A stretch of 64,000 nt of DNA from Candidatus Hodarchaeota archaeon (GCA_048886685.1 JBHLKM010000005.1:200659-264658); one strand, 5' to 3'. Counted from the first letter of the stretch, positions 1-64,000 are shown. The notes: generated by a model not told the origin, from the letters alone. Translations and numbers: made by a program.

Positions 1-561
1 AAAAAGGAATTTGATGAAATAGAGAATAATTTCACAGAATTAAATGGTGTTGATATTAGTAAAAAAATGCAAAACCTCGTTGATATAATTTTAGAAACTG
101 AAGGGTATTCAATGGATCTTAAAGATATCAAGGATTGGATAAATAAACTTAAAAGAATCAGAAAACCACTTGAAGATGAGATTAAAGAAGATTTTGTATT
201 ATCCTTTTTCAAATGGAAAGAAAAATATGTAAAAGTAGACGCAAACAACCAGGTAATAGATTTTGAACCTTCTTTTGATAGTTCAGAAGATACACAAGAT
301 GAGTTTGGTAGTATAAGCGGAAGTGGTCTAAGTGGTAAAATTGAGAGTCTAATTCAAACCACTAGCAATTCTACAGGGATTAAATTAAGTAGTGAATTAC
401 AGGATATATCAGATATTGTTTTACGGTCTCATGGTGCTGTAGCTGCCAACGTGATTAGACAATGGATTAGTAAATTAAGATCTATTAGAGATCTCTTAGA
501 AGATGAAATCAGAGAAGAGTTTCTCGAAGAATTAGAAAAGTGGAAAGAGAAATTCACATAA
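1..561 (+). CDS. Hypothetical protein, 5'-truncated by the window edge, with a duplicated ~55-aa helical module
   Basis: Frame is open from base 1. MQNLVDIILETEG...WINKLKRIRKPLEDEIKEDF..KWKEKY is repeated as LQDISDIVLRSHG...WISKLRSIRDLLEDEIREEF..KWKEKF. Confidence 0.8.
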   Translation, partial: KKEFDEIENNFTELNGVDISKKMQNLVDIILETEGYSMDLKDIKDWINKLKRIRKPLEDEIKEDFVLSFFKWKEKYVKVDANNQVIDFEPSFDSSEDTQDEFGSISGSGLSGKIESLIQTTSNSTGIKLSSELQDISDIVLRSHGAVAANVIRQWISKLRSIRDLLEDEIREEFLEELEKWKEKFT

Positions 562-571
562 TAAAACTAAA

Positions 572-979
572 CTATTTTAATTCTATTACATAACCATTCG
601 AATCAGTCTTAAAAATTCCTTTAGATGAATCGAGTAAAACAAATTTATTACCCCAAGGATCCTTCACAATTACACATTTACCTATTGGAATATCGAAAGG
701 CTCTTCTATTATAGATCCTCCCGCTTCAATAAAACGTTTTGCTGCAATTTCAACAGATTTAACCATTATGTCCGTTTCAGGCTCATAATGCTCAGTGTGA
801 ATAACTAATTCAGCTTCACTTTCGGGGATTTTTAACCCTATACTTGATTCTTTTCTCCATATCAATTTATGATCAAGTTTATCTCTATAAAATTTCAACC
901 CATCCTCTAAATTAGAAACAGGAATTCTGATACAATCCACTTTACGAAATAATGCATCTTTATCTGATTTATTTACCAT
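572..979 (-). CDS. VOC/glyoxalase family protein
   Basis: VDCIRIPVSNLEDGLKFY...VKDPWGN motifs. Confidence 0.9.
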   Translation of the reverse strand: MVNKSDKDALFRKVDCIRIPVSNLEDGLKFYRDKLDHKLIWRKESSIGLKIPESEAELVIHTEHYEPETDIMVKSVEIAAKRFIEAGGSIIEEPFDIPIGKCVIVKDPWGNKFVLLDSSKGIFKTDSNGYVIELK

Positions 980-1013
980 AAGTTTGTATTAACATCTATG
1001 ATTTTAAATTTTC

Positions 1014-3221
1014 TTATATTTCTTTAGGAAAAATGACCAGTTCAGTAAGTTCATTTACTTTCATTAATTTCCTATTAATGAAAATCCTGACTTTCTCAGA
1101 AGTAATTTTAGGATTATTCATGAATAACTCTTGTACAATAATATGGCATTTTTTTCCTTTTTTTGCCAATTTTTCATGAATAGGATTATTTTCATTATAA
1201 ATGGGAATTGGAAACATAAATGGTCTTTTATGAATATGTCTTGAACTTTTTATTTGCTTTATCTTTTTCGATAAATTAGGGGTGTTTAAAATCGCCGATA
1301 AATAATAAGCTTCTTCTTCTGATTCAGTAGAATAATAATAATTTTCAGATCCGACAATAATAGTTTGATCTTCATTATTAATGACTGCTGCTTTTAAATT
1401 AGAGCCACTTGCATTGTATACTGTAAGAAAGGATTTGTTATTAACTTGTTTATGCAATTTATTCCAATAATTCAAATTATCATAGAGAGTATCAATTTTA
1501 CTTGTCACTTTCTTATTTGCTTGGTAAATAGTGTTCATTTCATTATAAAAACTCTGAGCTTTTGGATATTGTTGAAGATAGTCAAGATCAAAATTAAATC
1601 GAGTATTGATAGGTAAGAATACATCTTTTAATTGTTTTAAGTGAAAGGGGATAAGGTCTATGTTTAAAAATGTTTTAAAGTGAAACTTATCTTCAATTTC
1701 TTTATTTTTGAAAGGATGTAACCATTTTTCTTTAGCTCTGGATAATATATCAGGATCAGAATCGATTGTGAGATACCCATTTTTCTTATTTTTAATTTGA
1801 AAAAATATAAGTGTTCTCGGAACCAATGTGGCTCCCTGATAGAATTTCTTTTTATATGGGCTGTTCTGTAAATTATTTAACATCTTTAATTCATGAATAG
1901 GCATAATTAATTTCGCACCATTACCGTTATCATCGATTTTTAAACTTGAATATGATGTTTCCTTGATTAGCTCTGATTTATTATTAAAGATTTTTGTTTT
2001 AATGGGATATCTTTTTGTGATCGGTATGTAATTGTCTTTACCAATATATTCTGCTTTCAAACAAATATGTTCTACATTGAAAAAATAACTATCCGGAAAG
2101 TCCCAAATTTCTAAATTTGCATTAAATGAATAAAATGCTCGAAATTTGTAGCAATGATCCCCGTTTAATACGCTTTTAGGCATAACAAAAAATATCTTAC
2201 CCCCATTCTTTAAAAAATAAAAGGGAATTGCATAGAAGAAAATTCCTGCCAATTCTATATGCGTTATGTATTGACTTAATGGTTTAATCCTTAATAGATT
2301 TGATAATTCACGAATTTTAATTTGGTATGCTTTATCGAATAAATCCTTATATGTTAACCATGGGGGATTACCTATAACCAAATCAAATGAATTAAATATG
2401 TTATTCAATTGTAGATCTATTTTATTCTTACAATCATCTGGAAATAAAGAATCACAGAGGAAGACATTAATCTCTGGGAATTCCCCTCTTTTGAATTTAA
2501 AAAACTCAAGATAGATTAAAAGCATATTAACCTTTGTGGTAATAATTGCTAATGGATTAACATCAAATCCAAAGACGTTATTAATTGCCTTAATCTTATT
2601 GGAAAGAGAATTTTTTGAATCAAGAATTTTAATAATGGTATTAATTAAAAAATTTCCCGAACCGCAAGATGGATCCAAAATTTTTAACCCAAATTCATAA
2701 AAATCCTCTAGCATTTTAGATACAAGGTGTGAAGGAGTAAAGAATTCCCCTCTTTTATGTCTTATGTTAGAAATAAATATATGTTGATAAAATTGACTGA
2801 AAATGTCTTGTTTTTCGGTTATAGGGTTTTCAATTTCATTATTTATTTTGTTAAGTATTTCTTCTTTAACTGATGTCCAAAAAAAGTATTTATATTCGAA
2901 TATTTTAAGTTTTTCAATTTCATTTTCTATAGGATTATTGAATATTTCTTTAAAATTGAGACCCTCGATAAAGCTTATTTTGGACATCACTAATATCTTC
3001 AATAAATGAACAAAATAGGTATGTTTTAAAAAAAGTTCAGAAGAAATTTCTTTACCATAAATATTAATAAATATTTTCTTCCATTTTTTAAAGTTAGGTT
3101 CGAAATTTACCTCAGAGATAGATCTCTCCTTAAGGAATTTCATAAATTCAGTATAAATCTCTGAATGTACGCCAAATTTTTTATCAATAATTTCGGAATT
3201 TATTAAATTTTTGATTCCCAT
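1014..3221 (-). CDS. N6-adenine-type DNA methyltransferase with probable C-terminal target-recognition region
   Basis: GEFFTP, ILDPSCGSGNF (SAM-binding), GFDVNP and catalytic IGNPPW. Confidence 0.9.
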   Translation of the reverse strand: MGIKNLINSEIIDKKFGVHSEIYTEFMKFLKERSISEVNFEPNFKKWKKIFINIYGKEISSELFLKHTYFVHLLKILVMSKISFIEGLNFKEIFNNPIENEIEKLKIFEYKYFFWTSVKEEILNKINNEIENPITEKQDIFSQFYQHIFISNIRHKRGEFFTPSHLVSKMLEDFYEFGLKILDPSCGSGNFLINTIIKILDSKNSLSNKIKAINNVFGFDVNPLAIITTKVNMLLIYLEFFKFKRGEFPEINVFLCDSLFPDDCKNKIDLQLNNIFNSFDLVIGNPPWLTYKDLFDKAYQIKIRELSNLLRIKPLSQYITHIELAGIFFYAIPFYFLKNGGKIFFVMPKSVLNGDHCYKFRAFYSFNANLEIWDFPDSYFFNVEHICLKAEYIGKDNYIPITKRYPIKTKIFNNKSELIKETSYSSLKIDDNGNGAKLIMPIHELKMLNNLQNSPYKKKFYQGATLVPRTLIFFQIKNKKNGYLTIDSDPDILSRAKEKWLHPFKNKEIEDKFHFKTFLNIDLIPFHLKQLKDVFLPINTRFNFDLDYLQQYPKAQSFYNEMNTIYQANKKVTSKIDTLYDNLNYWNKLHKQVNNKSFLTVYNASGSNLKAAVINNEDQTIIVGSENYYYSTESEEEAYYLSAILNTPNLSKKIKQIKSSRHIHKRPFMFPIPIYNENNPIHEKLAKKGKKCHIIVQELFMNNPKITSEKVRIFINRKLMKVNELTELVIFPKEI

Positions 3222-3279
3222 TGTAAAATGTATAAAATTATAATCTAAAAAAGGAATTGAAAATAAAAAAAAGATTATC

Positions 3280-3825
3280 TTACTTTCTCATAAATGTTGG
3301 AAGCATGAAAGAAAAAATCTCTGCAATCTTCCTCAATTTTGCTTTCTCTTGTATAGTTGTGATAATTAATACTGATCTTGATAGCTCTTCTCTATCCAAA
3401 GAACCTCCAGAATAAATTGCTTGATTAGTATTGAACACTAATAAAAATCTCACATTGGGATTATTAATTATACTTATCCCTTCGGTAACCTTCAAATCAT
3501 CATAAATAGGTCGAAGGTTTTTTGGTAAATTTCCTCTATCATTTGTGATTAAAAGTACTGGAATCCCCTTTTGAGAAACTTTTTTTAATTCTTTAGAATA
3601 GAACTCATCTATTTTCGGTGTAACAATGTTTAACTGCTCTTTAGTTGACGCAATCAAATTTAACAGTTGATCATTGAGCACATTTCTTTTCTCTAACCCA
3701 CCAGAAGATTCTATGTTAAACATACCTACTAATGTCATTATTTTATTTTCTAATGAAGCTATTTCCTGCTTCAAACGCTTATTTTCTACGCGTAACTCGA
3801 GTAATCGATCGGAAATCTCACCCAC
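3280..3825 (-). CDS. Coiled-coil plus PLD-like fold protein lacking the HKD motif
   Basis: N-terminal heptads. LIASTKEQLNIVTP...KGIPVLLIT...VRFLLVFNTNQAIYSGGSL follows the PLD-fold pattern but has no HxK(x4)D. Confidence 0.6.
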   Translation of the reverse strand: MGEISDRLLELRVENKRLKQEIASLENKIMTLVGMFNIESSGGLEKRNVLNDQLLNLIASTKEQLNIVTPKIDEFYSKELKKVSQKGIPVLLITNDRGNLPKNLRPIYDDLKVTEGISIINNPNVRFLLVFNTNQAIYSGGSLDREELSRSVLIITTIQEKAKLRKIAEIFSFMLPTFMRK

Positions 3826-4012
3826 CCACCGTTTATGTTAACTTATTCAACTCAAAACATGTTTCCATTCATTATATTTATTTTTCTTAATTTCTTTTTA
3901 AATAATGAATTTTACAAGTTTGATATTTTAAATTTAATTCTTGTATTAATTAATTAAAATTTACTTTATAAATATTTTTTATTCCATATTTTTTTATATT
4001 AAAGTTTTAAAT

Positions 4013-6604
4013 TCAGGAAATTAATTTTTTCCAGGGTTGTCCAAAGAGTAAAAAACTTGATACTGCTAAACTGCTTCTTAAGTCAATTCTTGCTACACCC
4101 TCTTTCTCTAATGAGTCTTTAAATTCTTGTTGCACAATTTCTTCCATCTTCTTTGCTATGCATTGTTGTCGAGCCTTAAGAAGTGATACTCCTTGACTAT
4201 TATTATTAAATAGATTAATAAAAAAGAATGAAGTAATATCTTTAGTTTCTTCGTTGAAAAGAGGGTATGTTCTTGAAATAATTCCAGTAAATTTGGTTTG
4301 ATCGAATTGAGCAACGATCTCCCCAAATGTTTTGAGACCATTCTTTAGTTTTTGACCTTCTATATCAAAAATCTGGGCGTTAAAAAATAACAGAGGATTT
4401 AAATTCGAGTTATTTTGACTTAAAGTATTATTTATTTCTCTGAATGTAATGATTTCACTATCATTAACTAGCAAGTAGCTATCATTTGGGCTCCATTTAG
4501 AATAAAATATATTTCCTACAAATATAATAATATGATAAAAATCTTTTAACAGATGGTCAAAAAAATTATCTCGTGTCGATTTTGAGCCAATAAGCGTAGT
4601 AATTTGATTAACTTTGTCGGCATTATTAAAGAAATTGATAATATAGTTTACTTCATTCGCACCGGCAGTAAAAGGGTATATTAGTTCTTTTCTTTTCAAT
4701 TCATTATTCCATTTTAAAGGACTTGTAGAATTTATAGATTCAATTATTAAAACATTGAATTTTCCATTATCTTGCTCAACTACAGATTTAATTAAAGATG
4801 CCTCTTCAAAAGAAATACCTCCAAGTGGTATTTCACCAATTTTATATCCAATAGAATATTTTAACAAGAAAAAATTATTATCGTATATCAAATCAAAAGG
4901 AATCGTCATATTATCTATAACAAAATAAATCTGAGGTATAGTTTTTAGACTTTCAATTTTAAAAGATTTAAAAAAATTTCTTATTAATTTTGGTAAAAAA
5001 ATATATAATAATTCCCCAAATTCGTTAAGGTTAATTGTAAACTTTCTCTTTTCAGTCTCATAGAAAAGCTCATTATATATCTCTAATATTTGAGTATCAT
5101 TCCAATATTCATTAGTGATAATACCCTCTAAAATTTGATAATCTGTTGAAAAAATACGATACGATATCATCCCTTTAGAATTTATTCTTAGAATCATATT
5201 ATTAATAGAAAAACCTTCATTGTCTAATCTAAGAGAATTTATGCCGTCTTCAAATGAATAAATCTGACTTTTTAAAGGTTCTACTTCATTATATAAGGAT
5301 ACAACATCTTTTATCAATTTGTTAAAATCCTTTTCAAGATAAAATATTATTTTTTGCGCTATTTTAAAATTCTTTTCTTCAAAAAGAGCACGATAGAACA
5401 TCATTCTCCAAAAATCTCTTTGCTCTAAAGAGAAGAACATAGACTTGAATTGCCAGAGTAAATTACAGGTATAAAAATAATGAAAGATTTGAGCGCTCGT
5501 TTGAGGTATTTTTAAATGGTTATCTAGTTTTTCTAACGACTGTAATAAATACTTTTTCTCTTTCATTTCAACAAATTTTTTGCAGGCTTCAACCCATAGT
5601 TCAATTAAGATGTTGTCGTAGGAAAGATCTGTTTTATACATGAATAAATCTTCTAAGAAATCATAGATTTCAAAGGCTATTTCAAAGCGATTTCTATTAA
5701 TTGAAAAATCAATGAATTTCCGTATATAGGTAATTGCATCCCCATAAGATTGAAATTCTTGCATTTTTGAGAAAATATTCCTAATAATAATGATAATCCA
5801 GGAATATTCTCCTATGTCATTCAAATAATTTATCAGTTCCTCAAGATCAACCAAAATGGTACTAAAACTTCTTTCGTTGATCGCGATTCTACTAATACTA
5901 CTAAATTCGTTTTTTAAATACTGTGGAAGTCGATTGATCAGAATTTTATTTATAAATCTCACAAATTCTGAGGAATCTTCCATAAGATTATATTTAATAC
6001 AAACGTCCTCTAAAATCATATAAATGAATAACGTTCTCTTACTTGGTTCTAATTTTAACACAGTTTTACCTAACTTTTCCATACTTAAATGAAAAAATTC
6101 TGAAGGCGCTACAGATTTCCTTAGAAACATCAGTAAAATTTGTAATTCTATTAGCTTCTGGAATTCTTCTTTTTCATGTAATTTTACAGAAAAGGAATTA
6201 ATGAATTTTGTTATTCCTTTCTGAGATAAATCTTCAATTTTTATAAATTGCTTAAGAAGGTTTATCCCAAAATTATTAAATAAATAAAAATCATCTAAGT
6301 TTGCTAAAAATGAAAAGAATCTTTTATACGCATCAATATATCTGATTAAATCAATTTTAACTTCTCCTTCTTCTCGTTTAACAAGCGAATTTAAATATAT
6401 CCACCAAGAGTTCGAGATTATCATTAATAATTGATGCTTTTTTTGGATGTCTAACCATTCATTTTTTTCTATATCCATTCTTAAATTTTCAAGTAAATTT
6501 GAAGCCCATTTATGATTAGCACCAAATAATAATTTCCGTGCTATTATTATTTTTTTTTGAAAGTCTGTTAAAAATTCCTGTTTTATATCTAAACTTACTG
6601 TCAT
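4013..6604 (-). CDS. Helical-repeat protein with a C-terminal CHAT (caspase-like) domain, catalytic dyad replaced
   Basis: GELLYIFLP, IPFDLIYDNNFFLL, HIIIFVGN (for HFAGH), LLFFNAQ (for LxFLNAC), SLLKARQ, FLLFGQP. Confidence 0.75.
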   Translation of the reverse strand: MTVSLDIKQEFLTDFQKKIIIARKLLFGANHKWASNLLENLRMDIEKNEWLDIQKKHQLLMIISNSWWIYLNSLVKREEGEVKIDLIRYIDAYKRFFSFLANLDDFYLFNNFGINLLKQFIKIEDLSQKGITKFINSFSVKLHEKEEFQKLIELQILLMFLRKSVAPSEFFHLSMEKLGKTVLKLEPSKRTLFIYMILEDVCIKYNLMEDSSEFVRFINKILINRLPQYLKNEFSSISRIAINERSFSTILVDLEELINYLNDIGEYSWIIIIIRNIFSKMQEFQSYGDAITYIRKFIDFSINRNRFEIAFEIYDFLEDLFMYKTDLSYDNILIELWVEACKKFVEMKEKKYLLQSLEKLDNHLKIPQTSAQIFHYFYTCNLLWQFKSMFFSLEQRDFWRMMFYRALFEEKNFKIAQKIIFYLEKDFNKLIKDVVSLYNEVEPLKSQIYSFEDGINSLRLDNEGFSINNMILRINSKGMISYRIFSTDYQILEGIITNEYWNDTQILEIYNELFYETEKRKFTINLNEFGELLYIFLPKLIRNFFKSFKIESLKTIPQIYFVIDNMTIPFDLIYDNNFFLLKYSIGYKIGEIPLGGISFEEASLIKSVVEQDNGKFNVLIIESINSTSPLKWNNELKRKELIYPFTAGANEVNYIINFFNNADKVNQITTLIGSKSTRDNFFDHLLKDFYHIIIFVGNIFYSKWSPNDSYLLVNDSEIITFREINNTLSQNNSNLNPLLFFNAQIFDIEGQKLKNGLKTFGEIVAQFDQTKFTGIISRTYPLFNEETKDITSFFFINLFNNNSQGVSLLKARQQCIAKKMEEIVQQEFKDSLEKEGVARIDLRSSLAVSSFLLFGQPWKKLIS

Positions 6605-6625
6605 TAAATTGTTATTTCCTTATTT

Positions 6626-7813
6626 TTAATCATTATTTTGAATGGTGTTCCTTATTTCTTCTCCTGCGGAGAGTTTAGGGTTTTGTTCCCATCCTTTACT
6701 TAATTTGCCTTGTGCCCATAAAACACTCGCTCCAACCCAGCTAATATTCTCTCTGCCTGAAACTGCCATTACATTAATTTTTTCTTTAATTCTTTCTGAG
6801 AAGAACTTTGAAATCTCAATTTTTAATCTCTTTTCAAATCCAGGGATCAAACTCCCGCCACCTGCGAGAATAATATTCGATAATAATTCTTCCCAATTTT
6901 CTCGATCCCATGTACGGATGACCTTAGCAATTGCTTCGGGTAAGCCAATATAATCAATATGAATTATTAATGGATTGAATAGAGGCTCTGAAATAAGAAA
7001 TCTTTCTGAATTAATTTCTAAACTAGACCCATCAGGTAGATCGATATTACTTGTGTACTTTGTAAAACCATCCTTTATTCGCCTGATTTCCTCCTCTGGA
7101 TCTAAAACACATAACGATAATTTATCTTTTATTTCCTTTGCAATGATATGATCAAGATAAATTGATTTTCCAGATCTAATTTTGGTTAAAAGTAAGTTGA
7201 GCAGATAATTGGTTATATCTTTACCCGCAACTGGATAAGTATCTCTTGCTATAACATTAGAAAAACCATGTAAAAATGATGTAATGTATGTATTTTCCTC
7301 GCCTATACTTACGATTACTCCACTTGTTTTCCGGAATGTAGATATTATTCCTTGACTTTCAGATATAAATAGAATACTTGGAAAATCAAACACATTAAAA
7401 AAAATATCTCTCAATTTAGTTTTCTCTAATTCAGGCATGAAGAAGGGTGTTATTATGATAATTGGTTGTTTAAATTGATTATTTTCCGATATTTCTAACT
7501 CTTTATAATGATGATAGAAGAATTTCATCAAAATTGTAAAATTGTTTTCTTTTTTAAACTCATGTACTGTAAGTATATTGGAATATTTTAGCGCTTCATG
7601 ACCAAATAACTGACCCTCTACATTTTTTTCCTCCATAAATATATCTTCAAGACCATCAATTACATCTGAAGTAAAGAGATAATCGGTATTATCAACGTAG
7701 ACACTAGGAGCAATAATATCTGGATAATCATTTCCTGCCCATCCCAATCGAAAAAAATTATTCCCTATATCGAGAATTAATGGACGTAATTGATTATTTT
7801 TTTCAGATGACAT
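6626..7813 (-). CDS. Actin-related protein (divergent Asgard ARP)
   Basis: LILDIGNNFFRLGWAGNDYP, AGKDITNYL, LPDG, ERFLISEPLFNP, IILAGGGSLIPGFEKRL and SWVGASVL match actin-family motifs. Confidence 0.92.
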   Translation of the reverse strand: MSSEKNNQLRPLILDIGNNFFRLGWAGNDYPDIIAPSVYVDNTDYLFTSDVIDGLEDIFMEEKNVEGQLFGHEALKYSNILTVHEFKKENNFTILMKFFYHHYKELEISENNQFKQPIIIITPFFMPELEKTKLRDIFFNVFDFPSILFISESQGIISTFRKTSGVIVSIGEENTYITSFLHGFSNVIARDTYPVAGKDITNYLLNLLLTKIRSGKSIYLDHIIAKEIKDKLSLCVLDPEEEIRRIKDGFTKYTSNIDLPDGSSLEINSERFLISEPLFNPLIIHIDYIGLPEAIAKVIRTWDRENWEELLSNIILAGGGSLIPGFEKRLKIEISKFFSERIKEKINVMAVSGRENISWVGASVLWAQGKLSKGWEQNPKLSAGEEIRNTIQNND

Positions 7814-7863
7814 ATTTTTCTGATTGATTTTAATTAATTAGAACTTATAGAAAAAAGCGCTAT

Positions 7864-8712
7864 TTAATACTTCATTTCATGAATTAAATCGTCTGTAACT
7901 CTTTTTAATTGATACTCCTTAATTTGCAATTCTAATAAACCTAAAACTCTTTTAAATTTTCCAGACATAGATTCTATGTCAACTTCTGCCACTTTTTCAA
8001 CTTCATCGCGTTTAACTTTGAATAGCTCTAACTGCGATTGGATCTTTTTATATTGATTATTAATAGATACAACTAAATCTTCTGTATTTTTCTTGGTTAT
8101 TTTACGCATTTTTCTTAAAATAGCTAATATATTAGAAATAGAATTTTCCCATCTCTCATATCTCTCATTATAACTCTTTAACAATTCCTCAAAAAATATC
8201 GTTAATTTGGCATAAATGTTATCTTTTTTAATAGAGGATTTTGTTTTTTTCTCTGGAGGTGTTGGAGCTATTTCTTCTTTAACTCCTATGACATCTTTTT
8301 CAACGGGAGGTACTGTTGAAGCTTCTATTTGAATCTTCGGAGGAAATGCAGTTTTAGGTTTTTCCTCGGTCATTAATGGTTTCGATTTTTCTTTGGATTC
8401 TGGGGCGACAATTTTCTCTCGTTTCTGGGATGGTTTTCTTTGTGCTAAAGGGACATCCTCTAAAGCATAAGCTTCTGCTATTTCACTTCTACTTTCGTGA
8501 GATAAGTGAGGTGTAATTTTTTCCTCTCCTTCTTTCTTAGGAAGCACAAATCCCTTTCCTTCGGTAGCCTCCTCCATTAAGCTCTGCAATGTTGTTTTTG
8601 TAGTTTTTGTTGAACTCAAGGCGTCATTTAAGGAATACCCTTGAATATCCCCTATCTCTTCAACTTCTTCAACAACTTTTTTTTTCTTTTCTTTTTTCTT
8701 CTTCTTCCCCAT
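7864..8712 (-). CDS. Hypothetical protein: poly-Lys N-terminus, disordered E/K/P-rich middle, C-terminal coiled coil
   Basis: Composition and heptad pattern; co-oriented with the ARP gene. Confidence 0.75.
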   Translation of the reverse strand: MGKKKKKEKKKKVVEEVEEIGDIQGYSLNDALSSTKTTKTTLQSLMEEATEGKGFVLPKKEGEEKITPHLSHESRSEIAEAYALEDVPLAQRKPSQKREKIVAPESKEKSKPLMTEEKPKTAFPPKIQIEASTVPPVEKDVIGVKEEIAPTPPEKKTKSSIKKDNIYAKLTIFFEELLKSYNERYERWENSISNILAILRKMRKITKKNTEDLVVSINNQYKKIQSQLELFKVKRDEVEKVAEVDIESMSGKFKRVLGLLELQIKEYQLKRVTDDLIHEMKY

Positions 8713-8753
8713 AAAATATACCTATATACTAAATAAAATTCTAATTTATGAAT

Positions 8754-9161
8754 TTATTCGAAAGGTAAGATATCAACATTAAGTGCCTTTCCGTTTTTTA
8801 TCAAACCTTCTCTTAATTCTTCCATTGTAATATTTTTAGGAGTTGGACTAAGTACCGTCCAAATTGCTGTTTTCGATTTTTCTAAAATGATACTCTCTCC
8901 CCACATTAAAGAAATACCAAATTCTCCAAAAACTGTTGCTATTTTTGCTAAAGATCCAGGCTCATCGACCATTGTTATCCTAAATTTAATAGGTTTATCT
9001 GCCTTCGAAATTCCTACTGGTGTTATTCGTATTTCCTTTGTTTCTGAATCGCTTACAAGCATTAGTTGGGAATCCGTTGTAATACCAAGATGTTTCCTAG
9101 TTACTAATGGAAGTACAATTCTCCCTCGATTATCTATGGATATAATTTTTACATCCTTCAT
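8754..9161 (-). CDS. AbrB/MazE-type DNA-binding domain fused to an ACT domain
   Basis: IDNRGRIVLPLVTRKHLGI (AbrB); DEPGSLAKIATVFGEFGISL (ACT). Confidence 0.85.
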   Translation of the reverse strand: MKDVKIISIDNRGRIVLPLVTRKHLGITTDSQLMLVSDSETKEIRITPVGISKADKPIKFRITMVDEPGSLAKIATVFGEFGISLMWGESIILEKSKTAIWTVLSPTPKNITMEELREGLIKNGKALNVDILPFE

Positions 9162-9313
9162 AGTTCTTAATATATTACTATTTCTTTTAATAATTACAAT
9201 ATGGAAATAATTTTCTTATAAATATTAACGAAATTATTATTAATAATTTTAATGAAAACTTTCCAGAAAAGAAGTGTAAAACAGAAATAATATAAAAAAT
9301 TAAAATATAATAG

Positions 9314-11413
9314 TTATTCTTTATGAGCTTTTAACTTTACAGTAAGATCTCGAGCTCTTTTTGAATACCATATCAATAATTCTCCTGCATCTTCAGGCTC
9401 AAAATATTCTCCACCGCACAAAGACGCTGCTCGTATCATTAATTCACGATCTGGATTTCCAAGACCAACGATGTAGGTAACAACATTGGGATTATCAGAT
9501 AATTTTTTAATTTCACTTAAAAATAGCTCAGGATCCGTTGGAATTCCATCTGTCAAAAGTACTACCATATTTGGACTATCTGGACTGATCTGCTGGAAGT
9601 TTGCTAACACATTATTAGCTTGTACCATTGCAGCACCCATATTTGTGGCCTGTCCATATGCATTTCCAATTCTGTCAACAATCATACGTGCAGCATCCTC
9701 AAGAACGCCTTTTTTACCACTAGCGGAATCCATATAATAACTATTACCAAATGGCAAAATTTGTGCCTCGTCAGCAAATCGTATTACTGCTACTTTTTCT
9801 CCGAAACCTCTTCCAACCTTTTCGCTTAAAAATAAAACTGCAGCAAAAGCAGCAGATATCCGTCGGGGTATATTAATGCCATCCTTGAAATGTTTTAAGA
9901 ACTCTTGAATTTCTCGAGATTCCATAGCCGCTTTTATTCCTTCAATAGCAGGAGCTATGTTTGTTACAAACACATCTCTTGCCATCATACTCCGGCTAAT
10001 ATCTATTATTAAAATAGCGTTAAAGGGAACTAATCCTACTGGACTTAAAGTTAACGTAGTATTTTCAGTGACACTTGCAAAAATATCTCCAGTAAGATCA
10101 GGAACAGTCTCCAAAACCGAGCAAGCAATGTTTACAGCATTCCATCTTAACTTTATTCCCTTAAAGATAACGTAATTTGATATCCAGCTTTTCATAGATG
10201 ATACATTTTCTCGTGCAGTGCTAATAGTTTCCCAAATTGCTTCTCCCGATATTGGTGAAACACCCAAAGAAATATTCTGTAAAGGAATAATCGTTCTTTG
10301 ATTCTTAGAAACTTTTACTTCAAAGCTTCCTATCCCAGAAGCTTCTAATATTTCACTATCAATGATAATTACATCATCTGGAGTTGATTCTAAAACATCT
10401 ACTTTTCCAGCACCCATAGCTCCAGTTAATTCATCCTCGAACGCCAGAATATCATTTTGCTGAATTGAGAGAGAAAGCTGAGTTCTTGGGCTCACCAATG
10501 CATATCCCATTAAATTAGGTTGGGATTCAACCTGTAACATTAATTCAGATACTTTTTCTATGGGGGGTTCTGTTGAATACACGACTACTTGGTCAGATTG
10601 AATATTGGTATCTTCATAAGTATCAAAACTCATCTTTATATCAGTCATAGCGATATTTGTTTCATCAATCCGAGCCGATCCCATAGACCTTGTTAAAGGA
10701 TCTTCCCAAGCTATTAACATTCCTCGACCAAGACCTAATTTTTGTATAATATTAGGACTTAATTGAACTCTTCCTCCTTCAATATTGTTATCCAATACAG
10801 GTTTAAGAATTATACCACGTTTTTGACTCACTAACGTATTGATATCGATTTTATTAGGGTAAGGTTCAACGGGAGCTGCTGGCTCAATCGAAGGTTGTGC
10901 TGAAGGTAATGGAGATAAGGAAGGCGGTGGTGCAGGAGCAGGTGGTGTTGGCGTGATTTGAGGTGTTGGTGTAAGCTGTCTGATTGGTTGAGGTATTGTA
11001 GTAGGTTGAGGAACTGGGGCTGGCTGAATCTGTGGAGGTGGTGCAGGTTGTGGAGTTGGTTGTTGTGCGGCTGTAGGTTGAGGAGGGAATGATTCAGGAG
11101 CGAACTGTTGTGTAGGAACTTTAGGAACTTGTTGTTCAAGTGAAAGGGAGGCAGCAGCACTAGCAAGACGCACAGTTAGCTCTACTCCTGAAAATTGTAA
11201 ATCTTCAAGAATATTCTTTGCGAATTGACCCGCAAAATCTAACATGTCATTTGATATTTCTACGACAGCGACTTTTTTTAAGTTATTATCTAAATTAATA
11301 ATCTCTACTGAATCTCCATTTTTAACGCCGAGTTCATCTGCATTAGATTGACAAATTACGACTTTATTAGATATTTCATCACTAGCATCTACAAAAAGTT
11401 TAAGTTCTGCCAT
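9314..11413 (-). CDS. vWA (MIDAS) protein with double-psi-barrel/CDC48-N-like domains and a Pro/Gln-rich linker
   Basis: LIIDISRSM (DxSxS), ATNMGAAM, VLLTDG. ADELGVKNGDSVEI, QKLGLGRGMLI and LSLSIQQNDIL resemble DPBB repeats. ~95-aa Pro-rich tract. Confidence 0.8.
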   Translation of the reverse strand: MAELKLFVDASDEISNKVVICQSNADELGVKNGDSVEIINLDNNLKKVAVVEISNDMLDFAGQFAKNILEDLQFSGVELTVRLASAAASLSLEQQVPKVPTQQFAPESFPPQPTAAQQPTPQPAPPPQIQPAPVPQPTTIPQPIRQLTPTPQITPTPPAPAPPPSLSPLPSAQPSIEPAAPVEPYPNKIDINTLVSQKRGIILKPVLDNNIEGGRVQLSPNIIQKLGLGRGMLIAWEDPLTRSMGSARIDETNIAMTDIKMSFDTYEDTNIQSDQVVVYSTEPPIEKVSELMLQVESQPNLMGYALVSPRTQLSLSIQQNDILAFEDELTGAMGAGKVDVLESTPDDVIIIDSEILEASGIGSFEVKVSKNQRTIIPLQNISLGVSPISGEAIWETISTARENVSSMKSWISNYVIFKGIKLRWNAVNIACSVLETVPDLTGDIFASVTENTTLTLSPVGLVPFNAILIIDISRSMMARDVFVTNIAPAIEGIKAAMESREIQEFLKHFKDGINIPRRISAAFAAVLFLSEKVGRGFGEKVAVIRFADEAQILPFGNSYYMDSASGKKGVLEDAARMIVDRIGNAYGQATNMGAAMVQANNVLANFQQISPDSPNMVVLLTDGIPTDPELFLSEIKKLSDNPNVVTYIVGLGNPDRELMIRAASLCGGEYFEPEDAGELLIWYSKRARDLTVKLKAHKE

Positions 11414-11642
11414 ATTTATTCATTAATTTTACTCTATTTTTTAATTTAATATAAGTGATGTAGATTAAAATTTCTATCAATTAATCTTTAACAGTCTTTA
11501 TTAATAATAAACTAATATCAGTATAAGATATTTATCAAGAATTGATAAACTTATCCATATAAATAAATTTGTGCGAAAAATAATTAAAGAAAAAAAAAAA
11601 GAATTATGATTTAAGTAAAATTTGTTTTCAGATTTAACCTTA

Positions 11643-11768
11643 TTATTGTTGTACTGCTAGTATTTCTGCCTCAGAAACCATAAGATCATACTTATAAATG
11701 TATCCCTCAATTACATGAAATCCTGCCAAAAATCGGGTGATATATGTTAATGCTTCCTCTAAAGACAT
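11643..11768 (-). CDS. Small 41-aa protein not in the ORF track (MSLEEALTYITRFLAGFHVIEGYIYKYDLMVSEAEILAVQQ)
   Basis: ATG-to-TAA frame, co-oriented within the cluster, protein-like composition between AT-rich flanks. Confidence 0.55.
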   Translation of the reverse strand: MSLEEALTYITRFLAGFHVIEGYIYKYDLMVSEAEILAVQQ

Positions 11769-11878
11769 ACATTTATGTTAAAAAAACATGATTTCTTTAC
11801 TAAAATTTACACACAGAAATAGAATGTAAAGTAAAGATTAAGTGAGAGAAAATGATGAAAAAATGAAATTTTTTAACT

Positions 11879-12265
11879 CTATTTGGGATATCTTTTACTT
11901 ATTTCACCTGCATAATATCTGAACACCTTTACAACTTTTCCGAGTTCAGGCATTTGTCTGGATGCGCCCATTAAGAAAAATCTGCCAGCAGCACTGAGTA
12001 TAATAAAACCATTATCGCCACGTAAAATTACCTCCATCATATTATTATAACCGAGAGAATTTATCGCATCATCTCCAGATTGGACAACCACTGCGCTCAA
12101 ACTTGAGAATAAATCAGGATCAATAGCATATCCTGGAATTGCGCTAAACGCAAGACGGAGCCCTTCCCGTGTGATTAAAGCTAAGGCTTCTAAATCGGAA
12201 TATTCAGTTATACTAGATAAAAATGTCGAAAGAGAATGCGCTTCTTCTGGAGTTAATTCAGCCAT
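11879..12265 (-). CDS. Roadblock/LC7 (MglB/LAMTOR-like) protein
   Basis: LALITREGL...DLFSSLSAVVV...EVILRGDNGFIILSAAG. Confidence 0.88.
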   Translation of the reverse strand: MAELTPEEAHSLSTFLSSITEYSDLEALALITREGLRLAFSAIPGYAIDPDLFSSLSAVVVQSGDDAINSLGYNNMMEVILRGDNGFIILSAAGRFFLMGASRQMPELGKVVKVFRYYAGEISKRYPK

Positions 12266-12397
12266 AATGAATTAAATTTTTTTTTATTCAATTAATAATA
12301 AGTAAAAAATTTAGACTTAAAAAATTATATTTTGCGAATATTTGAAATTTTAAACTTCTTTAAATAAAATAAGAGAAATTAAATTGAAAAAATTTAC

Positions 12398-13237
12398 TTA
12401 ACTACCTTCTAATTGTTGTTTAATTTGATCTTTTAATAACTCTCGTTTTGATTTTCCTTCTACTGGAGTAGATGGTCGGCCAGTACGTTTAAGAAACTCT
12501 ATTGCTAATATCTTTCCCTGTTCTGACAAAATTCGAGGGCTGTAATTCTCAGCGAAGAAGATTCCCTCAGGGATCGAACCTACTTTCGAGATTTCTTTAG
12601 TAACCTGCTTTTCCCCTAAGAATTGTTGTACTTTTTCAACGACAGAATAAGCTTGGTTTCCAATTATTATTAATTCTCTTTCAAAACCAGTAGGTATCTT
12701 AATTTCTTCTAATTTCGCCATAATCTCTTGAAAATCGATTTGAGTCTCCTCTTGCATATATGCTGCCATCGAATCGTCTCCTCTATATAAAGGACCTGCA
12801 TTTTGTGCTGCTAGTGTTTTACTCCCTGCAATATTCATTCCGTTAGCGGGTTCTGGAGCTCCAAAAATATTCCTTTCCCTCAATGGATGAACGCTTGGTG
12901 GAGCCATTGGTTCACCTTTTATTTCTTTAGCAATTCCCGCTTTTGTTCTTCCACCAATAAGATTTATAAATTCAGCATCCTCATCACCCTCGTCAAGAGG
13001 TATTACACTATAATGCATTCCCACTTGACCACGAATTTCTTGAGATCTTTTCGCACCAATAAACTTGGATCTAACACTACTTTTAACACCCTTCCAAAGA
13101 TAAACCTTTCTAGCATCATCAGCAACAAGGACATAACACTCGTCAGTTTTTAACATATCCTTAATTGAACCTTCAGTTGTCAGTTCGGTTGTTGTTCCAT
13201 CTGGATTAATAAGAAACAATTGCGTTATTTTAATCAA
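12398..13237 (-). CDS. Gelsolin-domain protein (one gelsolin domain plus a second domain; 1DGelX-like)
   Basis: LKTDECYVLV...VYLWKGVKSSVRSKFIGA...DEGDEDAEF; second domain FERELIIIGNQAY; TTG start. Confidence 0.85.
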   Translation of the reverse strand: MIKITQLFLINPDGTTTELTTEGSIKDMLKTDECYVLVADDARKVYLWKGVKSSVRSKFIGAKRSQEIRGQVGMHYSVIPLDEGDEDAEFINLIGGRTKAGIAKEIKGEPMAPPSVHPLRERNIFGAPEPANGMNIAGSKTLAAQNAGPLYRGDDSMAAYMQEETQIDFQEIMAKLEEIKIPTGFERELIIIGNQAYSVVEKVQQFLGEKQVTKEISKVGSIPEGIFFAENYSPRILSEQGKILAIEFLKRTGRPSTPVEGKSKRELLKDQIKQQLEGS

Positions 13238-13454
13238 TCTCCTCTATTCTGTTATGAAAACTAACTTATAGTTAAATAAAATATGTTAATTTGAAATTGT
13301 TACTCAAAATATTAATTGTAAAACTCAATTTAGTTATCATAATAACTAGTTTAATAATATAATAAATTAGAAATTAATAAATTTTTATCAAAAAATAAAA
13401 ACACGTTCTGACATCTCTTAATTTGTTATCAAATATTTTCAATATTTTGGTATA

Positions 13455-15020
13455 TTAAAGATTAAATATTTCTTTTATAGCCTTATTAATATTGTTAATC
13501 ATATCGACTGCAGTAAAACGCGTTCCAATGTTCTCTTTACAATATTCACCAATAATACCATTAAGGAATGCACCAGAACATGCTGATTTAAATAGATTAT
13601 TATCTGTAGCTAAGAAAGCAGCACATAATCCAGCTAAGACGTCACCTGTACCACCTATTGACATTTCTGGACAACCTGTGCGATTAATTTTTAGTTCTTT
13701 CCCATTGCTTATATAATCATAGGGGCCTTTTACAAGGAGAGTAAAATCATATATTTTCGCTAACTTTAATACTGCTTTGCTCCTTTCTTCAATCTGGTCA
13801 TAGGGAGGTAATTCAATACCAGTCATTATTTCTAATTCCCCTTCATGTGGTGTTAAAATAACTTGCTGACCTTTCAATATTTCAAGATGATTTTTAACTA
13901 ATTTTAAAGAATCAGCATCAAGTAAATATGGCTTCTTTTCTTGATTGAGTTTTTTCAATAGATTTACTAATAATTCTTCAGTTTCCTTTTGCAATCCTAA
14001 CCCAGGTCCTATGACTACAGCGTTCGACCATTCAATCAATTCTGAGATTTCATTAAAGGAATTCATATTTAACCATTTACCTGGGCTTGTTCTAACAATC
14101 ATGTTTGGGGAAAAATTTCTTATAACATCTCCAATAACCTCTGGAACATAGGTAATAACCAAATCAATTCCAAAATTAATTCCTGCTAGCGAAGAATATG
14201 CAGGAGCACCAGAATAATTTTTGGAACCTCCAATAACAAGTATTCTTCCAAATTGTCCCTTATGATTATCAATATTTCTAGTTTTTAGGGTTGGAAATAA
14301 ATCACCTCTTCCTACGAATATCGACGCCTCAAAGGGGACTCCGATGGATCTAATTATGATTTTTTTTATATAATCGCTTTTAATATCTAATCCTTTTTTA
14401 ATTCGATGGAGTGCTACAACTAAATCTGCTCTCACAGCCTTATGAACCACTTCTCCGGTATCTGGATTCATACCAGAAGGTAAATCTATTGATACGACAT
14501 TTATTTCGCTTTCCTCTCTCAATTTATTTATAACGTCGATAGCTGTAGAAATAGGTTCTCGGATTTTTCCAGATATTCCTGTGCCTAATAATGCATCGAC
14601 AATTAAACTTAGATTCTTCTTATCTTCTCTCAATAATCTTATTTTTTCAATTTCTGTTGAATCACGTATTATTATCGTTTTAACCAAATAATTAATTTTG
14701 TTCTTAATTGCATCCCAATTGAATCGTGAAGCCATAGTTCTTATTTTTTCTGGAGTCCCAACCAGGATTACTAAAGATTTGATATTAAATGCACTTAAAT
14801 GTCTTGCAACTACAAAACCATCTCCCCCGTTATTTCCAGTACCACAAAAAATCGCAACAGTTGACTTATTACTAAGATTGTATCTTCGTACAATTTCATC
14901 CGCAATAGCGTATCCAGCACACTCCATTAAATGAATTAAGGGAATTCCCAACCATTGAGCATTATTATCGGCTATAGTAACATCTTCAGCCAAAATTTTT
15001 TCAGAATTAAATCTCTCCAT
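13455..15020 (-). CDS. nnr: Bifunctional NAD(P)HX epimerase/dehydratase
   Basis: CGTGNNGGDG, DALLGTG, HKGQFGRILVIGGS, TPHEGE, GGTGDVLAG. Confidence 0.95.
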   Translation of the reverse strand: MERFNSEKILAEDVTIADNNAQWLGIPLIHLMECAGYAIADEIVRRYNLSNKSTVAIFCGTGNNGGDGFVVARHLSAFNIKSLVILVGTPEKIRTMASRFNWDAIKNKINYLVKTIIIRDSTEIEKIRLLREDKKNLSLIVDALLGTGISGKIREPISTAIDVINKLREESEINVVSIDLPSGMNPDTGEVVHKAVRADLVVALHRIKKGLDIKSDYIKKIIIRSIGVPFEASIFVGRGDLFPTLKTRNIDNHKGQFGRILVIGGSKNYSGAPAYSSLAGINFGIDLVITYVPEVIGDVIRNFSPNMIVRTSPGKWLNMNSFNEISELIEWSNAVVIGPGLGLQKETEELLVNLLKKLNQEKKPYLLDADSLKLVKNHLEILKGQQVILTPHEGELEIMTGIELPPYDQIEERSKAVLKLAKIYDFTLLVKGPYDYISNGKELKINRTGCPEMSIGGTGDVLAGLCAAFLATDNNLFKSACSGAFLNGIIGEYCKENIGTRFTAVDMINNINKAIKEIFNL

Positions 15021-15117
15021 AACAATTAATCTTAAGATTCTGAACTAAAAAAGATTATTTTATTAAAAGGATTATATAACAAATCAAGGTTGATGAATCT
15101 TATTTTGTAGTATACAT

Positions 15118-16377
15118 ATGAATGCATTTAAAGAAGATATTAGTGAAGCAAAAGAAAGATTAAAAGCATGGTGGGATCATGAAATTATCGATCGTCCCGC
15201 TATCTCATATTATTACCCCCGCGAAGGTGCCTCATTTACTGGGCTTCTCGATATTTTTGGGTTAGGGTGGGATTTAGCTAAATATCCTGATAGCATTGAA
15301 CAAGTACTTAAAAATTTTGAGGATAGAATATCAGGTTTATACTTTGGAGGGGAAAACATTCCTTCTTTTTTTCCAAACTATGGTGCGGGAATTATGGCTG
15401 CAGTTTTTGGAGTTATACCAAAGTATCAGACTCGAACTGTCTGGTTCAGTCGTCCTACTCCTGTTGATGAGATTGTTTCCCTCCTTGAAAGCGTTAAATT
15501 AAACAATGATAATCCTTGGTATTCAAGATTATTACGTATAACAGAATATGCCGCTAAAAAGTCTCAAGGAAAATATCAAGTCTCAATGACAGATTTAGGA
15601 GGGATTTTAGATATTCTATCCTCTTTTTTAGGTCCTAAAAATATTATTCTTACTATGAAAAGACGTCCTGATATTATAGATACGTGCCGGGCTGTAATCT
15701 TAGAAAAGACTCTGAAAGTTTATGACGATCTTCAAAATATAATTGAAAAATATAATGACGGATGTAATGCGTGGCTTAATGTGTGGAATGCAAAGCGATG
15801 GTATCCTATTCAATGTGATTTTAGTGCAATGCTTAATCCTAAATGGTTCAAAAGATTTGCACTACCTGACATTAAAGCTCAGGCAGCTCATATGGACTAT
15901 TCAATATATCATTTAGATGGTCCATTAGCTATCACTCATCTAGATGACTTATTATCAATTCCAGAACTTACAGGAATTCAATGGGTGCCAGGCGATGGTC
16001 GAGAACCAATGGGACATGAGAAATGGTATCCAATTTATAAAAAAATTCAAGCTACAGGCAAAAATATTGTCAATACAGTAACCCCTAGTCGACTTTCTAC
16101 TATGTATCGAAATTTTGATCCAAAAGGATTATATCTTCGAACTGTATTTTTTAGTTACCATCTTGCAGGGTTTTATTTACCAAAATTTATTGGAGGAGAT
16201 GAAGGTGAAATCATCGAAAGGAGCATTGAATGGGCAGAATTGAGAAATTTGGATCATCTGAGTAATACAAATTTCGAATTATTTCTAGAAGAAAATAAAA
16301 TAAGACTTGAAAATAGAGATCCTATAAAAGTACAACAGGAAATAAATAGAAAATTAAAACGTAGGAAAAGAACCTAG
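15118..16377 (+). CDS. URO-D/cobamide methyltransferase-like TIM-barrel protein
   Basis: TDLGGILDIL, QCDFSAM, YHLDGP, IQWVPG. Confidence 0.75.
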   Translation: MNAFKEDISEAKERLKAWWDHEIIDRPAISYYYPREGASFTGLLDIFGLGWDLAKYPDSIEQVLKNFEDRISGLYFGGENIPSFFPNYGAGIMAAVFGVIPKYQTRTVWFSRPTPVDEIVSLLESVKLNNDNPWYSRLLRITEYAAKKSQGKYQVSMTDLGGILDILSSFLGPKNIILTMKRRPDIIDTCRAVILEKTLKVYDDLQNIIEKYNDGCNAWLNVWNAKRWYPIQCDFSAMLNPKWFKRFALPDIKAQAAHMDYSIYHLDGPLAITHLDDLLSIPELTGIQWVPGDGREPMGHEKWYPIYKKIQATGKNIVNTVTPSRLSTMYRNFDPKGLYLRTVFFSYHLAGFYLPKFIGGDEGEIIERSIEWAELRNLDHLSNTNFELFLEENKIRLENRDPIKVQQEINRKLKRRKRT

Positions 16378-16384
16378 TTTTTTG

Positions 16385-17164
16385 CTATTTTCTTTCCATA
16401 TAATAATAATCATATATTTTTTTCATCCCAAATTTCTGATACAAGTTTAGAGCTTTAAAATTATCTTTTTCTACTTGTAGCCAAATATATTTTACCTCAT
16501 TTGGTATAGCCCATTTCTCGAGTAATTTAATTAACATAGATGTCGCTATATTTTGTCTTCTATAATCTGGATGGACGAAAACATCTCCGACATACAAATA
16601 CCCTTGGGGAACTAATACTGCCAAGAGAGTTCCAATAATCTCATTCGTATTTTTGGTGAGCATATAACATTTTTTCGGAATAATTATTCTTTGATTGATT
16701 TTTTGAATGATATTTTGGTCTTTTTCATCCCATTTCGAGAATTTAGCTAAAAAATCGGAGATTTCCTTAATTCGGAAATTAAAAATATGATATTCAAATT
16801 CTTTATTTACTTCTTTAGATTGAATATCTTTAATCTTTATTCCTAATGCACTTGTATGATTATATGGTTGATAGCCCCTTTTCAGTAACTTTTCCACAAG
16901 GTTTTTAGGCTCATGAAAATCAGGGATGGTAAAAACCGCTTTTAAATTATGAGCTTTATATGTCTTTTCAACTAACTTTATATCGTTAACAAGAGTTTTT
17001 TGGTTACCGGTATATTGTATAGGGAAAACAGAATTAGCTCGAGATGTAACGCCTTCAGTAAAACGTATTATCCACCCGTTTAAAAAAAAATAATGCTTTG
17101 CTGGCCATGAATTCATCAAAAATTCTTGAAATTGACGTATTTCTTTTTTTGATTTCATTCTCAT
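16385..17164 (-). CDS. GNAT acetyltransferase (start moved to 17164 or 17158; the track's longer start overlaps the tRNA)
   Basis: TSRANSV, VHPDYRRQNIA, LQVEKDNFKALNLYQKFG. Confidence 0.9.
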   Translation of the reverse strand: MRMKSKKEIRQFQEFLMNSWPAKHYFFLNGWIIRFTEGVTSRANSVFPIQYTGNQKTLVNDIKLVEKTYKAHNLKAVFTIPDFHEPKNLVEKLLKRGYQPYNHTSALGIKIKDIQSKEVNKEFEYHIFNFRIKEISDFLAKFSKWDEKDQNIIQKINQRIIIPKKCYMLTKNTNEIIGTLLAVLVPQGYLYVGDVFVHPDYRRQNIATSMLIKLLEKWAIPNEVKYIWLQVEKDNFKALNLYQKFGMKKIYDYYYMERK

Positions 17165-17220
17165 CAAATATATGAAAGATGTATACAATTTTAAACTTCT
17201 TTGGATTAAATTAAAAGGAG

Positions 17221-17328
17221 TGCCGGTGGAGGGGTTTGAGCCCTCGACCTCCAGAATACATCCGGTCTGACCCAATCTTTCAGAAGGATTATGAGTCTGG
17301 CGCTATGACCAAGCTAAGCCACACCGGC
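17221..17328 (-). tRNA. tRNA-Met(CAT), elongator type, with a 33-nt intron (about 17257-17289)
   Basis: GCCGGTG acceptor stem pairs with CACCGGC-A; anticodon arm CCAGA-CTCATA|intron|T-TCTGG; T arm GAGGG-CTCAAAC-CCCTC. Confidence 0.9.
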
Positions 17329-17345
17329 ATACTAAATTTATATAC

Positions 17346-17418
17346 AGCCCTCGGCGGGATTTGAACCCGCGACCTTTGCCTTACCAAGGCAACGCTCTAC
17401 CACCTAAGCAACGAAGGC
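17346..17418 (-). tRNA. tRNA-Thr(GGT)
   Basis: GCCTTCG/CGAGGGC-T; TTGCC-TTGGTAA-GGCAA; GCGGG-TTCAAAT-CCCGC. Confidence 0.97.
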
Positions 17419-17549
17419 GTTTGATAAACTTCTAACAAACTAAGTAATTATTGCTAAATTAAAAATTTTTTTACCAAATATTATATTTTTACGCTTATAA
17501 AAAAGTAGCAACTCACAAAACCGGAGTATTCTAGAATTTGTCCCTTTAT

Positions 17550-18374
17550 CTATAATTTTGAAGCTTTTAATGTGAAAAGAAGAGGTATCTCAACTTTTTG
17601 ATTTTTCAATCTATAATATCCATTAGAATCTTTCTCTGAAAATGCAAATACCTTGTATGAATTAAAAGGATATTCATTAAAGAATTCAATTTTTAACCCT
17701 GCTTGTATTAATGAATTTATAATATCCGAAATGCTGTGATCCCACTCATATTCTTTATGCGGTGGCATATGAGGAGTATCTGATGCATAAGATCCGCTAG
17801 CAATAAGCTCTAATGGTTCTGAACTATGGAAATAGTTGTATTTTAGTTGTAATTCCTTTTGATGATCATTATCAAACATCTTTGAGACAGGATGACCTTC
17901 TGCAATATAGAAGAAACCTCCTGATTTTAAGAAATGAGCTATAATTTCTGCCCACTTTATGAGATCATTAAGCCAGCACAAAACTCCTATAGAGCTATAT
18001 ACTATATCGAATTTTTCAGAAAGAACTTTCGGTAAATCATAGAGGTTTGTTTGGATAAAATTCACTGCAAGATTAGCTTTGCTAGCTAATATTTTTGCTA
18101 ATCTTATAGCCTCACCTGAAAAATCAATACCAGTCACAATTGCCCCCTCTCGGGCCCAAGAAAGAGTATCTAGTCCAAAATGACATTGAAGATGTAATAA
18201 CTTTTTTCCCCTAACGTTACCCATTTCTTTTAGTTCAAATTGTCTTAGTGAAGTTTTTCCTTCAAGAAATGCTTTCACACTATAAAACTCATTTTCAATT
18301 TGAAAGTGTTCTTTAGCAAATTCATCCCACATTTTCCGATTTGCTTTAAAATATTTCTCATCCACTTTTTCCAC
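17550..18374 (-). CDS. Class I SAM-dependent methyltransferase
   Basis: LLHLQCHFGLDT, GIDFS, FDIVYSSIGVLCW. Confidence 0.92.
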   Translation of the reverse strand: MEKVDEKYFKANRKMWDEFAKEHFQIENEFYSVKAFLEGKTSLRQFELKEMGNVRGKKLLHLQCHFGLDTLSWAREGAIVTGIDFSGEAIRLAKILASKANLAVNFIQTNLYDLPKVLSEKFDIVYSSIGVLCWLNDLIKWAEIIAHFLKSGGFFYIAEGHPVSKMFDNDHQKELQLKYNYFHSSEPLELIASGSYASDTPHMPPHKEYEWDHSISDIINSLIQAGLKIEFFNEYPFNSYKVFAFSEKDSNGYYRLKNQKVEIPLLFTLKASKL

Positions 18375-18604
18375 TTAAGATAAAGAATAACGGTCCAATA
18401 TGATAAATCTGGAGATATTTAACTTATTATCCTATTTATTTACTTAAAACATGTGAAAAATTAAAAACTTAATTTACGATCATTTTAATCGATAAAATTA
18501 AAAATATAATTGACTATTTAGTATATGGTTTATAATTGAGGACAAATTTAGGTAAAGAAAATAAATTAATTGCCTATCTAAAAAAAAAATAAGGTAGAAC
18601 AAAA

Positions 18605-19162
18605 TTGGGAGAATCTGAGCAGGATGAAATAGAATTGGCTTTTAAGATATGTGTTTTTGGCGATACCGCGGTCGGAAAAACGTCCTTAGTTGATCGTTAT
18701 CTTACAAATGAATTCCATGAAAATATTCAAGCAACTCTCGGTGCATCAATTCACATTAAATTCATGCCAGTGAAGAATGGAAAAATAACGCTTCAAATCT
18801 GGGATTTTGGAGGTCATCAAAATTTTATGTTCCTTGTTTCCTCCTATGCGAAAGGTTCTTCAGGAGCAATTTTTATGTTTGACCTTACAAGTTTTAAAAG
18901 CTTAAAAAATTTAAATAATTGGTTAACAGAATTTAAGAAAATATCAGGAGTCATTCCTCTTATTTTGGTGGGAAATAAATTAGATCTTGAACAAGAAAGG
19001 GTTTGTAAAAAGGAAGAAGCTTTTGATTTAATGAAATCATATAAATTCTTTAATTATGTTGAGTGCTCTGCTAAAACTGGAGAGAATATACAATCTGTAT
19101 TTAAATTGTTATTACTAGAAATTTTATACAAAACTGGACGTAAGCACGTAATATTGCTTTAA
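18605..19162 (+). CDS. Rab-like small GTPase
   Basis: GDTAVGKTS, WDFGG, GNKLD, ECSAK; no C-terminal prenylation Cys. Confidence 0.93.
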   Translation: MGESEQDEIELAFKICVFGDTAVGKTSLVDRYLTNEFHENIQATLGASIHIKFMPVKNGKITLQIWDFGGHQNFMFLVSSYAKGSSGAIFMFDLTSFKSLKNLNNWLTEFKKISGVIPLILVGNKLDLEQERVCKKEEAFDLMKSYKFFNYVECSAKTGENIQSVFKLLLLEILYKTGRKHVILL

Positions 19163-19239
19163 ATAGAGACAAATCTAAAAATATTGCTTAATACTCAATT
19201 GTCAAAAAAAAAAAATGATAAATTTATAAGTTTTTTTAA

Positions 19240-19917
19240 TTATAGATTTACAGAAAGTAATAATCCTAATACAATAGAGAATTGGGCGAAGATATATGTA
19301 CTCATAATAATAAGCCTTGCATTAGTAAACTCTCCGCTCCACTTATTCACAGCAATACAGGCGTCAGAGAAAATAAAAGAAATTGAACCAACATAAACGA
19401 AAGTAAATGGTAGTCCTTGAAACTCTGTAAATCTAAAGATTGCTGCTATATGCATTAATAAGATCGCTACTAAATAGACTAAAACAGGAATCTTCATATC
19501 TTCGGTTTTGTTAATAAATCTTGGTACCGTAAATAAAATTACTAAGATTGCTGGTCCTAGTAAAAAGTATCCCCACGCATCAAAATTTGTAATATCAGCT
19601 ATAGATAAGAAGAATGATATTATATAGAAAATCTGGTTAATCAAGAAAGCCCCCATCCCAAATATAAACCATTTATCCTGGTTTTCAAGCATCAAAAAAA
19701 TATCTCCAGCACATCCACCAAGTAAGGCAATAATAATTAACCAGTTAACATCTGTTATTGAGCTTGCTTCAACTATTCCGAAAATATAAAATAAAATCAG
19801 TAAAGGCATCAAAAGTGGCTTAGTACAATATTCGAGTTTTTTATTTTCTTTATATTCACCAAACACTTCTACTAAGGCAAAAATAAAGAATAGAATCAAA
19901 AAGATGTATTCAATCAT
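19240..19917 (-). CDS. YhhN/TMEM86 lysoplasmalogenase-like membrane protein
   Basis: TKPLLMPLL, GDIFLM, FIFSD, TYIFAQ. Confidence 0.88.
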   Translation of the reverse strand: MIEYIFLILFFIFALVEVFGEYKENKKLEYCTKPLLMPLLILFYIFGIVEASSITDVNWLIIIALLGGCAGDIFLMLENQDKWFIFGMGAFLINQIFYIISFFLSIADITNFDAWGYFLLGPAILVILFTVPRFINKTEDMKIPVLVYLVAILLMHIAAIFRFTEFQGLPFTFVYVGSISFIFSDACIAVNKWSGEFTNARLIIMSTYIFAQFSIVLGLLLSVNL

Positions 19918-20124
19918 AATTTTTCATTCTTGAATTATATGATGTAATGATAACCTATTAATTAATAAAGAATTAAATAATTTTAGTATAGTGATTTACA
20001 GATTTGTGAGTCTAATCTCCCGTTCATGGTAAAATTTCCAATAAGAAATTTTAAAAATTTTTTTTCCTTTAAACATATAATTTAACCTTAATCTGTTAGT
20101 TATAGTGTAAAAAGTTGAAAATCT

Positions 20125-21039
20125 ATGCAATTTGGGATGCAAGTATCCAATTACTTTACCACATGGGAAAGCATACTCTCAACGATTAAAGAAATCGAAG
20201 CGGGTCGTTGGCACAGTCTTTGGTTCTCAGATCATTTTCTAGTCCCTATTCCAGGATCAGGTTTGGAGTCTAGAGAAGCCCTAGAAGGTTGGTCATTAAT
20301 TACAGCTACCGCTGCTGTTACTAAACGTCTTCGACTAGGTATACTCGTCACAGGCAATATTTTCAGAAATCCAGCATTACTTGCCAAGATGTCAGCCACA
20401 GTGGACCATATCTCTAATGGACGTTTTATCCTTGGTATTGGTGCAGGTTGGTTTAAGCAAGAGCATGAAACCTTCGGTTGGGAGTTTCCAAGTGTTAAGG
20501 AGAGATGTGATCGTTTAGAGGAAGCTGTTGAGTTGATCAAAAAGCTGTTCACAACTGAAGGACCAATTGATTATAACGGTCGTTATTACAAGCTTAATAA
20601 GGCATATTTTTCACCTACTTGTATCCAGAAGCCGCATGTTCCTATTTTGGTCGGTGGAAATGGTGAGAAAAGGACGCTTCGTACTCTCGCTCGATTCGGT
20701 GACATTTGTAATATTGATTTTAATCCACCTGGATCTCCTGAAATATTTAAACATAAATTAGAAGTGTTAGAACATCATTGCAGAGAAATAGGTCGTGATC
20801 CAGCTGAGATCAAGAAATCAATGTTGATTCCCCTTCGTCTTGAAAATGACGAGAAAAAAGCGGCTCAACTTCGAAAACAACGAGGAGAATGGGTTTTATT
20901 CGGCACAAAGTCGTTTATAATTGACCGTATTCAACAATATATAGACGCAGGTGCCGAAGAGATCATGTTTGGCGGATTACCAACCAATCCACAACTATTT
21001 AAGATAATTAATGACGAGATTCTGTCTGCATTCGATTAA
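20125..21039 (+). CDS. LLM-class (probably F420-dependent) oxidoreductase
   Basis: WFSDHF, FRNPALLAKMSATVDHISNGRFILGIGAGW. Confidence 0.93.
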   Translation: MQFGMQVSNYFTTWESILSTIKEIEAGRWHSLWFSDHFLVPIPGSGLESREALEGWSLITATAAVTKRLRLGILVTGNIFRNPALLAKMSATVDHISNGRFILGIGAGWFKQEHETFGWEFPSVKERCDRLEEAVELIKKLFTTEGPIDYNGRYYKLNKAYFSPTCIQKPHVPILVGGNGEKRTLRTLARFGDICNIDFNPPGSPEIFKHKLEVLEHHCREIGRDPAEIKKSMLIPLRLENDEKKAAQLRKQRGEWVLFGTKSFIIDRIQQYIDAGAEEIMFGGLPTNPQLFKIINDEILSAFD

Positions 21040-21171
21040 TTAATTATTTACATTCCTCTATGTTTGAGATCTAAATTAGTTTATAAATAAAATCCTTTTT
21101 TTTTAATTTCTTTAAAACTTAAGTTATTGAAACAGCTTCTTTTTAGTTCTCATAAAGAATTGAAGGTTCGA

Positions 21172-22545
21172 TTATTGTATTTGATTTATTGCATCTTGAA
21201 ATATTTCTAACCCCCGATCTACATCATCTTTAGAAGTTATTAATGGTGGGCTAAAGAGTAATATTGAACTATTTCGTGTTCTCATCATTGATGTGCCAAT
21301 AATTAATCCATTGGATACTGACATAGCTTGAATTCTATTGCATTTACTTATATCAGGCTCTTTAGTCTCTTTATCTTTCACTACTTCTAAACCAATAAGA
21401 AGCCCTTTACCCCGAATTTCCCCAAAAAAATCATAGTCCTTAGCAATATCTCCTAGGTTCTTCAAAAAATATTCCCCTACAACCTTTGAGTTTTCCGGGA
21501 GATTTTTTTCTAATATCACCTTTATATTTGCTAAAGCTGCTGCACAAGCAGCCGGATGATTCATGCTTGTTATTCCCATTACTCCTCGTCTCCAATATTT
21601 CTCAGTAAATGTGCCAGCTGCGCCCAAGGATTTAGCAATCTTTTCTTGTATCAATACTGCCGAACATGGAATATAAAATGATGTAAGCCCTTTAGCTATC
21701 GTCATAATGTCTGGGATTAAGTCCCAATGTTCACAAGCAAACAATTTCCCAGTTCGGCCAAAACCAGTAAGAACTTCGTCTATGATTAATAATATATTAT
21801 ACTTATCACAAATTTGTCTTATCATTGGAAAATATTCTTTTGGTGGTATAACAACTCCTCCCCACCCGATTATTGGTTCTGCTATAACTGCAGCAACTTG
21901 TTGGGAATCTTCATAATGAATCATATGTTCGATAAATTTAGCACACATTACTCCACATTTAGGATATTTTAATCCAAAATCACATCGGTAACAATATGGT
22001 GGTGGTACATGAATAAAACCTGGCATATTAGGATCAAAATCCATTTTATAGTTTAGAACTCCGCTAGCACTTAAAGTTGCTGCAGTATTGCCATGATATC
22101 CTCCCCAAAGCGAAATTATTTTCGATCTTTTTGTATACCGTCGTGCTATCTTAATGGCTTGCTCATTCGCTTCAGAACCACCACAAATCGTAAACGATCT
22201 AGTTAAACCTCGAGGGGCCATTTCTGCTAAGAGTTTTATAAGTTTAATAGATGGGACATTCATTGGTATTCCCATCAGACCAGCTGTTGATTCTAATTGT
22301 TTTATTATAGAATTAATAACATCTCGATTACCATAACCAATATTAGTACAAGTTGCACCAGCTAAGAAATCTAAATATTCATTTTCACTTGTATCGATAA
22401 GTCTAATGCCATCAACTCTTTTAACAACTATAGGAAGATGAGCATGAGGTACAAAAGCAAAATTTTTATCCCATTCTATTAGTTTTTCGGTGTCATCTGT
22501 TCTTAAAATTTGATTTATTGTATTGATAAGCTCATTATCTTTCAA
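21172..22545 (-). CDS. Class III PLP aminotransferase
   Basis: GGSEANE, YHGNT, DEVLTGFGRTG, TIAKGL. Confidence 0.93.
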   Translation of the reverse strand: MKDNELINTINQILRTDDTEKLIEWDKNFAFVPHAHLPIVVKRVDGIRLIDTSENEYLDFLAGATCTNIGYGNRDVINSIIKQLESTAGLMGIPMNVPSIKLIKLLAEMAPRGLTRSFTICGGSEANEQAIKIARRYTKRSKIISLWGGYHGNTAATLSASGVLNYKMDFDPNMPGFIHVPPPYCYRCDFGLKYPKCGVMCAKFIEHMIHYEDSQQVAAVIAEPIIGWGGVVIPPKEYFPMIRQICDKYNILLIIDEVLTGFGRTGKLFACEHWDLIPDIMTIAKGLTSFYIPCSAVLIQEKIAKSLGAAGTFTEKYWRRGVMGITSMNHPAACAAALANIKVILEKNLPENSKVVGEYFLKNLGDIAKDYDFFGEIRGKGLLIGLEVVKDKETKEPDISKCNRIQAMSVSNGLIIGTSMMRTRNSSILLFSPPLITSKDDVDRGLEIFQDAINQIQ

Positions 22546-22731
22546 GATTATCTTCTCAACTATTTTTTATTAATACTAACTTTGACTCCCATAAAAAATT
22601 TAGGGATTTTTTATAAACCAGAAAAATGGGATTCATAGTATAATTGTTGAGATATATGAAAATATGAATAGATTTATTATCTCACTATGCACCAAAAGAT
22701 TTATATAGGAAAAAAGATATTTGTTCTATGA

Positions 22732-22764
22732 CGAACATTCGATTTCGAACATTCGATTTCGAAT
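22732..22764. promoter_or_regulatory. Tandem 14-bp repeat forming two ATTCGA-TT-TCGAA(C/T) palindromes; candidate MarR operator
   Basis: cgaacattcgattt x2; perfect inverted repeat at 22751-22764; upstream of an operon ending in MarR. Confidence 0.45.
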
Positions 22765-22908
22765 CATTAAAAATTGAGGAATTAAGTATGGATACAATGC
22801 CATTCTATTTCGAAATTTATAATTATCAATGTAGAAAACATTCAACTTCTGAAAAAAAGGAAGATTATAAAGAAAAAAGGATTATTGAAATAATTAATTC
22901 TAATTTCT

Positions 22909-23496
22909 ATGAGGAAGGTAAGAAAAGTGAATAAAGTTAAAACTGGTTGGAAGTTGCCGTTATTGCCTTTACCAGTATGTCTTTTAGGTGTACATGTTAA
23001 TGGTAAACCAAATTTCAATACTATTGTGTGGTTTAACATGCTACATGACAATCCACCTTTAATTGGTATTGCAATGGCTAAGAGGCATTATACTAATCGA
23101 GGTGTTAAGCAAAATAGATCATTTAGTGTCAATATACCCACAAGTGATATGGTCGTTGTAACGGATTATTGTGGGCTATATTCTGGCTCAAAAATTGATA
23201 AATCAAAGGAATTTGAAATCTTTTATGGAGAACTTAAAACAGCACCAATGATTAAGGAATGTAGTATAAACATTGAGTGTAAGTTAGTTAATATTAAAGA
23301 GTTCAAGAATACAGATCTATTTATTGGAGAAATTGTTGAAATATATTCAGATGAGAAGTATATTAAAGAGAAAAAACCAGACGTAAAGAAATTTGACTCA
23401 TTTATTTTTTTAATGCCCAACGGCCCATACTGGAAAATAGGGGATTATTTAGCTGAAGCATATGAAGTGGGTAAAAATTATAAACCAAAACAATAA
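22909..23496 (+). CDS. Flavin reductase-like FMN-binding protein
   Basis: GKPNF, FSVNIP, DYCGLYSG, APMIKECSINIEC. Confidence 0.9.
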   Translation: MRKVRKVNKVKTGWKLPLLPLPVCLLGVHVNGKPNFNTIVWFNMLHDNPPLIGIAMAKRHYTNRGVKQNRSFSVNIPTSDMVVVTDYCGLYSGSKIDKSKEFEIFYGELKTAPMIKECSINIECKLVNIKEFKNTDLFIGEIVEIYSDEKYIKEKKPDVKKFDSFIFLMPNGPYWKIGDYLAEAYEVGKNYKPKQ

Positions 23497-23514
23497 TAAA
23501 TTTTAATAGTAGAG

Positions 23515-23994
23515 TTGAGAGATATGGAACTAGAAGAAGCAAAACAATTAAGTTTGAAGTTAATAGAAACCTCTAAAGCCGTTTATTTAACGACTATTGA
23601 CTCTTTGGGATACCCAATAACTAGAGCAATGTTTAATTTAAGAAATAAAGATCAATTTCCTGAATTTACAGACTTTTTCGCTGAGCAAGACTATGAATTT
23701 GTAATATATATCTCGACAAATACTTCATCATCGAAAATTGATCATATAAAGAAGAATCCTAAAATTTCTGTTTACTTCTGCGATCCCGATGATTTTAAAG
23801 GAGTTATGCTTGGGGGTGAGGTAGAAATTGTTGATGATATAAAAATAAAACAAAAAATTTGGTTAGATTGGTGGACAAGGTATTATTCAGAAGGATTAGA
23901 AGATCCTGATTATACCTTGCTACGATTGAATCCTAATAATGCAAGATTTTATTTTAGACTAAATCAAGTTAATTTTAATCCAGGAGAAAAATAA
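23515..23994 (+). CDS. Pyridoxamine 5'-phosphate oxidase-like / general stress protein
   Basis: LTTIDSLGYPITRAM, STNTSSSK, EDPDY. Confidence 0.88.
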   Translation: MRDMELEEAKQLSLKLIETSKAVYLTTIDSLGYPITRAMFNLRNKDQFPEFTDFFAEQDYEFVIYISTNTSSSKIDHIKKNPKISVYFCDPDDFKGVMLGGEVEIVDDIKIKQKIWLDWWTRYYSEGLEDPDYTLLRLNPNNARFYFRLNQVNFNPGEK

Positions 23995-24446
23995 TGGAAA
24001 AGCTAAGAGAAGGAGGATTTTTGATCTCCAAGATTCAAAAGTTATCTAGTCGGATTTTTGCTAAATTACTTCGTGAATTTAAAGCTATTGAAATTAATCC
24101 TGCTCAGGGTAGAGTAATGTTTCCACTCTGGAAATCGACTAAAGATAAAATTTCCTTCCATGAATTATTACAAATGACATCATTAAGTAAAGCAACATTA
24201 TCTCATATGTTAGATAATCTAGAAAAGGTGGGACATATAAGGCGAATACGTCCAAAAGAAGATGAAGATAAACGATCTGTATATATCAAATTAACAGAAA
24301 AAGATAAAAAATTGCAGGATAAATACATCGAAGTTTCCAATCGAATGAAAGATATATATTATAACGATTTTACCGAAGAAGATATAGATAAGTTTGAAAG
24401 CTATTTAAGAAGAATTTTAGATAATTTAACAGATTTTAGTGAATGA
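23994..24446 (+). CDS. MarR family regulator
   Basis: SKATLSHMLDNLEKVGHIRR...DKRSVYIKLT; start overlaps the upstream stop. Confidence 0.92.
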   Translation: MEKLREGGFLISKIQKLSSRIFAKLLREFKAIEINPAQGRVMFPLWKSTKDKISFHELLQMTSLSKATLSHMLDNLEKVGHIRRIRPKEDEDKRSVYIKLTEKDKKLQDKYIEVSNRMKDIYYNDFTEEDIDKFESYLRRILDNLTDFSE

Positions 24447-24470
24447 ACTAAGTTATAATTTGATAATTAT

Positions 24471-24701
24471 TTAACCATCCGGTCTTTTTATTCTTTTTAT
24501 TTCTCTAATAATTTTTAATAAATAACAATAAGAACAGTAAAAGGTTATTTCTGGATTTTGCCATAATTTTATGATTTTATCATGATGTGGTTCAGGATAT
24601 TTCTGTATGAAATTACTGAATTTATATTCTTTTGTGCAATTTCCACAATATCTGATTGAACTATGCCCAATGGAAGTGGAAAATTCTTTTGATTTCACCA
24701 T
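24471..24701 (-). CDS. Small Zn-finger protein
   Basis: CGNC...CSYC. Confidence 0.65.
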   Translation of the reverse strand: MVKSKEFSTSIGHSSIRYCGNCTKEYKFSNFIQKYPEPHHDKIIKLWQNPEITFYCSYCYLLKIIREIKRIKRPDG

Positions 24702-24734
24702 CCTTTTCTCTTCTCTTAAGTATCAGTTAATCAT

Positions 24735-25670
24735 CTAACTTACATCTTTCTTTCTAGATATTTTAGGTATATATATTTTAACTCCTGGAAAATGAATTTT
24801 AGGAACTTGAATTTTTTGTATAATCTTTCGTGTGTTAAAATCTTTATCTAATTCGATTTTCTGATCCTGAAATTTAACAGAAGTTATATCAATTTCACGA
24901 TTTACAGTATAAACAGGAGATTCTTTCTCTTTCTTATCCAATTTACGTAATTCACCTTCCATTTTCTCTTGTACGTCTTTTTCTAATACATTTTCCTTAA
25001 ATTTATCATTTTTAATAATTTCCTCTTCAATTGATTCTATGAAATCTATAAACTGGTATTTTTTCTCTCTTAGTATTGTCTCATAATGTTTTCTAAAATT
25101 CTCAATAATCTCAAATTCCTTAAATTTATCATACTCAAACACCCATCCTGTATCTACATCATATAACATCCCTGTAATTTTCACTTCTGGAAAATATTTC
25201 TGTATTCTTTGCAAAGATTTTACTTGTTGTTTTATATTTCTCAATTCATCAATGAATGGTTTAAAGAAATCTCTCACTTTAGAAAAGAGATCTAATTTTT
25301 CCCTTGACTCATAAGAAAGAAATTCAAATGGTATTTTCTGTTTTAATTCTACCAATTGAATTTTTGTCATACCGCAGTCCAAATGACCTAAAATTATAAT
25401 ATATTCAATATTATATTGATAAACAGTAAGTAAAATTGATCTTAACGCATCTTGAGTGAAAATATTTCCTGCATTTCTTAAAACAAATACATCTCCAGGA
25501 TTTAGTTGAAAAATTCGATGAACATCTATTCGTGGGTCTATGCAAGTAAGAATTAGTACAGGATATTTCGGTATCTTTCCTTCTGGTTCAATTTTTTCTA
25601 ATTCTTTTAAAATTTTTAAACGGAACTGATAATTTCCATTTAGAAACATATCAATAATATTTTCTATCAT
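24735..25670 (-). CDS. Beta-class carbonic anhydrase with a charged C-terminal extension
   Basis: TCIDPR, RNAGN, GHLDCG. Confidence 0.9.
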   Translation of the reverse strand: MIENIIDMFLNGNYQFRLKILKELEKIEPEGKIPKYPVLILTCIDPRIDVHRIFQLNPGDVFVLRNAGNIFTQDALRSILLTVYQYNIEYIIILGHLDCGMTKIQLVELKQKIPFEFLSYESREKLDLFSKVRDFFKPFIDELRNIKQQVKSLQRIQKYFPEVKITGMLYDVDTGWVFEYDKFKEFEIIENFRKHYETILREKKYQFIDFIESIEEEIIKNDKFKENVLEKDVQEKMEGELRKLDKKEKESPVYTVNREIDITSVKFQDQKIELDKDFNTRKIIQKIQVPKIHFPGVKIYIPKISRKKDVS

Positions 25671-25682
25671 GATTTTTCTATT

Positions 25683-26504
25683 TTAATTTATTGAATTTGA
25701 ATATATTACTAAACCATCTTCTTTTATCATGCTTCTCATATGACTTATATTTTTCTTATGTTCAGGTAAAAAGATTAAAGTGATTCCCCTAAATAAAATA
25801 AAAATACTAGCAGCATAAAAACAACAGCCTATAATTCCCTTAATTAAGTCTTTACTCCCTACTTTAAGATTAAGATCTAAACTAACGTTAAAGAATTCGT
25901 CATTACTATGATCAAAAAGTATTATGATTACAGAAATAATTAAACAAATATAGAAAGGTTCAAATAAAATCTGAAAATTTCCTATAACTAATTGATTAAA
26001 TACATTTAATATGACCGAAATCCCTAAATAATAAAACACAAACAAAATAATCACCAACCCCGCTAACGAAGATATAGAATTTAATGAATTATAAAGCTTT
26101 AAACTAAAATTTATACGATTTTCCTTTTTTTTATCTGTAGTATTAAGAAAGTCTTCATCAATTTTACAAATTAAAATTAAAAATCCCTTGATTAGAATAA
26201 ATATCCCTGTTCCATGAAATATGCATCCAATTATCCCCCAACACATAGCATCGAGAATGATGTGGTCAAACTCTTCATTGTATATCCTTGGGGAAATATA
26301 ATTTTTATCATAATTATAGAGCAAAAATCCTATAATGGAACCCAATAGGTATGTTGAGAATAAATGAATCCGATCAAAAGGATTTACTAAAATCTCAAGA
26401 AAAAATATAAAAAATATAATGGATACACATAAAGGAGGAATATATGAAATTTTATCGAAAAAATGTATGAATTTTTTAACATATTCTACTGATTTATTAT
26501 CCAT
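25683..26504 (-). CDS. Membrane protein with an internal duplication
   Basis: GIIGCIFHGTGIFILIKG and GIIGCCFYAASIFILFRG; multiple TM segments. Confidence 0.75.
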   Translation of the reverse strand: MDNKSVEYVKKFIHFFDKISYIPPLCVSIIFFIFFLEILVNPFDRIHLFSTYLLGSIIGFLLYNYDKNYISPRIYNEEFDHIILDAMCWGIIGCIFHGTGIFILIKGFLILICKIDEDFLNTTDKKKENRINFSLKLYNSLNSISSLAGLVIILFVFYYLGISVILNVFNQLVIGNFQILFEPFYICLIISVIIILFDHSNDEFFNVSLDLNLKVGSKDLIKGIIGCCFYAASIFILFRGITLIFLPEHKKNISHMRSMIKEDGLVIYSNSIN

Positions 26505-26566
26505 TTCTTAAAATCCTCTTTTATTAATTATCGATTTAAAAAAAAATATTGGAAAAATTTGAATAA

Positions 26567-27736
26567 CTATTTTTTAACTAATATTTCCTTAATTTTCTCA
26601 GATCCACCATTACCAAAAAATTCCTTAATTTTATCAGAATACTCAGGTAAAAGCTGTAAGAACGGCATAATTGCTTTTGAAAGTGACGAAAACGCTTCAT
26701 TGCCATCACCCATGATAAACATTTTATCAGGATTTATATGTTTAAATATTTCAGGTAAAATATTAGTCAATTGAACCGCTAAGAACCTTTCGTCTGCGCT
26801 TCCCATAGCTTCTACTTGTTTCTTAAAACCCTCTGCTTGAGCCAACATTTGTCGCTTTATATTCTCAGATTCACCTTCAGCTTGGGCTATTAACTTCCTT
26901 TTTATTTGTTGAGCGTCCGCATCAGCTTCAATAATTTTTTTCTGTCTTTCACCATCAGCTTCAATCCTTTTACGTTCTCTTTCTTGTTCTGCGATTGCTA
27001 TTTCTTTATCTTTTCGCCGTAATTCAATTTCTCTCTCAACAGATTGTTCTTGAATTCCTACCTCATTTTTAACTTCTAATTCTCTTAATTTTGACACTCT
27101 TTCGGCTTCAGCTTTAGCAATTCTAGCTTTTCTAAGTTCTTCGGCCTGTTTAGTAGCCTCCATATTCCTTTTTAAATCAGGTTCTACTATAATTACCTCT
27201 AAAATTTCTAAGGATTCAATGACGATACCCCAATCAGCTGTCAGTTCATGTAAATCTTTCTCAACATGATCGATTATTTCCCTTCTTTCTCTAATGATCT
27301 TTTCCAATGGCATGTTAGCACAAGTGGTACGAATAATTGCTTCTGCTGCACCCTTTAGTATTTTTTCAACATAGTTATCATCTCTTATATTCCATGATAC
27401 AGCACTAAACGCTTTTTCCGGATCAATGACTTTCCAAATCAACAAACCTTCAATTTCAATATTTTGATACTCATTTGAAACTACTTGTTCATGTGCTTCA
27501 ACTACAGTTTGAATACTTGTGGTTGGAATTACGATATATTCATCTATTAATGGGAGTAAAAATAAACTACCTCCCAACCCTGCGTGTTTGACTTTACCAT
27601 TACGTAAATGAATAACAAACTGGTTTGTTTTGAATTTTCTATATCTCGCAGCTAAAAATATTACGAATAGAAATACTACAATCCCTACTGTGACTCCAAT
27701 CCCTACGAAAACAGGATTTAATTCTTGAAATATCAA
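26567..27736 (-). CDS. SPFH/flotillin-like protein
   Basis: N-terminal TM, band-7 domain (EAIIRTTCANMPLEKII...WGIVIESLEI), AEA-rich coiled coil. Confidence 0.92.
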   Translation of the reverse strand: MIFQELNPVFVGIGVTVGIVVFLFVIFLAARYRKFKTNQFVIHLRNGKVKHAGLGGSLFLLPLIDEYIVIPTTSIQTVVEAHEQVVSNEYQNIEIEGLLIWKVIDPEKAFSAVSWNIRDDNYVEKILKGAAEAIIRTTCANMPLEKIIRERREIIDHVEKDLHELTADWGIVIESLEILEVIIVEPDLKRNMEATKQAEELRKARIAKAEAERVSKLRELEVKNEVGIQEQSVEREIELRRKDKEIAIAEQERERKRIEADGERQKKIIEADADAQQIKRKLIAQAEGESENIKRQMLAQAEGFKKQVEAMGSADERFLAVQLTNILPEIFKHINPDKMFIMGDGNEAFSSLSKAIMPFLQLLPEYSDKIKEFFGNGGSEKIKEILVKK

Positions 27737-27852
27737 CTTTTTTTTAAAAACCTCCTTCTTTTTTTAATTTTAATTATAGAGCTTTAATTTTTTAGTTAAA
27801 TCTCGAAAATTCTTTACTAATTCTTTTGAAAAAATAAATTTAATTAGCATTT

Positions 27853-28797
27853 TTATCTCCTTTTTTTATTAATTGACTTTCTATTATTGTCCACTAATAA
27901 ATAACCATTTTTCACATCACATATGTATACCCGATCACCCCTTTCAAAAGTCGAATCTGCTATTATTGGTTTAACATGCAATCGTTCAAATTTTAATGGC
28001 GTTTTTGAAGGTACTTTAATTATTCCCCCTCTCTCATCAACTTTTAACATTACTTCCCCTTGTTTCCCAATTAAATTCATTGTAGATGATATTCGATAAT
28101 AACGTGATTTTGCCAGAATTTTCCAAAATGAATTTATTAATTTTACAGATAAAAATGAAATTATAGGAGTTAAAAAGAATATTAAATACCTGAAATTTGC
28201 TCCTACAAGATAATATAAAGATAAACCTGAAATTCCATAAACAAGAAATGCAGTTGAAAATAGAAGCATGATGGGAGCAGGAGTAATAGTGGATATTAAA
28301 CCTGAATCAAATTCGCCCTCCATTTCGACATCTAAATCAGAATCCACATCTACTCCTGCTTCAACATCTAGATCCGCTTCCACTTCAACAGCATCAACAT
28401 CGATTTCTGCCTCTATATCATAATCAACATCTACATCTGCGTCGAGATCGATATCGCTATCTATATCAATGTCTACTTCAGCATCAACATCTACATCAAC
28501 TTCAGCATCAACATCTACATCAACTTCAGCATCAACATCTACATCAACTTCAGCATCTATTTCACCAGCTCCCGTTATGTTTGACTCCATTTGAGCTAAA
28601 AATGTGGAAATAATCGATAATATAAATCCTCCTATAAAAAATCCCAAACATAGGCTCAGAAAAATGCCATAAAAATTATTATAGAAAAAACCAATGGATG
28701 TCATTAATAAACCAATGGCTATGATTAAAAATACAGCAATGTTATCCTTCCTTTTCCAACGAAGGTACATAAATCCTTTATAAAAATTTTTTCGCAT
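27853..28797 (-). CDS. NfeD/YqiJ-like flotillin partner with a long Asp/Val-rich loop
   Basis: TM helices, acidic repeat, C-terminal OB-like LIGKQGEV...FERGDRVYI; directly upstream of the SPFH gene. Confidence 0.8.
   Translation of the reverse strand: MRKNFYKGFMYLRWKRKDNIAVFLIIAIGLLMTSIGFFYNNFYGIFLSLCLGFFIGGFILSIISTFLAQMESNITGAGEIDAEVDVDVDAEVDVDVDAEVDVDVDAEVDIDIDSDIDLDADVDVDYDIEAEIDVDAVEVEADLDVEAGVDVDSDLDVEMEGEFDSGLISTITPAPIMLLFSTAFLVYGISGLSLYYLVGANFRYLIFFLTPIISFLSVKLINSFWKILAKSRYYRISSTMNLIGKQGEVMLKVDERGGIIKVPSKTPLKFERLHVKPIIADSTFERGDRVYICDVKNGYLLVDNNRKSINKKRR
28475..28557. repeat. 24-bp tandem repeat, about 3.5 copies, encoding DAEVDVDV
   Basis: acttcagcatcaacatctacatca x3 plus a partial copy. 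Confidence 0.95.
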
Positions 28798-28838
28798 TGA
28801 GGGCCTAATTTATTAAAATATAATTTTTTTGATGTAAA

Positions 28839-29330
28839 TTATAATTTTGTTCCACACATATGGCAAAATATTGCATCTCTATCTTGTTTTGCACCACAAT
28901 ATCGGCAATAATTGATTTCCTCCACAACTGGAATACTTTTTTCTTGGGGTTTATCGAATAGTTCTGTATTTTGTTCTTCAGTAGATCTTGGTACTTTATA
29001 TGGATTTAATACTGTATATGGATTTAATACAGTAATTTCTTTTTGATGAATTCTATTATGCTCATATATTGTTCTTTTTTTAGGAGGGCTATATGTCTTA
29101 CTCGTTGCTGCAGTAGCACAACAGACTAACATAATAATCATAAAAAAAACTGAAAATCCCCCGATCGTGTATATAATACCAGAATGAAATTCGGTTATTC
29201 TTGAACGATTGAAAAATAAGAAAAAGATAATTCCGAAAATTAAAAAAATAAGTAAGCCTACTACGGCTGCACCACTACTAGATCTACTATTTCTTCTTCT
29301 ATCGGTTATAAATGGAGCTACAAATGCCAT
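28839..29330 (-). CDS. 2-TM protein with a C-terminal zinc ribbon
   Basis: CRYCG...CHMCG; TVLNPY duplicated. Confidence 0.8.
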   Translation of the reverse strand: MAFVAPFITDRRRNSRSSSGAAVVGLLIFLIFGIIFFLFFNRSRITEFHSGIIYTIGGFSVFFMIIMLVCCATAATSKTYSPPKKRTIYEHNRIHQKEITVLNPYTVLNPYKVPRSTEEQNTELFDKPQEKSIPVVEEINYCRYCGAKQDRDAIFCHMCGTKL

Positions 29331-29665
29331 TTTTCTTTATCCAAATTATATATAAATATATTTTTTTATATTTTTTATTAATCTTAATATATAGACATAT
29401 ACTTATATATTTAAATGTTTTGATCTATGGGAGAATTCCGACAATACCGCGAAAAGCTTTTTTAATAAAAGTATTGAGATATATATATGTATATATAGAA
29501 CGAGATGAAAGACTTAAAAATATGGGGAAGATTTAGTATATATCCTTATATATGAATAGAAACATTTTTTAATGCCATTTACTCCTTTAATAAATAAGAT
29601 TAAAGTTTATTAATATAAAGATATATATTCAAATTGAGACATTAGTAAAAATCATAATTTCGGAG

Positions 29666-30412
29666 ATGATTCTTATCGCAAAGGAAAACGGCAAACTTGA
29701 TGACAAAATCGAGATTAAAGAGGCTGAACCTAAAGATAAACCTATATATGTCAAGGTAAGTGATGAAACTCGGGGTTTAATTGATAAATATAAAATTCAA
29801 GGAACTACTATTTCTGATCTCATAAGAAATGCGGTAAAATGTTATGATGATTTCAACTCCATCTCACCTGAAATTCATGCTACTATTGAGAAATATAGAG
29901 AAGAGGGAGAATCTGATATAGATTTTATCGAACGTGCGATTAAATATTTTGGTGATCAAAAAAATCTAGGTAGAGATCTCTGGGTGCGAGCGAGGGATGA
30001 AATGAAAATGATGTTGATTGGAAAAACTACTTTCAATCAACTAATTGCCGCCGCAGAAGCACCTGAAGAAAGCTTAGAAAAACCATGGCGCAAAAATGTA
30101 GCTATTGATATTATACTTTGGTATAATGAAGCAAAACCACTTAAAAATCTTTCAATAGAAGAAATAATTAAGACTATACAAAAAATGTGGGTAGTTGCGA
30201 ATTATTTCCATACAATTGATGTCGTCAAAGAGAGTGAAGATGAATTTCATATCCTCTTCAGACATAGACAAAATAAGCGTTATAGCTCTTACTGGTTAGG
30301 GTATTTCACAGAATTATTTACTTCAGAGGAAATGCCATTTAAATGTCAAGTTGAAGGGCATGTCTTTGATGAGTCTTTATCAATGATAGTAAAAGTTGGA
30401 TACCAAAAATAA
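29666..30412 (+). CDS. Putative regulator with a ribbon-helix-helix-like N-terminus
   Basis: IYVKVSDETRGLIDKY...TISDLIRNAV. Confidence 0.55.
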   Translation: MILIAKENGKLDDKIEIKEAEPKDKPIYVKVSDETRGLIDKYKIQGTTISDLIRNAVKCYDDFNSISPEIHATIEKYREEGESDIDFIERAIKYFGDQKNLGRDLWVRARDEMKMMLIGKTTFNQLIAAAEAPEESLEKPWRKNVAIDIILWYNEAKPLKNLSIEEIIKTIQKMWVVANYFHTIDVVKESEDEFHILFRHRQNKRYSSYWLGYFTELFTSEEMPFKCQVEGHVFDESLSMIVKVGYQK

Positions 30413-30720
30413 GTCATATAAAAAAGCAATTCTGTATTGTTTAAGTTTCTTTATCCAAATCCGTTAATTTCATTCTTTCTTATGTTTGATATGTTTTTTA
30501 TTTTATGGGTTATTAAACTCTCTTAAATCTGCGTTTAAGCATATTAGAATAGTCAAAACCACATGGAGTAAATCGATAGTTCTCAACCTTTTGTATAATA
30601 TCACTTTCTCTCTTGATATTTTCTGCTTTTACAGCCCTTTTAAGCTTTTCTTTTTTACTTTTCCTAAAAAAATGAAACATATTTTAACAATTCCTTTTTT
30701 TATAATAAATCTTCTTTTGA

Positions 30721-33273
30721 TTATTCTTTATCTAAATCTGCCAACTTCTTCGTATGGTATTCAATATCTTCAATCCATTCTTTCTTATGTTTAATATGAC
30801 AAAAGCAATAACGTACTATTTTCCTTGCTTCTTGAAAGTGGGTTTTTGCCTTATCATACCTTCCAAGTTGTTCATAGCATTTTCCTAAACCAACATGAGA
30901 TGCCGGTATGAACCAGCCAGTAGGTTCAGTTTCTATTGCTTTTTTATATAATTTTATTGAGTTTTCATAATCCCCAATCGTCATTAAGATCTCGCCGTAA
31001 GAATCAAAATAATTTCCTTCATAGGGGGCTCTTTCAGTGAGAGCTTTAATAGTGTCAATCGCTGCCTTCTTATTCTCCTCATCATCAATACCTTTATCTC
31101 TTTTTTGGTCGTAAATATAAATATGCCAGTATGCTTTGCTATTATAAAGATCAAGTTCTTCAGGATTTTGCTTTATAATGTCATCAATTATTTGTAATCC
31201 TATCTCGTAATTTCCTAACATCTTAAAAACATATGCTTTTTGCATTAAAAATTGTTTTTCATTATCTGGGAATCGTTTCATATTCTCTTCTAATATTGAT
31301 AATGCTTCATCATATTTTTCTAACTCCGTAAGTATTTTAGACTTACTGTAATATAAATCTACAATCTCATCTGTTAAGCCTAGAGCAATATCAATTTCCT
31401 CAAGCGCTTCTTCCTCTTTATCCATTTGTTCCAAAATTGAACTTTTAAATTGATAATACCTAGCTTTATTCAAAACTTTAGAATCAACCTTAATTACTTC
31501 ATCGATTAAATCCAATACATAATCCTCATTAACATCATCAACATCAAAATCATAAATAACACTATACCCATAAACTAATGCTCTTGCAGCAAGTACTATT
31601 GGATGATCTGGATAAATTTCGAGTGTGTTGTTGATAATATCTAATGCTTCCTTTGGAGTACCTAAAGAAGTGTATGAATAAACAAGAATAAATGAAGATG
31701 CTATATATATTCCCTCATCATCCCTAAAATGCTCAAAATCGATTTCCTCTTCAATTAAATTTATAGCTTCAACAAATTTGTTTACATGACAAAGAACCCT
31801 TGCTTTAAATAATTTAAATTCAATATCATCTAAACCTTTTTCAATCCTGGCATTTACAATTTCTAATGCTTTTTTATATTTGTGCTTATCTTTTAGTATT
31901 TCTTTTACTTCCTCAACTATTGATGAAATACTGGGAACCACATAATAATCATCTATTATATCAAAAATATTTGGAATAAGGTAATAATTCTCTTGACTTT
32001 CATCAAATTCTTTAGGAGCTTCAGCAGCAGCACTATAGTATTGAAATTCCTGCCAAATTGTTCCCTCCAATTTATCTGTAATTTCCTCTAATTTTTTCTT
32101 CGTCTCCATTTTGTATGCCAGATAATTTATATATCCTGGTAAAAATACTCGCAATGATTCCTTTAAACCAACATTAAATAGACTATCACAAATTTCATCT
32201 AATATTGCGTTGACTGTGGATTCTATTGTTAATGAGGGCGTACCTTTTGAAGTCTTCTCATATAACTTATTTAAATATGTAAATTTCGTAATGTAGTCCT
32301 CTGTAATCGCACTTAAAACCTTCTCAATCTTTTCATTTGCTTGAAAAAAATACAATCTATCTCCATCAGGCTCTAACTTGAAAAATTTCGTAGCGTATAT
32401 GTCCTTTTCAATGATTTTTCGAATATTAAATTCAAGATCCAATTCATCGATATCATACCGCTTTGAGAAGTCTTCTGTCGAAATATAGGCAGGATATTGA
32501 TTTGGATGATTCATAGAAAGGTATAAAAGTATTTTGTTAAAATCCTCTTCGGTATCAATTGAACCCTTCAATTTTTCAAATGGTAATGTCAGTACATTAT
32601 TCAAAAATCGAAATTTAATATCAGAATTTACAATGTCGTACTTTTCGAAAAACCGGATCGTTTTCCTTGTAATCTCCTCAATCCTCTTACTCTCTTCATT
32701 TAAAATCGATTGCCTGTCTAAATCATATGACCTTAACATTCGCGCATATTCCGCCTTACCTAATCGAGTAATCCGATACTCCTTAGCCTCATTTTTCCTA
32801 ATAAATTCACCCTCCATCAACAAATTTAAATTCTTAGATAAAGATGATTGATTGATTCTTACCGGTGAATCTTCTTCTATAAAATCTGACCATTTTAAAT
32901 AATTATTATTATAGGCCATCCAAAGTATTATATGATCATAATTTCTTGAATCCTTTATTACCTTAGGAGGCCTATTCAATTTTCTCTTTGCTTCCTTTAC
33001 TTTTGATAATTCGTTATATCTTTCCTCTCCTCTAAATGTAATAATATATTTACCCCTCTCTATTTTCTCGACATACCCTTTCCTTTTTAACATCGTCATA
33101 TAATTTGATAACGTTGATTGAGCGATATCGATAGGTTCACTTTTAAAATCTGACCACTCCACTTTCTCATTATTCTTCAACATCCAAAGGATAATATGTT
33201 CAAAATTCTTCCTTTCCGAAATCTGTGGATTTAAGATTTCCTCAGGTGGATAATTATTTGCTGTTCCACTCAT
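30721..33273 (-). CDS. Tandem winged-HTH plus TPR protein
   Basis: Two repeats, HIILWM...WSDF...QSTLS..L..KGYV..Y.IT..G and HIILWM...QSSLSKNL; C-terminal TPRs. Confidence 0.85.
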   Translation of the reverse strand: MSGTANNYPPEEILNPQISERKNFEHIILWMLKNNEKVEWSDFKSEPIDIAQSTLSNYMTMLKRKGYVEKIERGKYIITFRGEERYNELSKVKEAKRKLNRPPKVIKDSRNYDHIILWMAYNNNYLKWSDFIEEDSPVRINQSSLSKNLNLLMEGEFIRKNEAKEYRITRLGKAEYARMLRSYDLDRQSILNEESKRIEEITRKTIRFFEKYDIVNSDIKFRFLNNVLTLPFEKLKGSIDTEEDFNKILLYLSMNHPNQYPAYISTEDFSKRYDIDELDLEFNIRKIIEKDIYATKFFKLEPDGDRLYFFQANEKIEKVLSAITEDYITKFTYLNKLYEKTSKGTPSLTIESTVNAILDEICDSLFNVGLKESLRVFLPGYINYLAYKMETKKKLEEITDKLEGTIWQEFQYYSAAAEAPKEFDESQENYYLIPNIFDIIDDYYVVPSISSIVEEVKEILKDKHKYKKALEIVNARIEKGLDDIEFKLFKARVLCHVNKFVEAINLIEEEIDFEHFRDDEGIYIASSFILVYSYTSLGTPKEALDIINNTLEIYPDHPIVLAARALVYGYSVIYDFDVDDVNEDYVLDLIDEVIKVDSKVLNKARYYQFKSSILEQMDKEEEALEEIDIALGLTDEIVDLYYSKSKILTELEKYDEALSILEENMKRFPDNEKQFLMQKAYVFKMLGNYEIGLQIIDDIIKQNPEELDLYNSKAYWHIYIYDQKRDKGIDDEENKKAAIDTIKALTERAPYEGNYFDSYGEILMTIGDYENSIKLYKKAIETEPTGWFIPASHVGLGKCYEQLGRYDKAKTHFQEARKIVRYCFCHIKHKKEWIEDIEYHTKKLADLDKE

Positions 33274-33289
33274 GATATTTTCACTAATA

Positions 33290-33415
33290 AGTTCATTTAA
33301 AGTACTAATATTTTGTGAATAATTCTACAAATAATGTATAATTCAACTCATATTTAAGGTTTCTTGTTCATAATGTAGCTTGAACTACACTTGAAGTACA
33401 GACTACCACTGAAGT
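33290..33415. promoter_or_regulatory. Three copies of ACT-N5-TGAA(G/C)T in the divergent intergenic region
   Basis: 33290-33303 (reverse), 33384-33397, 33402-33415; two more copies at 52844-52857 and 53063-53076 (reverse). Confidence 0.5.
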
Positions 33416-33501
33416 ATTGCACTAGAAACTATATATTGGTGCAATTCTTCATATTAATTAAGAAAAAAAAGAAAAAAAAAGTAAAAAGAGTTAGAAAAAA
33501 A

Positions 33502-33765
33502 ATGGAAAAATTAGAGCAAGTGGATATAGATTGTGTAAGTGCGCTGGAGTGCGCGAAAATTGAAGTCTGTATAGAAATACCAGATGAGAAAATTAAACCA
33601 ATCGAAAAGACCAAGGTTCATGAAAAGCCAGTCAAATCTCGGTTATCAAAGTTATTTAAGAAGTCAAGGTTAAATGCAAAGTACGTAGAAGAGTTAATTC
33701 CCGTTGAAAGTTTAAAATACAGACACGATTTAAGGATTTATGAAAAAAGTCATTTAATCTTTTAA
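33502..33765 (+). CDS. Small hypothetical protein (start likely at MEKLEQ)
   Basis: The upstream part of the track ORF reads through an A-rich leader. Confidence 0.55.
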   Translation: MEKLEQVDIDCVSALECAKIEVCIEIPDEKIKPIEKTKVHEKPVKSRLSKLFKKSRLNAKYVEELIPVESLKYRHDLRIYEKSHLIF

Positions 33766-33882
33766 AATAATAAACAAAGAAGAAAAAAGGATGAGAAGTA
33801 TGAAGAAAGGACCTGTGTGTTATCTTTATTACACCATAAAAAGTAAGAGAGACAAAAAAAATCAAAAAGGAGGTAAATAAAA

Positions 33883-33951
33883 ATGAGCAAAAGAATGTTA
33901 GAGAGAAGAGAGTTAATAATCATAACTAATTTAATTTACCGAATGAGGTAA
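33883..33951 (+). CDS. 22-aa basic peptide MSKRMLERRELIIITNLIYRMR
   Basis: Strong AGGAGGT SD upstream and a T-rich terminator-like tract downstream. Confidence 0.5.
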   Translation: MSKRMLERRELIIITNLIYRMR

Positions 33952-34007
33952 ATAATTTTTTTTCTATTTTTAATTTTTTATGACACTCATATTTTTATCA
34001 ACTCATC

Positions 34008-34128
34008 GAAGCCAAAGAAGCGGTATCTTTTCCATTTCCATCGTGGCTTCACATCAGGAGCAGGGGCGGGGCTCTGATCCGCCCAAATTCCCACTTTTAC
34101 AAACCTAAAAACCCAAACCAGTGAAAGA
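34008..34128. repeat. GC-rich structured intergenic element with a diverged copy at 50695-50857
   Basis: tttccatttccat-N19-caggggcggg and ccagtgaaaga occur in both copies; inverted repeats GAAGCCA/TGGCTTC and GGGCGG/CCGCCC. Confidence 0.6.
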
Positions 34129-34289
34129 ATATTTTCTATACATGATTCTAACTCATCAAAAACATAAAGAAGAAGCTGTTGGACATTTTTTTGATAAGAA
34201 TGTAAAAATTTAAATAAAATTGAAAAAAATTACTATTACCACGAAATCTAATTCAAATAAAACAAATAGTAAAAGGAGAAAATTAAATT

Positions 34290-34619
34290 ATGCCTTATAT
34301 GGTTATAACAAGTTGGTATCCGAGTCATAAATTACCTGATGTTATAAAAATATATGCTGAATTGCTGAAAAAATATCCCCCAAGTTCTTTAGAAGAATTA
34401 GGAGAAACATGTGTAAATAATGCTGGAACGTCAACGGAAAATGGATTAAAAGCGATGAGTGTTTATGACGTAAAAGAAGGGAAGCTTGAAGAAGCTCTAA
34501 AAACAGCTAGACGTGCTTTAGCAATGTTTCGATCCATTGAAGGATATGTTTATACAATAGAGGTTTGGACAACGATTACCGAAGGTTTTGAATCTATAGG
34601 AATGCAAGCTCCTACATAG
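34290..34619 (+). CDS. Small alpha/beta protein, paralog of 39419-39724
   Basis: MPYMVITSWYPSHK...IEGYVYTIEVW; AGGAG SD. Confidence 0.8.
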   Translation: MPYMVITSWYPSHKLPDVIKIYAELLKKYPPSSLEELGETCVNNAGTSTENGLKAMSVYDVKEGKLEEALKTARRALAMFRSIEGYVYTIEVWTTITEGFESIGMQAPT

Positions 34620-34936
34620 GTAAAGATATTAAAAGTAATTCAAATTTCATTTTTTTTTTATTCTTAGTTTTTTATTATCATTTGTAAAGATATAAATAAA
34701 TTAAAAACACCTGTGAATCGTTCTTCTTCTTTTAGGGGATCTAAACACCGGGAACCTCAACTTTTAAAAATTCAATTCTTCTACTTGATTGTTTACCGTA
34801 GAAGAGCTGATTATTACAGAGAAAAAAGAGTTTTTCCATCATCTCCATTTTATCAGAAGCTTTCTCCAAGTCTATCACCTTTAGGATTAGAGCATTATTA
34901 ATGTGGAGACTTATTTTTTTAGCATTCATTTTTTAA

Positions 34937-35158
34937 TCACCCTACTGCTAAAAGCAGTAGGATAGCTATTATTATAGTACAGACACCACAGATAAGAGTT
35001 GATATAGTTTCAAATCTAAGAACCTTATGTAACTCTTCATATTTCCCTTTTCTTGTATCTCTTTTATAGTGCCGACTACATACGTATAGTTTAATACTCC
35101 CCTGCTTGATAGATCTCGTGACTTTATTATTACAGTTAAAATATTCACATTTTTTCAT
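34937..35158 (-). CDS. Small Cys/His protein with a C-terminal TM helix
   Basis: CEYFNC...CSRH; hydrophobic tail; GGTGA SD. Confidence 0.55.
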   Translation of the reverse strand: MKKCEYFNCNNKVTRSIKQGSIKLYVCSRHYKRDTRKGKYEELHKVLRFETISTLICGVCTIIIAILLLLAVG

Positions 35159-35376
35159 TTTTTACATCACCTTGGATACTTTGATTTCTTTAAGTGTTCT
35201 CTTAAAGTATAAAATTGTAAGAATTATTTTTAACATTTTTGGAAGATCATGTTCGGTAATTCAGAGTAAATCTTGTCTATTATGAACAAGTAAGCAGATT
35301 TTTATAACCAAAAAGAAATCTTTCAAAGATATTAAATACTAATTTGTAATCCTTTTACATAAGTGCTAAATTCTTA

Positions 35377-35937
35377 GTGTGGGGTATTCTTGAGATGCTT
35401 GAGATGTATGATGCCACTTATAAAGTTATGTTGTTGGGGGATGAGGGTGTAGGGAAAAAAACCTTTGGCCAAGCCTTCCTAAATAAATTATTTAAGGAAG
35501 ATACTAAAATGACTATTGGGGTGGATTTTGAATTCAAGAGCCTAGAGATTAATGGGAAAAAAATAAAACTACAAGTATGGTATGTTGGGGGAAAAAGATT
35601 TTTTTGGTCTGTATTGCCCATGTATGTTAGAGGAGCTAATGGAGTACTCATTCTATATGATGTAACCAATTACTCTTCTTTAGCTTCTATTGATGAGTTT
35701 CTCTCAATCATTAGAAAGGAAATGAAATCAGAACAGGATACCTTTCCTATTGTAGTGGTAGGTAATAAAGCGGATCTTGAAGACGCACGGGAGATTACTG
35801 GTGAGGAAGGACTTGAGTTTGCCAAATCAAGGGGAGTAGATGGGTTTATCGAATGTAGCGCAAAAACTGGTGAACATGTTGAGGAGGCATTTGACGGTTT
35901 AACTCGTTTAATGATGCAAAGATCAGGCTTGATATGA
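35377..35937 (+). CDS. Rab-like small GTPase with degenerate G1/G3
   Basis: GDEGVGKKT, TIGVDF, QVWYVGG, GNKAD, ECSAK. Confidence 0.88.
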   Translation: MWGILEMLEMYDATYKVMLLGDEGVGKKTFGQAFLNKLFKEDTKMTIGVDFEFKSLEINGKKIKLQVWYVGGKRFFWSVLPMYVRGANGVLILYDVTNYSSLASIDEFLSIIRKEMKSEQDTFPIVVVGNKADLEDAREITGEEGLEFAKSRGVDGFIECSAKTGEHVEEAFDGLTRLMMQRSGLI

Positions 35938-35992
35938 ATAAATATTTTCCTAATAATATCAAATCTAAAAATGTAAATAGAAGATGTGAAAA

Positions 35993-36265
35993 ATGAAAAA
36001 TTTATTTGGTTTTACCGGAATGCTCTGCGGAATTTTAGCATTTGGATTAATCTGGGGTTTCTCCGGATGTTGGATTGATTTCTTATCGATCTTAGGAATA
36101 GTATTTGGAATGATAGGGATTACTGGTGATGATTCAAAAGTCATGGGAGTAGTAGGTTTGATTTTTGGAATTATCGGGTTAATTCTAGGTATGGAACTTT
36201 ACATCTATACACATGGTTCGTATTACCAACCATTACTTACACCAAATTCTTTATCTCCTAAATAA
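35993..36265 (+). CDS. Small Gly-rich membrane protein
   Basis: Three hydrophobic GxxxG-rich segments. Confidence 0.65.
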   Translation: MKNLFGFTGMLCGILAFGLIWGFSGCWIDFLSILGIVFGMIGITGDDSKVMGVVGLIFGIIGLILGMELYIYTHGSYYQPLLTPNSLSPK

Positions 36266-36497
36266 TGAAATCTCGGAAATTAAAGGCCTTAATGAGTTAA
36301 GAAATTTGAGAGTCTTAGAGTTAGGTTGTAATAAAATTAAGGAGATTAATGGTCTCGAGCAATTAGTAAATTTGGAGCGGGTATCTCTTGTACATAAGAA
36401 AATTAATCATATTAGTGGAATGGAGAAAATCATCGATATCATTGATCTTGATGGAAATCCAATAAATCAATCTTGTCATACTCAGAAAAAGGATTGA
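36213..36497 (+). pseudogene. 3' remnant of an SDS22-like LRR gene
   Basis: NNEISEIKGLNELRNLRVLELGCNKIKEINGLEQLVNL...LDGNPI; no convincing start; overlaps the upstream gene. Confidence 0.75.
36411..36470 (+). repeat. 60-bp direct repeat, copy 1
   Basis: 57/60 identical to 39811-39870. Confidence 0.95.
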
Positions 36498-36619
36498 AAA
36501 GAAAGATTTAAAATAAAAAAAAGGATAAAAAAAATTGTTTATTTATATTTATATTATTTCACCAAGGCCCAAATTATAATTCGAGCCAAGTTCACCAAGA
36601 AGTTTTGTTTATGAAACAG

Positions 36620-37090
36620 TTATTTTTTTCTTTTTCTACGACTAATTTGCTCTAATAATTCTACAATGCAACCAATTTTTTCTTCAGTATCTAAATAAGT
36701 AAATCTAACATTTAAGATATAACCCGACTGCAAAATTCTAATTCCATTTTTTTTAAATTCTTCTATATATGGATCAGTATCATCAACATATACTGCAATA
36801 TGGTGAAGTCCTTCCTTTCCTTGATCTAAAAATTCTTTATATGAACATTCACCATCAATCCACTTAATTAATTCAATTTGAGTGTTACCTAAACGACTGA
36901 TAGCGATTTGAATGGTGACCTGCGATTCTTTTCCTCGAAATTGAATAGGATGAGTTGTTGGGGGAGTAAATATAAATTTAGGAAGACTTAAAATATTCTG
37001 CATTACATCTGCTTGGTTCTCTATTTCTTTAAAAACAAAGCCTAATTGATCAACTTTTAAATTTCCAAAATTAAATTTGAAATTTTCCAT
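36620..37090 (-). CDS. VOC family protein (methylmalonyl-CoA epimerase-like)
   Basis: VDQLGFV, QIELI, GEGLHH-like EGLHHIAV, IVELLE. Confidence 0.88.
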   Translation of the reverse strand: MENFKFNFGNLKVDQLGFVFKEIENQADVMQNILSLPKFIFTPPTTHPIQFRGKESQVTIQIAISRLGNTQIELIKWIDGECSYKEFLDQGKEGLHHIAVYVDDTDPYIEEFKKNGIRILQSGYILNVRFTYLDTEEKIGCIVELLEQISRRKRKK

Positions 37091-37251
37091 AGTTTTTCTT
37101 ATTTTTTATATTAATTTCGTATAATATTTTACAATACATATAATTTATAATTTGCGTCCAGTAATTTGGACATTCAAGCCTTATGGATTGTCGAGGCTGA
37201 AAAATTGTCTTGTTAGAAGAAAATGGACGGTTTGGTTAAAAAAAATAGATA

Positions 37252-38214
37252 TTAAATTAAAATACTACCGTTTTTTAGAATTTTCTTTCCATCAATTTCA
37301 ATTGTAACATCTTTCATTACACCATCATGATGAATGTTGCTATATGTTTGTCCTCCAATATTAATATTTTTTCCAATAGCTAGATGTGCTGTACCTATCA
37401 TCATTTTATCTCCTACAGTCCCAGATGGCTTTTTCATTGTATGATTTGTTCCAATACCTAATTCTGCGATATTAGTTGCGTTATTATCAGCAGCTTTTAT
37501 GATTGTTCTTATTTTCTCTGCTTCTTCAGCGCCTTCAATTTTCACAGCACGACCATTTTCTACCAATACTTCTACAGGCGTTTTAATTGCACCGACTTTT
37601 TCAAAAAAAACATCTATGACCCAGATTCCCTGAGCTGTCCCTTCTACAGGGGCTATGGCTGCCTCGGCATATTCAGGAACAGCACCCCATGCTCCAGGTA
37701 CGGCATGTCTTACTCTAAGAGGAGCTGATATTCTATCGTCGATAGATAATATAATGTCAGTTCCGATTTTTGTTGTAATTTTTGCTTCTTCCCCATTAGT
37801 CAATATATCAGCCAATTTCTCTGTTAATTCTGTAATTTTATAAATATCTTCCTTAGTAATGTCGGGTTTAATATAAGGAACTCCCCCTACTCTTACTCCC
37901 ACGTCAGTTGCAGCCCTTCTTGCATTCATATGAAGAAATAATTGAATCGTGCTAGAGGAAAGAACGCCCATCACTACGTCTGAGTTTAGCATTTGTTTAC
38001 TTACTTCTTCAGGAGGTTCTATCTGCATATCCTTATTATCTACTTGACTAAGTATAACTTGAGCACCTAACGCTTCAGCTTCTTCTGCTAAAAGATTGGC
38101 ATTTCTATCAAAACCCTTAGAAAAAATAATTAACACTTTTTCTTTTGGCTTTATTCCCATACAAGTCTCTACAATAACTCGAGCTCCGTTCCTATAATCA
38201 AGTCTTTTACTCAT
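37252..38214 (-). CDS. M29/aminopeptidase T-like metallopeptidase
   Basis: EAAIAPVEGTAQG, NIAELGIGTN, GTAHLAIG, HHDGV. Confidence 0.88.
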   Translation of the reverse strand: MSKRLDYRNGARVIVETCMGIKPKEKVLIIFSKGFDRNANLLAEEAEALGAQVILSQVDNKDMQIEPPEEVSKQMLNSDVVMGVLSSSTIQLFLHMNARRAATDVGVRVGGVPYIKPDITKEDIYKITELTEKLADILTNGEEAKITTKIGTDIILSIDDRISAPLRVRHAVPGAWGAVPEYAEAAIAPVEGTAQGIWVIDVFFEKVGAIKTPVEVLVENGRAVKIEGAEEAEKIRTIIKAADNNATNIAELGIGTNHTMKKPSGTVGDKMMIGTAHLAIGKNINIGGQTYSNIHHDGVMKDVTIEIDGKKILKNGSILI

Positions 38215-38489
38215 TTTCTCTCAATTCATTCAAAAGAAATCTTTCTCGAATATAAATGTTATTAAGTTTTCTTGCAGAGATAGAGGTACAAGAAGGTATA
38301 GTACTTTGATTTTCATAGTTTTCCTCACAACTAAAGATGAAGTTATCCCAAATAATAATAGAATTATAACAATAAAATTACTATACCAATTTTCTTACAA
38401 AATGATTTTGATTCTTACCAATCTCTTTATTCAGAACCTATTAAATAAGTATATTTATAATTGATTTTATTTATTGATTCCATCAATTT

Positions 38490-39296
38490 CTATGATTCTC
38501 GATTTAATGATTTTATTAGAAATAGATTTGACACCAAAAGTATCCAAGCAGAGAGGGAAAACATAAGGAGCCATTCCCAAAAAGGAGCCCATTGCCACAA
38601 GGGTAAAGTAGTCCAAAATTCATCAGTATACCAAAGATACGGTACTGTATAAAAGAAACCAAAAAATATTGGAGTTAGAATCCATGTATTTATCGTTAAT
38701 ATTATCCGAGCAGGAAGTGTCCGTTTTATGCCAATTTGTGTTTCTAATATATCAGGAAATATAATAAATTGTGATGCAACTAGAATTCCACTAACCATAA
38801 AAAAGATAAATGCAAAATCTGCTACAATATCATGCCAGAAATAATTAGGAAAAGGTGGACCTATAATACTATCTAATTTTTCACCAATATCCTCAGAAAT
38901 TACTCCAGTTAGAAATAATCCGCACATAGCAATTAGCATACATAATAAGGTCAAATTACCCAATAATTTTCTTAATTTTTTTGATCCATCACCTATCAAG
39001 ACTTCTCTTAGGTAGAATGAGACAGGGACCATTAGTATAGAGGTTTGCATCATTCCAAAATCAATAATTATAGGCATTGGAGTTAAGTCAAGATTACCTA
39101 GATCACTTATATAATTAATTAAGATATTAAAACCAGCTGGATCATGAGGAGGGCCTGCAGGATCTAATTGACCAATTAAAATTGCTAATATAACACTTGA
39201 AATCCAAACAAAAGATGCCCCTATGCATGAAAACTTCACAACCTTAGGATGTGTTACCAGCTTATAAAAATTATTAGCTTTATCTTTTAATCCCAT
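38490..39296 (-). CDS. Multi-TM membrane protein (DUF998/Frag1-like)
   Basis: NYISDLG, WHDIVA, PFWEW. Confidence 0.75.
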   Translation of the reverse strand: MGLKDKANNFYKLVTHPKVVKFSCIGASFVWISSVILAILIGQLDPAGPPHDPAGFNILINYISDLGNLDLTPMPIIIDFGMMQTSILMVPVSFYLREVLIGDGSKKLRKLLGNLTLLCMLIAMCGLFLTGVISEDIGEKLDSIIGPPFPNYFWHDIVADFAFIFFMVSGILVASQFIIFPDILETQIGIKRTLPARIILTINTWILTPIFFGFFYTVPYLWYTDEFWTTLPLWQWAPFWEWLLMFSLSAWILLVSNLFLIKSLNRES

Positions 39297-39418
39297 AATT
39301 GTAAAACCATTTCTTTTAATTTTAATAAAAATAGTTGAGTCTATGTTATATTAATATTTTCCTTTGAACGAATGATATAATAAAAAAAAAAAGATTTAAT
39401 AATATAAGTTAGATACAA

Positions 39419-39724
39419 CTATTCTGTTGGTACCTCAGTTACATCTCCCCATACCTCGATATTCCATTCATATCCTTCCACATTATTATAAAGTGAAGTG
39501 ATTAAACCAGCATTTCTCATAGCCTGAGCGATGTTTTCAGGGGCGACTTTCGTGAAAGACATGCCCACAAATCCTCTTCTTGAACCTTTAACAGCACCAG
39601 CAACAGCCAATTCACCTATAGGTACTAAACCTTCTGGAGGTTCTTGTAGTCTTTTCTGGTAGATTTTTGCCACTTCTTCTTGTTTGTGGGAAGGATACCA
39701 CCATCTAGCCACTACATACGGCAT
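39419..39724 (-). CDS. Small alpha/beta protein, paralog of 34290-34619
   Basis: MPYVVARWWYPSHK...VEGYEWNIEVW. Confidence 0.8.
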   Translation of the reverse strand: MPYVVARWWYPSHKQEEVAKIYQKRLQEPPEGLVPIGELAVAGAVKGSRRGFVGMSFTKVAPENIAQAMRNAGLITSLYNNVEGYEWNIEVWGDVTEVPTE

Positions 39725-39810
39725 TTTTTATAACCTCTTTATTGAATCTCACATCAAATTAGATGTAAAGTAGTACGATGGTAGAGAAATATATAAATTT
39801 TGTTATATCA

Positions 39811-39870
39811 ATTAGTGGAATGGAGAAAGTCATCAAGATCATTGATCTTGATGGAAATCCAATAAATCAA
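39811..39870 (+). repeat. 60-bp direct repeat, copy 2 (isolated LRR tail)
   Basis: 57/60 identical to 36411-36470. Confidence 0.95.
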
Positions 39871-39941
39871 AAAAAACTACATTTAAATAGACATCAAACT
39901 TACCTTAATATGCACATTAAATAAATATTTGAGGTGAGAGA

Positions 39942-40235
39942 ATGGCGATTTTTGTAGTCCTTGGTAATTTTACTCAAGAAGGTATCACTAAAATTAAGGA
40001 ATCTCCACAACGTTTTGAAGCAGCAAAAAATTTGACTGAATCCCTTGGAGGAACTATTAAGGAGTTTTATTATACTATGGGACGTTATGACTTTGTTTCG
40101 ATAATTGAAGCTCCAAGTTCTGAAACTATGATGACTGGTCTCATGACTCTTGGAGCAGCAGGTGCGATAAGGACAGAAACCCTGCAGGCAATTCCGTTAG
40201 AAAAAGGGGCAGAAATAATAAAGAATTTACCCTAA
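39942..40235 (+). CDS. GYD domain protein
   Basis: FTQEGI...YYTMGRYD...RTETL; GAGGTG SD. Confidence 0.9.
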   Translation: MAIFVVLGNFTQEGITKIKESPQRFEAAKNLTESLGGTIKEFYYTMGRYDFVSIIEAPSSETMMTGLMTLGAAGAIRTETLQAIPLEKGAEIIKNLP

Positions 40236-40290
40236 AGAAAATTATTCTTAAATCTTTTTTTTTTAAAATAAGCATAAGTTCCAAATCCAA

Positions 40291-40962
40291 GTGATTAGCA
40301 TGTATTTAAATAAGTTTGATGATTGGCCATCGTCAACCACAACAAAAAGATTGATCTATCTTGGTTTCATTGTTCTTTGGATCAACTATCCAATAATCAT
40401 AGCCCTGTCTTTGATGTCACATTATCCCGCGACTTTTATGGAAAGTCAACTTTCGTTTAGTGGGGCAGTGATAAAGTCACATTTTCTTGAAATGAGTTCG
40501 GAACAAATAATGTATTATGTATTTTATCAAATTTCTGACGATGTCTACGATTTCTGTCATATATGTATGTTTTTTGGTTTATCATTATTTTTGGCCCGAA
40601 AATTCGGTGCTGATTCAAGGTGGAGAAAAATAGGATACTGGATGGCCATAGTTGGAATAATAGGTACGATTAGCGACCTTACAGAAAATAGTTTAATAAT
40701 TATGATGACCACGGATACGCAAGGATTTCCTGATGTATGGGCTGTCGCTCATAGCTGGTTAGCAACGGTTAAATTTCTCATGTGGGCAATTCAAGCGGTT
40801 TGGATTATTTGGACCGCCGTAAAACTTTATAGAAACAAACACCTCACGATAAAACCCACATTAGCGGCTATAGGTGTTGTCTTCTCCCAACATTGGACTT
40901 CTTTAATATTTGGCTTGCTTTTCCTCTTTCGTGTTGACGTGACAGCAATGTTAAATGGTTAG
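40291..40962 (+). CDS. Membrane protein
   Basis: Multiple TM segments, DLTEN motif. Confidence 0.75.
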   Translation: MISMYLNKFDDWPSSTTTKRLIYLGFIVLWINYPIIIALSLMSHYPATFMESQLSFSGAVIKSHFLEMSSEQIMYYVFYQISDDVYDFCHICMFFGLSLFLARKFGADSRWRKIGYWMAIVGIIGTISDLTENSLIIMMTTDTQGFPDVWAVAHSWLATVKFLMWAIQAVWIIWTAVKLYRNKHLTIKPTLAAIGVVFSQHWTSLIFGLLFLFRVDVTAMLNG

Positions 40963-41011
40963 TTTGGAAAAATATAAATTCAAAAATATTATTTTTTTTT
41001 TAAAAAAATGA

Positions 41012-41043
41012 AAAGGTAAATTCAGTGTCTGATTTCAATGAAA
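41012..41043 (+). repeat. Dispersed intergenic repeat AAAGGTAAATTCA..GTCTGATTTCAATGAAA, copy A
   Basis: 30/32 identical to 43183-43214; related to 49673-49699. Confidence 0.85.
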
Positions 41044-41147
41044 ATTTCTGTGAAAAGGCAAAAGAATATTAAATCGAAATTATAATACATAAGGCTTTTT
41101 AAGAAACCTTTCTTCCATATCTTTAAATCCGAAAATCAATGTAAGAG

Positions 41148-43109
41148 ATGTCTGATCCGAGAACCGAAGAATTAAAGCGTGCCCAACAACTTCTCGATGA
41201 GGATAGATATCAAGAGACTCTTGATGTCTTAACTAAGTTCGAGAATAGGGATGGGATTACTACAGAAGATAGAATAGAAAGTTTGCTTATTAAAGCAAAA
41301 CTTCATTTTCACCTGTGGCAGCATGAACAGACATTAACCATCCTTGAAGAAGCTTTTCAACTGAGCAAAAATCAAGAAAATTCACTTCAAACCTTTGACA
41401 TTTTATTTCTTAAAGGATTGAGTATGATTCTTCAAGAAGAAGATATTGATGAAATACATCTAATATTGAATCAATTAGAAAATGTTTGCTTGACTTTTAA
41501 CGATGTTTCCTCTACTGAACAAATGAAGAGAAAAGCGAATCTAAACCGTATTAAAGGAATTGTGAGTTTTAGAATTGAATGTGATTATAAGAACGCTCTC
41601 GATTTTCATAATAGATGTTTAGCCATCTATAAGAAACTTGACAACAAAGCTGATATTGCAGAAACAGTTTATATTATTGCTTGGGTTTATTTTAATAAAG
41701 GAGATTTGAAAGAATCCTTAAAGTATGCTAAACAGAGCCTAACTTTTAAAGAAATTCGAAAAAGAGATAAATGTAAGGTTTTTTTTACTTTAAGTGCTAT
41801 TTCATATGCAAGAGGAGAATTAGTTCAAGCTCAAGAGTACAATGAACAATTAAAAAAGATTTCTAATGAAATAAACAACAAATATTTGAGTTTAACGGCA
41901 ATTTTTAATTCTGGGTTTATTTCTCGTCTGAAAGGTGATTTAGATCAAGCCATAGAGTATTTTAAGAAAAATCTAATAATTTCTGATGAATCTGGATTAC
42001 TGCTAAATTTACCAGCTGGGTATTTTAACATTATTAGGATATACATAGATATGGGCTCTTACGAGGAAGCCAAAAAATATTTAATAAATTTCAGGCAATT
42101 TGTTGATCAAGCAAATAATAGGCAAGCAGAGAGAATGTATCTACTTACAAACGGTTTAGTGCTGAAGGCTAGTCCTAATCTTCGCGATCGCTTTAAAGCT
42201 GAAATGATTCTTAAAGACTTCATAGAAGCTAAAAGTCCAGAGGTTCAATACATTTTTACAAATGAGGTTCATTACATTGCTACAGGAATAGCTCACTTGT
42301 GCGATTTACTCTTAATGGAATTACGTAGAACTAATGATTTGAATATTTTAGATGAATTAAATCCACTTATTACGCGATTTAGTAGGATTGCTGAGGATCA
42401 AGAATCATTTTGGCGTCTAGCTCATGCGAAGATTTTACAAGCTAAATTATCATTAATTCAAATGAATATGGGAGAAGCACGTAAATTATTAACAGAAGCT
42501 CAGATTATCGCAGAAGAACATGATCTTGGTATATTGGCTCAGAAAATATCAAGTGAACACGATACTTTACTTAATCAATTATCAAAATGGGAAAAATTAA
42601 AAGAAGACAACGCACCTGTATCAGAACGAATAAATTTATCTTCCTTTGATGATGTTATTGAGCGTTTATTAGAAAAGCGTACTGTGGAACCACAAAACGT
42701 CATAGATGAGGATCCCGTAATCCTATTAATAATTGCTGAAGGCGGTGTTCTTTTATTTTCATATCCTTTTACTGAGGAGTGGGAACGTGACAATGAAATT
42801 TTTGGGAGTTTTCTAAGCGCGATTAGTTCATTTAGTAAAGATTTTCTTTCACAGGGTCTTGATCGGGTTAAATTCAGTCAATATACTGTAATCATGGAAC
42901 CAATAACCAATTTTTCTGTCTATTATGTATTTAAAGGGCAATCATATTTAGCCAAACAAAAATTATTACAATTTACTACCTTAATCCGAGATGAGGTTTC
43001 TATAGTGGATAGTCTAAACAAATTTTATAAAGCAAGTCAAGTTATAGAGCTAAGAGATTTCCCATTTTTAGAAGCATTTGTAAAAAGATCTTTTATTACT
43101 AAGAAGTAA
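41148..43109 (+). CDS. TPR protein with a C-terminal longin-like domain
   Basis: TPR helices; ILLIIAEGGVLLFSY...FGSFLSAISSFS...LDRVKF. Confidence 0.8.
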   Translation: MSDPRTEELKRAQQLLDEDRYQETLDVLTKFENRDGITTEDRIESLLIKAKLHFHLWQHEQTLTILEEAFQLSKNQENSLQTFDILFLKGLSMILQEEDIDEIHLILNQLENVCLTFNDVSSTEQMKRKANLNRIKGIVSFRIECDYKNALDFHNRCLAIYKKLDNKADIAETVYIIAWVYFNKGDLKESLKYAKQSLTFKEIRKRDKCKVFFTLSAISYARGELVQAQEYNEQLKKISNEINNKYLSLTAIFNSGFISRLKGDLDQAIEYFKKNLIISDESGLLLNLPAGYFNIIRIYIDMGSYEEAKKYLINFRQFVDQANNRQAERMYLLTNGLVLKASPNLRDRFKAEMILKDFIEAKSPEVQYIFTNEVHYIATGIAHLCDLLLMELRRTNDLNILDELNPLITRFSRIAEDQESFWRLAHAKILQAKLSLIQMNMGEARKLLTEAQIIAEEHDLGILAQKISSEHDTLLNQLSKWEKLKEDNAPVSERINLSSFDDVIERLLEKRTVEPQNVIDEDPVILLIIAEGGVLLFSYPFTEEWERDNEIFGSFLSAISSFSKDFLSQGLDRVKFSQYTVIMEPITNFSVYYVFKGQSYLAKQKLLQFTTLIRDEVSIVDSLNKFYKASQVIELRDFPFLEAFVKRSFITKK

Positions 43110-43145
43110 ATTCAATTCTTAAGGAAACACTAAGGTCGAGCCTTC

Positions 43146-43214
43146 TTAAATTTTGTCCCAATTTTCTGTGAATTTAGAATAGAAAGGTAAATTCAACGTC
43201 TGATTTCAATGAAA
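43146..43214 (+). repeat. Dispersed intergenic repeat, copy B
   Basis: Matches copy A; aligns without gaps to 49636-49699. Confidence 0.85.
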
Positions 43215-43356
43215 TTTTAGTGGAAAAACTAAGTCTAATAATTAATTATGTTCATTCGTTTCATTTTGCAGTTATGAAAGATTTGCGAGATCAGAAACTT
43301 TTATATGTAATTCACGTATACAATTGCGTATAATAGAGTAAGATAGATAAGGTAAT

Positions 43357-43587
43357 GTGGAAAACCAAACAATTCTACTTAATATAGCAGAACATGATGA
43401 CCTACATACTGAGGGTGGGACTATCCTATATATAAGTAGGACGAATCCATTTAAGGGAGTAAGTGCAAAAGAGGAAAAAGCTAAAGAATTAACAAAAAAA
43501 TTCGAGGAATTAGGTATTGATGCTCTAATTGCTATCGGTGGAGTTTTAGAATAATTTCTATTTTAAACTGAACACGATACTCTTGGA
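43357..43587 (+). pseudogene. Internal fragment of 6-phosphofructokinase
   Basis: [14 protein letters not shown]...[10 protein letters not shown] followed by a stop; displaced DTLG codons at 43576-43587. Confidence 0.75.
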
Positions 43588-43764
43588 CTTTTTTTGATAT
43601 ACATAAACGTTAAATATAGATGTCTTGTCATTTACTTAGAAAACTCTATGATTCGGAATATGAAGAATAATTTTATTAATATTGTTTTGAATATATATTA
43701 CTATTAAAAATGTAAGGAAGATTTAAAAGAAACATACTAATTCAAATTAGGTGTACTGAAAGCG

Positions 43765-44016
43765 ATGGATTTTGATGATATTAGAATTGAGAAGTTGAAA
43801 CAGAAAATTATGAGATTCAATGGACTGATGGAGGAGCTCTCTCAAGAGCTTACTGCTATGTTTCATGAAGGGAAAAAAGAGGAGTTCCATGATATCATTA
43901 TCACTATGTTGCGATCGTTGGATAAGGCTCAAGAAACGGTTAAAACAGCATATGAGTTGGTGTTTGGGAAAGATATCACAGAAAAGTCTTTTAATGGAAG
44001 TGGAAGAGGACCATAA
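43765..44016 (+). CDS. Small helical hypothetical protein
   Basis: 83-aa ORF, amphipathic helices, AGGTG SD. Confidence 0.6.
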   Translation: MDFDDIRIEKLKQKIMRFNGLMEELSQELTAMFHEGKKEEFHDIIITMLRSLDKAQETVKTAYELVFGKDITEKSFNGSGRGP

Positions 44017-44290
44017 CATTCGGTATTCATAAAGTAATTTGTGAAAAATAAAAAGAGTCTAAAGAACTGATGAAAAATCGAGAAAAGACATACTTTATCG
44101 ATTGTGGAGGGAAATTTCAGATGTATCAGATAAAGTACATTAAAAAAAGAACTAAGCTTTCTTTTTTCCAAATAATTTTTTTTTTATTAATATTATTTTA
44201 ATTTAATCCTTAGGATATGACACGAGTTCATTCCCTAAGAGAATTTTAAGCTATTTATCATTCCCCAAATTTCGATTTTAAGGTTTTAAG

Positions 44291-45100
44291 CTATTCATTA
44301 TTCACAAAATTCAGAAATGCTTTCACAATCATCTTAAATTTTGGATCTGGTAAAACATTGAAATGATCCTTTCCTTGAATCTGAAAATGACAAGCATCTA
44401 GAACTAATTGAGCTACTAGAGTTTTTCCCGATAGAGTCTCACCAGAAGCTATAACAGTCATTACTGGGACTTTTATTTCTTTAAGCGATTCTCTTATTTG
44501 GGTGGGTGATTTCATAGTTTCAATTCGTTCTTTTAAAAAGCTAGCTGTCACAGCAGCTAATGCTGTTAAGTCATTTCCTTTTAATTCTGCACGTCGACGG
44601 AATGCACGTCCTATAGGGTCTTTAACATCTTTAATACTATCTGCCTTAAATGCTTCAATTCTATGTTTCATGTTTTCAATAGCGTTAGATCTTTCTTTAT
44701 CATCTTGCATAAAGTTTAAAAAAACTCTCCCAAGAATAAACCCTCCAAGAATTGCTGAAATAAAAAGACTAGGATTGCTTAATAATAATCTAAATGTAAT
44801 ATACGCTCCCATAGAATAGCCTAAAAAATTGGCTTTATCGATAGATAGATGTTCCATAAGGTTCACAACATCATCAGTCATTTTTTGGCCATAATACGAC
44901 TCATCATGTGGTTTATCACTTTTTCCATGACCACGACAATCCAAAAGAATTAATTGATAGCCTTTTTTTAAAGTTGTTACCCAATTTGTTTCTTTCCAAC
45001 GCTCTAGATTTGCCGGAAATCCATGAATCATTACCACTGGCGGGCCTTCCCCTTCAATTTCATAATATATTTTAACACCCTCATTATCAAAATATGGCAT
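44291..45100 (-). CDS. Alpha/beta hydrolase
   Basis: HGFP, DCRGHGKS, GYSMG. Confidence 0.92.
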   Translation of the reverse strand: MPYFDNEGVKIYYEIEGEGPPVVMIHGFPANLERWKETNWVTTLKKGYQLILLDCRGHGKSDKPHDESYYGQKMTDDVVNLMEHLSIDKANFLGYSMGAYITFRLLLSNPSLFISAILGGFILGRVFLNFMQDDKERSNAIENMKHRIEAFKADSIKDVKDPIGRAFRRRAELKGNDLTALAAVTASFLKERIETMKSPTQIRESLKEIKVPVMTVIASGETLSGKTLVAQLVLDACHFQIQGKDHFNVLPDPKFKMIVKAFLNFVNNE

Positions 45101-45209
45101 AATGGTTCTCCCTCTTTATATCAATTCATAAGTAAGATATATTTATTTAATTAGTTTATTGTATTTATTTCAATCAAAAAATATAGTATTTTCTTTCTAT
45201 CCTTAGAAA

Positions 45210-45872
45210 ATGGTCGATCCTTTTACCTTAACTCAGACTGTTGAGAGTCAAGCGTGTAAAAACAATTCAAAAAAATACTATCGGTTCCGCAAGACTCAAT
45301 TTTATGGTGGATGTGCCACTGCTGATTGTGTAGGCTGTAATCTTCGATGTGTTTATTGTTGGGCTCAGAAAAAAGTATGGCACCATCAGAAATTTGGCAG
45401 ATATTATTCCCCTGAGAGTGTTGCTGAAAAACTTCTTAAAATGAACCAACCATTGGTACGAGTAAGCGGTGGAGAACCAACAATAGGAAAAAACCATTTA
45501 CTTAGACTCATAAGCTATATTCCAGAAAATGTGCTATTCCTCCTTGAGACTAATGGCATATTATTAGACGAGCAGTATGTAAAGGATTTAAGCACACTCA
45601 AAAATCTGTACGTGAGAGTTTCATTGAAAGGAGTCGATGAGCAGACGTTTGAGCAAAATACGGGAGCTGACGGAAGATTCTTCAATAATCAATTAAATGC
45701 ATTAGAGTTGCTTAAAAAATATGGCATTCAGCACAGAGCTGCAATCCTTTTTAACATATATACTGAAGATCAGGTAAAAAGTCTAAAAATTCCTGATTTA
45801 GAATACGAACCCTTAATTAAATATGATTTTATTATCAAAAATTTAAGAAAGAAGGGAATTGAATTTTTTTAA
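45210..45872 (+). CDS. Radical SAM protein
   Basis: CNLRCVYC, SGGEP, LETNG. Confidence 0.92.
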   Translation: MVDPFTLTQTVESQACKNNSKKYYRFRKTQFYGGCATADCVGCNLRCVYCWAQKKVWHHQKFGRYYSPESVAEKLLKMNQPLVRVSGGEPTIGKNHLLRLISYIPENVLFLLETNGILLDEQYVKDLSTLKNLYVRVSLKGVDEQTFEQNTGADGRFFNNQLNALELLKKYGIQHRAAILFNIYTEDQVKSLKIPDLEYEPLIKYDFIIKNLRKKGIEFF

Positions 45873-45975
45873 ATATAGCCGCGCAGGAATAAAATCTTTT
45901 TTTTAAACTATTCTTAGAATCTAAATTTTAGCTTTCTACCATTCAAAAAGTCATCCTTTGGATACTTATTAATAT

Positions 45976-46716
45976 TTAAGAAATTTTATTTTTGATTTCT
46001 TCTATATGTTCTTTGATTTCAGGATCATTAGGATCTAATTCAAGGGCTCTTTGATATGCTTCTTTTGCCTTTTCATATTCCTTGTTGTATTCATACGCAA
46101 TACCTAAATCATCCCATATGAGAGGATCTTCTGATTCAATTTCAAGTGCTCTTTTATATAATTGGATTGCTTTTCCGTATTCTAGTTTGCACATATAAGC
46201 TAATCCTAAGTTAGTTAGTATATTACAATCTTCAGGTTCGTATTCTAAAGCTTTAGTATAAAATGTAATAGCTTTATCATAATCATTTATATCATAATTC
46301 AATTCTCCCAAACCAAATAAATCATTGAGGCTCAATTCATCAGCTACATATATTCTCCCTATTTGGTAAATACGATGTTCAAATTTTCCCTCCTTGGAAT
46401 TAGTGAAAAATGATACAATATCTATTTTTGTTATCGTATCTCGGTATCTATATTCGTTAATTTGAGCATACCTCTCTCCTTCTTTCGGTTTTCTGAAAAT
46501 GGGGAGTATATCTACATAGTGGAATATTATATCTTCTCTAGAACCTTCTTTCACGTTTCTAAAATTAACACTATGATCGACTAACTCATAATCTAAAAAA
46601 TGAGGAATCAGATTTATGTTGATTAAAATTTCCCCAATTTGATTAACGTTAAAATCAGGTGTAGGCACTCCTTCAATATATTCTTTTTTATATACCAATA
46701 ACTTGGTTGGTGGCAT
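45976..46716 (-). CDS. Unknown N-terminal domain plus about 3 TPRs
   Basis: YDKAITFYTKALEYEPED...YEKAKEAYQRALELDPND. Confidence 0.85.
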   Translation of the reverse strand: MPPTKLLVYKKEYIEGVPTPDFNVNQIGEILININLIPHFLDYELVDHSVNFRNVKEGSREDIIFHYVDILPIFRKPKEGERYAQINEYRYRDTITKIDIVSFFTNSKEGKFEHRIYQIGRIYVADELSLNDLFGLGELNYDINDYDKAITFYTKALEYEPEDCNILTNLGLAYMCKLEYGKAIQLYKRALEIESEDPLIWDDLGIAYEYNKEYEKAKEAYQRALELDPNDPEIKEHIEEIKNKIS

Positions 46717-46761
46717 AATTCATTTTCCGATTAAAATTGATTTCTATTCTTCTATTTTAAG

Positions 46762-47712
46762 TTATAATTCATCAAATAATTCTTCCCATTTACCATCTTG
46801 GGCATAACTACCAGCTTCTCTTAATACTTCAAGAAAATAATCCAATTTCTTACTCGAATACTCATCTAATATAGAATATTGGATATATACCCGATCATGT
46901 AGAATTTTCTTTTTAGCTATGATATTAATTGCTCGACTAAAAAAAGTCCTTACAGCTCGATCCCAAGTATGAATTTCAATCTTATCAAAAATCGACTCAA
47001 CTAAGCGTTCAATTAAATATCCTTTTAATGATTTCCCCCACGTAAAATTCCAGTATTTTATCAGCAAAATCAATTTTATTATCTTTCCATCTTGCATTCT
47101 ATTTAATTTAGAGAGTGCTTGTTCCTCTAAATGAGGATTAACTTTTTTGGTTCCTCCTATTCCATTAGGAATTACAAGGTATCCATTAGGAAATTCAATT
47201 GCAGGAATACAATCAAAAAGAATTGAAACACCTTGATAATCCATTCTAATAGGAATAGCATGTCCATAGGGTGGTTCTTTTAAAATTTTCATATTCATCT
47301 TATGATAAAATTGATATGTTTTAAGATGAGAATAAATTAATTCGAATAGTAAACTACCATTCAAATTATTTTGATTATTGGGATTATTATAAGGAGTAAT
47401 ATTTTTATTAAACACGAAATATATATCAATGTCAAATCTACTTTTAATGAAAATCCCCCTATCAAAAGATCCCCCGTACCAAAAGCGTTCCAAAGTGTAT
47501 TTATAGCTATCTGTTGATAAATAAATATTAGACCAGTAGGGTTTCTGATATTGAGAAACTCTTTTTAGCTCATTGTAGAAATCATTAGCCTTTCTTCGAA
47601 GAACGGTTTTGTGATTCTCCTTAATAGTTAAAGAATTGATTAATTGTTCCAATTTATTATGAATTTTTTTTACTTTCAAATCAGATTTTCTCGCGAATAG
47701 TCTTTCGATCAA
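46762..47712 (-). CDS. cGAS/DncV-like (SMODS/CD-NTase) nucleotidyltransferase
   Basis: GGSFDRG-x6-FDIDI, FDCIPA (third Asp), KVNP, LILLIKYWN, GYLIE. Confidence 0.8.
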   Translation of the reverse strand: MIERLFARKSDLKVKKIHNKLEQLINSLTIKENHKTVLRRKANDFYNELKRVSQYQKPYWSNIYLSTDSYKYTLERFWYGGSFDRGIFIKSRFDIDIYFVFNKNITPYNNPNNQNNLNGSLLFELIYSHLKTYQFYHKMNMKILKEPPYGHAIPIRMDYQGVSILFDCIPAIEFPNGYLVIPNGIGGTKKVNPHLEEQALSKLNRMQDGKIIKLILLIKYWNFTWGKSLKGYLIERLVESIFDKIEIHTWDRAVRTFFSRAINIIAKKKILHDRVYIQYSILDEYSSKKLDYFLEVLREAGSYAQDGKWEELFDEL

Positions 47713-47718
47713 TCATCC

Positions 47719-48549
47719 TTATAAATATGTCGCTTCCGAGGCATAGAGATGAAATTGTGCGACAGTGACAAAACCAAGCCGTTTGTATAGATTCTCAGCC
47801 AAAGGTGATGAATGAAGAACTACAAGTTTCTGACCAGCTTGTCTTGCAGCCTTCATAGTTTCAACCATCAAGATGCTTGCTAACGCTTGCCCGCGTTCTT
47901 CTGGTTTTGTCACTACACCATAGATGCCGACAGACCCGTCTCCATAATATGAACCAACCTTCGAAATTGGAACGCCATCGCGCCATGCCACCCACATGTG
48001 AGCCTTTGCGTCTTTTTTACCAATTTTGAAACTCTCAAAAATTATTTGTAGTTGTTGACGATAATCTGAAGGTACACCCCATCGCCATGCCGTGAGCTCC
48101 TGGAATTTATTGACATCACTTTCTTCAATCGCCTCGTGTACTTCAACACCATCAGGCAGCGAAGGGACTTGTGGTAAATTTGCTAGGTCTCGGGCCATAC
48201 AAGGAATTATTTCGATATGTTGCAGACCGCGGCTCTGTAATCGATTACCGATGTCGAGAGGTAATGACGAAGGTTGCACAACCCATAAAAAAGAGACCTT
48301 TCGACGAGTAAAGTGACTGATTATCTCATCTATTTTTTGATTGATATTCCTTTCCACTTGAAACTTCAGGATCACATTGTAGGGAATAATTGGAATGGGT
48401 GTCTCAAACCACAGCGCATCTCCCTCATCGTGAAGTACACAACCTGGTGCGAGTCCGAAGTTTAACCAAGTCTCCCAGAAGTTGAATTCAATTTCATGTA
48501 TTAAAGTTTCTTTATTGAAGCCTGAAACACTACTCAGTTCATTCATCAT
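47719..48549 (-). CDS. GNAT acetyltransferase, GC-richer than its flanks
   Basis: GIYGVVTKPEERGQALA...LYKRLGF. Confidence 0.9.
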   Translation of the reverse strand: MMNELSSVSGFNKETLIHEIEFNFWETWLNFGLAPGCVLHDEGDALWFETPIPIIPYNVILKFQVERNINQKIDEIISHFTRRKVSFLWVVQPSSLPLDIGNRLQSRGLQHIEIIPCMARDLANLPQVPSLPDGVEVHEAIEESDVNKFQELTAWRWGVPSDYRQQLQIIFESFKIGKKDAKAHMWVAWRDGVPISKVGSYYGDGSVGIYGVVTKPEERGQALASILMVETMKAARQAGQKLVVLHSSPLAENLYKRLGFVTVAQFHLYASEATYL

Positions 48550-48562
48550 CTATCCAATCTCC

Positions 48563-48599
48563 GATAACAACTCTTATTACTGCTCAACGAGCGGTTACC
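48563..48599. other. Short imperfect hairpin with attC-like layout
   Basis: GATAAC-aa-CTCTT...AA-c-GAG-cg-GTTACC. Confidence 0.35.
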
Positions 48600-48898
48600 T
48601 TTCAAGTATCTTTGTATAATAGTATGCAATTTTTTTATTTATTTTTAATTAATAGCTTTTCAAAGGCAACTTAAAAGGGAATAAATATTTAAAGAATTTG
48701 TATGATTTTGGGGTATTAGGAATAACAGAAAAATACAGCACCTCAATAGAGCAAAGATAAGAATACGAAAACATAATGAAAAATTTAAAAATATTGGCAA
48801 ATTAGAATAATAATCCAATTTTTATTATGTCTATCTAAATTGAAAGATGTTATCTTAGAAATGATAATTCAAAATTGTGCAGATGAGGTATAGGAACC

Positions 48899-49573
48899 TT
48901 GAGTAAACCAAAAAAAAAGGGCGGTCCTTTAAGGATACCAACAGCAGAAGAAGTGACTCCTAAATTAACTATAATCGATCTTATTGAACTGTCACTTCCA
49001 CTGATAAATATAGTTCTAGCTATTATCTTTTTCTTATTAATCGATGATTTTATTATCGACTTACTTCTGTTTTTCATGCTGATGCTTACCATTGCGTTTT
49101 TTTTAAGTATGTTTGTTGAATTATGGCAGCTGTCCCAAACTACCCACACAGAAGATTCCCTCTTAATTTATAATTCTACTAATGTTTCTCCTTATGTTCT
49201 TTACGCTGGACAATTCTTCTACGGTTATTTCTTTCTTTCTTTTATATTTTTAGGCTATATTGAAGCAGTAAGCGTGTTAAGCATTTTTATTTGGGTTTAT
49301 TTTAGCTTCTCCACTCTTTTTCTCGTCTTAAGTATATGGGCAGTAGTATCATATGTTAATGAAGCCGGAAGCAAAAAAGAAGAATTAAAAAAAACTATAA
49401 AGGAGGATTTAAATAAACACGAAAAGACAGAAAATTATGCAGCTCAAAGCTATTATCTTCAACTGCTCATTAAAGTAAAAGAGACTCCATTAATCAAGGC
49501 TGGATTCTTATCTAAATTAATTACTTTTATTACGATTCTCCTTACGATCGTTCCATTCGTTATACCAGCTTAA
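48899..49573 (+). CDS. Membrane protein (4 TM, charged helix, C-terminal TM)
   Basis: Hydropathy pattern. Confidence 0.75.
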   Translation: MSKPKKKGGPLRIPTAEEVTPKLTIIDLIELSLPLINIVLAIIFFLLIDDFIIDLLLFFMLMLTIAFFLSMFVELWQLSQTTHTEDSLLIYNSTNVSPYVLYAGQFFYGYFFLSFIFLGYIEAVSVLSIFIWVYFSFSTLFLVLSIWAVVSYVNEAGSKKEELKKTIKEDLNKHEKTENYAAQSYYLQLLIKVKETPLIKAGFLSKLITFITILLTIVPFVIPA

Positions 49574-49635
49574 TATTTAAATGTATAAAGGTTCTTGTTC
49601 TATAAAATAAGTGGAAAGAAGGAACCTCACTTTTT

Positions 49636-49699
49636 TTAAATTTTATCCTAAATTTAATGAAAATTCGGATGGAAAGGTAAGTTCAGAGTTTGATTTCAA
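49636..49699 (+). repeat. Dispersed intergenic repeat, copy C (more diverged)
   Basis: ttaaattttatcc...gaaaggtaagttcagagtttgatttcaa. Confidence 0.7.
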
Positions 49700-49795
49700 A
49701 AGTTGAATTACACCTCTGAGGGCGGAAAAACTATTATTAAATATTATCTTAATTAAACAATATCTTAAATAAATCATAAGAAGTGGTTATCAAAA

Positions 49796-50647
49796 ATGGA
49801 GTATGAAACTATAATATTTGAAATCGAAAATCAGATTGCAACCATCACTTTAAACAGGCCAGAACGTCTTAATGCCTGGACTTTGAAGATGGATGCTGAA
49901 ATATGGAATGCATTAACTAAAATCGAAAATGATCCTAACATTCGAGTATCGATTTTGACAGGGGCAGGAAGAGGATTCTGTGCCGGAGCAGATCTTAAGG
50001 AAGGTACTCGCATGTCAGAATTCAAAACTGGTGAAAGTCAGAATAATGTAATAAGTGAAGAAATCGAAGGTGATGATCAGAGAGAGAGTAGAATTAACCA
50101 ATATTTTTCTCTCAGAAAACCTGTAATAGTAGCAATAAATGGTCCAGTTGTAGGAGTGGGAGTTACAATGATTCTACCATTTGATATCCGAATAGCTGCC
50201 GAGAGTGCACGTATTGGAATAGTTTTTAATAAACGAGGTGTCGTCGCTGGGACATGTTCTTCTTGGGTATTACCACGCATTATTGGAATCAGTAAAGCTG
50301 CTGAATTAATGTATACCGGTAGAATTGTAAATGCTAAAGAAGCCTTGGAATTTGGCCTTGTCAGTCGCGTCGTACCTGATGATAAATTAATGGACACTGC
50401 AGAGGAAATAGCTGAAGAAATATTGTTAAACGCTCCTGTTTCTGTTGCCATTACAAAACAAATGCTATATCAATTCCTTACCGAAACAGATATTATTAAA
50501 GTAGAAAGGATTAACAATCAATATTTTAGCTGGACTGGAACTCAACCAGATGCTAAAGAAGGAATAGTCTCATTCTTGGAAAAAAGAAAACCCGAGTGGA
50601 AAATGAAAGTACCAGGGGATCTACCTGATTTTTTCCCGTTGACTTAA
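49796..50647 (+). CDS. Enoyl-CoA hydratase/isomerase family protein
   Basis: TLNRPERLNA, FCAGADL, AINGPVVGVG. Confidence 0.93.
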   Translation: MEYETIIFEIENQIATITLNRPERLNAWTLKMDAEIWNALTKIENDPNIRVSILTGAGRGFCAGADLKEGTRMSEFKTGESQNNVISEEIEGDDQRESRINQYFSLRKPVIVAINGPVVGVGVTMILPFDIRIAAESARIGIVFNKRGVVAGTCSSWVLPRIIGISKAAELMYTGRIVNAKEALEFGLVSRVVPDDKLMDTAEEIAEEILLNAPVSVAITKQMLYQFLTETDIIKVERINNQYFSWTGTQPDAKEGIVSFLEKRKPEWKMKVPGDLPDFFPLT

Positions 50648-50694
50648 GAAAATTGAATTATAATAATCTCTATTTTTTACTTATTTATTAAAAT

Positions 50695-50857
50695 CCAGTG
50701 AAAGACTGCTTCACTGTTGTTATGTTCGAAAAGTGCACCTTAAACCTTTATAAGCATATGTTTTTCTCATTGCTTGATTGAAGTCATTTCCATTTCCATA
50801 TAAACTTGATTTCAAAAACAGGGGCGGGTTTCAAACTTAAATCTCCCCGAATTTTAC
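50695..50857. repeat. Diverged copy of the 34.0-kb element with a REP-like GGGGCGGGTTTCAAAC segment
   Basis: tttccatttccat (50787) and caggggcggg (50819) have the same 32-bp offset as 34029/34061. Confidence 0.6.
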
Positions 50858-50868
50858 GACATTATAAA

Positions 50869-51264
50869 TCAATCAACACATCGTAAAATTTCTAGCACTT
50901 CTCGTTCTGTCTTTAGATCTAAATCACCTTCAAGCCTAATATCTAATCCTCTTTTTATAACATCAAGAATATAACTGGCAAACTTCTCTATTCCATCTTC
51001 TCGGATACATCTAGCAAATGCTCTAATTTTAGGACTGTAAGAGTCACTATACATATCTTTATTACAAGGAAATTCAGTACATTCCCAACAACCATTAATT
51101 TCCTTTTCAACGCAGCAATTGAATTGGTAACATCCAGTTGAACTCAATTGTTTACAACATCTATTAATTTTTGATTTGCATCCATCACACTCATCTGAAC
51201 GATGGCATATTTTACAGATTAATCCACAATAAGCTGTACTTGAAATAATATCTTGTTTATTCAT
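50869..51264 (-). CDS. Cys-rich DUF3795-like protein (start likely at MNKQ)
   Basis: AYCGLICKIC...CDGC...CWECTEFPC. Confidence 0.85.
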   Translation of the reverse strand: MNKQDIISSTAYCGLICKICHRSDECDGCKSKINRCCKQLSSTGCYQFNCCVEKEINGCWECTEFPCNKDMYSDSYSPKIRAFARCIREDGIEKFASYILDVIKRGLDIRLEGDLDLKTEREVLEILRCVD

Positions 51265-51415
51265 TTTGATATTCCCATACAATAAATAGATTTGGCTACT
51301 ATTAAAAATGTTCTTTAGAAGCAAATAAAAAAAACCAATTATGTGAAACTATACCACAATAAATCAAATACTATAAATGAAATTCACTAGAAATTTCTAT
51401 TTTATTGTTTTCAAA

Positions 51416-52318
51416 TCATGTTTTTTGGGATTTATCCGCATTTTTTCTGATAGCGTTAACGATTGTAGGCCACGTTTCGGGGGGTAAACTGTGCCCCATC
51501 CCGTCGATTATCACTAACTCTGCTCCGGGAATTGACTCGGCTGTATCTTTTCCTCCCATAACTGGAACGAGTGGGTCATCTCCCCCGTGGATGACTACAG
51601 TTGGGGCAGTTATTGATGATAATTTCGGTTTGCGGTTTCCATGAGCTATTGTAGCCATTAGTTGGCGTACCCTTCCTTGGGGGTAAAAACATCTGTCATA
51701 AACTCTTGCCATCATATCACGCCTTCTATTCTCATCAAACGGAAATCCTGTTCCATAGATAGTTTTTCCAGTTTTCACTCTATGTTCGATATAAGCTTCA
51801 CGCTCAGTAGGTGCGGGAGTAAAAAGTATATCTGCTATTTCTGGTTTAGCTCGTGGAAGATCAGGATTTCCAGTTGATCCCATGATGGAAACCAAACTAA
51901 GCACGCGATCAGGATGCCTATATCCTATTGTTTGCGTTATTGCTGCACCCATGGATGCACCGCAAATATGCGCCTTTTCTATCCTCAACGCATCCAATAA
52001 ACCTACAGCATCATCAGCCATATCGTCAGTTGTGTAATCATACGTAATTTTTTCTCCTCTTTGGCGGGCTCGAGCTGCTTCTATAGTGTTCGGAATTCCC
52101 AAGTGCTCAAATTTAGTCGATAATCCAACATCTCTATTATCAAACCTGATTACAAAAAAACCCTTCTTAACAAGCATTTCACAAAATTCTTCAGGCCATT
52201 GAATTAATTGTGCCCCTAATCCCATAATTAGAAGTAAAGGTTCTGATGTACTATCTCCAAATGTGTCATATTCCAGTTCTATATTATTAGCTTTTACCTT
52301 TGGCATATTTATTATCAT
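51416..52318 (-). CDS. Alpha/beta hydrolase
   Basis: FDNRDVGLS, GASMG, HGGDDPL, GMGH. Confidence 0.93.
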   Translation of the reverse strand: MIINMPKVKANNIELEYDTFGDSTSEPLLLIMGLGAQLIQWPEEFCEMLVKKGFFVIRFDNRDVGLSTKFEHLGIPNTIEAARARQRGEKITYDYTTDDMADDAVGLLDALRIEKAHICGASMGAAITQTIGYRHPDRVLSLVSIMGSTGNPDLPRAKPEIADILFTPAPTEREAYIEHRVKTGKTIYGTGFPFDENRRRDMMARVYDRCFYPQGRVRQLMATIAHGNRKPKLSSITAPTVVIHGGDDPLVPVMGGKDTAESIPGAELVIIDGMGHSLPPETWPTIVNAIRKNADKSQKT

Positions 52319-52513
52319 ATAACTGTTTATTTTTCTTTGTAATATTTAGCAATTAATCAATTTACCTATTTTTGAGTTTTTAATTTTTTTATAAATTACT
52401 AAAGATTCCTTTTTTTATAGTAAATAAATAAATAGCCTCTAATTGTTCATCATGATTACAAGATAGAATGGAACCTACCAGTATTCATTTTACCACCATC
52501 TTAAATTATAAAT

Positions 52514-52741
52514 TTGTCGGAGTCTCAAAGCTTATTTTTGAGCAGTGATGTTTACCTCATGATGGGAGAACCTGGATCTTATTATGATTGGAAGGCTCGA
52601 TTTAAACACAAAAGAGAACATAGAAAGATGAAGAGGATTAATTCGTTAGGAATCTATGTTCATGAGTTCGGTGAGTTTTTAGAAGATTGGAAAAAGAAAA
52701 ATCTCCCGATGAATGGAAAGTCGAGAAAAATCTTATTTTAA
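52514..52741 (+). CDS. Small hypothetical protein
   Basis: ORF only; start may be MMGEP. Confidence 0.4.
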   Translation: MSESQSLFLSSDVYLMMGEPGSYYDWKARFKHKREHRKMKRINSLGIYVHEFGEFLEDWKKKNLPMNGKSRKILF

Positions 52742-52932
52742 CTTATATAAATACTCTTTTTCAGCAAATAAACATCTTCAGAATTAGTTGATTTTAAAAA
52801 AATAAATTTTTCAAATCGTAATATTACTTTCCTTAAGATTCGAACTTCGTTTGAAGTTAATGAAGTTAAACTATTAATAAAATTAAATCTAAATAATAAT
52901 TAATAAGAAAAAAACAAAAAAAGGTTAAAAAA

Positions 52933-53007
52933 ATGAATAAAAGAGAAAAAAAGATCAGTAAGGTAGTTGTTGGATACAATCCAGTTATTCAAAATTTAAT
53001 AAGGTAA
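52933..53007 (+). CDS. 24-aa basic peptide MNKREKKISKVVVGYNPVIQNLIR
   Basis: AAGGT SD-like sequence after an A-rich leader, T-rich tract downstream; same layout as 33883-33951. Confidence 0.45.
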   Translation: MNKREKKISKVVVGYNPVIQNLIR

Positions 53008-53108
53008 TTTTTTTCAATTTTTTATTTTTCTATTTCTGTTATATTTTCTTATGAAATTTAATAGTTCACTATAAGTTCAATAGTTTAGTATTTTTATGGA
53101 ATGGTTTC

Positions 53109-54173
53109 TTGTTATCTTTAAAAATGTCTCTCCAAGATTTAGAAATAATATATAAAGAAATTGAGAAAGAACTTATTGGATATATTAATTTTCGTGGTGA
53201 AATTGAAGATATTCCTTCAAAAATAGAAGAGCTATATCAATATTACAAAGAGTTTTTATTGGGTCCTCCCTTTGCTATTATTGATTATGGCGTATATAGT
53301 GAAGGGGGTAAAGATATTGATCTTTGTTTTCCAATTAAAGAATCCATAGAGTTAGATAACATTAACACTAAATATCTCGATGAGGTTGAAGTATTATCTA
53401 AAATACATAATGATTCATTAGAAACTATTGAAGATAGCTTCCAACATTTAAGTACATATTTCAAATTTCATGGACTTCCAGGTACTGAGTGGTTACGATT
53501 AGTCTTTCATCATTATGATACGAATTTTCCAGAGAATAATGAAATAGAAATACAAAAAGGAATACATCCATGGGATAAACGATTAGCCTCGAGTTTAGAT
53601 AGAATTTTAGGTGAAAAAGCAAGAAAGAAAATCTTAAAAGGTAGAGAAAAACTATTTACTATTGAATCAAGCAATGAAGAGCGAACTCGATGGTTAAAAT
53701 CAGTAATCGAAAGAATAGACCAGACGGCAAAAGAATACGAGAAATATGATATTTTGTCTCATTGTGCTCATAAATTTTCTCGAAAACGAATTCAATCATT
53801 AAAATCAATATATAAGGAAACAGGAGATTTAAATGAAGTTCTTAAAGAAATGCACAAGGATTATGAGTGGTATGAAGACCCCGCACTTAAAGATAACATA
53901 ATCTATGTGACTAAAATTCCTTATAATCCTGAAGGATATAAAAAAGCAGATACTCTCAAAGAGAAACAGGCAAATTACTGCCATTGTCCATTAGTTAGAA
54001 ATCATTTTAATGAGGGAATTTCACCAGCATTTTGTAACTGTAGTGCTGGTTGGTATCGTCAACTATGGGAAGGTATTATTGGAAGGCCTGTAAACATTAA
54101 AATATTGAAATCATTAATTAAAGGAGATCAGAATTGTAAATTCGCAATTCATTTACCTTTATTCTCCTCTTGA
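53109..54173 (+). CDS. GyrI-like small-molecule-binding domain plus a Cys-rich C-terminal domain
   Basis: GPPFAI...DIDLCFPI...EIEIQ; CAH, YCHCP, FCNCSAGW...C. Confidence 0.7.
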   Translation: MLSLKMSLQDLEIIYKEIEKELIGYINFRGEIEDIPSKIEELYQYYKEFLLGPPFAIIDYGVYSEGGKDIDLCFPIKESIELDNINTKYLDEVEVLSKIHNDSLETIEDSFQHLSTYFKFHGLPGTEWLRLVFHHYDTNFPENNEIEIQKGIHPWDKRLASSLDRILGEKARKKILKGREKLFTIESSNEERTRWLKSVIERIDQTAKEYEKYDILSHCAHKFSRKRIQSLKSIYKETGDLNEVLKEMHKDYEWYEDPALKDNIIYVTKIPYNPEGYKKADTLKEKQANYCHCPLVRNHFNEGISPAFCNCSAGWYRQLWEGIIGRPVNIKILKSLIKGDQNCKFAIHLPLFSS

Positions 54174-54201
54174 GCCGATTAAAAAAAAAAAATAAAAAAG
54201 A

Positions 54202-56091
54202 TTATCCATATAAATCTTTAATCACAAAATCCAAATTTAGATCTGCTAAACTTTCTTTTAAAGGAAAACCGTTCTTAGGATTCCAACCCATTTTTTCACA
54301 GAATCCCTGATAATCACCTTTATAATCTATTGTTTTACCCTTATGAGGTCCGCTTTCAAAGGGGGGATTGCCAATTGCCCTTCCAGGTAACTCATTCTCA
54401 GCAAGTATTACTCCTTCTCTAATCGTAAAAGCCTGACGTAGAGTTTGTATTCTTAATCCAGTTTTAATTAACTCCTCAACTGATATATCCCATCCCGTCG
54501 CGGCCTTGATCAATTCCATCATAGGGTAATTTGAGATCATATTAGAAAACATACATAATCCGAGACTATTTGAAAATTGAGCTAGTGTATTTACTAACAT
54601 AAGAGCCTTAAATCTATCGTCACCCATCTGTCTAAAATTCTTTGGAATAATAAATCCATCTATTAGTTCATTTCTTCCGATAGGACCCATAGCTACCATA
54701 TCTACATTTGGAGTAGTATGCCTTCCAGGGGTAGGATCAAATGCAAAAGCTAATCCAAGAGAACTCATGAACTTAGAATCATGCATCCCAAGCTCTTGAC
54801 CTAAAGATGTAATAGCATATTGTTCACTTCCTTTACCGATCCTTTCAGAAGCTCTCTTACACCCATCTGCCAGAATATCTCCAAATCCTTCTCGATTTAT
54901 CATCTTTTTTACTAGTTTAATTATTTCTACTGAATTTCCCCAGGTCAATTCAAGACCATCTGTATCATCTTTATTTATTAGACCATTCTCAAAACATTCT
55001 ATTGCAAAAGCAACTGTTCCCCCAGCTGAAATAGTGTCTAAACCCGCTCGATTACATATCTCATTCAAATCAAAAATCGACATAAGATCATCATTCAGTA
55101 ATAGAGGCCCAAATGCGGCGCAAGTTTCATATTCAGGGCGATGAGATTCTTCGATATTCAATTCAGGGATCTTCATTATTGCACCGCATCGAAGAGGGCA
55201 AGCAAAACATCCATAAGGTTTTTGCTTATATTTATCAATCTCCCCAGCTGAAATTTTATTCAATCTATTAGTTGGAAAGTCTTCTATTGAACTTCCCGCC
55301 CAATTTTTTACTGGTGTATCTCCCGAACTTCCCGAGAAGACATTACCTGCAGTTGTACCGTACGTTTTAAATATGCTAATTATACCCCCTTTTGTTTCTG
55401 CTACTCTATTATTATAATCTTTTGTATGATTACGTAATGAATCTTCATCTGAAAGTGGAATTTTCTTATTTCCTTTAAGGACAATTGCTTTTAGTTTTTT
55501 AGAGCCCATAGTCGCCCCGAATCCTGATCTTGCTGCAATTCTACCTTTATCGTTAACAATACCCGAAATTAATGAAAGTTTTTCACTTGAATGGCCTATA
55601 CATGCTAATTGAACTGTACCATGTTTTTCTCTTAATTTATCTTCAGTTTCAATTGCATCTAATCCCCAAACCTCCGATGCATCTACAATATTAACCTCAT
55701 CATCAATAACAGTGATATATTTTGGAGTTGTTGCAATACCTTTTATCAATATCCCATCGTATCCGCATTTTTTAATTTCTGGTCCAAAAAAGCCACCACT
55801 GTTAGCATCCCCCCATGTCCCTGTTAAAGGTGATTTACCTGCAATCATATATCGTCCACTAAAAGGAGCTACTGTACCAGTTAGTAATCCAGGAAAAATT
55901 CCTAGAATTGCGTCAGGCCCTAAGGGATCTGCTTTTGCAGGCATGTTATCATAAATTAATTTTGCTGCTAATCCATAACCTCCAAGATATTGGCGATAAG
56001 TCTCTTCCGGTAGAATTTCTTCCTTAAAGGAATTTTCTGAAAGATCAACCCATAATATTTTACCAAAAAAACCATTTGCCATAAATTTCAT
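54202..56091 (-). CDS. aor: Aldehyde:ferredoxin oxidoreductase (W-pterin)
   Basis: YLGGYG, KSPLTG, MGSKKLKA, CFACPLRC, PEYET, GLDTIS. Confidence 0.93.
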   Translation of the reverse strand: MKFMANGFFGKILWVDLSENSFKEEILPEETYRQYLGGYGLAAKLIYDNMPAKADPLGPDAILGIFPGLLTGTVAPFSGRYMIAGKSPLTGTWGDANSGGFFGPEIKKCGYDGILIKGIATTPKYITVIDDEVNIVDASEVWGLDAIETEDKLREKHGTVQLACIGHSSEKLSLISGIVNDKGRIAARSGFGATMGSKKLKAIVLKGNKKIPLSDEDSLRNHTKDYNNRVAETKGGIISIFKTYGTTAGNVFSGSSGDTPVKNWAGSSIEDFPTNRLNKISAGEIDKYKQKPYGCFACPLRCGAIMKIPELNIEESHRPEYETCAAFGPLLLNDDLMSIFDLNEICNRAGLDTISAGGTVAFAIECFENGLINKDDTDGLELTWGNSVEIIKLVKKMINREGFGDILADGCKRASERIGKGSEQYAITSLGQELGMHDSKFMSSLGLAFAFDPTPGRHTTPNVDMVAMGPIGRNELIDGFIIPKNFRQMGDDRFKALMLVNTLAQFSNSLGLCMFSNMISNYPMMELIKAATGWDISVEELIKTGLRIQTLRQAFTIREGVILAENELPGRAIGNPPFESGPHKGKTIDYKGDYQGFCEKMGWNPKNGFPLKESLADLNLDFVIKDLYG

Positions 56092-56239
56092 ACCTTTTTG
56101 TTGTTTTTGTAAATTTTAACAGTATTTATTAAATTCTTTTTTTAAATTAATAGATTGTTATTTTAATCTTTAACGTAGACACAAATGTATAAAAATCAGC
56201 TTATCATTAATTTATATGCAACAAAATTGAGGTGTTAAT

Positions 56240-56671
56240 ATGCCAAGAGTTGAAATAAAATCGGATATGAATGCAAAAGCGAAAACCATTTATGATATTT
56301 TAATGAATGATGATCTTGAAGCCAAGTGGAACTTAACAGTAAATGAAACGCAAAGTATAGGTCCAGATAAATGGGAAGTGAAATCTACGATAGGAGATCT
56401 TACATCCACACGTGTAGAAGCAAAAGAAAATGAAAGAATTACATTTGATATTGAAGGCTCTATTTTTAATAGAATGGGATATATATTAAAACCGAAGGGG
56501 AATACCACTAAAGTTGTAGGCTGGGGAGAATTCGAAGATGAGAAGAATAAAAAGATGCTAGAATCTGCTGGAGGTATCCTTTTAGAAAGTTTGAAGAGAT
56601 TTGCTGAATATGTCGAAGAAGGTGGTGATCCAGAAGAATTTAATAAGAAAGCGCTAACTATAACTCCTTAA
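56240..56671 (+). CDS. SRPBCC/START-like protein
   Basis: IYDILMN...KW...LESLKRFAE; GAGGTG SD. Confidence 0.8.
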   Translation: MPRVEIKSDMNAKAKTIYDILMNDDLEAKWNLTVNETQSIGPDKWEVKSTIGDLTSTRVEAKENERITFDIEGSIFNRMGYILKPKGNTTKVVGWGEFEDEKNKKMLESAGGILLESLKRFAEYVEEGGDPEEFNKKALTITP

Positions 56672-58255
56672 TTCTTTTTTTTTTTTTAAAGAATCTGTTT
56701 TTTTGATAATTCTTTTTCGTCTTAAATTTCGATCCAGTATTATAAATGAAATATATGCAATCTCAATAAGAGCTAAATTGCTATATAGTCTTATAAGATT
56801 TATTTCAAAACCAAGAAGAAACAAAATAGTGAGAATAATTGGAATAAAGATAAAGCCGATATAAACACTATGAACCATTTGTTTTCTAATTATGAAAAAG
56901 ATTTTTTTTTTATTCTGAGGTAAATCGATTTTTACGGTCTTTTCTTTTTTCCATAATTTCCATTTGTTAAAATCATTTATTGTATAACTCCATTCAAGAT
57001 TTGCAGCAGCAAGTTGTTTGTTATCTTCTTTCCAAGGACCAATATCACATTTTAAAATCAATCCATGATTATGCTTATCCCTCCAGACTCCTGATGTAAA
57101 GTTACCCCCAGAATATGCTAACAATTTGTTAGGTGTGTTTTTCTCAGATACTCTTGTGATTGCTTGAGGAACATGAGGATGATGTCCAAATATCAAATCC
57201 CATGGTTTTTCCTCACAACAGTCGTCTCCAAATATCAAGAGATCTTTACCCTTTACATTCATGCTATCCCTCACATAATCCTCATTTTCATAATGCCAAT
57301 GCGGGAAAAGAATATTAAATTTATCTTTACCGAAATAATCATTTTTCCATTCATATAGGCTAATATAATTAACGGTTTTCTTATGATTTACCCACATAGT
57401 TCCAGATACAATTCTTATTTTTTTTAATAAATCATCATCTTCCTGAAATTTATAACCTTCATAGGGAAAATAGGGTTTTTCTCGTGGTCCAAACACTTCT
57501 ATTTCATCTTTCTCTTCTAATCTATCCTGAGTTTTTTTAAATATCTCGTAACCGAAATCCCCACTATGGTTGTTACTCATGCACAGTAACCACTTTGTTT
57601 TCTTATTACCTTTAATCAATCTTAACAACTGTTCAATGATTTCTTCATTATGATTTTGAGAAGCTAATCCTTCTTTTTTGTCAGAAATTAATCCTTCTAA
57701 ATTCCCAACAATTAAATCAGTTTCTTTAAAAAAATCCTTAAGCTTATCACCAAAACTTAATTCGTATTTATTCATTTTCATAATATCTCCGATAAAGCCA
57801 ATAGAATATTTTTTAGACCCAGTTAACTCATTCAAAGGAATTTTGAACCAAGGTTTTTTTTCATCACTTACTTTTTTTTTTACCCAGATTAGGGAACCTA
57901 TACCTATATTTGGGATATCATATTTTTTTTTGTAGATCCGTCTTGAGATGAAATTTGTTAACCAAAAGAGAATCAAAAAGATTGCAACTAGCATTGAGAT
58001 ATATGCCCACATAGGCAAAAAATCAATTAGAGTAAAAGGTAAAGTGATGAATAAAATTATTATGGGAATACCTCCATAAATATTGATATGTTTTAGAACC
58101 CAATTTATTGATTCCTTAACATTATAAGGGATGCTAATAATATTTTTAGAGTATTTTTTTGCTTTTTCCCAATAAAATGTTTTATCCCACCAACGATTTA
58201 TTTTCACATCTGTTTCTTCTTTTTTGGGTTTTTCTACCACTTCAGGATAATTCAT
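56654..58255 (-). CDS. Membrane-anchored CapA-like metallophosphoesterase (start likely at MNYP)
   Basis: GDIM, GNLEG, NNHSGDFG, PHW, GHHPHVPQ, YSGGNF; 2 TM at each end. Confidence 0.85.
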   Translation of the reverse strand: MNYPEVVEKPKKEETDVKINRWWDKTFYWEKAKKYSKNIISIPYNVKESINWVLKHINIYGGIPIIILFITLPFTLIDFLPMWAYISMLVAIFLILFWLTNFISRRIYKKKYDIPNIGIGSLIWVKKKVSDEKKPWFKIPLNELTGSKKYSIGFIGDIMKMNKYELSFGDKLKDFFKETDLIVGNLEGLISDKKEGLASQNHNEEIIEQLLRLIKGNKKTKWLLCMSNNHSGDFGYEIFKKTQDRLEEKDEIEVFGPREKPYFPYEGYKFQEDDDLLKKIRIVSGTMWVNHKKTVNYISLYEWKNDYFGKDKFNILFPHWHYENEDYVRDSMNVKGKDLLIFGDDCCEEKPWDLIFGHHPHVPQAITRVSEKNTPNKLLAYSGGNFTSGVWRDKHNHGLILKCDIGPWKEDNKQLAAANLEWSYTINDFNKWKLWKKEKTVKIDLPQNKKKIFFIIRKQMVHSVYIGFIFIPIILTILFLLGFEINLIRLYSNLALIEIAYISFIILDRNLRRKRIIKKTDSLKKKKELRSYS

Positions 58256-58400
58256 ATAGAAATCTTTAATCCCATTATAATTAAATATTACTTTTTTGTG
58301 AAATTCTTTTTTTAATGATTTAATTTTGATCTTAATTAACAAGACTTAATTTTCTCGCAAATTTTCTATAGTTATAAATAAAGGGATAAGTGTAAAAAGA

Positions 58401-59591
58401 GTGAATAAAGAAAATTGGTCTTTTGATGAAGTAATTGACCGGTCTGAGACTCAGTCTGTAAAGTGGGATACTTATGATAAGGATTTATTACCACTATGGG
58501 TTGCAGATATGGACTTTAAATCACCTGAACCGATTATTAACGCTATTATTGATCGAGCAAAGCATGGTATTTTTGGCTATTCATACTATTATTCTGAATA
58601 TTATGATGCGGTTTTAGGGTGGTTTAAACGTCATTATAAATGGGAAATTAACAAAGAATGGTTATCTTTTACACCAGGAGTAATTCCTGCTATAAATATC
58701 GCCTTACAAGCATATACTAATCGTGGTGATAAGGTGATTGTACAAAATCCCGTGTATTACCCATTTTTTGGAGCAATCGGTAATAGTGGTCGTCAAATTC
58801 TATTTAATCCATTGAAATCATTAAATGGACATTTCCGGATGGACTATAATGATCTCCAAAAGAAGGTTAAGGATCCTAGAGCTAAAATACTAATTCTTTG
58901 TAGCCCTCATAATCCTATTGGAAGAGTATGGACGAAAGATGAGTTAACCCAATTGGGTGAGATTTGCATTGAAAATGAGATCCTTGTTCTATCGGATGAA
59001 ATTCATTGTGATCTAATTTATCCCGGGTATAATCATACGAATTTTGCTACAATTTGTGAAGATTTTGCCCTTAATTCTATAACATTTACATCCTTAAGTA
59101 AAACATTTAATCTTGCAGGTCTTCAACTCTCCAATATCATAATTCCTAATCAAAACTTAAGAAACCTTTTTAGAAATAGTATTGAGAGTTTATTCCTCCC
59201 CGAAGAATTTGGATATCTCCCCAATACATTGTCTCTAGTAGCATTTACAGCAGCTTACAATGAATGTGATGCTTGGTTAAGTTCTCTTATTCAATATCTC
59301 TACCAAAATTTAGAATTTCTTAAGTCTTTTATTAAGAAAAACATCCCTCAAATTCAAGTAAATGAACCTGAAGGAACATATCTAGTATGGCTTGATTTTA
59401 GACAGTTAGGGATTGATAATGACCACATAGAAGAATTTTTACATCAAAAAGCGAAAGTGGCATTGGATGATGGCTCTCAGTTTGGAAAAGGTGGTGAAGG
59501 CTTCCAACGGATAAATATTGCATGTCCACGATCAATTCTGGAAGAAGCTCTTAAAAGAATTAATGAAACTGTAAAGGAATTAAATTATTAA
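58401..59591 (+). CDS. patB: MalY/PatB cystathionine beta-lyase-like PLP enzyme
   Basis: PLWVADMDF, CSPHNPIGRVW, SDEIH, SKTFNLAGL. Confidence 0.9.
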   Translation: MNKENWSFDEVIDRSETQSVKWDTYDKDLLPLWVADMDFKSPEPIINAIIDRAKHGIFGYSYYYSEYYDAVLGWFKRHYKWEINKEWLSFTPGVIPAINIALQAYTNRGDKVIVQNPVYYPFFGAIGNSGRQILFNPLKSLNGHFRMDYNDLQKKVKDPRAKILILCSPHNPIGRVWTKDELTQLGEICIENEILVLSDEIHCDLIYPGYNHTNFATICEDFALNSITFTSLSKTFNLAGLQLSNIIIPNQNLRNLFRNSIESLFLPEEFGYLPNTLSLVAFTAAYNECDAWLSSLIQYLYQNLEFLKSFIKKNIPQIQVNEPEGTYLVWLDFRQLGIDNDHIEEFLHQKAKVALDDGSQFGKGGEGFQRINIACPRSILEEALKRINETVKELNY

Positions 59592-59610
59592 TGAATTTTT
59601 TGATAACTAA

Positions 59611-59958
59611 TCATCCTAATAGCTTGACATTCCTTATTGGGACCCATCCTTTCTTACCTTCTTTATTAGAAACCCAAAACCAACCACTTTCTTGATTCTC
59701 AATGGTTAATTGCTCTCCAACAGATACTGTTAATTCTGTAGCATCATAATCCTGTAATAATCTGGCGATTTCATCTTGAATAGCAAGATAACTGTTTGGA
59801 ATCCATCCTTTCTTACCTTCTTTACTTATACACCAAATCCATCCAGGCCATTCACTTTCCTTTTCTTCAAACTGTACTATATCACCTTTTTGGAGCCTTA
59901 AAGGATCAGGGAAAGGTGTTTTGTAATCAGTTATAACTTTGCAGGATTTCTTTTTCAT
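59611..59958 (-). CDS. Tandem SH3-domain protein
   Basis: DY...L.LQKGD...GWIW...KGWIPNSYL and DYDATELTVSVGE...GWFW...KGWVPIRNV. Confidence 0.88.
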   Translation of the reverse strand: MKKKSCKVITDYKTPFPDPLRLQKGDIVQFEEKESEWPGWIWCISKEGKKGWIPNSYLAIQDEIARLLQDYDATELTVSVGEQLTIENQESGWFWVSNKEGKKGWVPIRNVKLLG

Positions 59959-60031
59959 TTTTAAAAAAACCTTATCAAATCTTATTTATTTTCTTTTTTT
60001 ATTATAGAACGAAATAATTGAGAAGCTATTC

Positions 60032-60637
60032 TTGATAAATAACATTATTTTTGATTTAGGTAATGTATTAATAAATTTTAAACCCAATCAATTTTTACTA
60101 AGATATACTAAAGATAAGAACCGTATTTTCAAATTCATTTCAAAAATAATTCAAAGTGATACTTAGCTAAAATTAGATAGGGGATCTATATCAATCCAAA
60201 ATGCCCGAGATGATTTCATATCTGTATACCCAGAGGAAACTGAATTGTTAAAAATATTTTTTAAAGATTGGAAAGAAATGTTAACACCAATTTCAAAAAA
60301 TGTGGATTTATTAAAAGAGTTAAAATCGAATGAATACAAGTTATATGTATTATCTAATTATATAGCTGAAGCTTATGAATATACAAAAAAACGTTATGAT
60401 TTCTTCTCAATATTTGATGGAATAGTAATTTCATGCAAAATTAATTCTATAAAACCGGAGTTAGAGATATTTCAGTATTTATTACAAAATTATAATTTAA
60501 ATCCAGAAGAATCTGTTTTTATTGATGATATAAAACAGTTTGTATCACAAGCCGAGAAGTTAAAACTAAAAACTATTCATTACTTACCATTCACCGACTT
60601 ACGATTAGAATTACGTAAGTTAGGTGTAAATATCTAA
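60032..60637 (+). pseudogene. HAD-family phosphatase interrupted by an in-frame TAG (60164-60166)
   Basis: TTG-INNIIFDLGNVL...SDT*LKLDRG continues in frame into LSN, KP and FIDD motifs. Confidence 0.8.
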
Positions 60638-60847
60638 TGCCCCGTTGTATAACATGGTTTATGGGATTATGTCTATCCTATTAATCATTTCTTTACTTGA
60701 ATTTTATATAAGAATGGACATTTTTCACAACTTTTTCTAAAATATCTCTAATTTAATACTTTTAATGCGAGTAGATCGCAGTGAAGCAACTTCAACAATC
60801 TTCATAAAACATTCATCCTTATAAATTCGTTTATCCACTTTTTTCAT
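60638..60847 (-). pseudogene. Remnant of dCMP deaminase
   Basis: KDECFMKIVEVASLRST N-terminus, then YNGA codons at 60638-60649 after stops. Confidence 0.65.
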
Positions 60848-60848
60848 T

Positions 60849-61706
60849 TCACCATTTATCAAATTTTGGCTCTCTTTTTTCAAAAAACGCCAACATTGCC
60901 TCATCTGTATCAATAGATTGGCTGCATACATTTTGAGTTCTATTCTCTAACTCTATCGCAGATTCCAAGGATGGGGCGTCTATATTAATATTAAGTGCTT
61001 CTTTAGTTAATCGAAGACCCAAAACACTTTTATTTAGCATATTTTTCGCTATTTTTAAAGCCTCATTAATTATAATTTCATCAGGAACTACTCTTGAAAC
61101 AAGCCTAATACGTTCAGCTTCTTTTGCAGCAACATCCTTACCAGTATAAATCATCTCTGCTGCGTTTGAGAATCCTATTAATCGTGGAAGCCAATATGTA
61201 CTCCCACAATCCGCACCAGAAACGCCAATTTTTATGAAAGCATTACAGAAAACTGAACTTTCTCCAGCTATTCGAATATCCGCGGCTAATGAAAGTGCAA
61301 GTCCGCCCCCATAAGCAGGACCTTTAACCGCGGCAATTACGGGTTGAGGAATTTTCCTTAGTTTAATCATTATCTGAGTTATACGCCTTTGGAGCATAAA
61401 ACTTACTTTAATAGAATCTTTTGTCTTGAGATATCGAAATCTTGGATCTTTTTCATACACCTCATTACTTTCTAGAGAAACCATTTCTTTTAGATCGAGC
61501 CCTGCCGAAAACGCTCGACCCTCACCGGTTAAAATAACAACACGTATATCGTAGTTGTTTTCCAACCGATTTAAATAGTGAAGGAACTCTTCAATCATTT
61601 CAAAATTAATCGCATTCAATCTTTTAGGTCTATCTAGAGTAATAATAGAGATTCCTTCATTTCCTTCATCCACTTTTAAAGTTTTATATTCTATAATAAA
61701 CACCAT
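60849..61706 (-). CDS. Enoyl-CoA hydratase/isomerase family protein
   Basis: RPKRLNA, FSAGLDL, GPAYGGG. Confidence 0.93.
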   Translation of the reverse strand: MVFIIEYKTLKVDEGNEGISIITLDRPKRLNAINFEMIEEFLHYLNRLENNYDIRVVILTGEGRAFSAGLDLKEMVSLESNEVYEKDPRFRYLKTKDSIKVSFMLQRRITQIMIKLRKIPQPVIAAVKGPAYGGGLALSLAADIRIAGESSVFCNAFIKIGVSGADCGSTYWLPRLIGFSNAAEMIYTGKDVAAKEAERIRLVSRVVPDEIIINEALKIAKNMLNKSVLGLRLTKEALNINIDAPSLESAIELENRTQNVCSQSIDTDEAMLAFFEKREPKFDKW

Positions 61707-61787
61707 GAATTAATTATAATAAAATAGGGTAGTTATTATTGTTATAAAAGTCTTTTTAAGCAGATTTAGAAAGAATTAAGGTTAAAA

Positions 61788-62504
61788 TCAGTTTAAATTC
61801 CTTATTATCTGAATCACTTCAGAAATTTGTCTTATTTCATAATCTGGAAAGATTTCTGTTGGTTTTGGAGAATTCATATCATTAATCCATATAGTTTTCA
61901 TTTTAAAATTTTTCGCCCCCTTAATATCCGTTTCTAAAAGATCACCTATATGAATTGCATTCTGTGGTTTGCAGTTAAATTTTTCCATAGGTATCTCAAA
62001 CATTTTGATATGCGGTTTGAATAATCCTGTTTCATCAGAATAAACAGTTAAATCAAAATATTGAAGTATATTATATTCTTCTAATATTTTACTTATAATT
62101 TTACCTGGTGTTACTCCCGTATTGGAAATTAAACCAATATGATAATCTTGAGCTAGGACTTCTAGTGTTTTCTTCACACCATTCTTTAATTGTGGAGGCT
62201 CTTCTAACATCATAGATTCTAATTTTTCCTTTAGGCGATCTAAATCTACTTTAGAAATCTCAATTTTTAACTCATCGAGTACATTTTGAATTCTGTCTAT
62301 TGTATATATATGACGAAATTCAATTTCTTCAAATGTAACTTCAGCAAAATGGAATTTTTTATCATAGGCATTTTTTAATTCATCGAAAGGAATTATTATC
62401 TCTCTCTCCTGTAAAAATTGAAAGAAAAACTGTAATCTTTGTTCTGAATAAGACTTATTCGTAATGAGCGTATTCCACAAATCAAATGTAATGGCTCTTA
62501 TCAT
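61788..62504 (-). CDS. HAD-family hydrolase
   Basis: FDLWNTL, ISN, KP, HIGDLLETDIKGA. Confidence 0.92.
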   Translation of the reverse strand: MIRAITFDLWNTLITNKSYSEQRLQFFFQFLQEREIIIPFDELKNAYDKKFHFAEVTFEEIEFRHIYTIDRIQNVLDELKIEISKVDLDRLKEKLESMMLEEPPQLKNGVKKTLEVLAQDYHIGLISNTGVTPGKIISKILEEYNILQYFDLTVYSDETGLFKPHIKMFEIPMEKFNCKPQNAIHIGDLLETDIKGAKNFKMKTIWINDMNSPKPTEIFPDYEIRQISEVIQIIRNLN

Positions 62505-62750
62505 AAATTATTAAATTTTCCTTGTAATAAATCTATTTCTCTGTATTGTATTATTTTTTTCTAGATTGGTTAAAAAAGATTAAATTCAGTAAAGGTTTAA
62601 AGTTTATTCTAAGTTCAGCAATTAAATCTATTTTATTAATGGTTAGTACATGTACCTAAAAAAATGAGCATTTAAAAGAATCTCATTAGAGCGGGATCCT
62701 ACCCCTTAGCATGAAGTTAGCATCGATCATTTGTCTTTGGGTTATCAAAA

Positions 62751-63218
62751 TCATAATTTATGCACCTCTTTCTGATCTATTCTCATTTTTTCACGAGCAA
62801 AAAAAATTAGTAATGGAATTAATAACTCATACATACCTTCTCCTAAATCTGTTAGTTCATAACTGACTCGAATGGGTTGTGTATTGCGTACTGTTCGAGT
62901 TACAACATGATTTTCTTCAAACTCTTTCAGCCGTGTCGTTAACGTGCGTGAATTTATATTTGGTAAAGCCCGACGAATGTCATTGAAAAATGGCTTTCCT
63001 TTAATTCTGATGATATATATTAGATCCATTGTCCATTTTTTTTGCAAGAAATGTAGTGCATCGTTGAGAAAAAGTAGTTCGTTTTGTATGTGAGTATCAT
63101 CATGCACAAAAGTTTCAAAATCCTTTTTAAGGTCCTTCCTCACCGCTTCGCGCATTAAAGGTATCTGTTCATCCATCTCTTTCCATACAATACTCAATTT
63201 TTTCATTAATTCTTCCAT
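62751..63218 (-). CDS. HxlR-family wHTH regulator
   Basis: KKWTMDL...FNDI...RTLTTRLKE...PIRVSYELT. Confidence 0.9.
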   Translation of the reverse strand: MEELMKKLSIVWKEMDEQIPLMREAVRKDLKKDFETFVHDDTHIQNELLFLNDALHFLQKKWTMDLIYIIRIKGKPFFNDIRRALPNINSRTLTTRLKEFEENHVVTRTVRNTQPIRVSYELTDLGEGMYELLIPLLIFFAREKMRIDQKEVHKL

Positions 63219-63295
63219 AAAGTCTCAACTTGTTTTTATAATACCAAATTTTTCTCATAATTCATAATAATAAAAAATATTTCTTTTTGAATAAT

Positions 63296-64000
63296 TCAAA
63301 GACCATCTACGAATTTCTTCACATTTTTCAAGGCTTGTCTGTTTTCAGCTATCAGTTTTCCCAGAATTGGAATCGATATAAAAACTAGAAACGCATGAAA
63401 CATTCCTTCCCACACATCAACAGTTACGGAAACTCCTTGTTTTTTCATTTTTTCTGCAATAATTAAAGAATCATCGAGTAACATTTCTCTTGTCCCTACT
63501 TGCAGAAATATCGGAGGAAATCCATTGAAATCAGCAAAAATAGGTGATATTTCCGGATTTTCTGGAGAGTTCGTTTGTAAATAAGCTCTAGCACTAATTT
63601 CCATATTTTTCACATTGAAAAAAACATCTTCATCCGCTTTCGTCTTAAAAGTTTCACTAGTTAAAGTAAGATCAGTCCAGGGCGATAGGCATATAGCTGC
63701 TTTTGGTTGAGGTAAATTTCGTACTCCAATTCGGTGAAGTAAGGCTAGAGTTAATCCTCCTCCAGCAGAATCACCCATAATAATAATTCTTTCTGCTGGA
63801 ATGGATTTCTCTTCCAACAACCATTTATATACAAAAAATGCGTCGTCTAACCCAGCGGGATATGGATCTTCTGGAGCAAGCCGGTAATTTATGCTGTATG
63901 CATTAAGAAGTAATTTTTTACACAATATCGATACGAACCTTCTATGAGTTTTATAGGATCCGCTAAAATATCCTCCCCCGTGCAAGTATAGCATGACTCT
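63296..64000 (-). CDS. HSL-family esterase (5'-truncated by the window edge)
   Basis: HGGG, YRLAPE, GDSAGG, GMFH. Confidence 0.93.
   Translation of the reverse strand, partial: RVMLYLHGGGYFSGSYKTHRRFVSILCKKLLLNAYSINYRLAPEDPYPAGLDDAFFVYKWLLEEKSIPAERIIIMGDSAGGGLTLALLHRIGVRNLPQPKAAICLSPWTDLTLTSETFKTKADEDVFFNVKNMEISARAYLQTNSPENPEISPIFADFNGFPPIFLQVGTREMLLDDSLIIAEKMKKQGVSVTVDVWEGMFHAFLVFISIPILGKLIAENRQALKNVKKFVDGL

Follow-up and report, generated by a model that had tools for sequence, protein, structure and literature searches.

Gene content of the locus

The window, the 64,000-nucleotide stretch of Candidatus Hodarchaeota archaeon DNA analyzed here, carries nine consecutive open reading frames on the minus strand between positions 3280 and 13237. 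From the gelsolin gene to the PLD-like gene, the gaps measure 132, 110+229, 152, 41, 50, 21 and 187 bp, the 465-bp interval between the roadblock and vWA genes including a 41-aa ORF (11643..11768). A first-pass annotation had taken these as nine co-oriented genes. Eight of them stand, and the domains then assigned to them were borne out by Pfam, ortholog profiles and AF2 models, but the 41-aa ORF has no conserved counterpart even in the closest relative. A tblastn search of 33 related loci gave no match to it. Nor was its DNA conserved in the closest genome, where most genes of the neighborhood show 88–92% protein identity and where the 157 bp beside the vWA start, unlike the DNA of the ORF, are 91% identical. 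Judged by its conservation, we take it to be a chance ORF, probably not a gene.

When gene order was compared across about 150 genomes of the order containing Lokiarchaeum and Promethearchaeum, the supposed single system resolved into two modules: module A, composed of Nnr, the two-domain gelsolin (2DGel), the roadblock protein (Robl) and the vWA protein, and module B, (AbrB-ACT)-CC-ARP-pseudoCHAT-pseudoPLD. We agree with the earlier statement that the cluster is not a metabolic operon.

Module A

The first gene of module A lies outside the nine-gene set and encodes Nnr, the bifunctional NAD(P)HX epimerase/dehydratase (13455..15020, minus strand; Pfam Carb_kinase 153 bits, YjeF_N 136 bits). 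It adjoins the Gel-Robl-vWA genes in families f1 and f2, including Ca. Lokiarchaeum ossiferum, Promethearchaeum syntrophicum MK-D1 and Harpocratesius, and the block stays together in both families. The gelsolin (12398..13237) scored 18.1 bits in Pfam, under the cut-off; a profile of eight orthologs matched the Lokiarchaeota 2DGel structure 7WHG over two stretches (E 1.9e-11) and also matched Thor 2DGel3 and Heimdall 2DGel, and both halves were matched by paralogs. By these profile matches, the protein (dN/dS = 0.15) is predicted to be an Asgard 2DGel, having two gelsolin domains related to those of characterized members.

The Roadblock/LC7 domain protein (11879..12265; Robl_LC7 28.3 bits, Pfam cut-off 23) is encoded between the gelsolin and vWA genes wherever a module A locus has both. 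We considered whether it could be a small-GTPase regulator of the MglB/Ragulator type and rejected this assignment: the fold is present, but a cognate GTPase is absent nearby, none being found among the cluster and flanking genes scanned against Pfam or among the conserved neighbors. The notion of a GTPase signal passing to actin had been drawn solely from the family name roadblock, and we do not retain it for a cluster lacking a small GTPase. The last gene of the module (9314..11413) encodes DPBB-like barrels of the CDC48_N kind (a weak match of 22.6 bits, under the cut-off), a Pro-rich linker of ~100 aa and a vWA domain (VWA 34.5 bits, VWA_2 33.2 bits). Its MIDAS motif, DxSxS...TD, is intact, with D471, S475, T621 and D622 invariant in seven orthologs, and its profile matched the archaeal VWA2 structure 5a8j (E 6.6e-6). 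This gene was lost in g17 and G278, where Gel-Robl is retained.

Module B

At the head of module B lies a gene for an AbrB/SpoVT-type DNA-binding domain followed by ACT (8754..9161). All eight orthologs matched the AbrB/MazE family and seven of the eight matched ACT, while AbrB structures were matched at E 6e-4. The gene is present in f1, f3 and the f2 genus g5, and was missing from the ARP-containing loci of the four f2 genomes examined; the protein is likely an ordinary local regulator of the AbrB type. The CC protein (7864..8712) has a polybasic N-terminus with a Lys run, a disordered Pro/Lys-rich linker and a conserved helical C-terminal domain of ~115 aa, with F173, W188 and E189 among the invariant residues of the alignment. 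A search found 519 homologs; none of the 120 listed carries a Pfam domain, and those of them that are named are Asgard 'hypothetical proteins'. A sequence search of the PDB gave no match.

The next gene (6626..7813) encodes a divergent actin-related protein (ARP). Its match to Pfam Actin (PF00022) spans residues 9–375 at 154 bits, far over the cut-off of 27, and its profile matches PDB actins at about 190 bits, which by sequence places it in the actin family. This genome has four actin-family genes, of which the ARP is the weakest match and a Lokiactin-like copy scores 441 bits; the two share 28–29% identity. Residues at the actin positions G15, Q137, D157, G158 and H161 are replaced in the ARP, and the substitutes vary among orthologs. 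Given this low identity and the replacement of phosphate-loop and catalytic residues, we rejected the ARP as a Lokiactin or bona fide filament-forming ATPase. Its orthologs include L. ossiferum UYP47647.1 (30% identity, at the same operon position) and MK-D1 DSAG12_01479.

The two remaining proteins had been called pseudoenzymes, a view that the orthologs uphold throughout: all of them lack the CHAT His and Cys and the HKD His. The CHAT-like protein (4013..6604; dN/dS = 0.08) had no Pfam match in the window, and its ortholog CR_4 matched Pfam CHAT at 27.3 bits (cut-off 24). The AF2 model (pLDDT 74), a TPR-like N-terminal half followed by a C-terminal CHAT/caspase fold, retrieved with Foldseek the TPR-CHAT protein Csx29 (E 4e-7, probability 1.0), DdvA and separase (1e-4), so that the model predicts the caspase-like fold of CHAT/clan CD. 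An active clan CD cysteine protease was rejected as an assignment since the His-Cys dyad is replaced in 14 of 14 orthologs, His by N (L in one) and Cys by Q, K, V or H. The PLD-like protein, encoded by the last gene (3280..3825), has an N-terminal coiled coil and a single PLD-fold domain. It scored 19.6 bits in Pfam, under the cut-off, while eight of eight orthologs matched PLDc_2. NucT was matched both by its profile (E 7.7e-5) and by its AF2 model (pLDDT 81; TM 0.62–0.70, E 6e-8), which also aligned with Nuc and Zucchini and thus predicts a PLD fold. Of the motif HxK(x)4D, the orthologs have an invariant Asn (N124) in place of His, and F, W or I in place of Asp; the protein was rejected as an HKD enzyme.

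Dead enzymes of these folds could be what is left of a decayed defense system or mobile element, a TPR-CHAT protease and a PLD nuclease beside a restriction-modification-type methyltransferase, with no present role. Both folds are common as defense effectors, the nearest structures belong to Csx29, a type III-E CRISPR protein, and to nucleases of the Nuc type, and a type IIG-like N6-adenine DNA methyltransferase gene (1014..3221, minus strand; Pfam N6_Mtase, Eco57I) lies downstream, outside the modules. PADLOC matched it to REase_MTase_IIG (140 bits) in the methyltransferase part only, and there is no room for a nuclease domain. We regard such a remnant as very improbable, for none of the eight genes matched any PADLOC model at E 1e-3, the GC content of the locus is that of its surroundings, and module B is single-copy and near-universal in f1, with identities that scale with taxonomic distance. 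In addition, the reading frames are intact, all genes have dN/dS values of 0.08–0.16, corresponding to purifying selection, and conservation extends to the dead sites (N698, N124).

Loci of f1, f2 and f3 share the order CC-ARP-CHAT-PLD at 22–40% identity, with stop and start codons that sometimes overlap; in several loci the ARP and CHAT frames overlap or are separated by 4–21 bp. Among 40 genomes, 25 have both ARP and CHAT genes and 14 have neither, the remaining one being cut by a contig edge. In Harpocratesius, in a second g2 genome (G024) and in genus g5, where ARP and CHAT are absent, the CC and PLD-like genes are directly adjacent; the ARP and pseudoCHAT genes therefore move as a pair, their insertion site lying between CC and PLD-like. 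The full-length CHAT-like protein occurs in 116 of 132 f1, 7 of 14 f2, the single f3 and none of four f4 genomes, and was absent from all other families among the 398 genomes of the phylum searched. Oligo-T runs follow the CC gene (T6) and the PLD-like gene (T8, 8 nt past the stop). The order, orientation and joint presence or absence of these genes argue that CC-ARP-CHAT-PLD is a conserved operon. The four module B genes of MK-D1 are all transcribed, with levels of 195, 175, 170 and 250 RPKM (Imachi 2020, Supplementary Table 3), values whose similarity says little on co-transcription because RPKM in MK-D1 is flat genome-wide. The ARP transcript of L. ossiferum was detected by RT-qPCR, several-fold under that of Lokiactin (PMC9834061). 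We found no published description of module B in the literature.

Relationship between the two modules

The nine genes had been read as one cytoskeletal-signaling scaffold, in which nutrient signals (through ACT) or small-GTPase signals (through roadblock) would reach actin by way of the ARP and the gelsolin. Besides the co-orientation of the genes, the adjacency of vWA and AbrB-ACT in 66 of 86 same-contig f1 genomes (11 genera) speaks for this reading, as do the absence of both blocks from G007 and G016, that of at least vWA and module B from G011 and G220, and a gelsolin paralog directly after CC-PLD in genus g5. The nine-gene set is nevertheless not kept in other Lokiarchaeia: in the two cultured species, Gel-Robl-vWA lies ~309 kb (L. 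ossiferum) and ~317 kb (MK-D1) from the ARP operon. Even in f1, the modules are split in several lineages, among them G174, G188 and a genome of the window's own genus (G010), in which module A is on a different contig from the ARP operon. The junction of the modules tolerates insertions of 2–12 kb, and each module is found alone, a vWA match in four of four f4 genomes without module B and module B in g17 without vWA. Because the unrelated Nnr and methyltransferase genes that flank the modules in f1 are as syntenic as the modules themselves (the methyltransferase, which served as synteny control, being downstream in most f1 genera), the f1 adjacency is explained as background synteny; deletion of one contiguous block accounts for the lack of both modules in G007 and G016. 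Oligo-T runs and long spacers behind each of Gel, Robl and vWA, and the absence of a GTPase gene, likewise tell against a nine-gene scaffold, which we consider improbable. A single conserved operon of nine genes was rejected, adjacency being confined to f1, where several genomes nevertheless have the modules split, and the distance in f2 being ~310 kb. Both modules are Loki-type Asgard archaeal gene groups that are inherited separately and are neighbors here only through synteny. Given the f1 adjacency and the gelsolin paralog of g5, a looser functional link may exist between the actin regulators and module B.

A proposed role for module B

We favor, with a probability of roughly 0.6, the interpretation that the locus holds two independent, vertically inherited modules that are neighbors by synteny, and that module B specifies a non-catalytic scaffold complex. 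Module A is an actin-regulator-containing block kept order-wide. The products of module B would assemble into one complex in which the separase-like pseudoprotease holds the ARP, a structural subunit with degenerate ATPase residues, while the CC protein, with its polybasic tail, and the dimerizing PLD-fold protein act as adaptors. Through these adaptors the complex could attach either to a polyanionic surface, be it membrane or DNA, or to filaments of Lokiactin, and AbrB-ACT, where present, would probably control transcription of the operon. Whether the cellular target is filament, membrane or DNA is pure conjecture. Module B provides an archaeal actin relative with candidate partners that can be tested.

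An alternative is that module B serves not the cytoskeleton but DNA or chromatin, as an ARP complex comparable to the nuclear ARP modules of eukaryotic remodelers, in which the polybasic CC protein and the TrmBL2-like PLD-fold protein contact DNA. The model of the PLD-fold protein, with its coiled coil, aligns to TrmBL2, an archaeal chromatin protein, and the model also matches the nucleases Nuc, NucT and Zucchini; the CC protein opens with a Lys run; and AbrB is a DNA-binding fold. In f2, module B is preceded by genes for a Hef helicase-nuclease and a PHP phosphoesterase, with a histone gene two genes further upstream in MK-D1, and in f1 it is followed by the DNA methyltransferase gene. The Hef/PHP and methyltransferase neighbors, however, vary from family to family and could be due to synteny alone, and acidic lipids would suit a polybasic tail just as well as DNA. 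The winged helix by which proteins of the TrmB family bind DNA is missing from the PLD-like protein, and the conserved core contains no helicase or remodeler ATPase. We think a DNA-bound complex unlikely. Bolder, and in our estimation unlikely, is the proposal that module B forms a true archaeal ARP complex, in which the pseudoprotease grips the ARP, which as a whole nucleates, caps or anchors Lokiactin filaments, and which in f1 acts with the 2DGel, roadblock and poly-Pro/vWA proteins as one regulated actin-remodeling unit. If true, such a complex would be a forerunner, or else an analogue, among prokaryotes of the ARP assemblies of eukaryotes.

Comparison with known systems

Both domains of the window gelsolin match 7WHG, as expected for an Asgard 2DGel (Akil et al. 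2020, 2022; PMC7444086, PMC9433394), but its relation to the characterized 2DGels is that of a distant paralog (46.7 bits), and those reports make no mention of its conserved linkage with the genes for Nnr, roadblock and poly-Pro/vWA proteins. The PLD-like protein resembles the C-terminal domains of archaeal TrmB/TrmBL2 and the DUF1669 of human FAM83 in having one PLD-fold domain from which the HKD His is missing. With TrmBL2 it shares a dimerizing coiled coil ahead of that domain, and FAM83 likewise uses the fold for binding rather than catalysis. Unlike TrmB/TrmBL2, it has no winged-helix domain, and a sugar-binding subdomain was not identified; unlike TrmB and FAM83, it is invariably paired with the CC protein. 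The CHAT-like protein shares with Csx29 ('Craspase', type III-E CRISPR), DdvA (a CHAT anti-sigma factor) and eukaryotic separase a helical-repeat solenoid followed by a C-terminal caspase-fold CHAT domain, TM-scores of its model being low (0.14–0.19) because the domain orientation differs. It departs from all three in lacking the His-Cys dyad and any CRISPR or sigma-factor context, and in that its gene directly follows an ARP gene.

Arp2/3, dynactin and the HSA-helix/Arp modules of INO80, SWR1 and BAF combine a divergent actin-fold subunit with helical adaptors, and these provide our working analogy to module B; Pfam, NCBIfam and PDB sequence searches with the module B partners yielded no homolog of the subunits of ARP complexes (Arp2/3, dynactin, HSA). 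A conserved operon that joins a divergent ARP to a catalytically dead protease of separase type and an equally dead protein of PLD fold is undescribed in the literature found. The closest described relative of the window ARP is UYP47647.1, one of three non-Lokiactin actin homologues in L. ossiferum (Rodrigues-Oliveira et al. 2022, PMC9834061), which was placed among Asgard and eukaryotic ARPs (PMC9834061). It was presented there without partners, neighborhood or function, whereas here this ortholog, by its shared operon position, belongs to a conserved operon whose three other products are non-catalytic.

Domain content of the cluster

The first-pass annotation had read 3280-13237 as nine consecutive minus-strand genes forming one cytoskeletal-signalling system. 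All nine ORFs are there, in DNA of about 27-34% GC, and family searches bore out most of the domain calls made by eye, but the 41-aa ORF between the roadblock and vWA genes (11643-11768, minus strand) is not supported as a gene: it had no match in 33 related loci, and its DNA is unconserved in the nearest genome, where the 157 bp adjoining the vWA start are 91% identical. The gelsolin gene (Gel; 12398-13237, minus strand) scored below the Pfam cut-off; a profile of eight orthologs matched both domains of the Lokiarchaeota 2DGel crystal structure 7WHG (E 1.9e-11), as well as Thor and Heimdall 2DGels. The roadblock gene (Robl; 11879-12265, minus strand) exceeded its Pfam cut-off, and the 699-aa vWA protein (9314-11413, minus strand) combines a vWA domain whose MIDAS motif is intact with a Pro-rich linker of roughly 100 residues and weak CDC48_N-like repeats.

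The remaining genes, also on the minus strand, encode a 135-aa protein with an AbrB/SpoVT swapped-hairpin domain and an ACT domain (AbrB-ACT), a coiled-coil/helical protein (CC), a 395-aa actin-related protein (ARP), an 863-aa CHAT-like protein and a 181-aa PLD-like protein. The ARP matched the actin family at 154 bits and is the most divergent among the four actin-family genes of this genome. The CHAT-like protein had no Pfam match of its own; its ortholog in Lokiarchaeota CR_4 exceeded the CHAT threshold, and the AlphaFold2 model (pLDDT 74) consists of a helical solenoid and an alpha/beta domain, with the Csx29 TPR-CHAT protein, the CHAT anti-sigma factor DdvA and separase as best PDB matches. 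In the PLD-like protein a coiled coil precedes a PLD fold (model pLDDT 81), which matched NucT at TM 0.62-0.70 and also FAM83 DUF1669, Nuc, TrmBL2, Zucchini and TrmB. The CC protein, laid out as a polybasic tail, a disordered linker and a conserved helical domain, gave only chance-level Pfam matches (PBC, 22 bits) and none in a PDB sequence search; it has 519 homologs, and all 120 among the matches listed are unannotated Asgard proteins.

Compared with the closest genome (G017), the roadblock protein is 80% identical with a dS of 2.9, while its neighbours are 87-92% identical with dS values of 0.4-0.8, and the first roughly 300 nt of the following spacer (11414-11878) could not be aligned; this pattern suggests local recombination or allele replacement. 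A divergently oriented 419-aa ORF beside Nnr (15118-16377, plus strand), with no Pfam or NCBIfam match, is kept in the window's genus and in genus g21 at 59-77% identity.

The cluster most likely consists of two modules

Across the families of the window's order (f1, which includes the window, to f4), the nine genes did not behave as one system. The cluster splits most likely into two modules: module A, comprising Nnr, Gel, Robl and vWA, and module B, comprising CC, ARP, CHAT-like and PLD-like, with or without AbrB-ACT. In a synteny comparison across Lokiarchaeia, the nine-gene order was not kept outside f1, and the CC-ARP-CHAT-PLD order was. Cultured and named genomes were recognised by exact-sequence look-ups as Ca. 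Lokiarchaeum ossiferum B-35 (G170), Promethearchaeum syntrophicum MK-D1 (G037), Ca. Harpocratesius repetitus (G031) and Lokiarchaeota CR_4 (G025). In L. ossiferum (Gel, UYP47899.1; vWA, UYP47901.1; Gel-Robl-vWA, NEF87_004184-004186) and Harpocratesius, Nnr, Gel, Robl and vWA are neighbours separated by 38-96 bp, the MK-D1 supplementary table contains the matching gene run DSAG12_01763-01766, and module A is intact on a separate contig in G010, a genome of the window's own genus. Genomes of that genus are collinear over the whole stretch, Nnr and N6-methyltransferase flanks included, which is uninformative by itself.

The positions of vWA and CHAT-like were compared across 108 genomes. Of the 86 f1 genomes with both genes on one contig, 66 have them adjacent (at most 4.5 kb), 17 have them 4.5-20 kb apart, and in one the distance is 91 kb; they are separated by 309 kb in L. 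ossiferum and 317 kb in MK-D1. This adjacency in f1 is no stronger than that of an unrelated methyltransferase downstream of the PLD-like gene. All four f4 genomes had a vWA match and lacked module B, and module B occurs in genus g17 and in genome G278, both without vWA. Module B and vWA are both missing from four genomes of the window's genus (the orthologous Gel was checked in two of them); with the blocks contiguous in that genus, a single deletion accounts for the joint loss. Genus g5 gives one independent hint that the modules are linked: there a gelsolin paralog directly follows CC-PLD. This 316-aa paralog stands directly after AbrB-ACT-CC-PLD-like (6979-7929 in locus L090 of G029; 7002-7049 in L097 of G033).

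The methyltransferase (1014-3221, minus strand) is a 735-aa N6-adenine DNA enzyme of the type IIG/Eco57I/MmeI kind; its match to type IIG models is confined to the methyltransferase part, and it has no room for a nuclease domain. It directly follows the PLD-like gene in most of the f1 loci examined, a stability unusual for a gene of restriction-modification type, and in several relatives a helicase-like gene comes next.

Conservation and expression of module B

Families f2 (L. ossiferum, MK-D1, G035 and G038) and f3 (CR_4) retain the CC-ARP-CHAT-PLD order with identities of 22-40%, and in several loci the ARP and CHAT reading frames overlap or almost touch. Module B corresponds to NEF87_003930-003933 in L. 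ossiferum (CC, UYP47648.1; ARP, UYP47647.1/NEF87_003932; PLD-like, UYP47645.1) and to DSAG12_01478-01481 in MK-D1 (CC, DSAG12_01478; PLD-like, DSAG12_01481). AbrB-ACT lies upstream in f1, f3 and genus g5; in ARP-containing f2 loci its place is taken by Hef (helicase-ERCC4) and a PHP phosphoesterase, and a 380-410-aa protein is encoded downstream. The f2 Hef has DEAD helicase, ERCC4 and HhH domains, the downstream protein is conserved and possibly membrane-bound, and this seven-gene order (L031 of MK-D1, L030, L066 of L. ossiferum, L081 of Harpocratesius) persists even without ARP and CHAT.

When 398 genomes of the phylum were searched with a profile, full-length CHAT-like proteins were found in 116 of 132 f1, 7 of 14 f2, 1 of 1 f3 and 0 of 4 f4 genomes, and none outside f1-f3; the other matches covered only the CHAT domain in longer paralogs. 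Of 40 genomes queried with the ARP, the ARP ortholog and CHAT-like were both present in 25 and both missing in 14, a contig end cutting the remaining one. PLD-like has a slightly wider distribution (12/14 in f2), and in Harpocratesius, G024 (both genus g2) and genus g5 CC directly adjoins PLD-like with ARP and CHAT missing; ARP and CHAT therefore behave as an inserted or deleted pair. In the complete 3.3-Mb genome G005 (locus L021) the CHAT-like protein is C-terminally shortened (832 aa, matching residues 1-786 only) and PLD-like is missing.

More remote paralogs of PLD-like from the class's other orders were rejected as an extension of module B, since they lie beside unrelated genes for coiled-coil/wHTH proteins, an Arf-like GTPase and giant surface proteins. 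In loci L086-L093 such coiled-coil/PLD-fold paralogs adjoin long coiled-coil proteins that carry a MarR-like winged helix at the C-terminus, pairs that look like a TrmB-type regulator split across two genes.

Genes of both modules are all expressed in MK-D1, in a table whose RPKM values are flat overall: CC 195, ARP 175, CHAT-like 170 and PLD-like 250, and 271, 269, 248 and 314 for module A (Imachi et al. 2020, Supplementary Table 3). In L. ossiferum, UYP47647.1 is one of three non-Lokiactin actin homologues, and its transcript was detected by RT-qPCR several-fold below Lokiactin (Rodrigues-Oliveira et al. 2022, PMC9834061). In the window, oligo-T runs occur no more than 20 nt downstream of the Gel, Robl, vWA, CC and PLD-like (T8) stop codons and not after those of AbrB-ACT, ARP and CHAT-like; with spacers of 11-22% GC, they are weak evidence on transcription. 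The annotated 307-aa UYP47647.1 seems N-terminally truncated by annotation, since its frame (L066, 7100-8236) is open for about 55 codons upstream, an extension that encodes the first phosphate loop and has no ATG, GTG or TTG start, and a 362-aa version is also in RefSeq.

Loss of catalytic sites under purifying selection

The view that the CHAT and PLD proteins are pseudoenzymes was confirmed, catalytic residues being replaced in all aligned orthologs. In 14 of 14 CHAT-like orthologs, Asn (Leu in one) takes the place of the catalytic His, and Gln, Lys, Val or His that of the Cys; 8 of 8 PLD-like orthologs carry an invariant Asn instead of the HKD histidine and a hydrophobic residue instead of the HKD Asp. 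When the ARP was aligned to the Lokiactin-like gene of the same genome, actin positions G15, Q137, D157, G158 and H161 were replaced, by residues that differ between orthologs, and D11, G13, G156 and G301 were retained. Against the closest genome, dN/dS was 0.08 for CHAT-like, 0.15 for ARP, 0.16 for CC and 0.07-0.15 for the other four genes tested. At the sequence level, sites lost in all orthologs combined with low dN/dS indicate that the CHAT-like, PLD-like and ARP proteins are kept by selection as non-catalytic proteins. An origin of module B in a defence system is unlikely because it had no PADLOC matches, is inherited vertically and is under purifying selection.

Proposed roles

2DGel proteins are a biochemically characterised family of actin regulators, and Robl and the poly-Pro/vWA protein are plausible partners of 2DGel in module A. 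The earlier proposal of GTPase signalling through the roadblock protein is without support because no GTPase is encoded nearby. A GATOR/Ragulator/CASTOR-like reading of Robl, ACT and vWA was likewise discarded: there is no GTPase, and AbrB-ACT belongs to module B.

Asgard archaea encode several ARPs, and to our knowledge filaments have been observed for Lokiactin alone. The four genes of module B form an operon centred on an ARP, and their products lack catalytic sites. This operon, in which a separase-like pseudoprotease and two proteins resembling adaptors accompany the ARP, offers concrete candidate binding partners, and it is present and transcribed in both cultured Lokiarchaeia. Full-text searches by accession, locus tag and domain combination turned up no account of either this operon or the Gel-Robl-vWA block; the only traces were in the L. 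ossiferum paper of 2022 and the supplementary table for MK-D1, both silent on the neighbourhood. The two-module separation, the distance statistics, the CC-PLD arrangement without ARP-CHAT, and the locus tags and expression values for both cultured species are added here. Given the split, the Gel, roadblock and vWA proteins are not expected in an ARP complex, and Nnr-2DGel-Robl-vWA is a second conserved block worth separate study.

In the simplest mechanism, the module B products would form a stable hetero-complex. The TPR-pseudoCHAT protein may be the main scaffold holding the ARP, a role proposed because the two genes are never found apart, and CC and the coiled-coil PLD-fold protein would be an older adaptor pair. 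When the ARP (alignment A4) and the conserved C-terminal domain of CC (A2, residues 160-282) were modelled as a complex, the score was 0.00 with the fold of that domain uncertain, which counts neither for nor against binding. The complex might act on Lokiactin filaments, membranes or DNA. A chromatin-type role is kept as a rival, favoured by the TrmBL2-like fold of the PLD-like protein, the Lys-rich tail of CC and the DNA-repair or methylase genes adjoining module B. If the products do form a complex round the ARP, use of the actin fold as a non-polymerising scaffold subunit would predate or parallel eukaryotes. For the PLD-like protein there is precedent in TrmB/TrmBL2 and FAM83, where non-catalytic PLD folds serve as binding modules.
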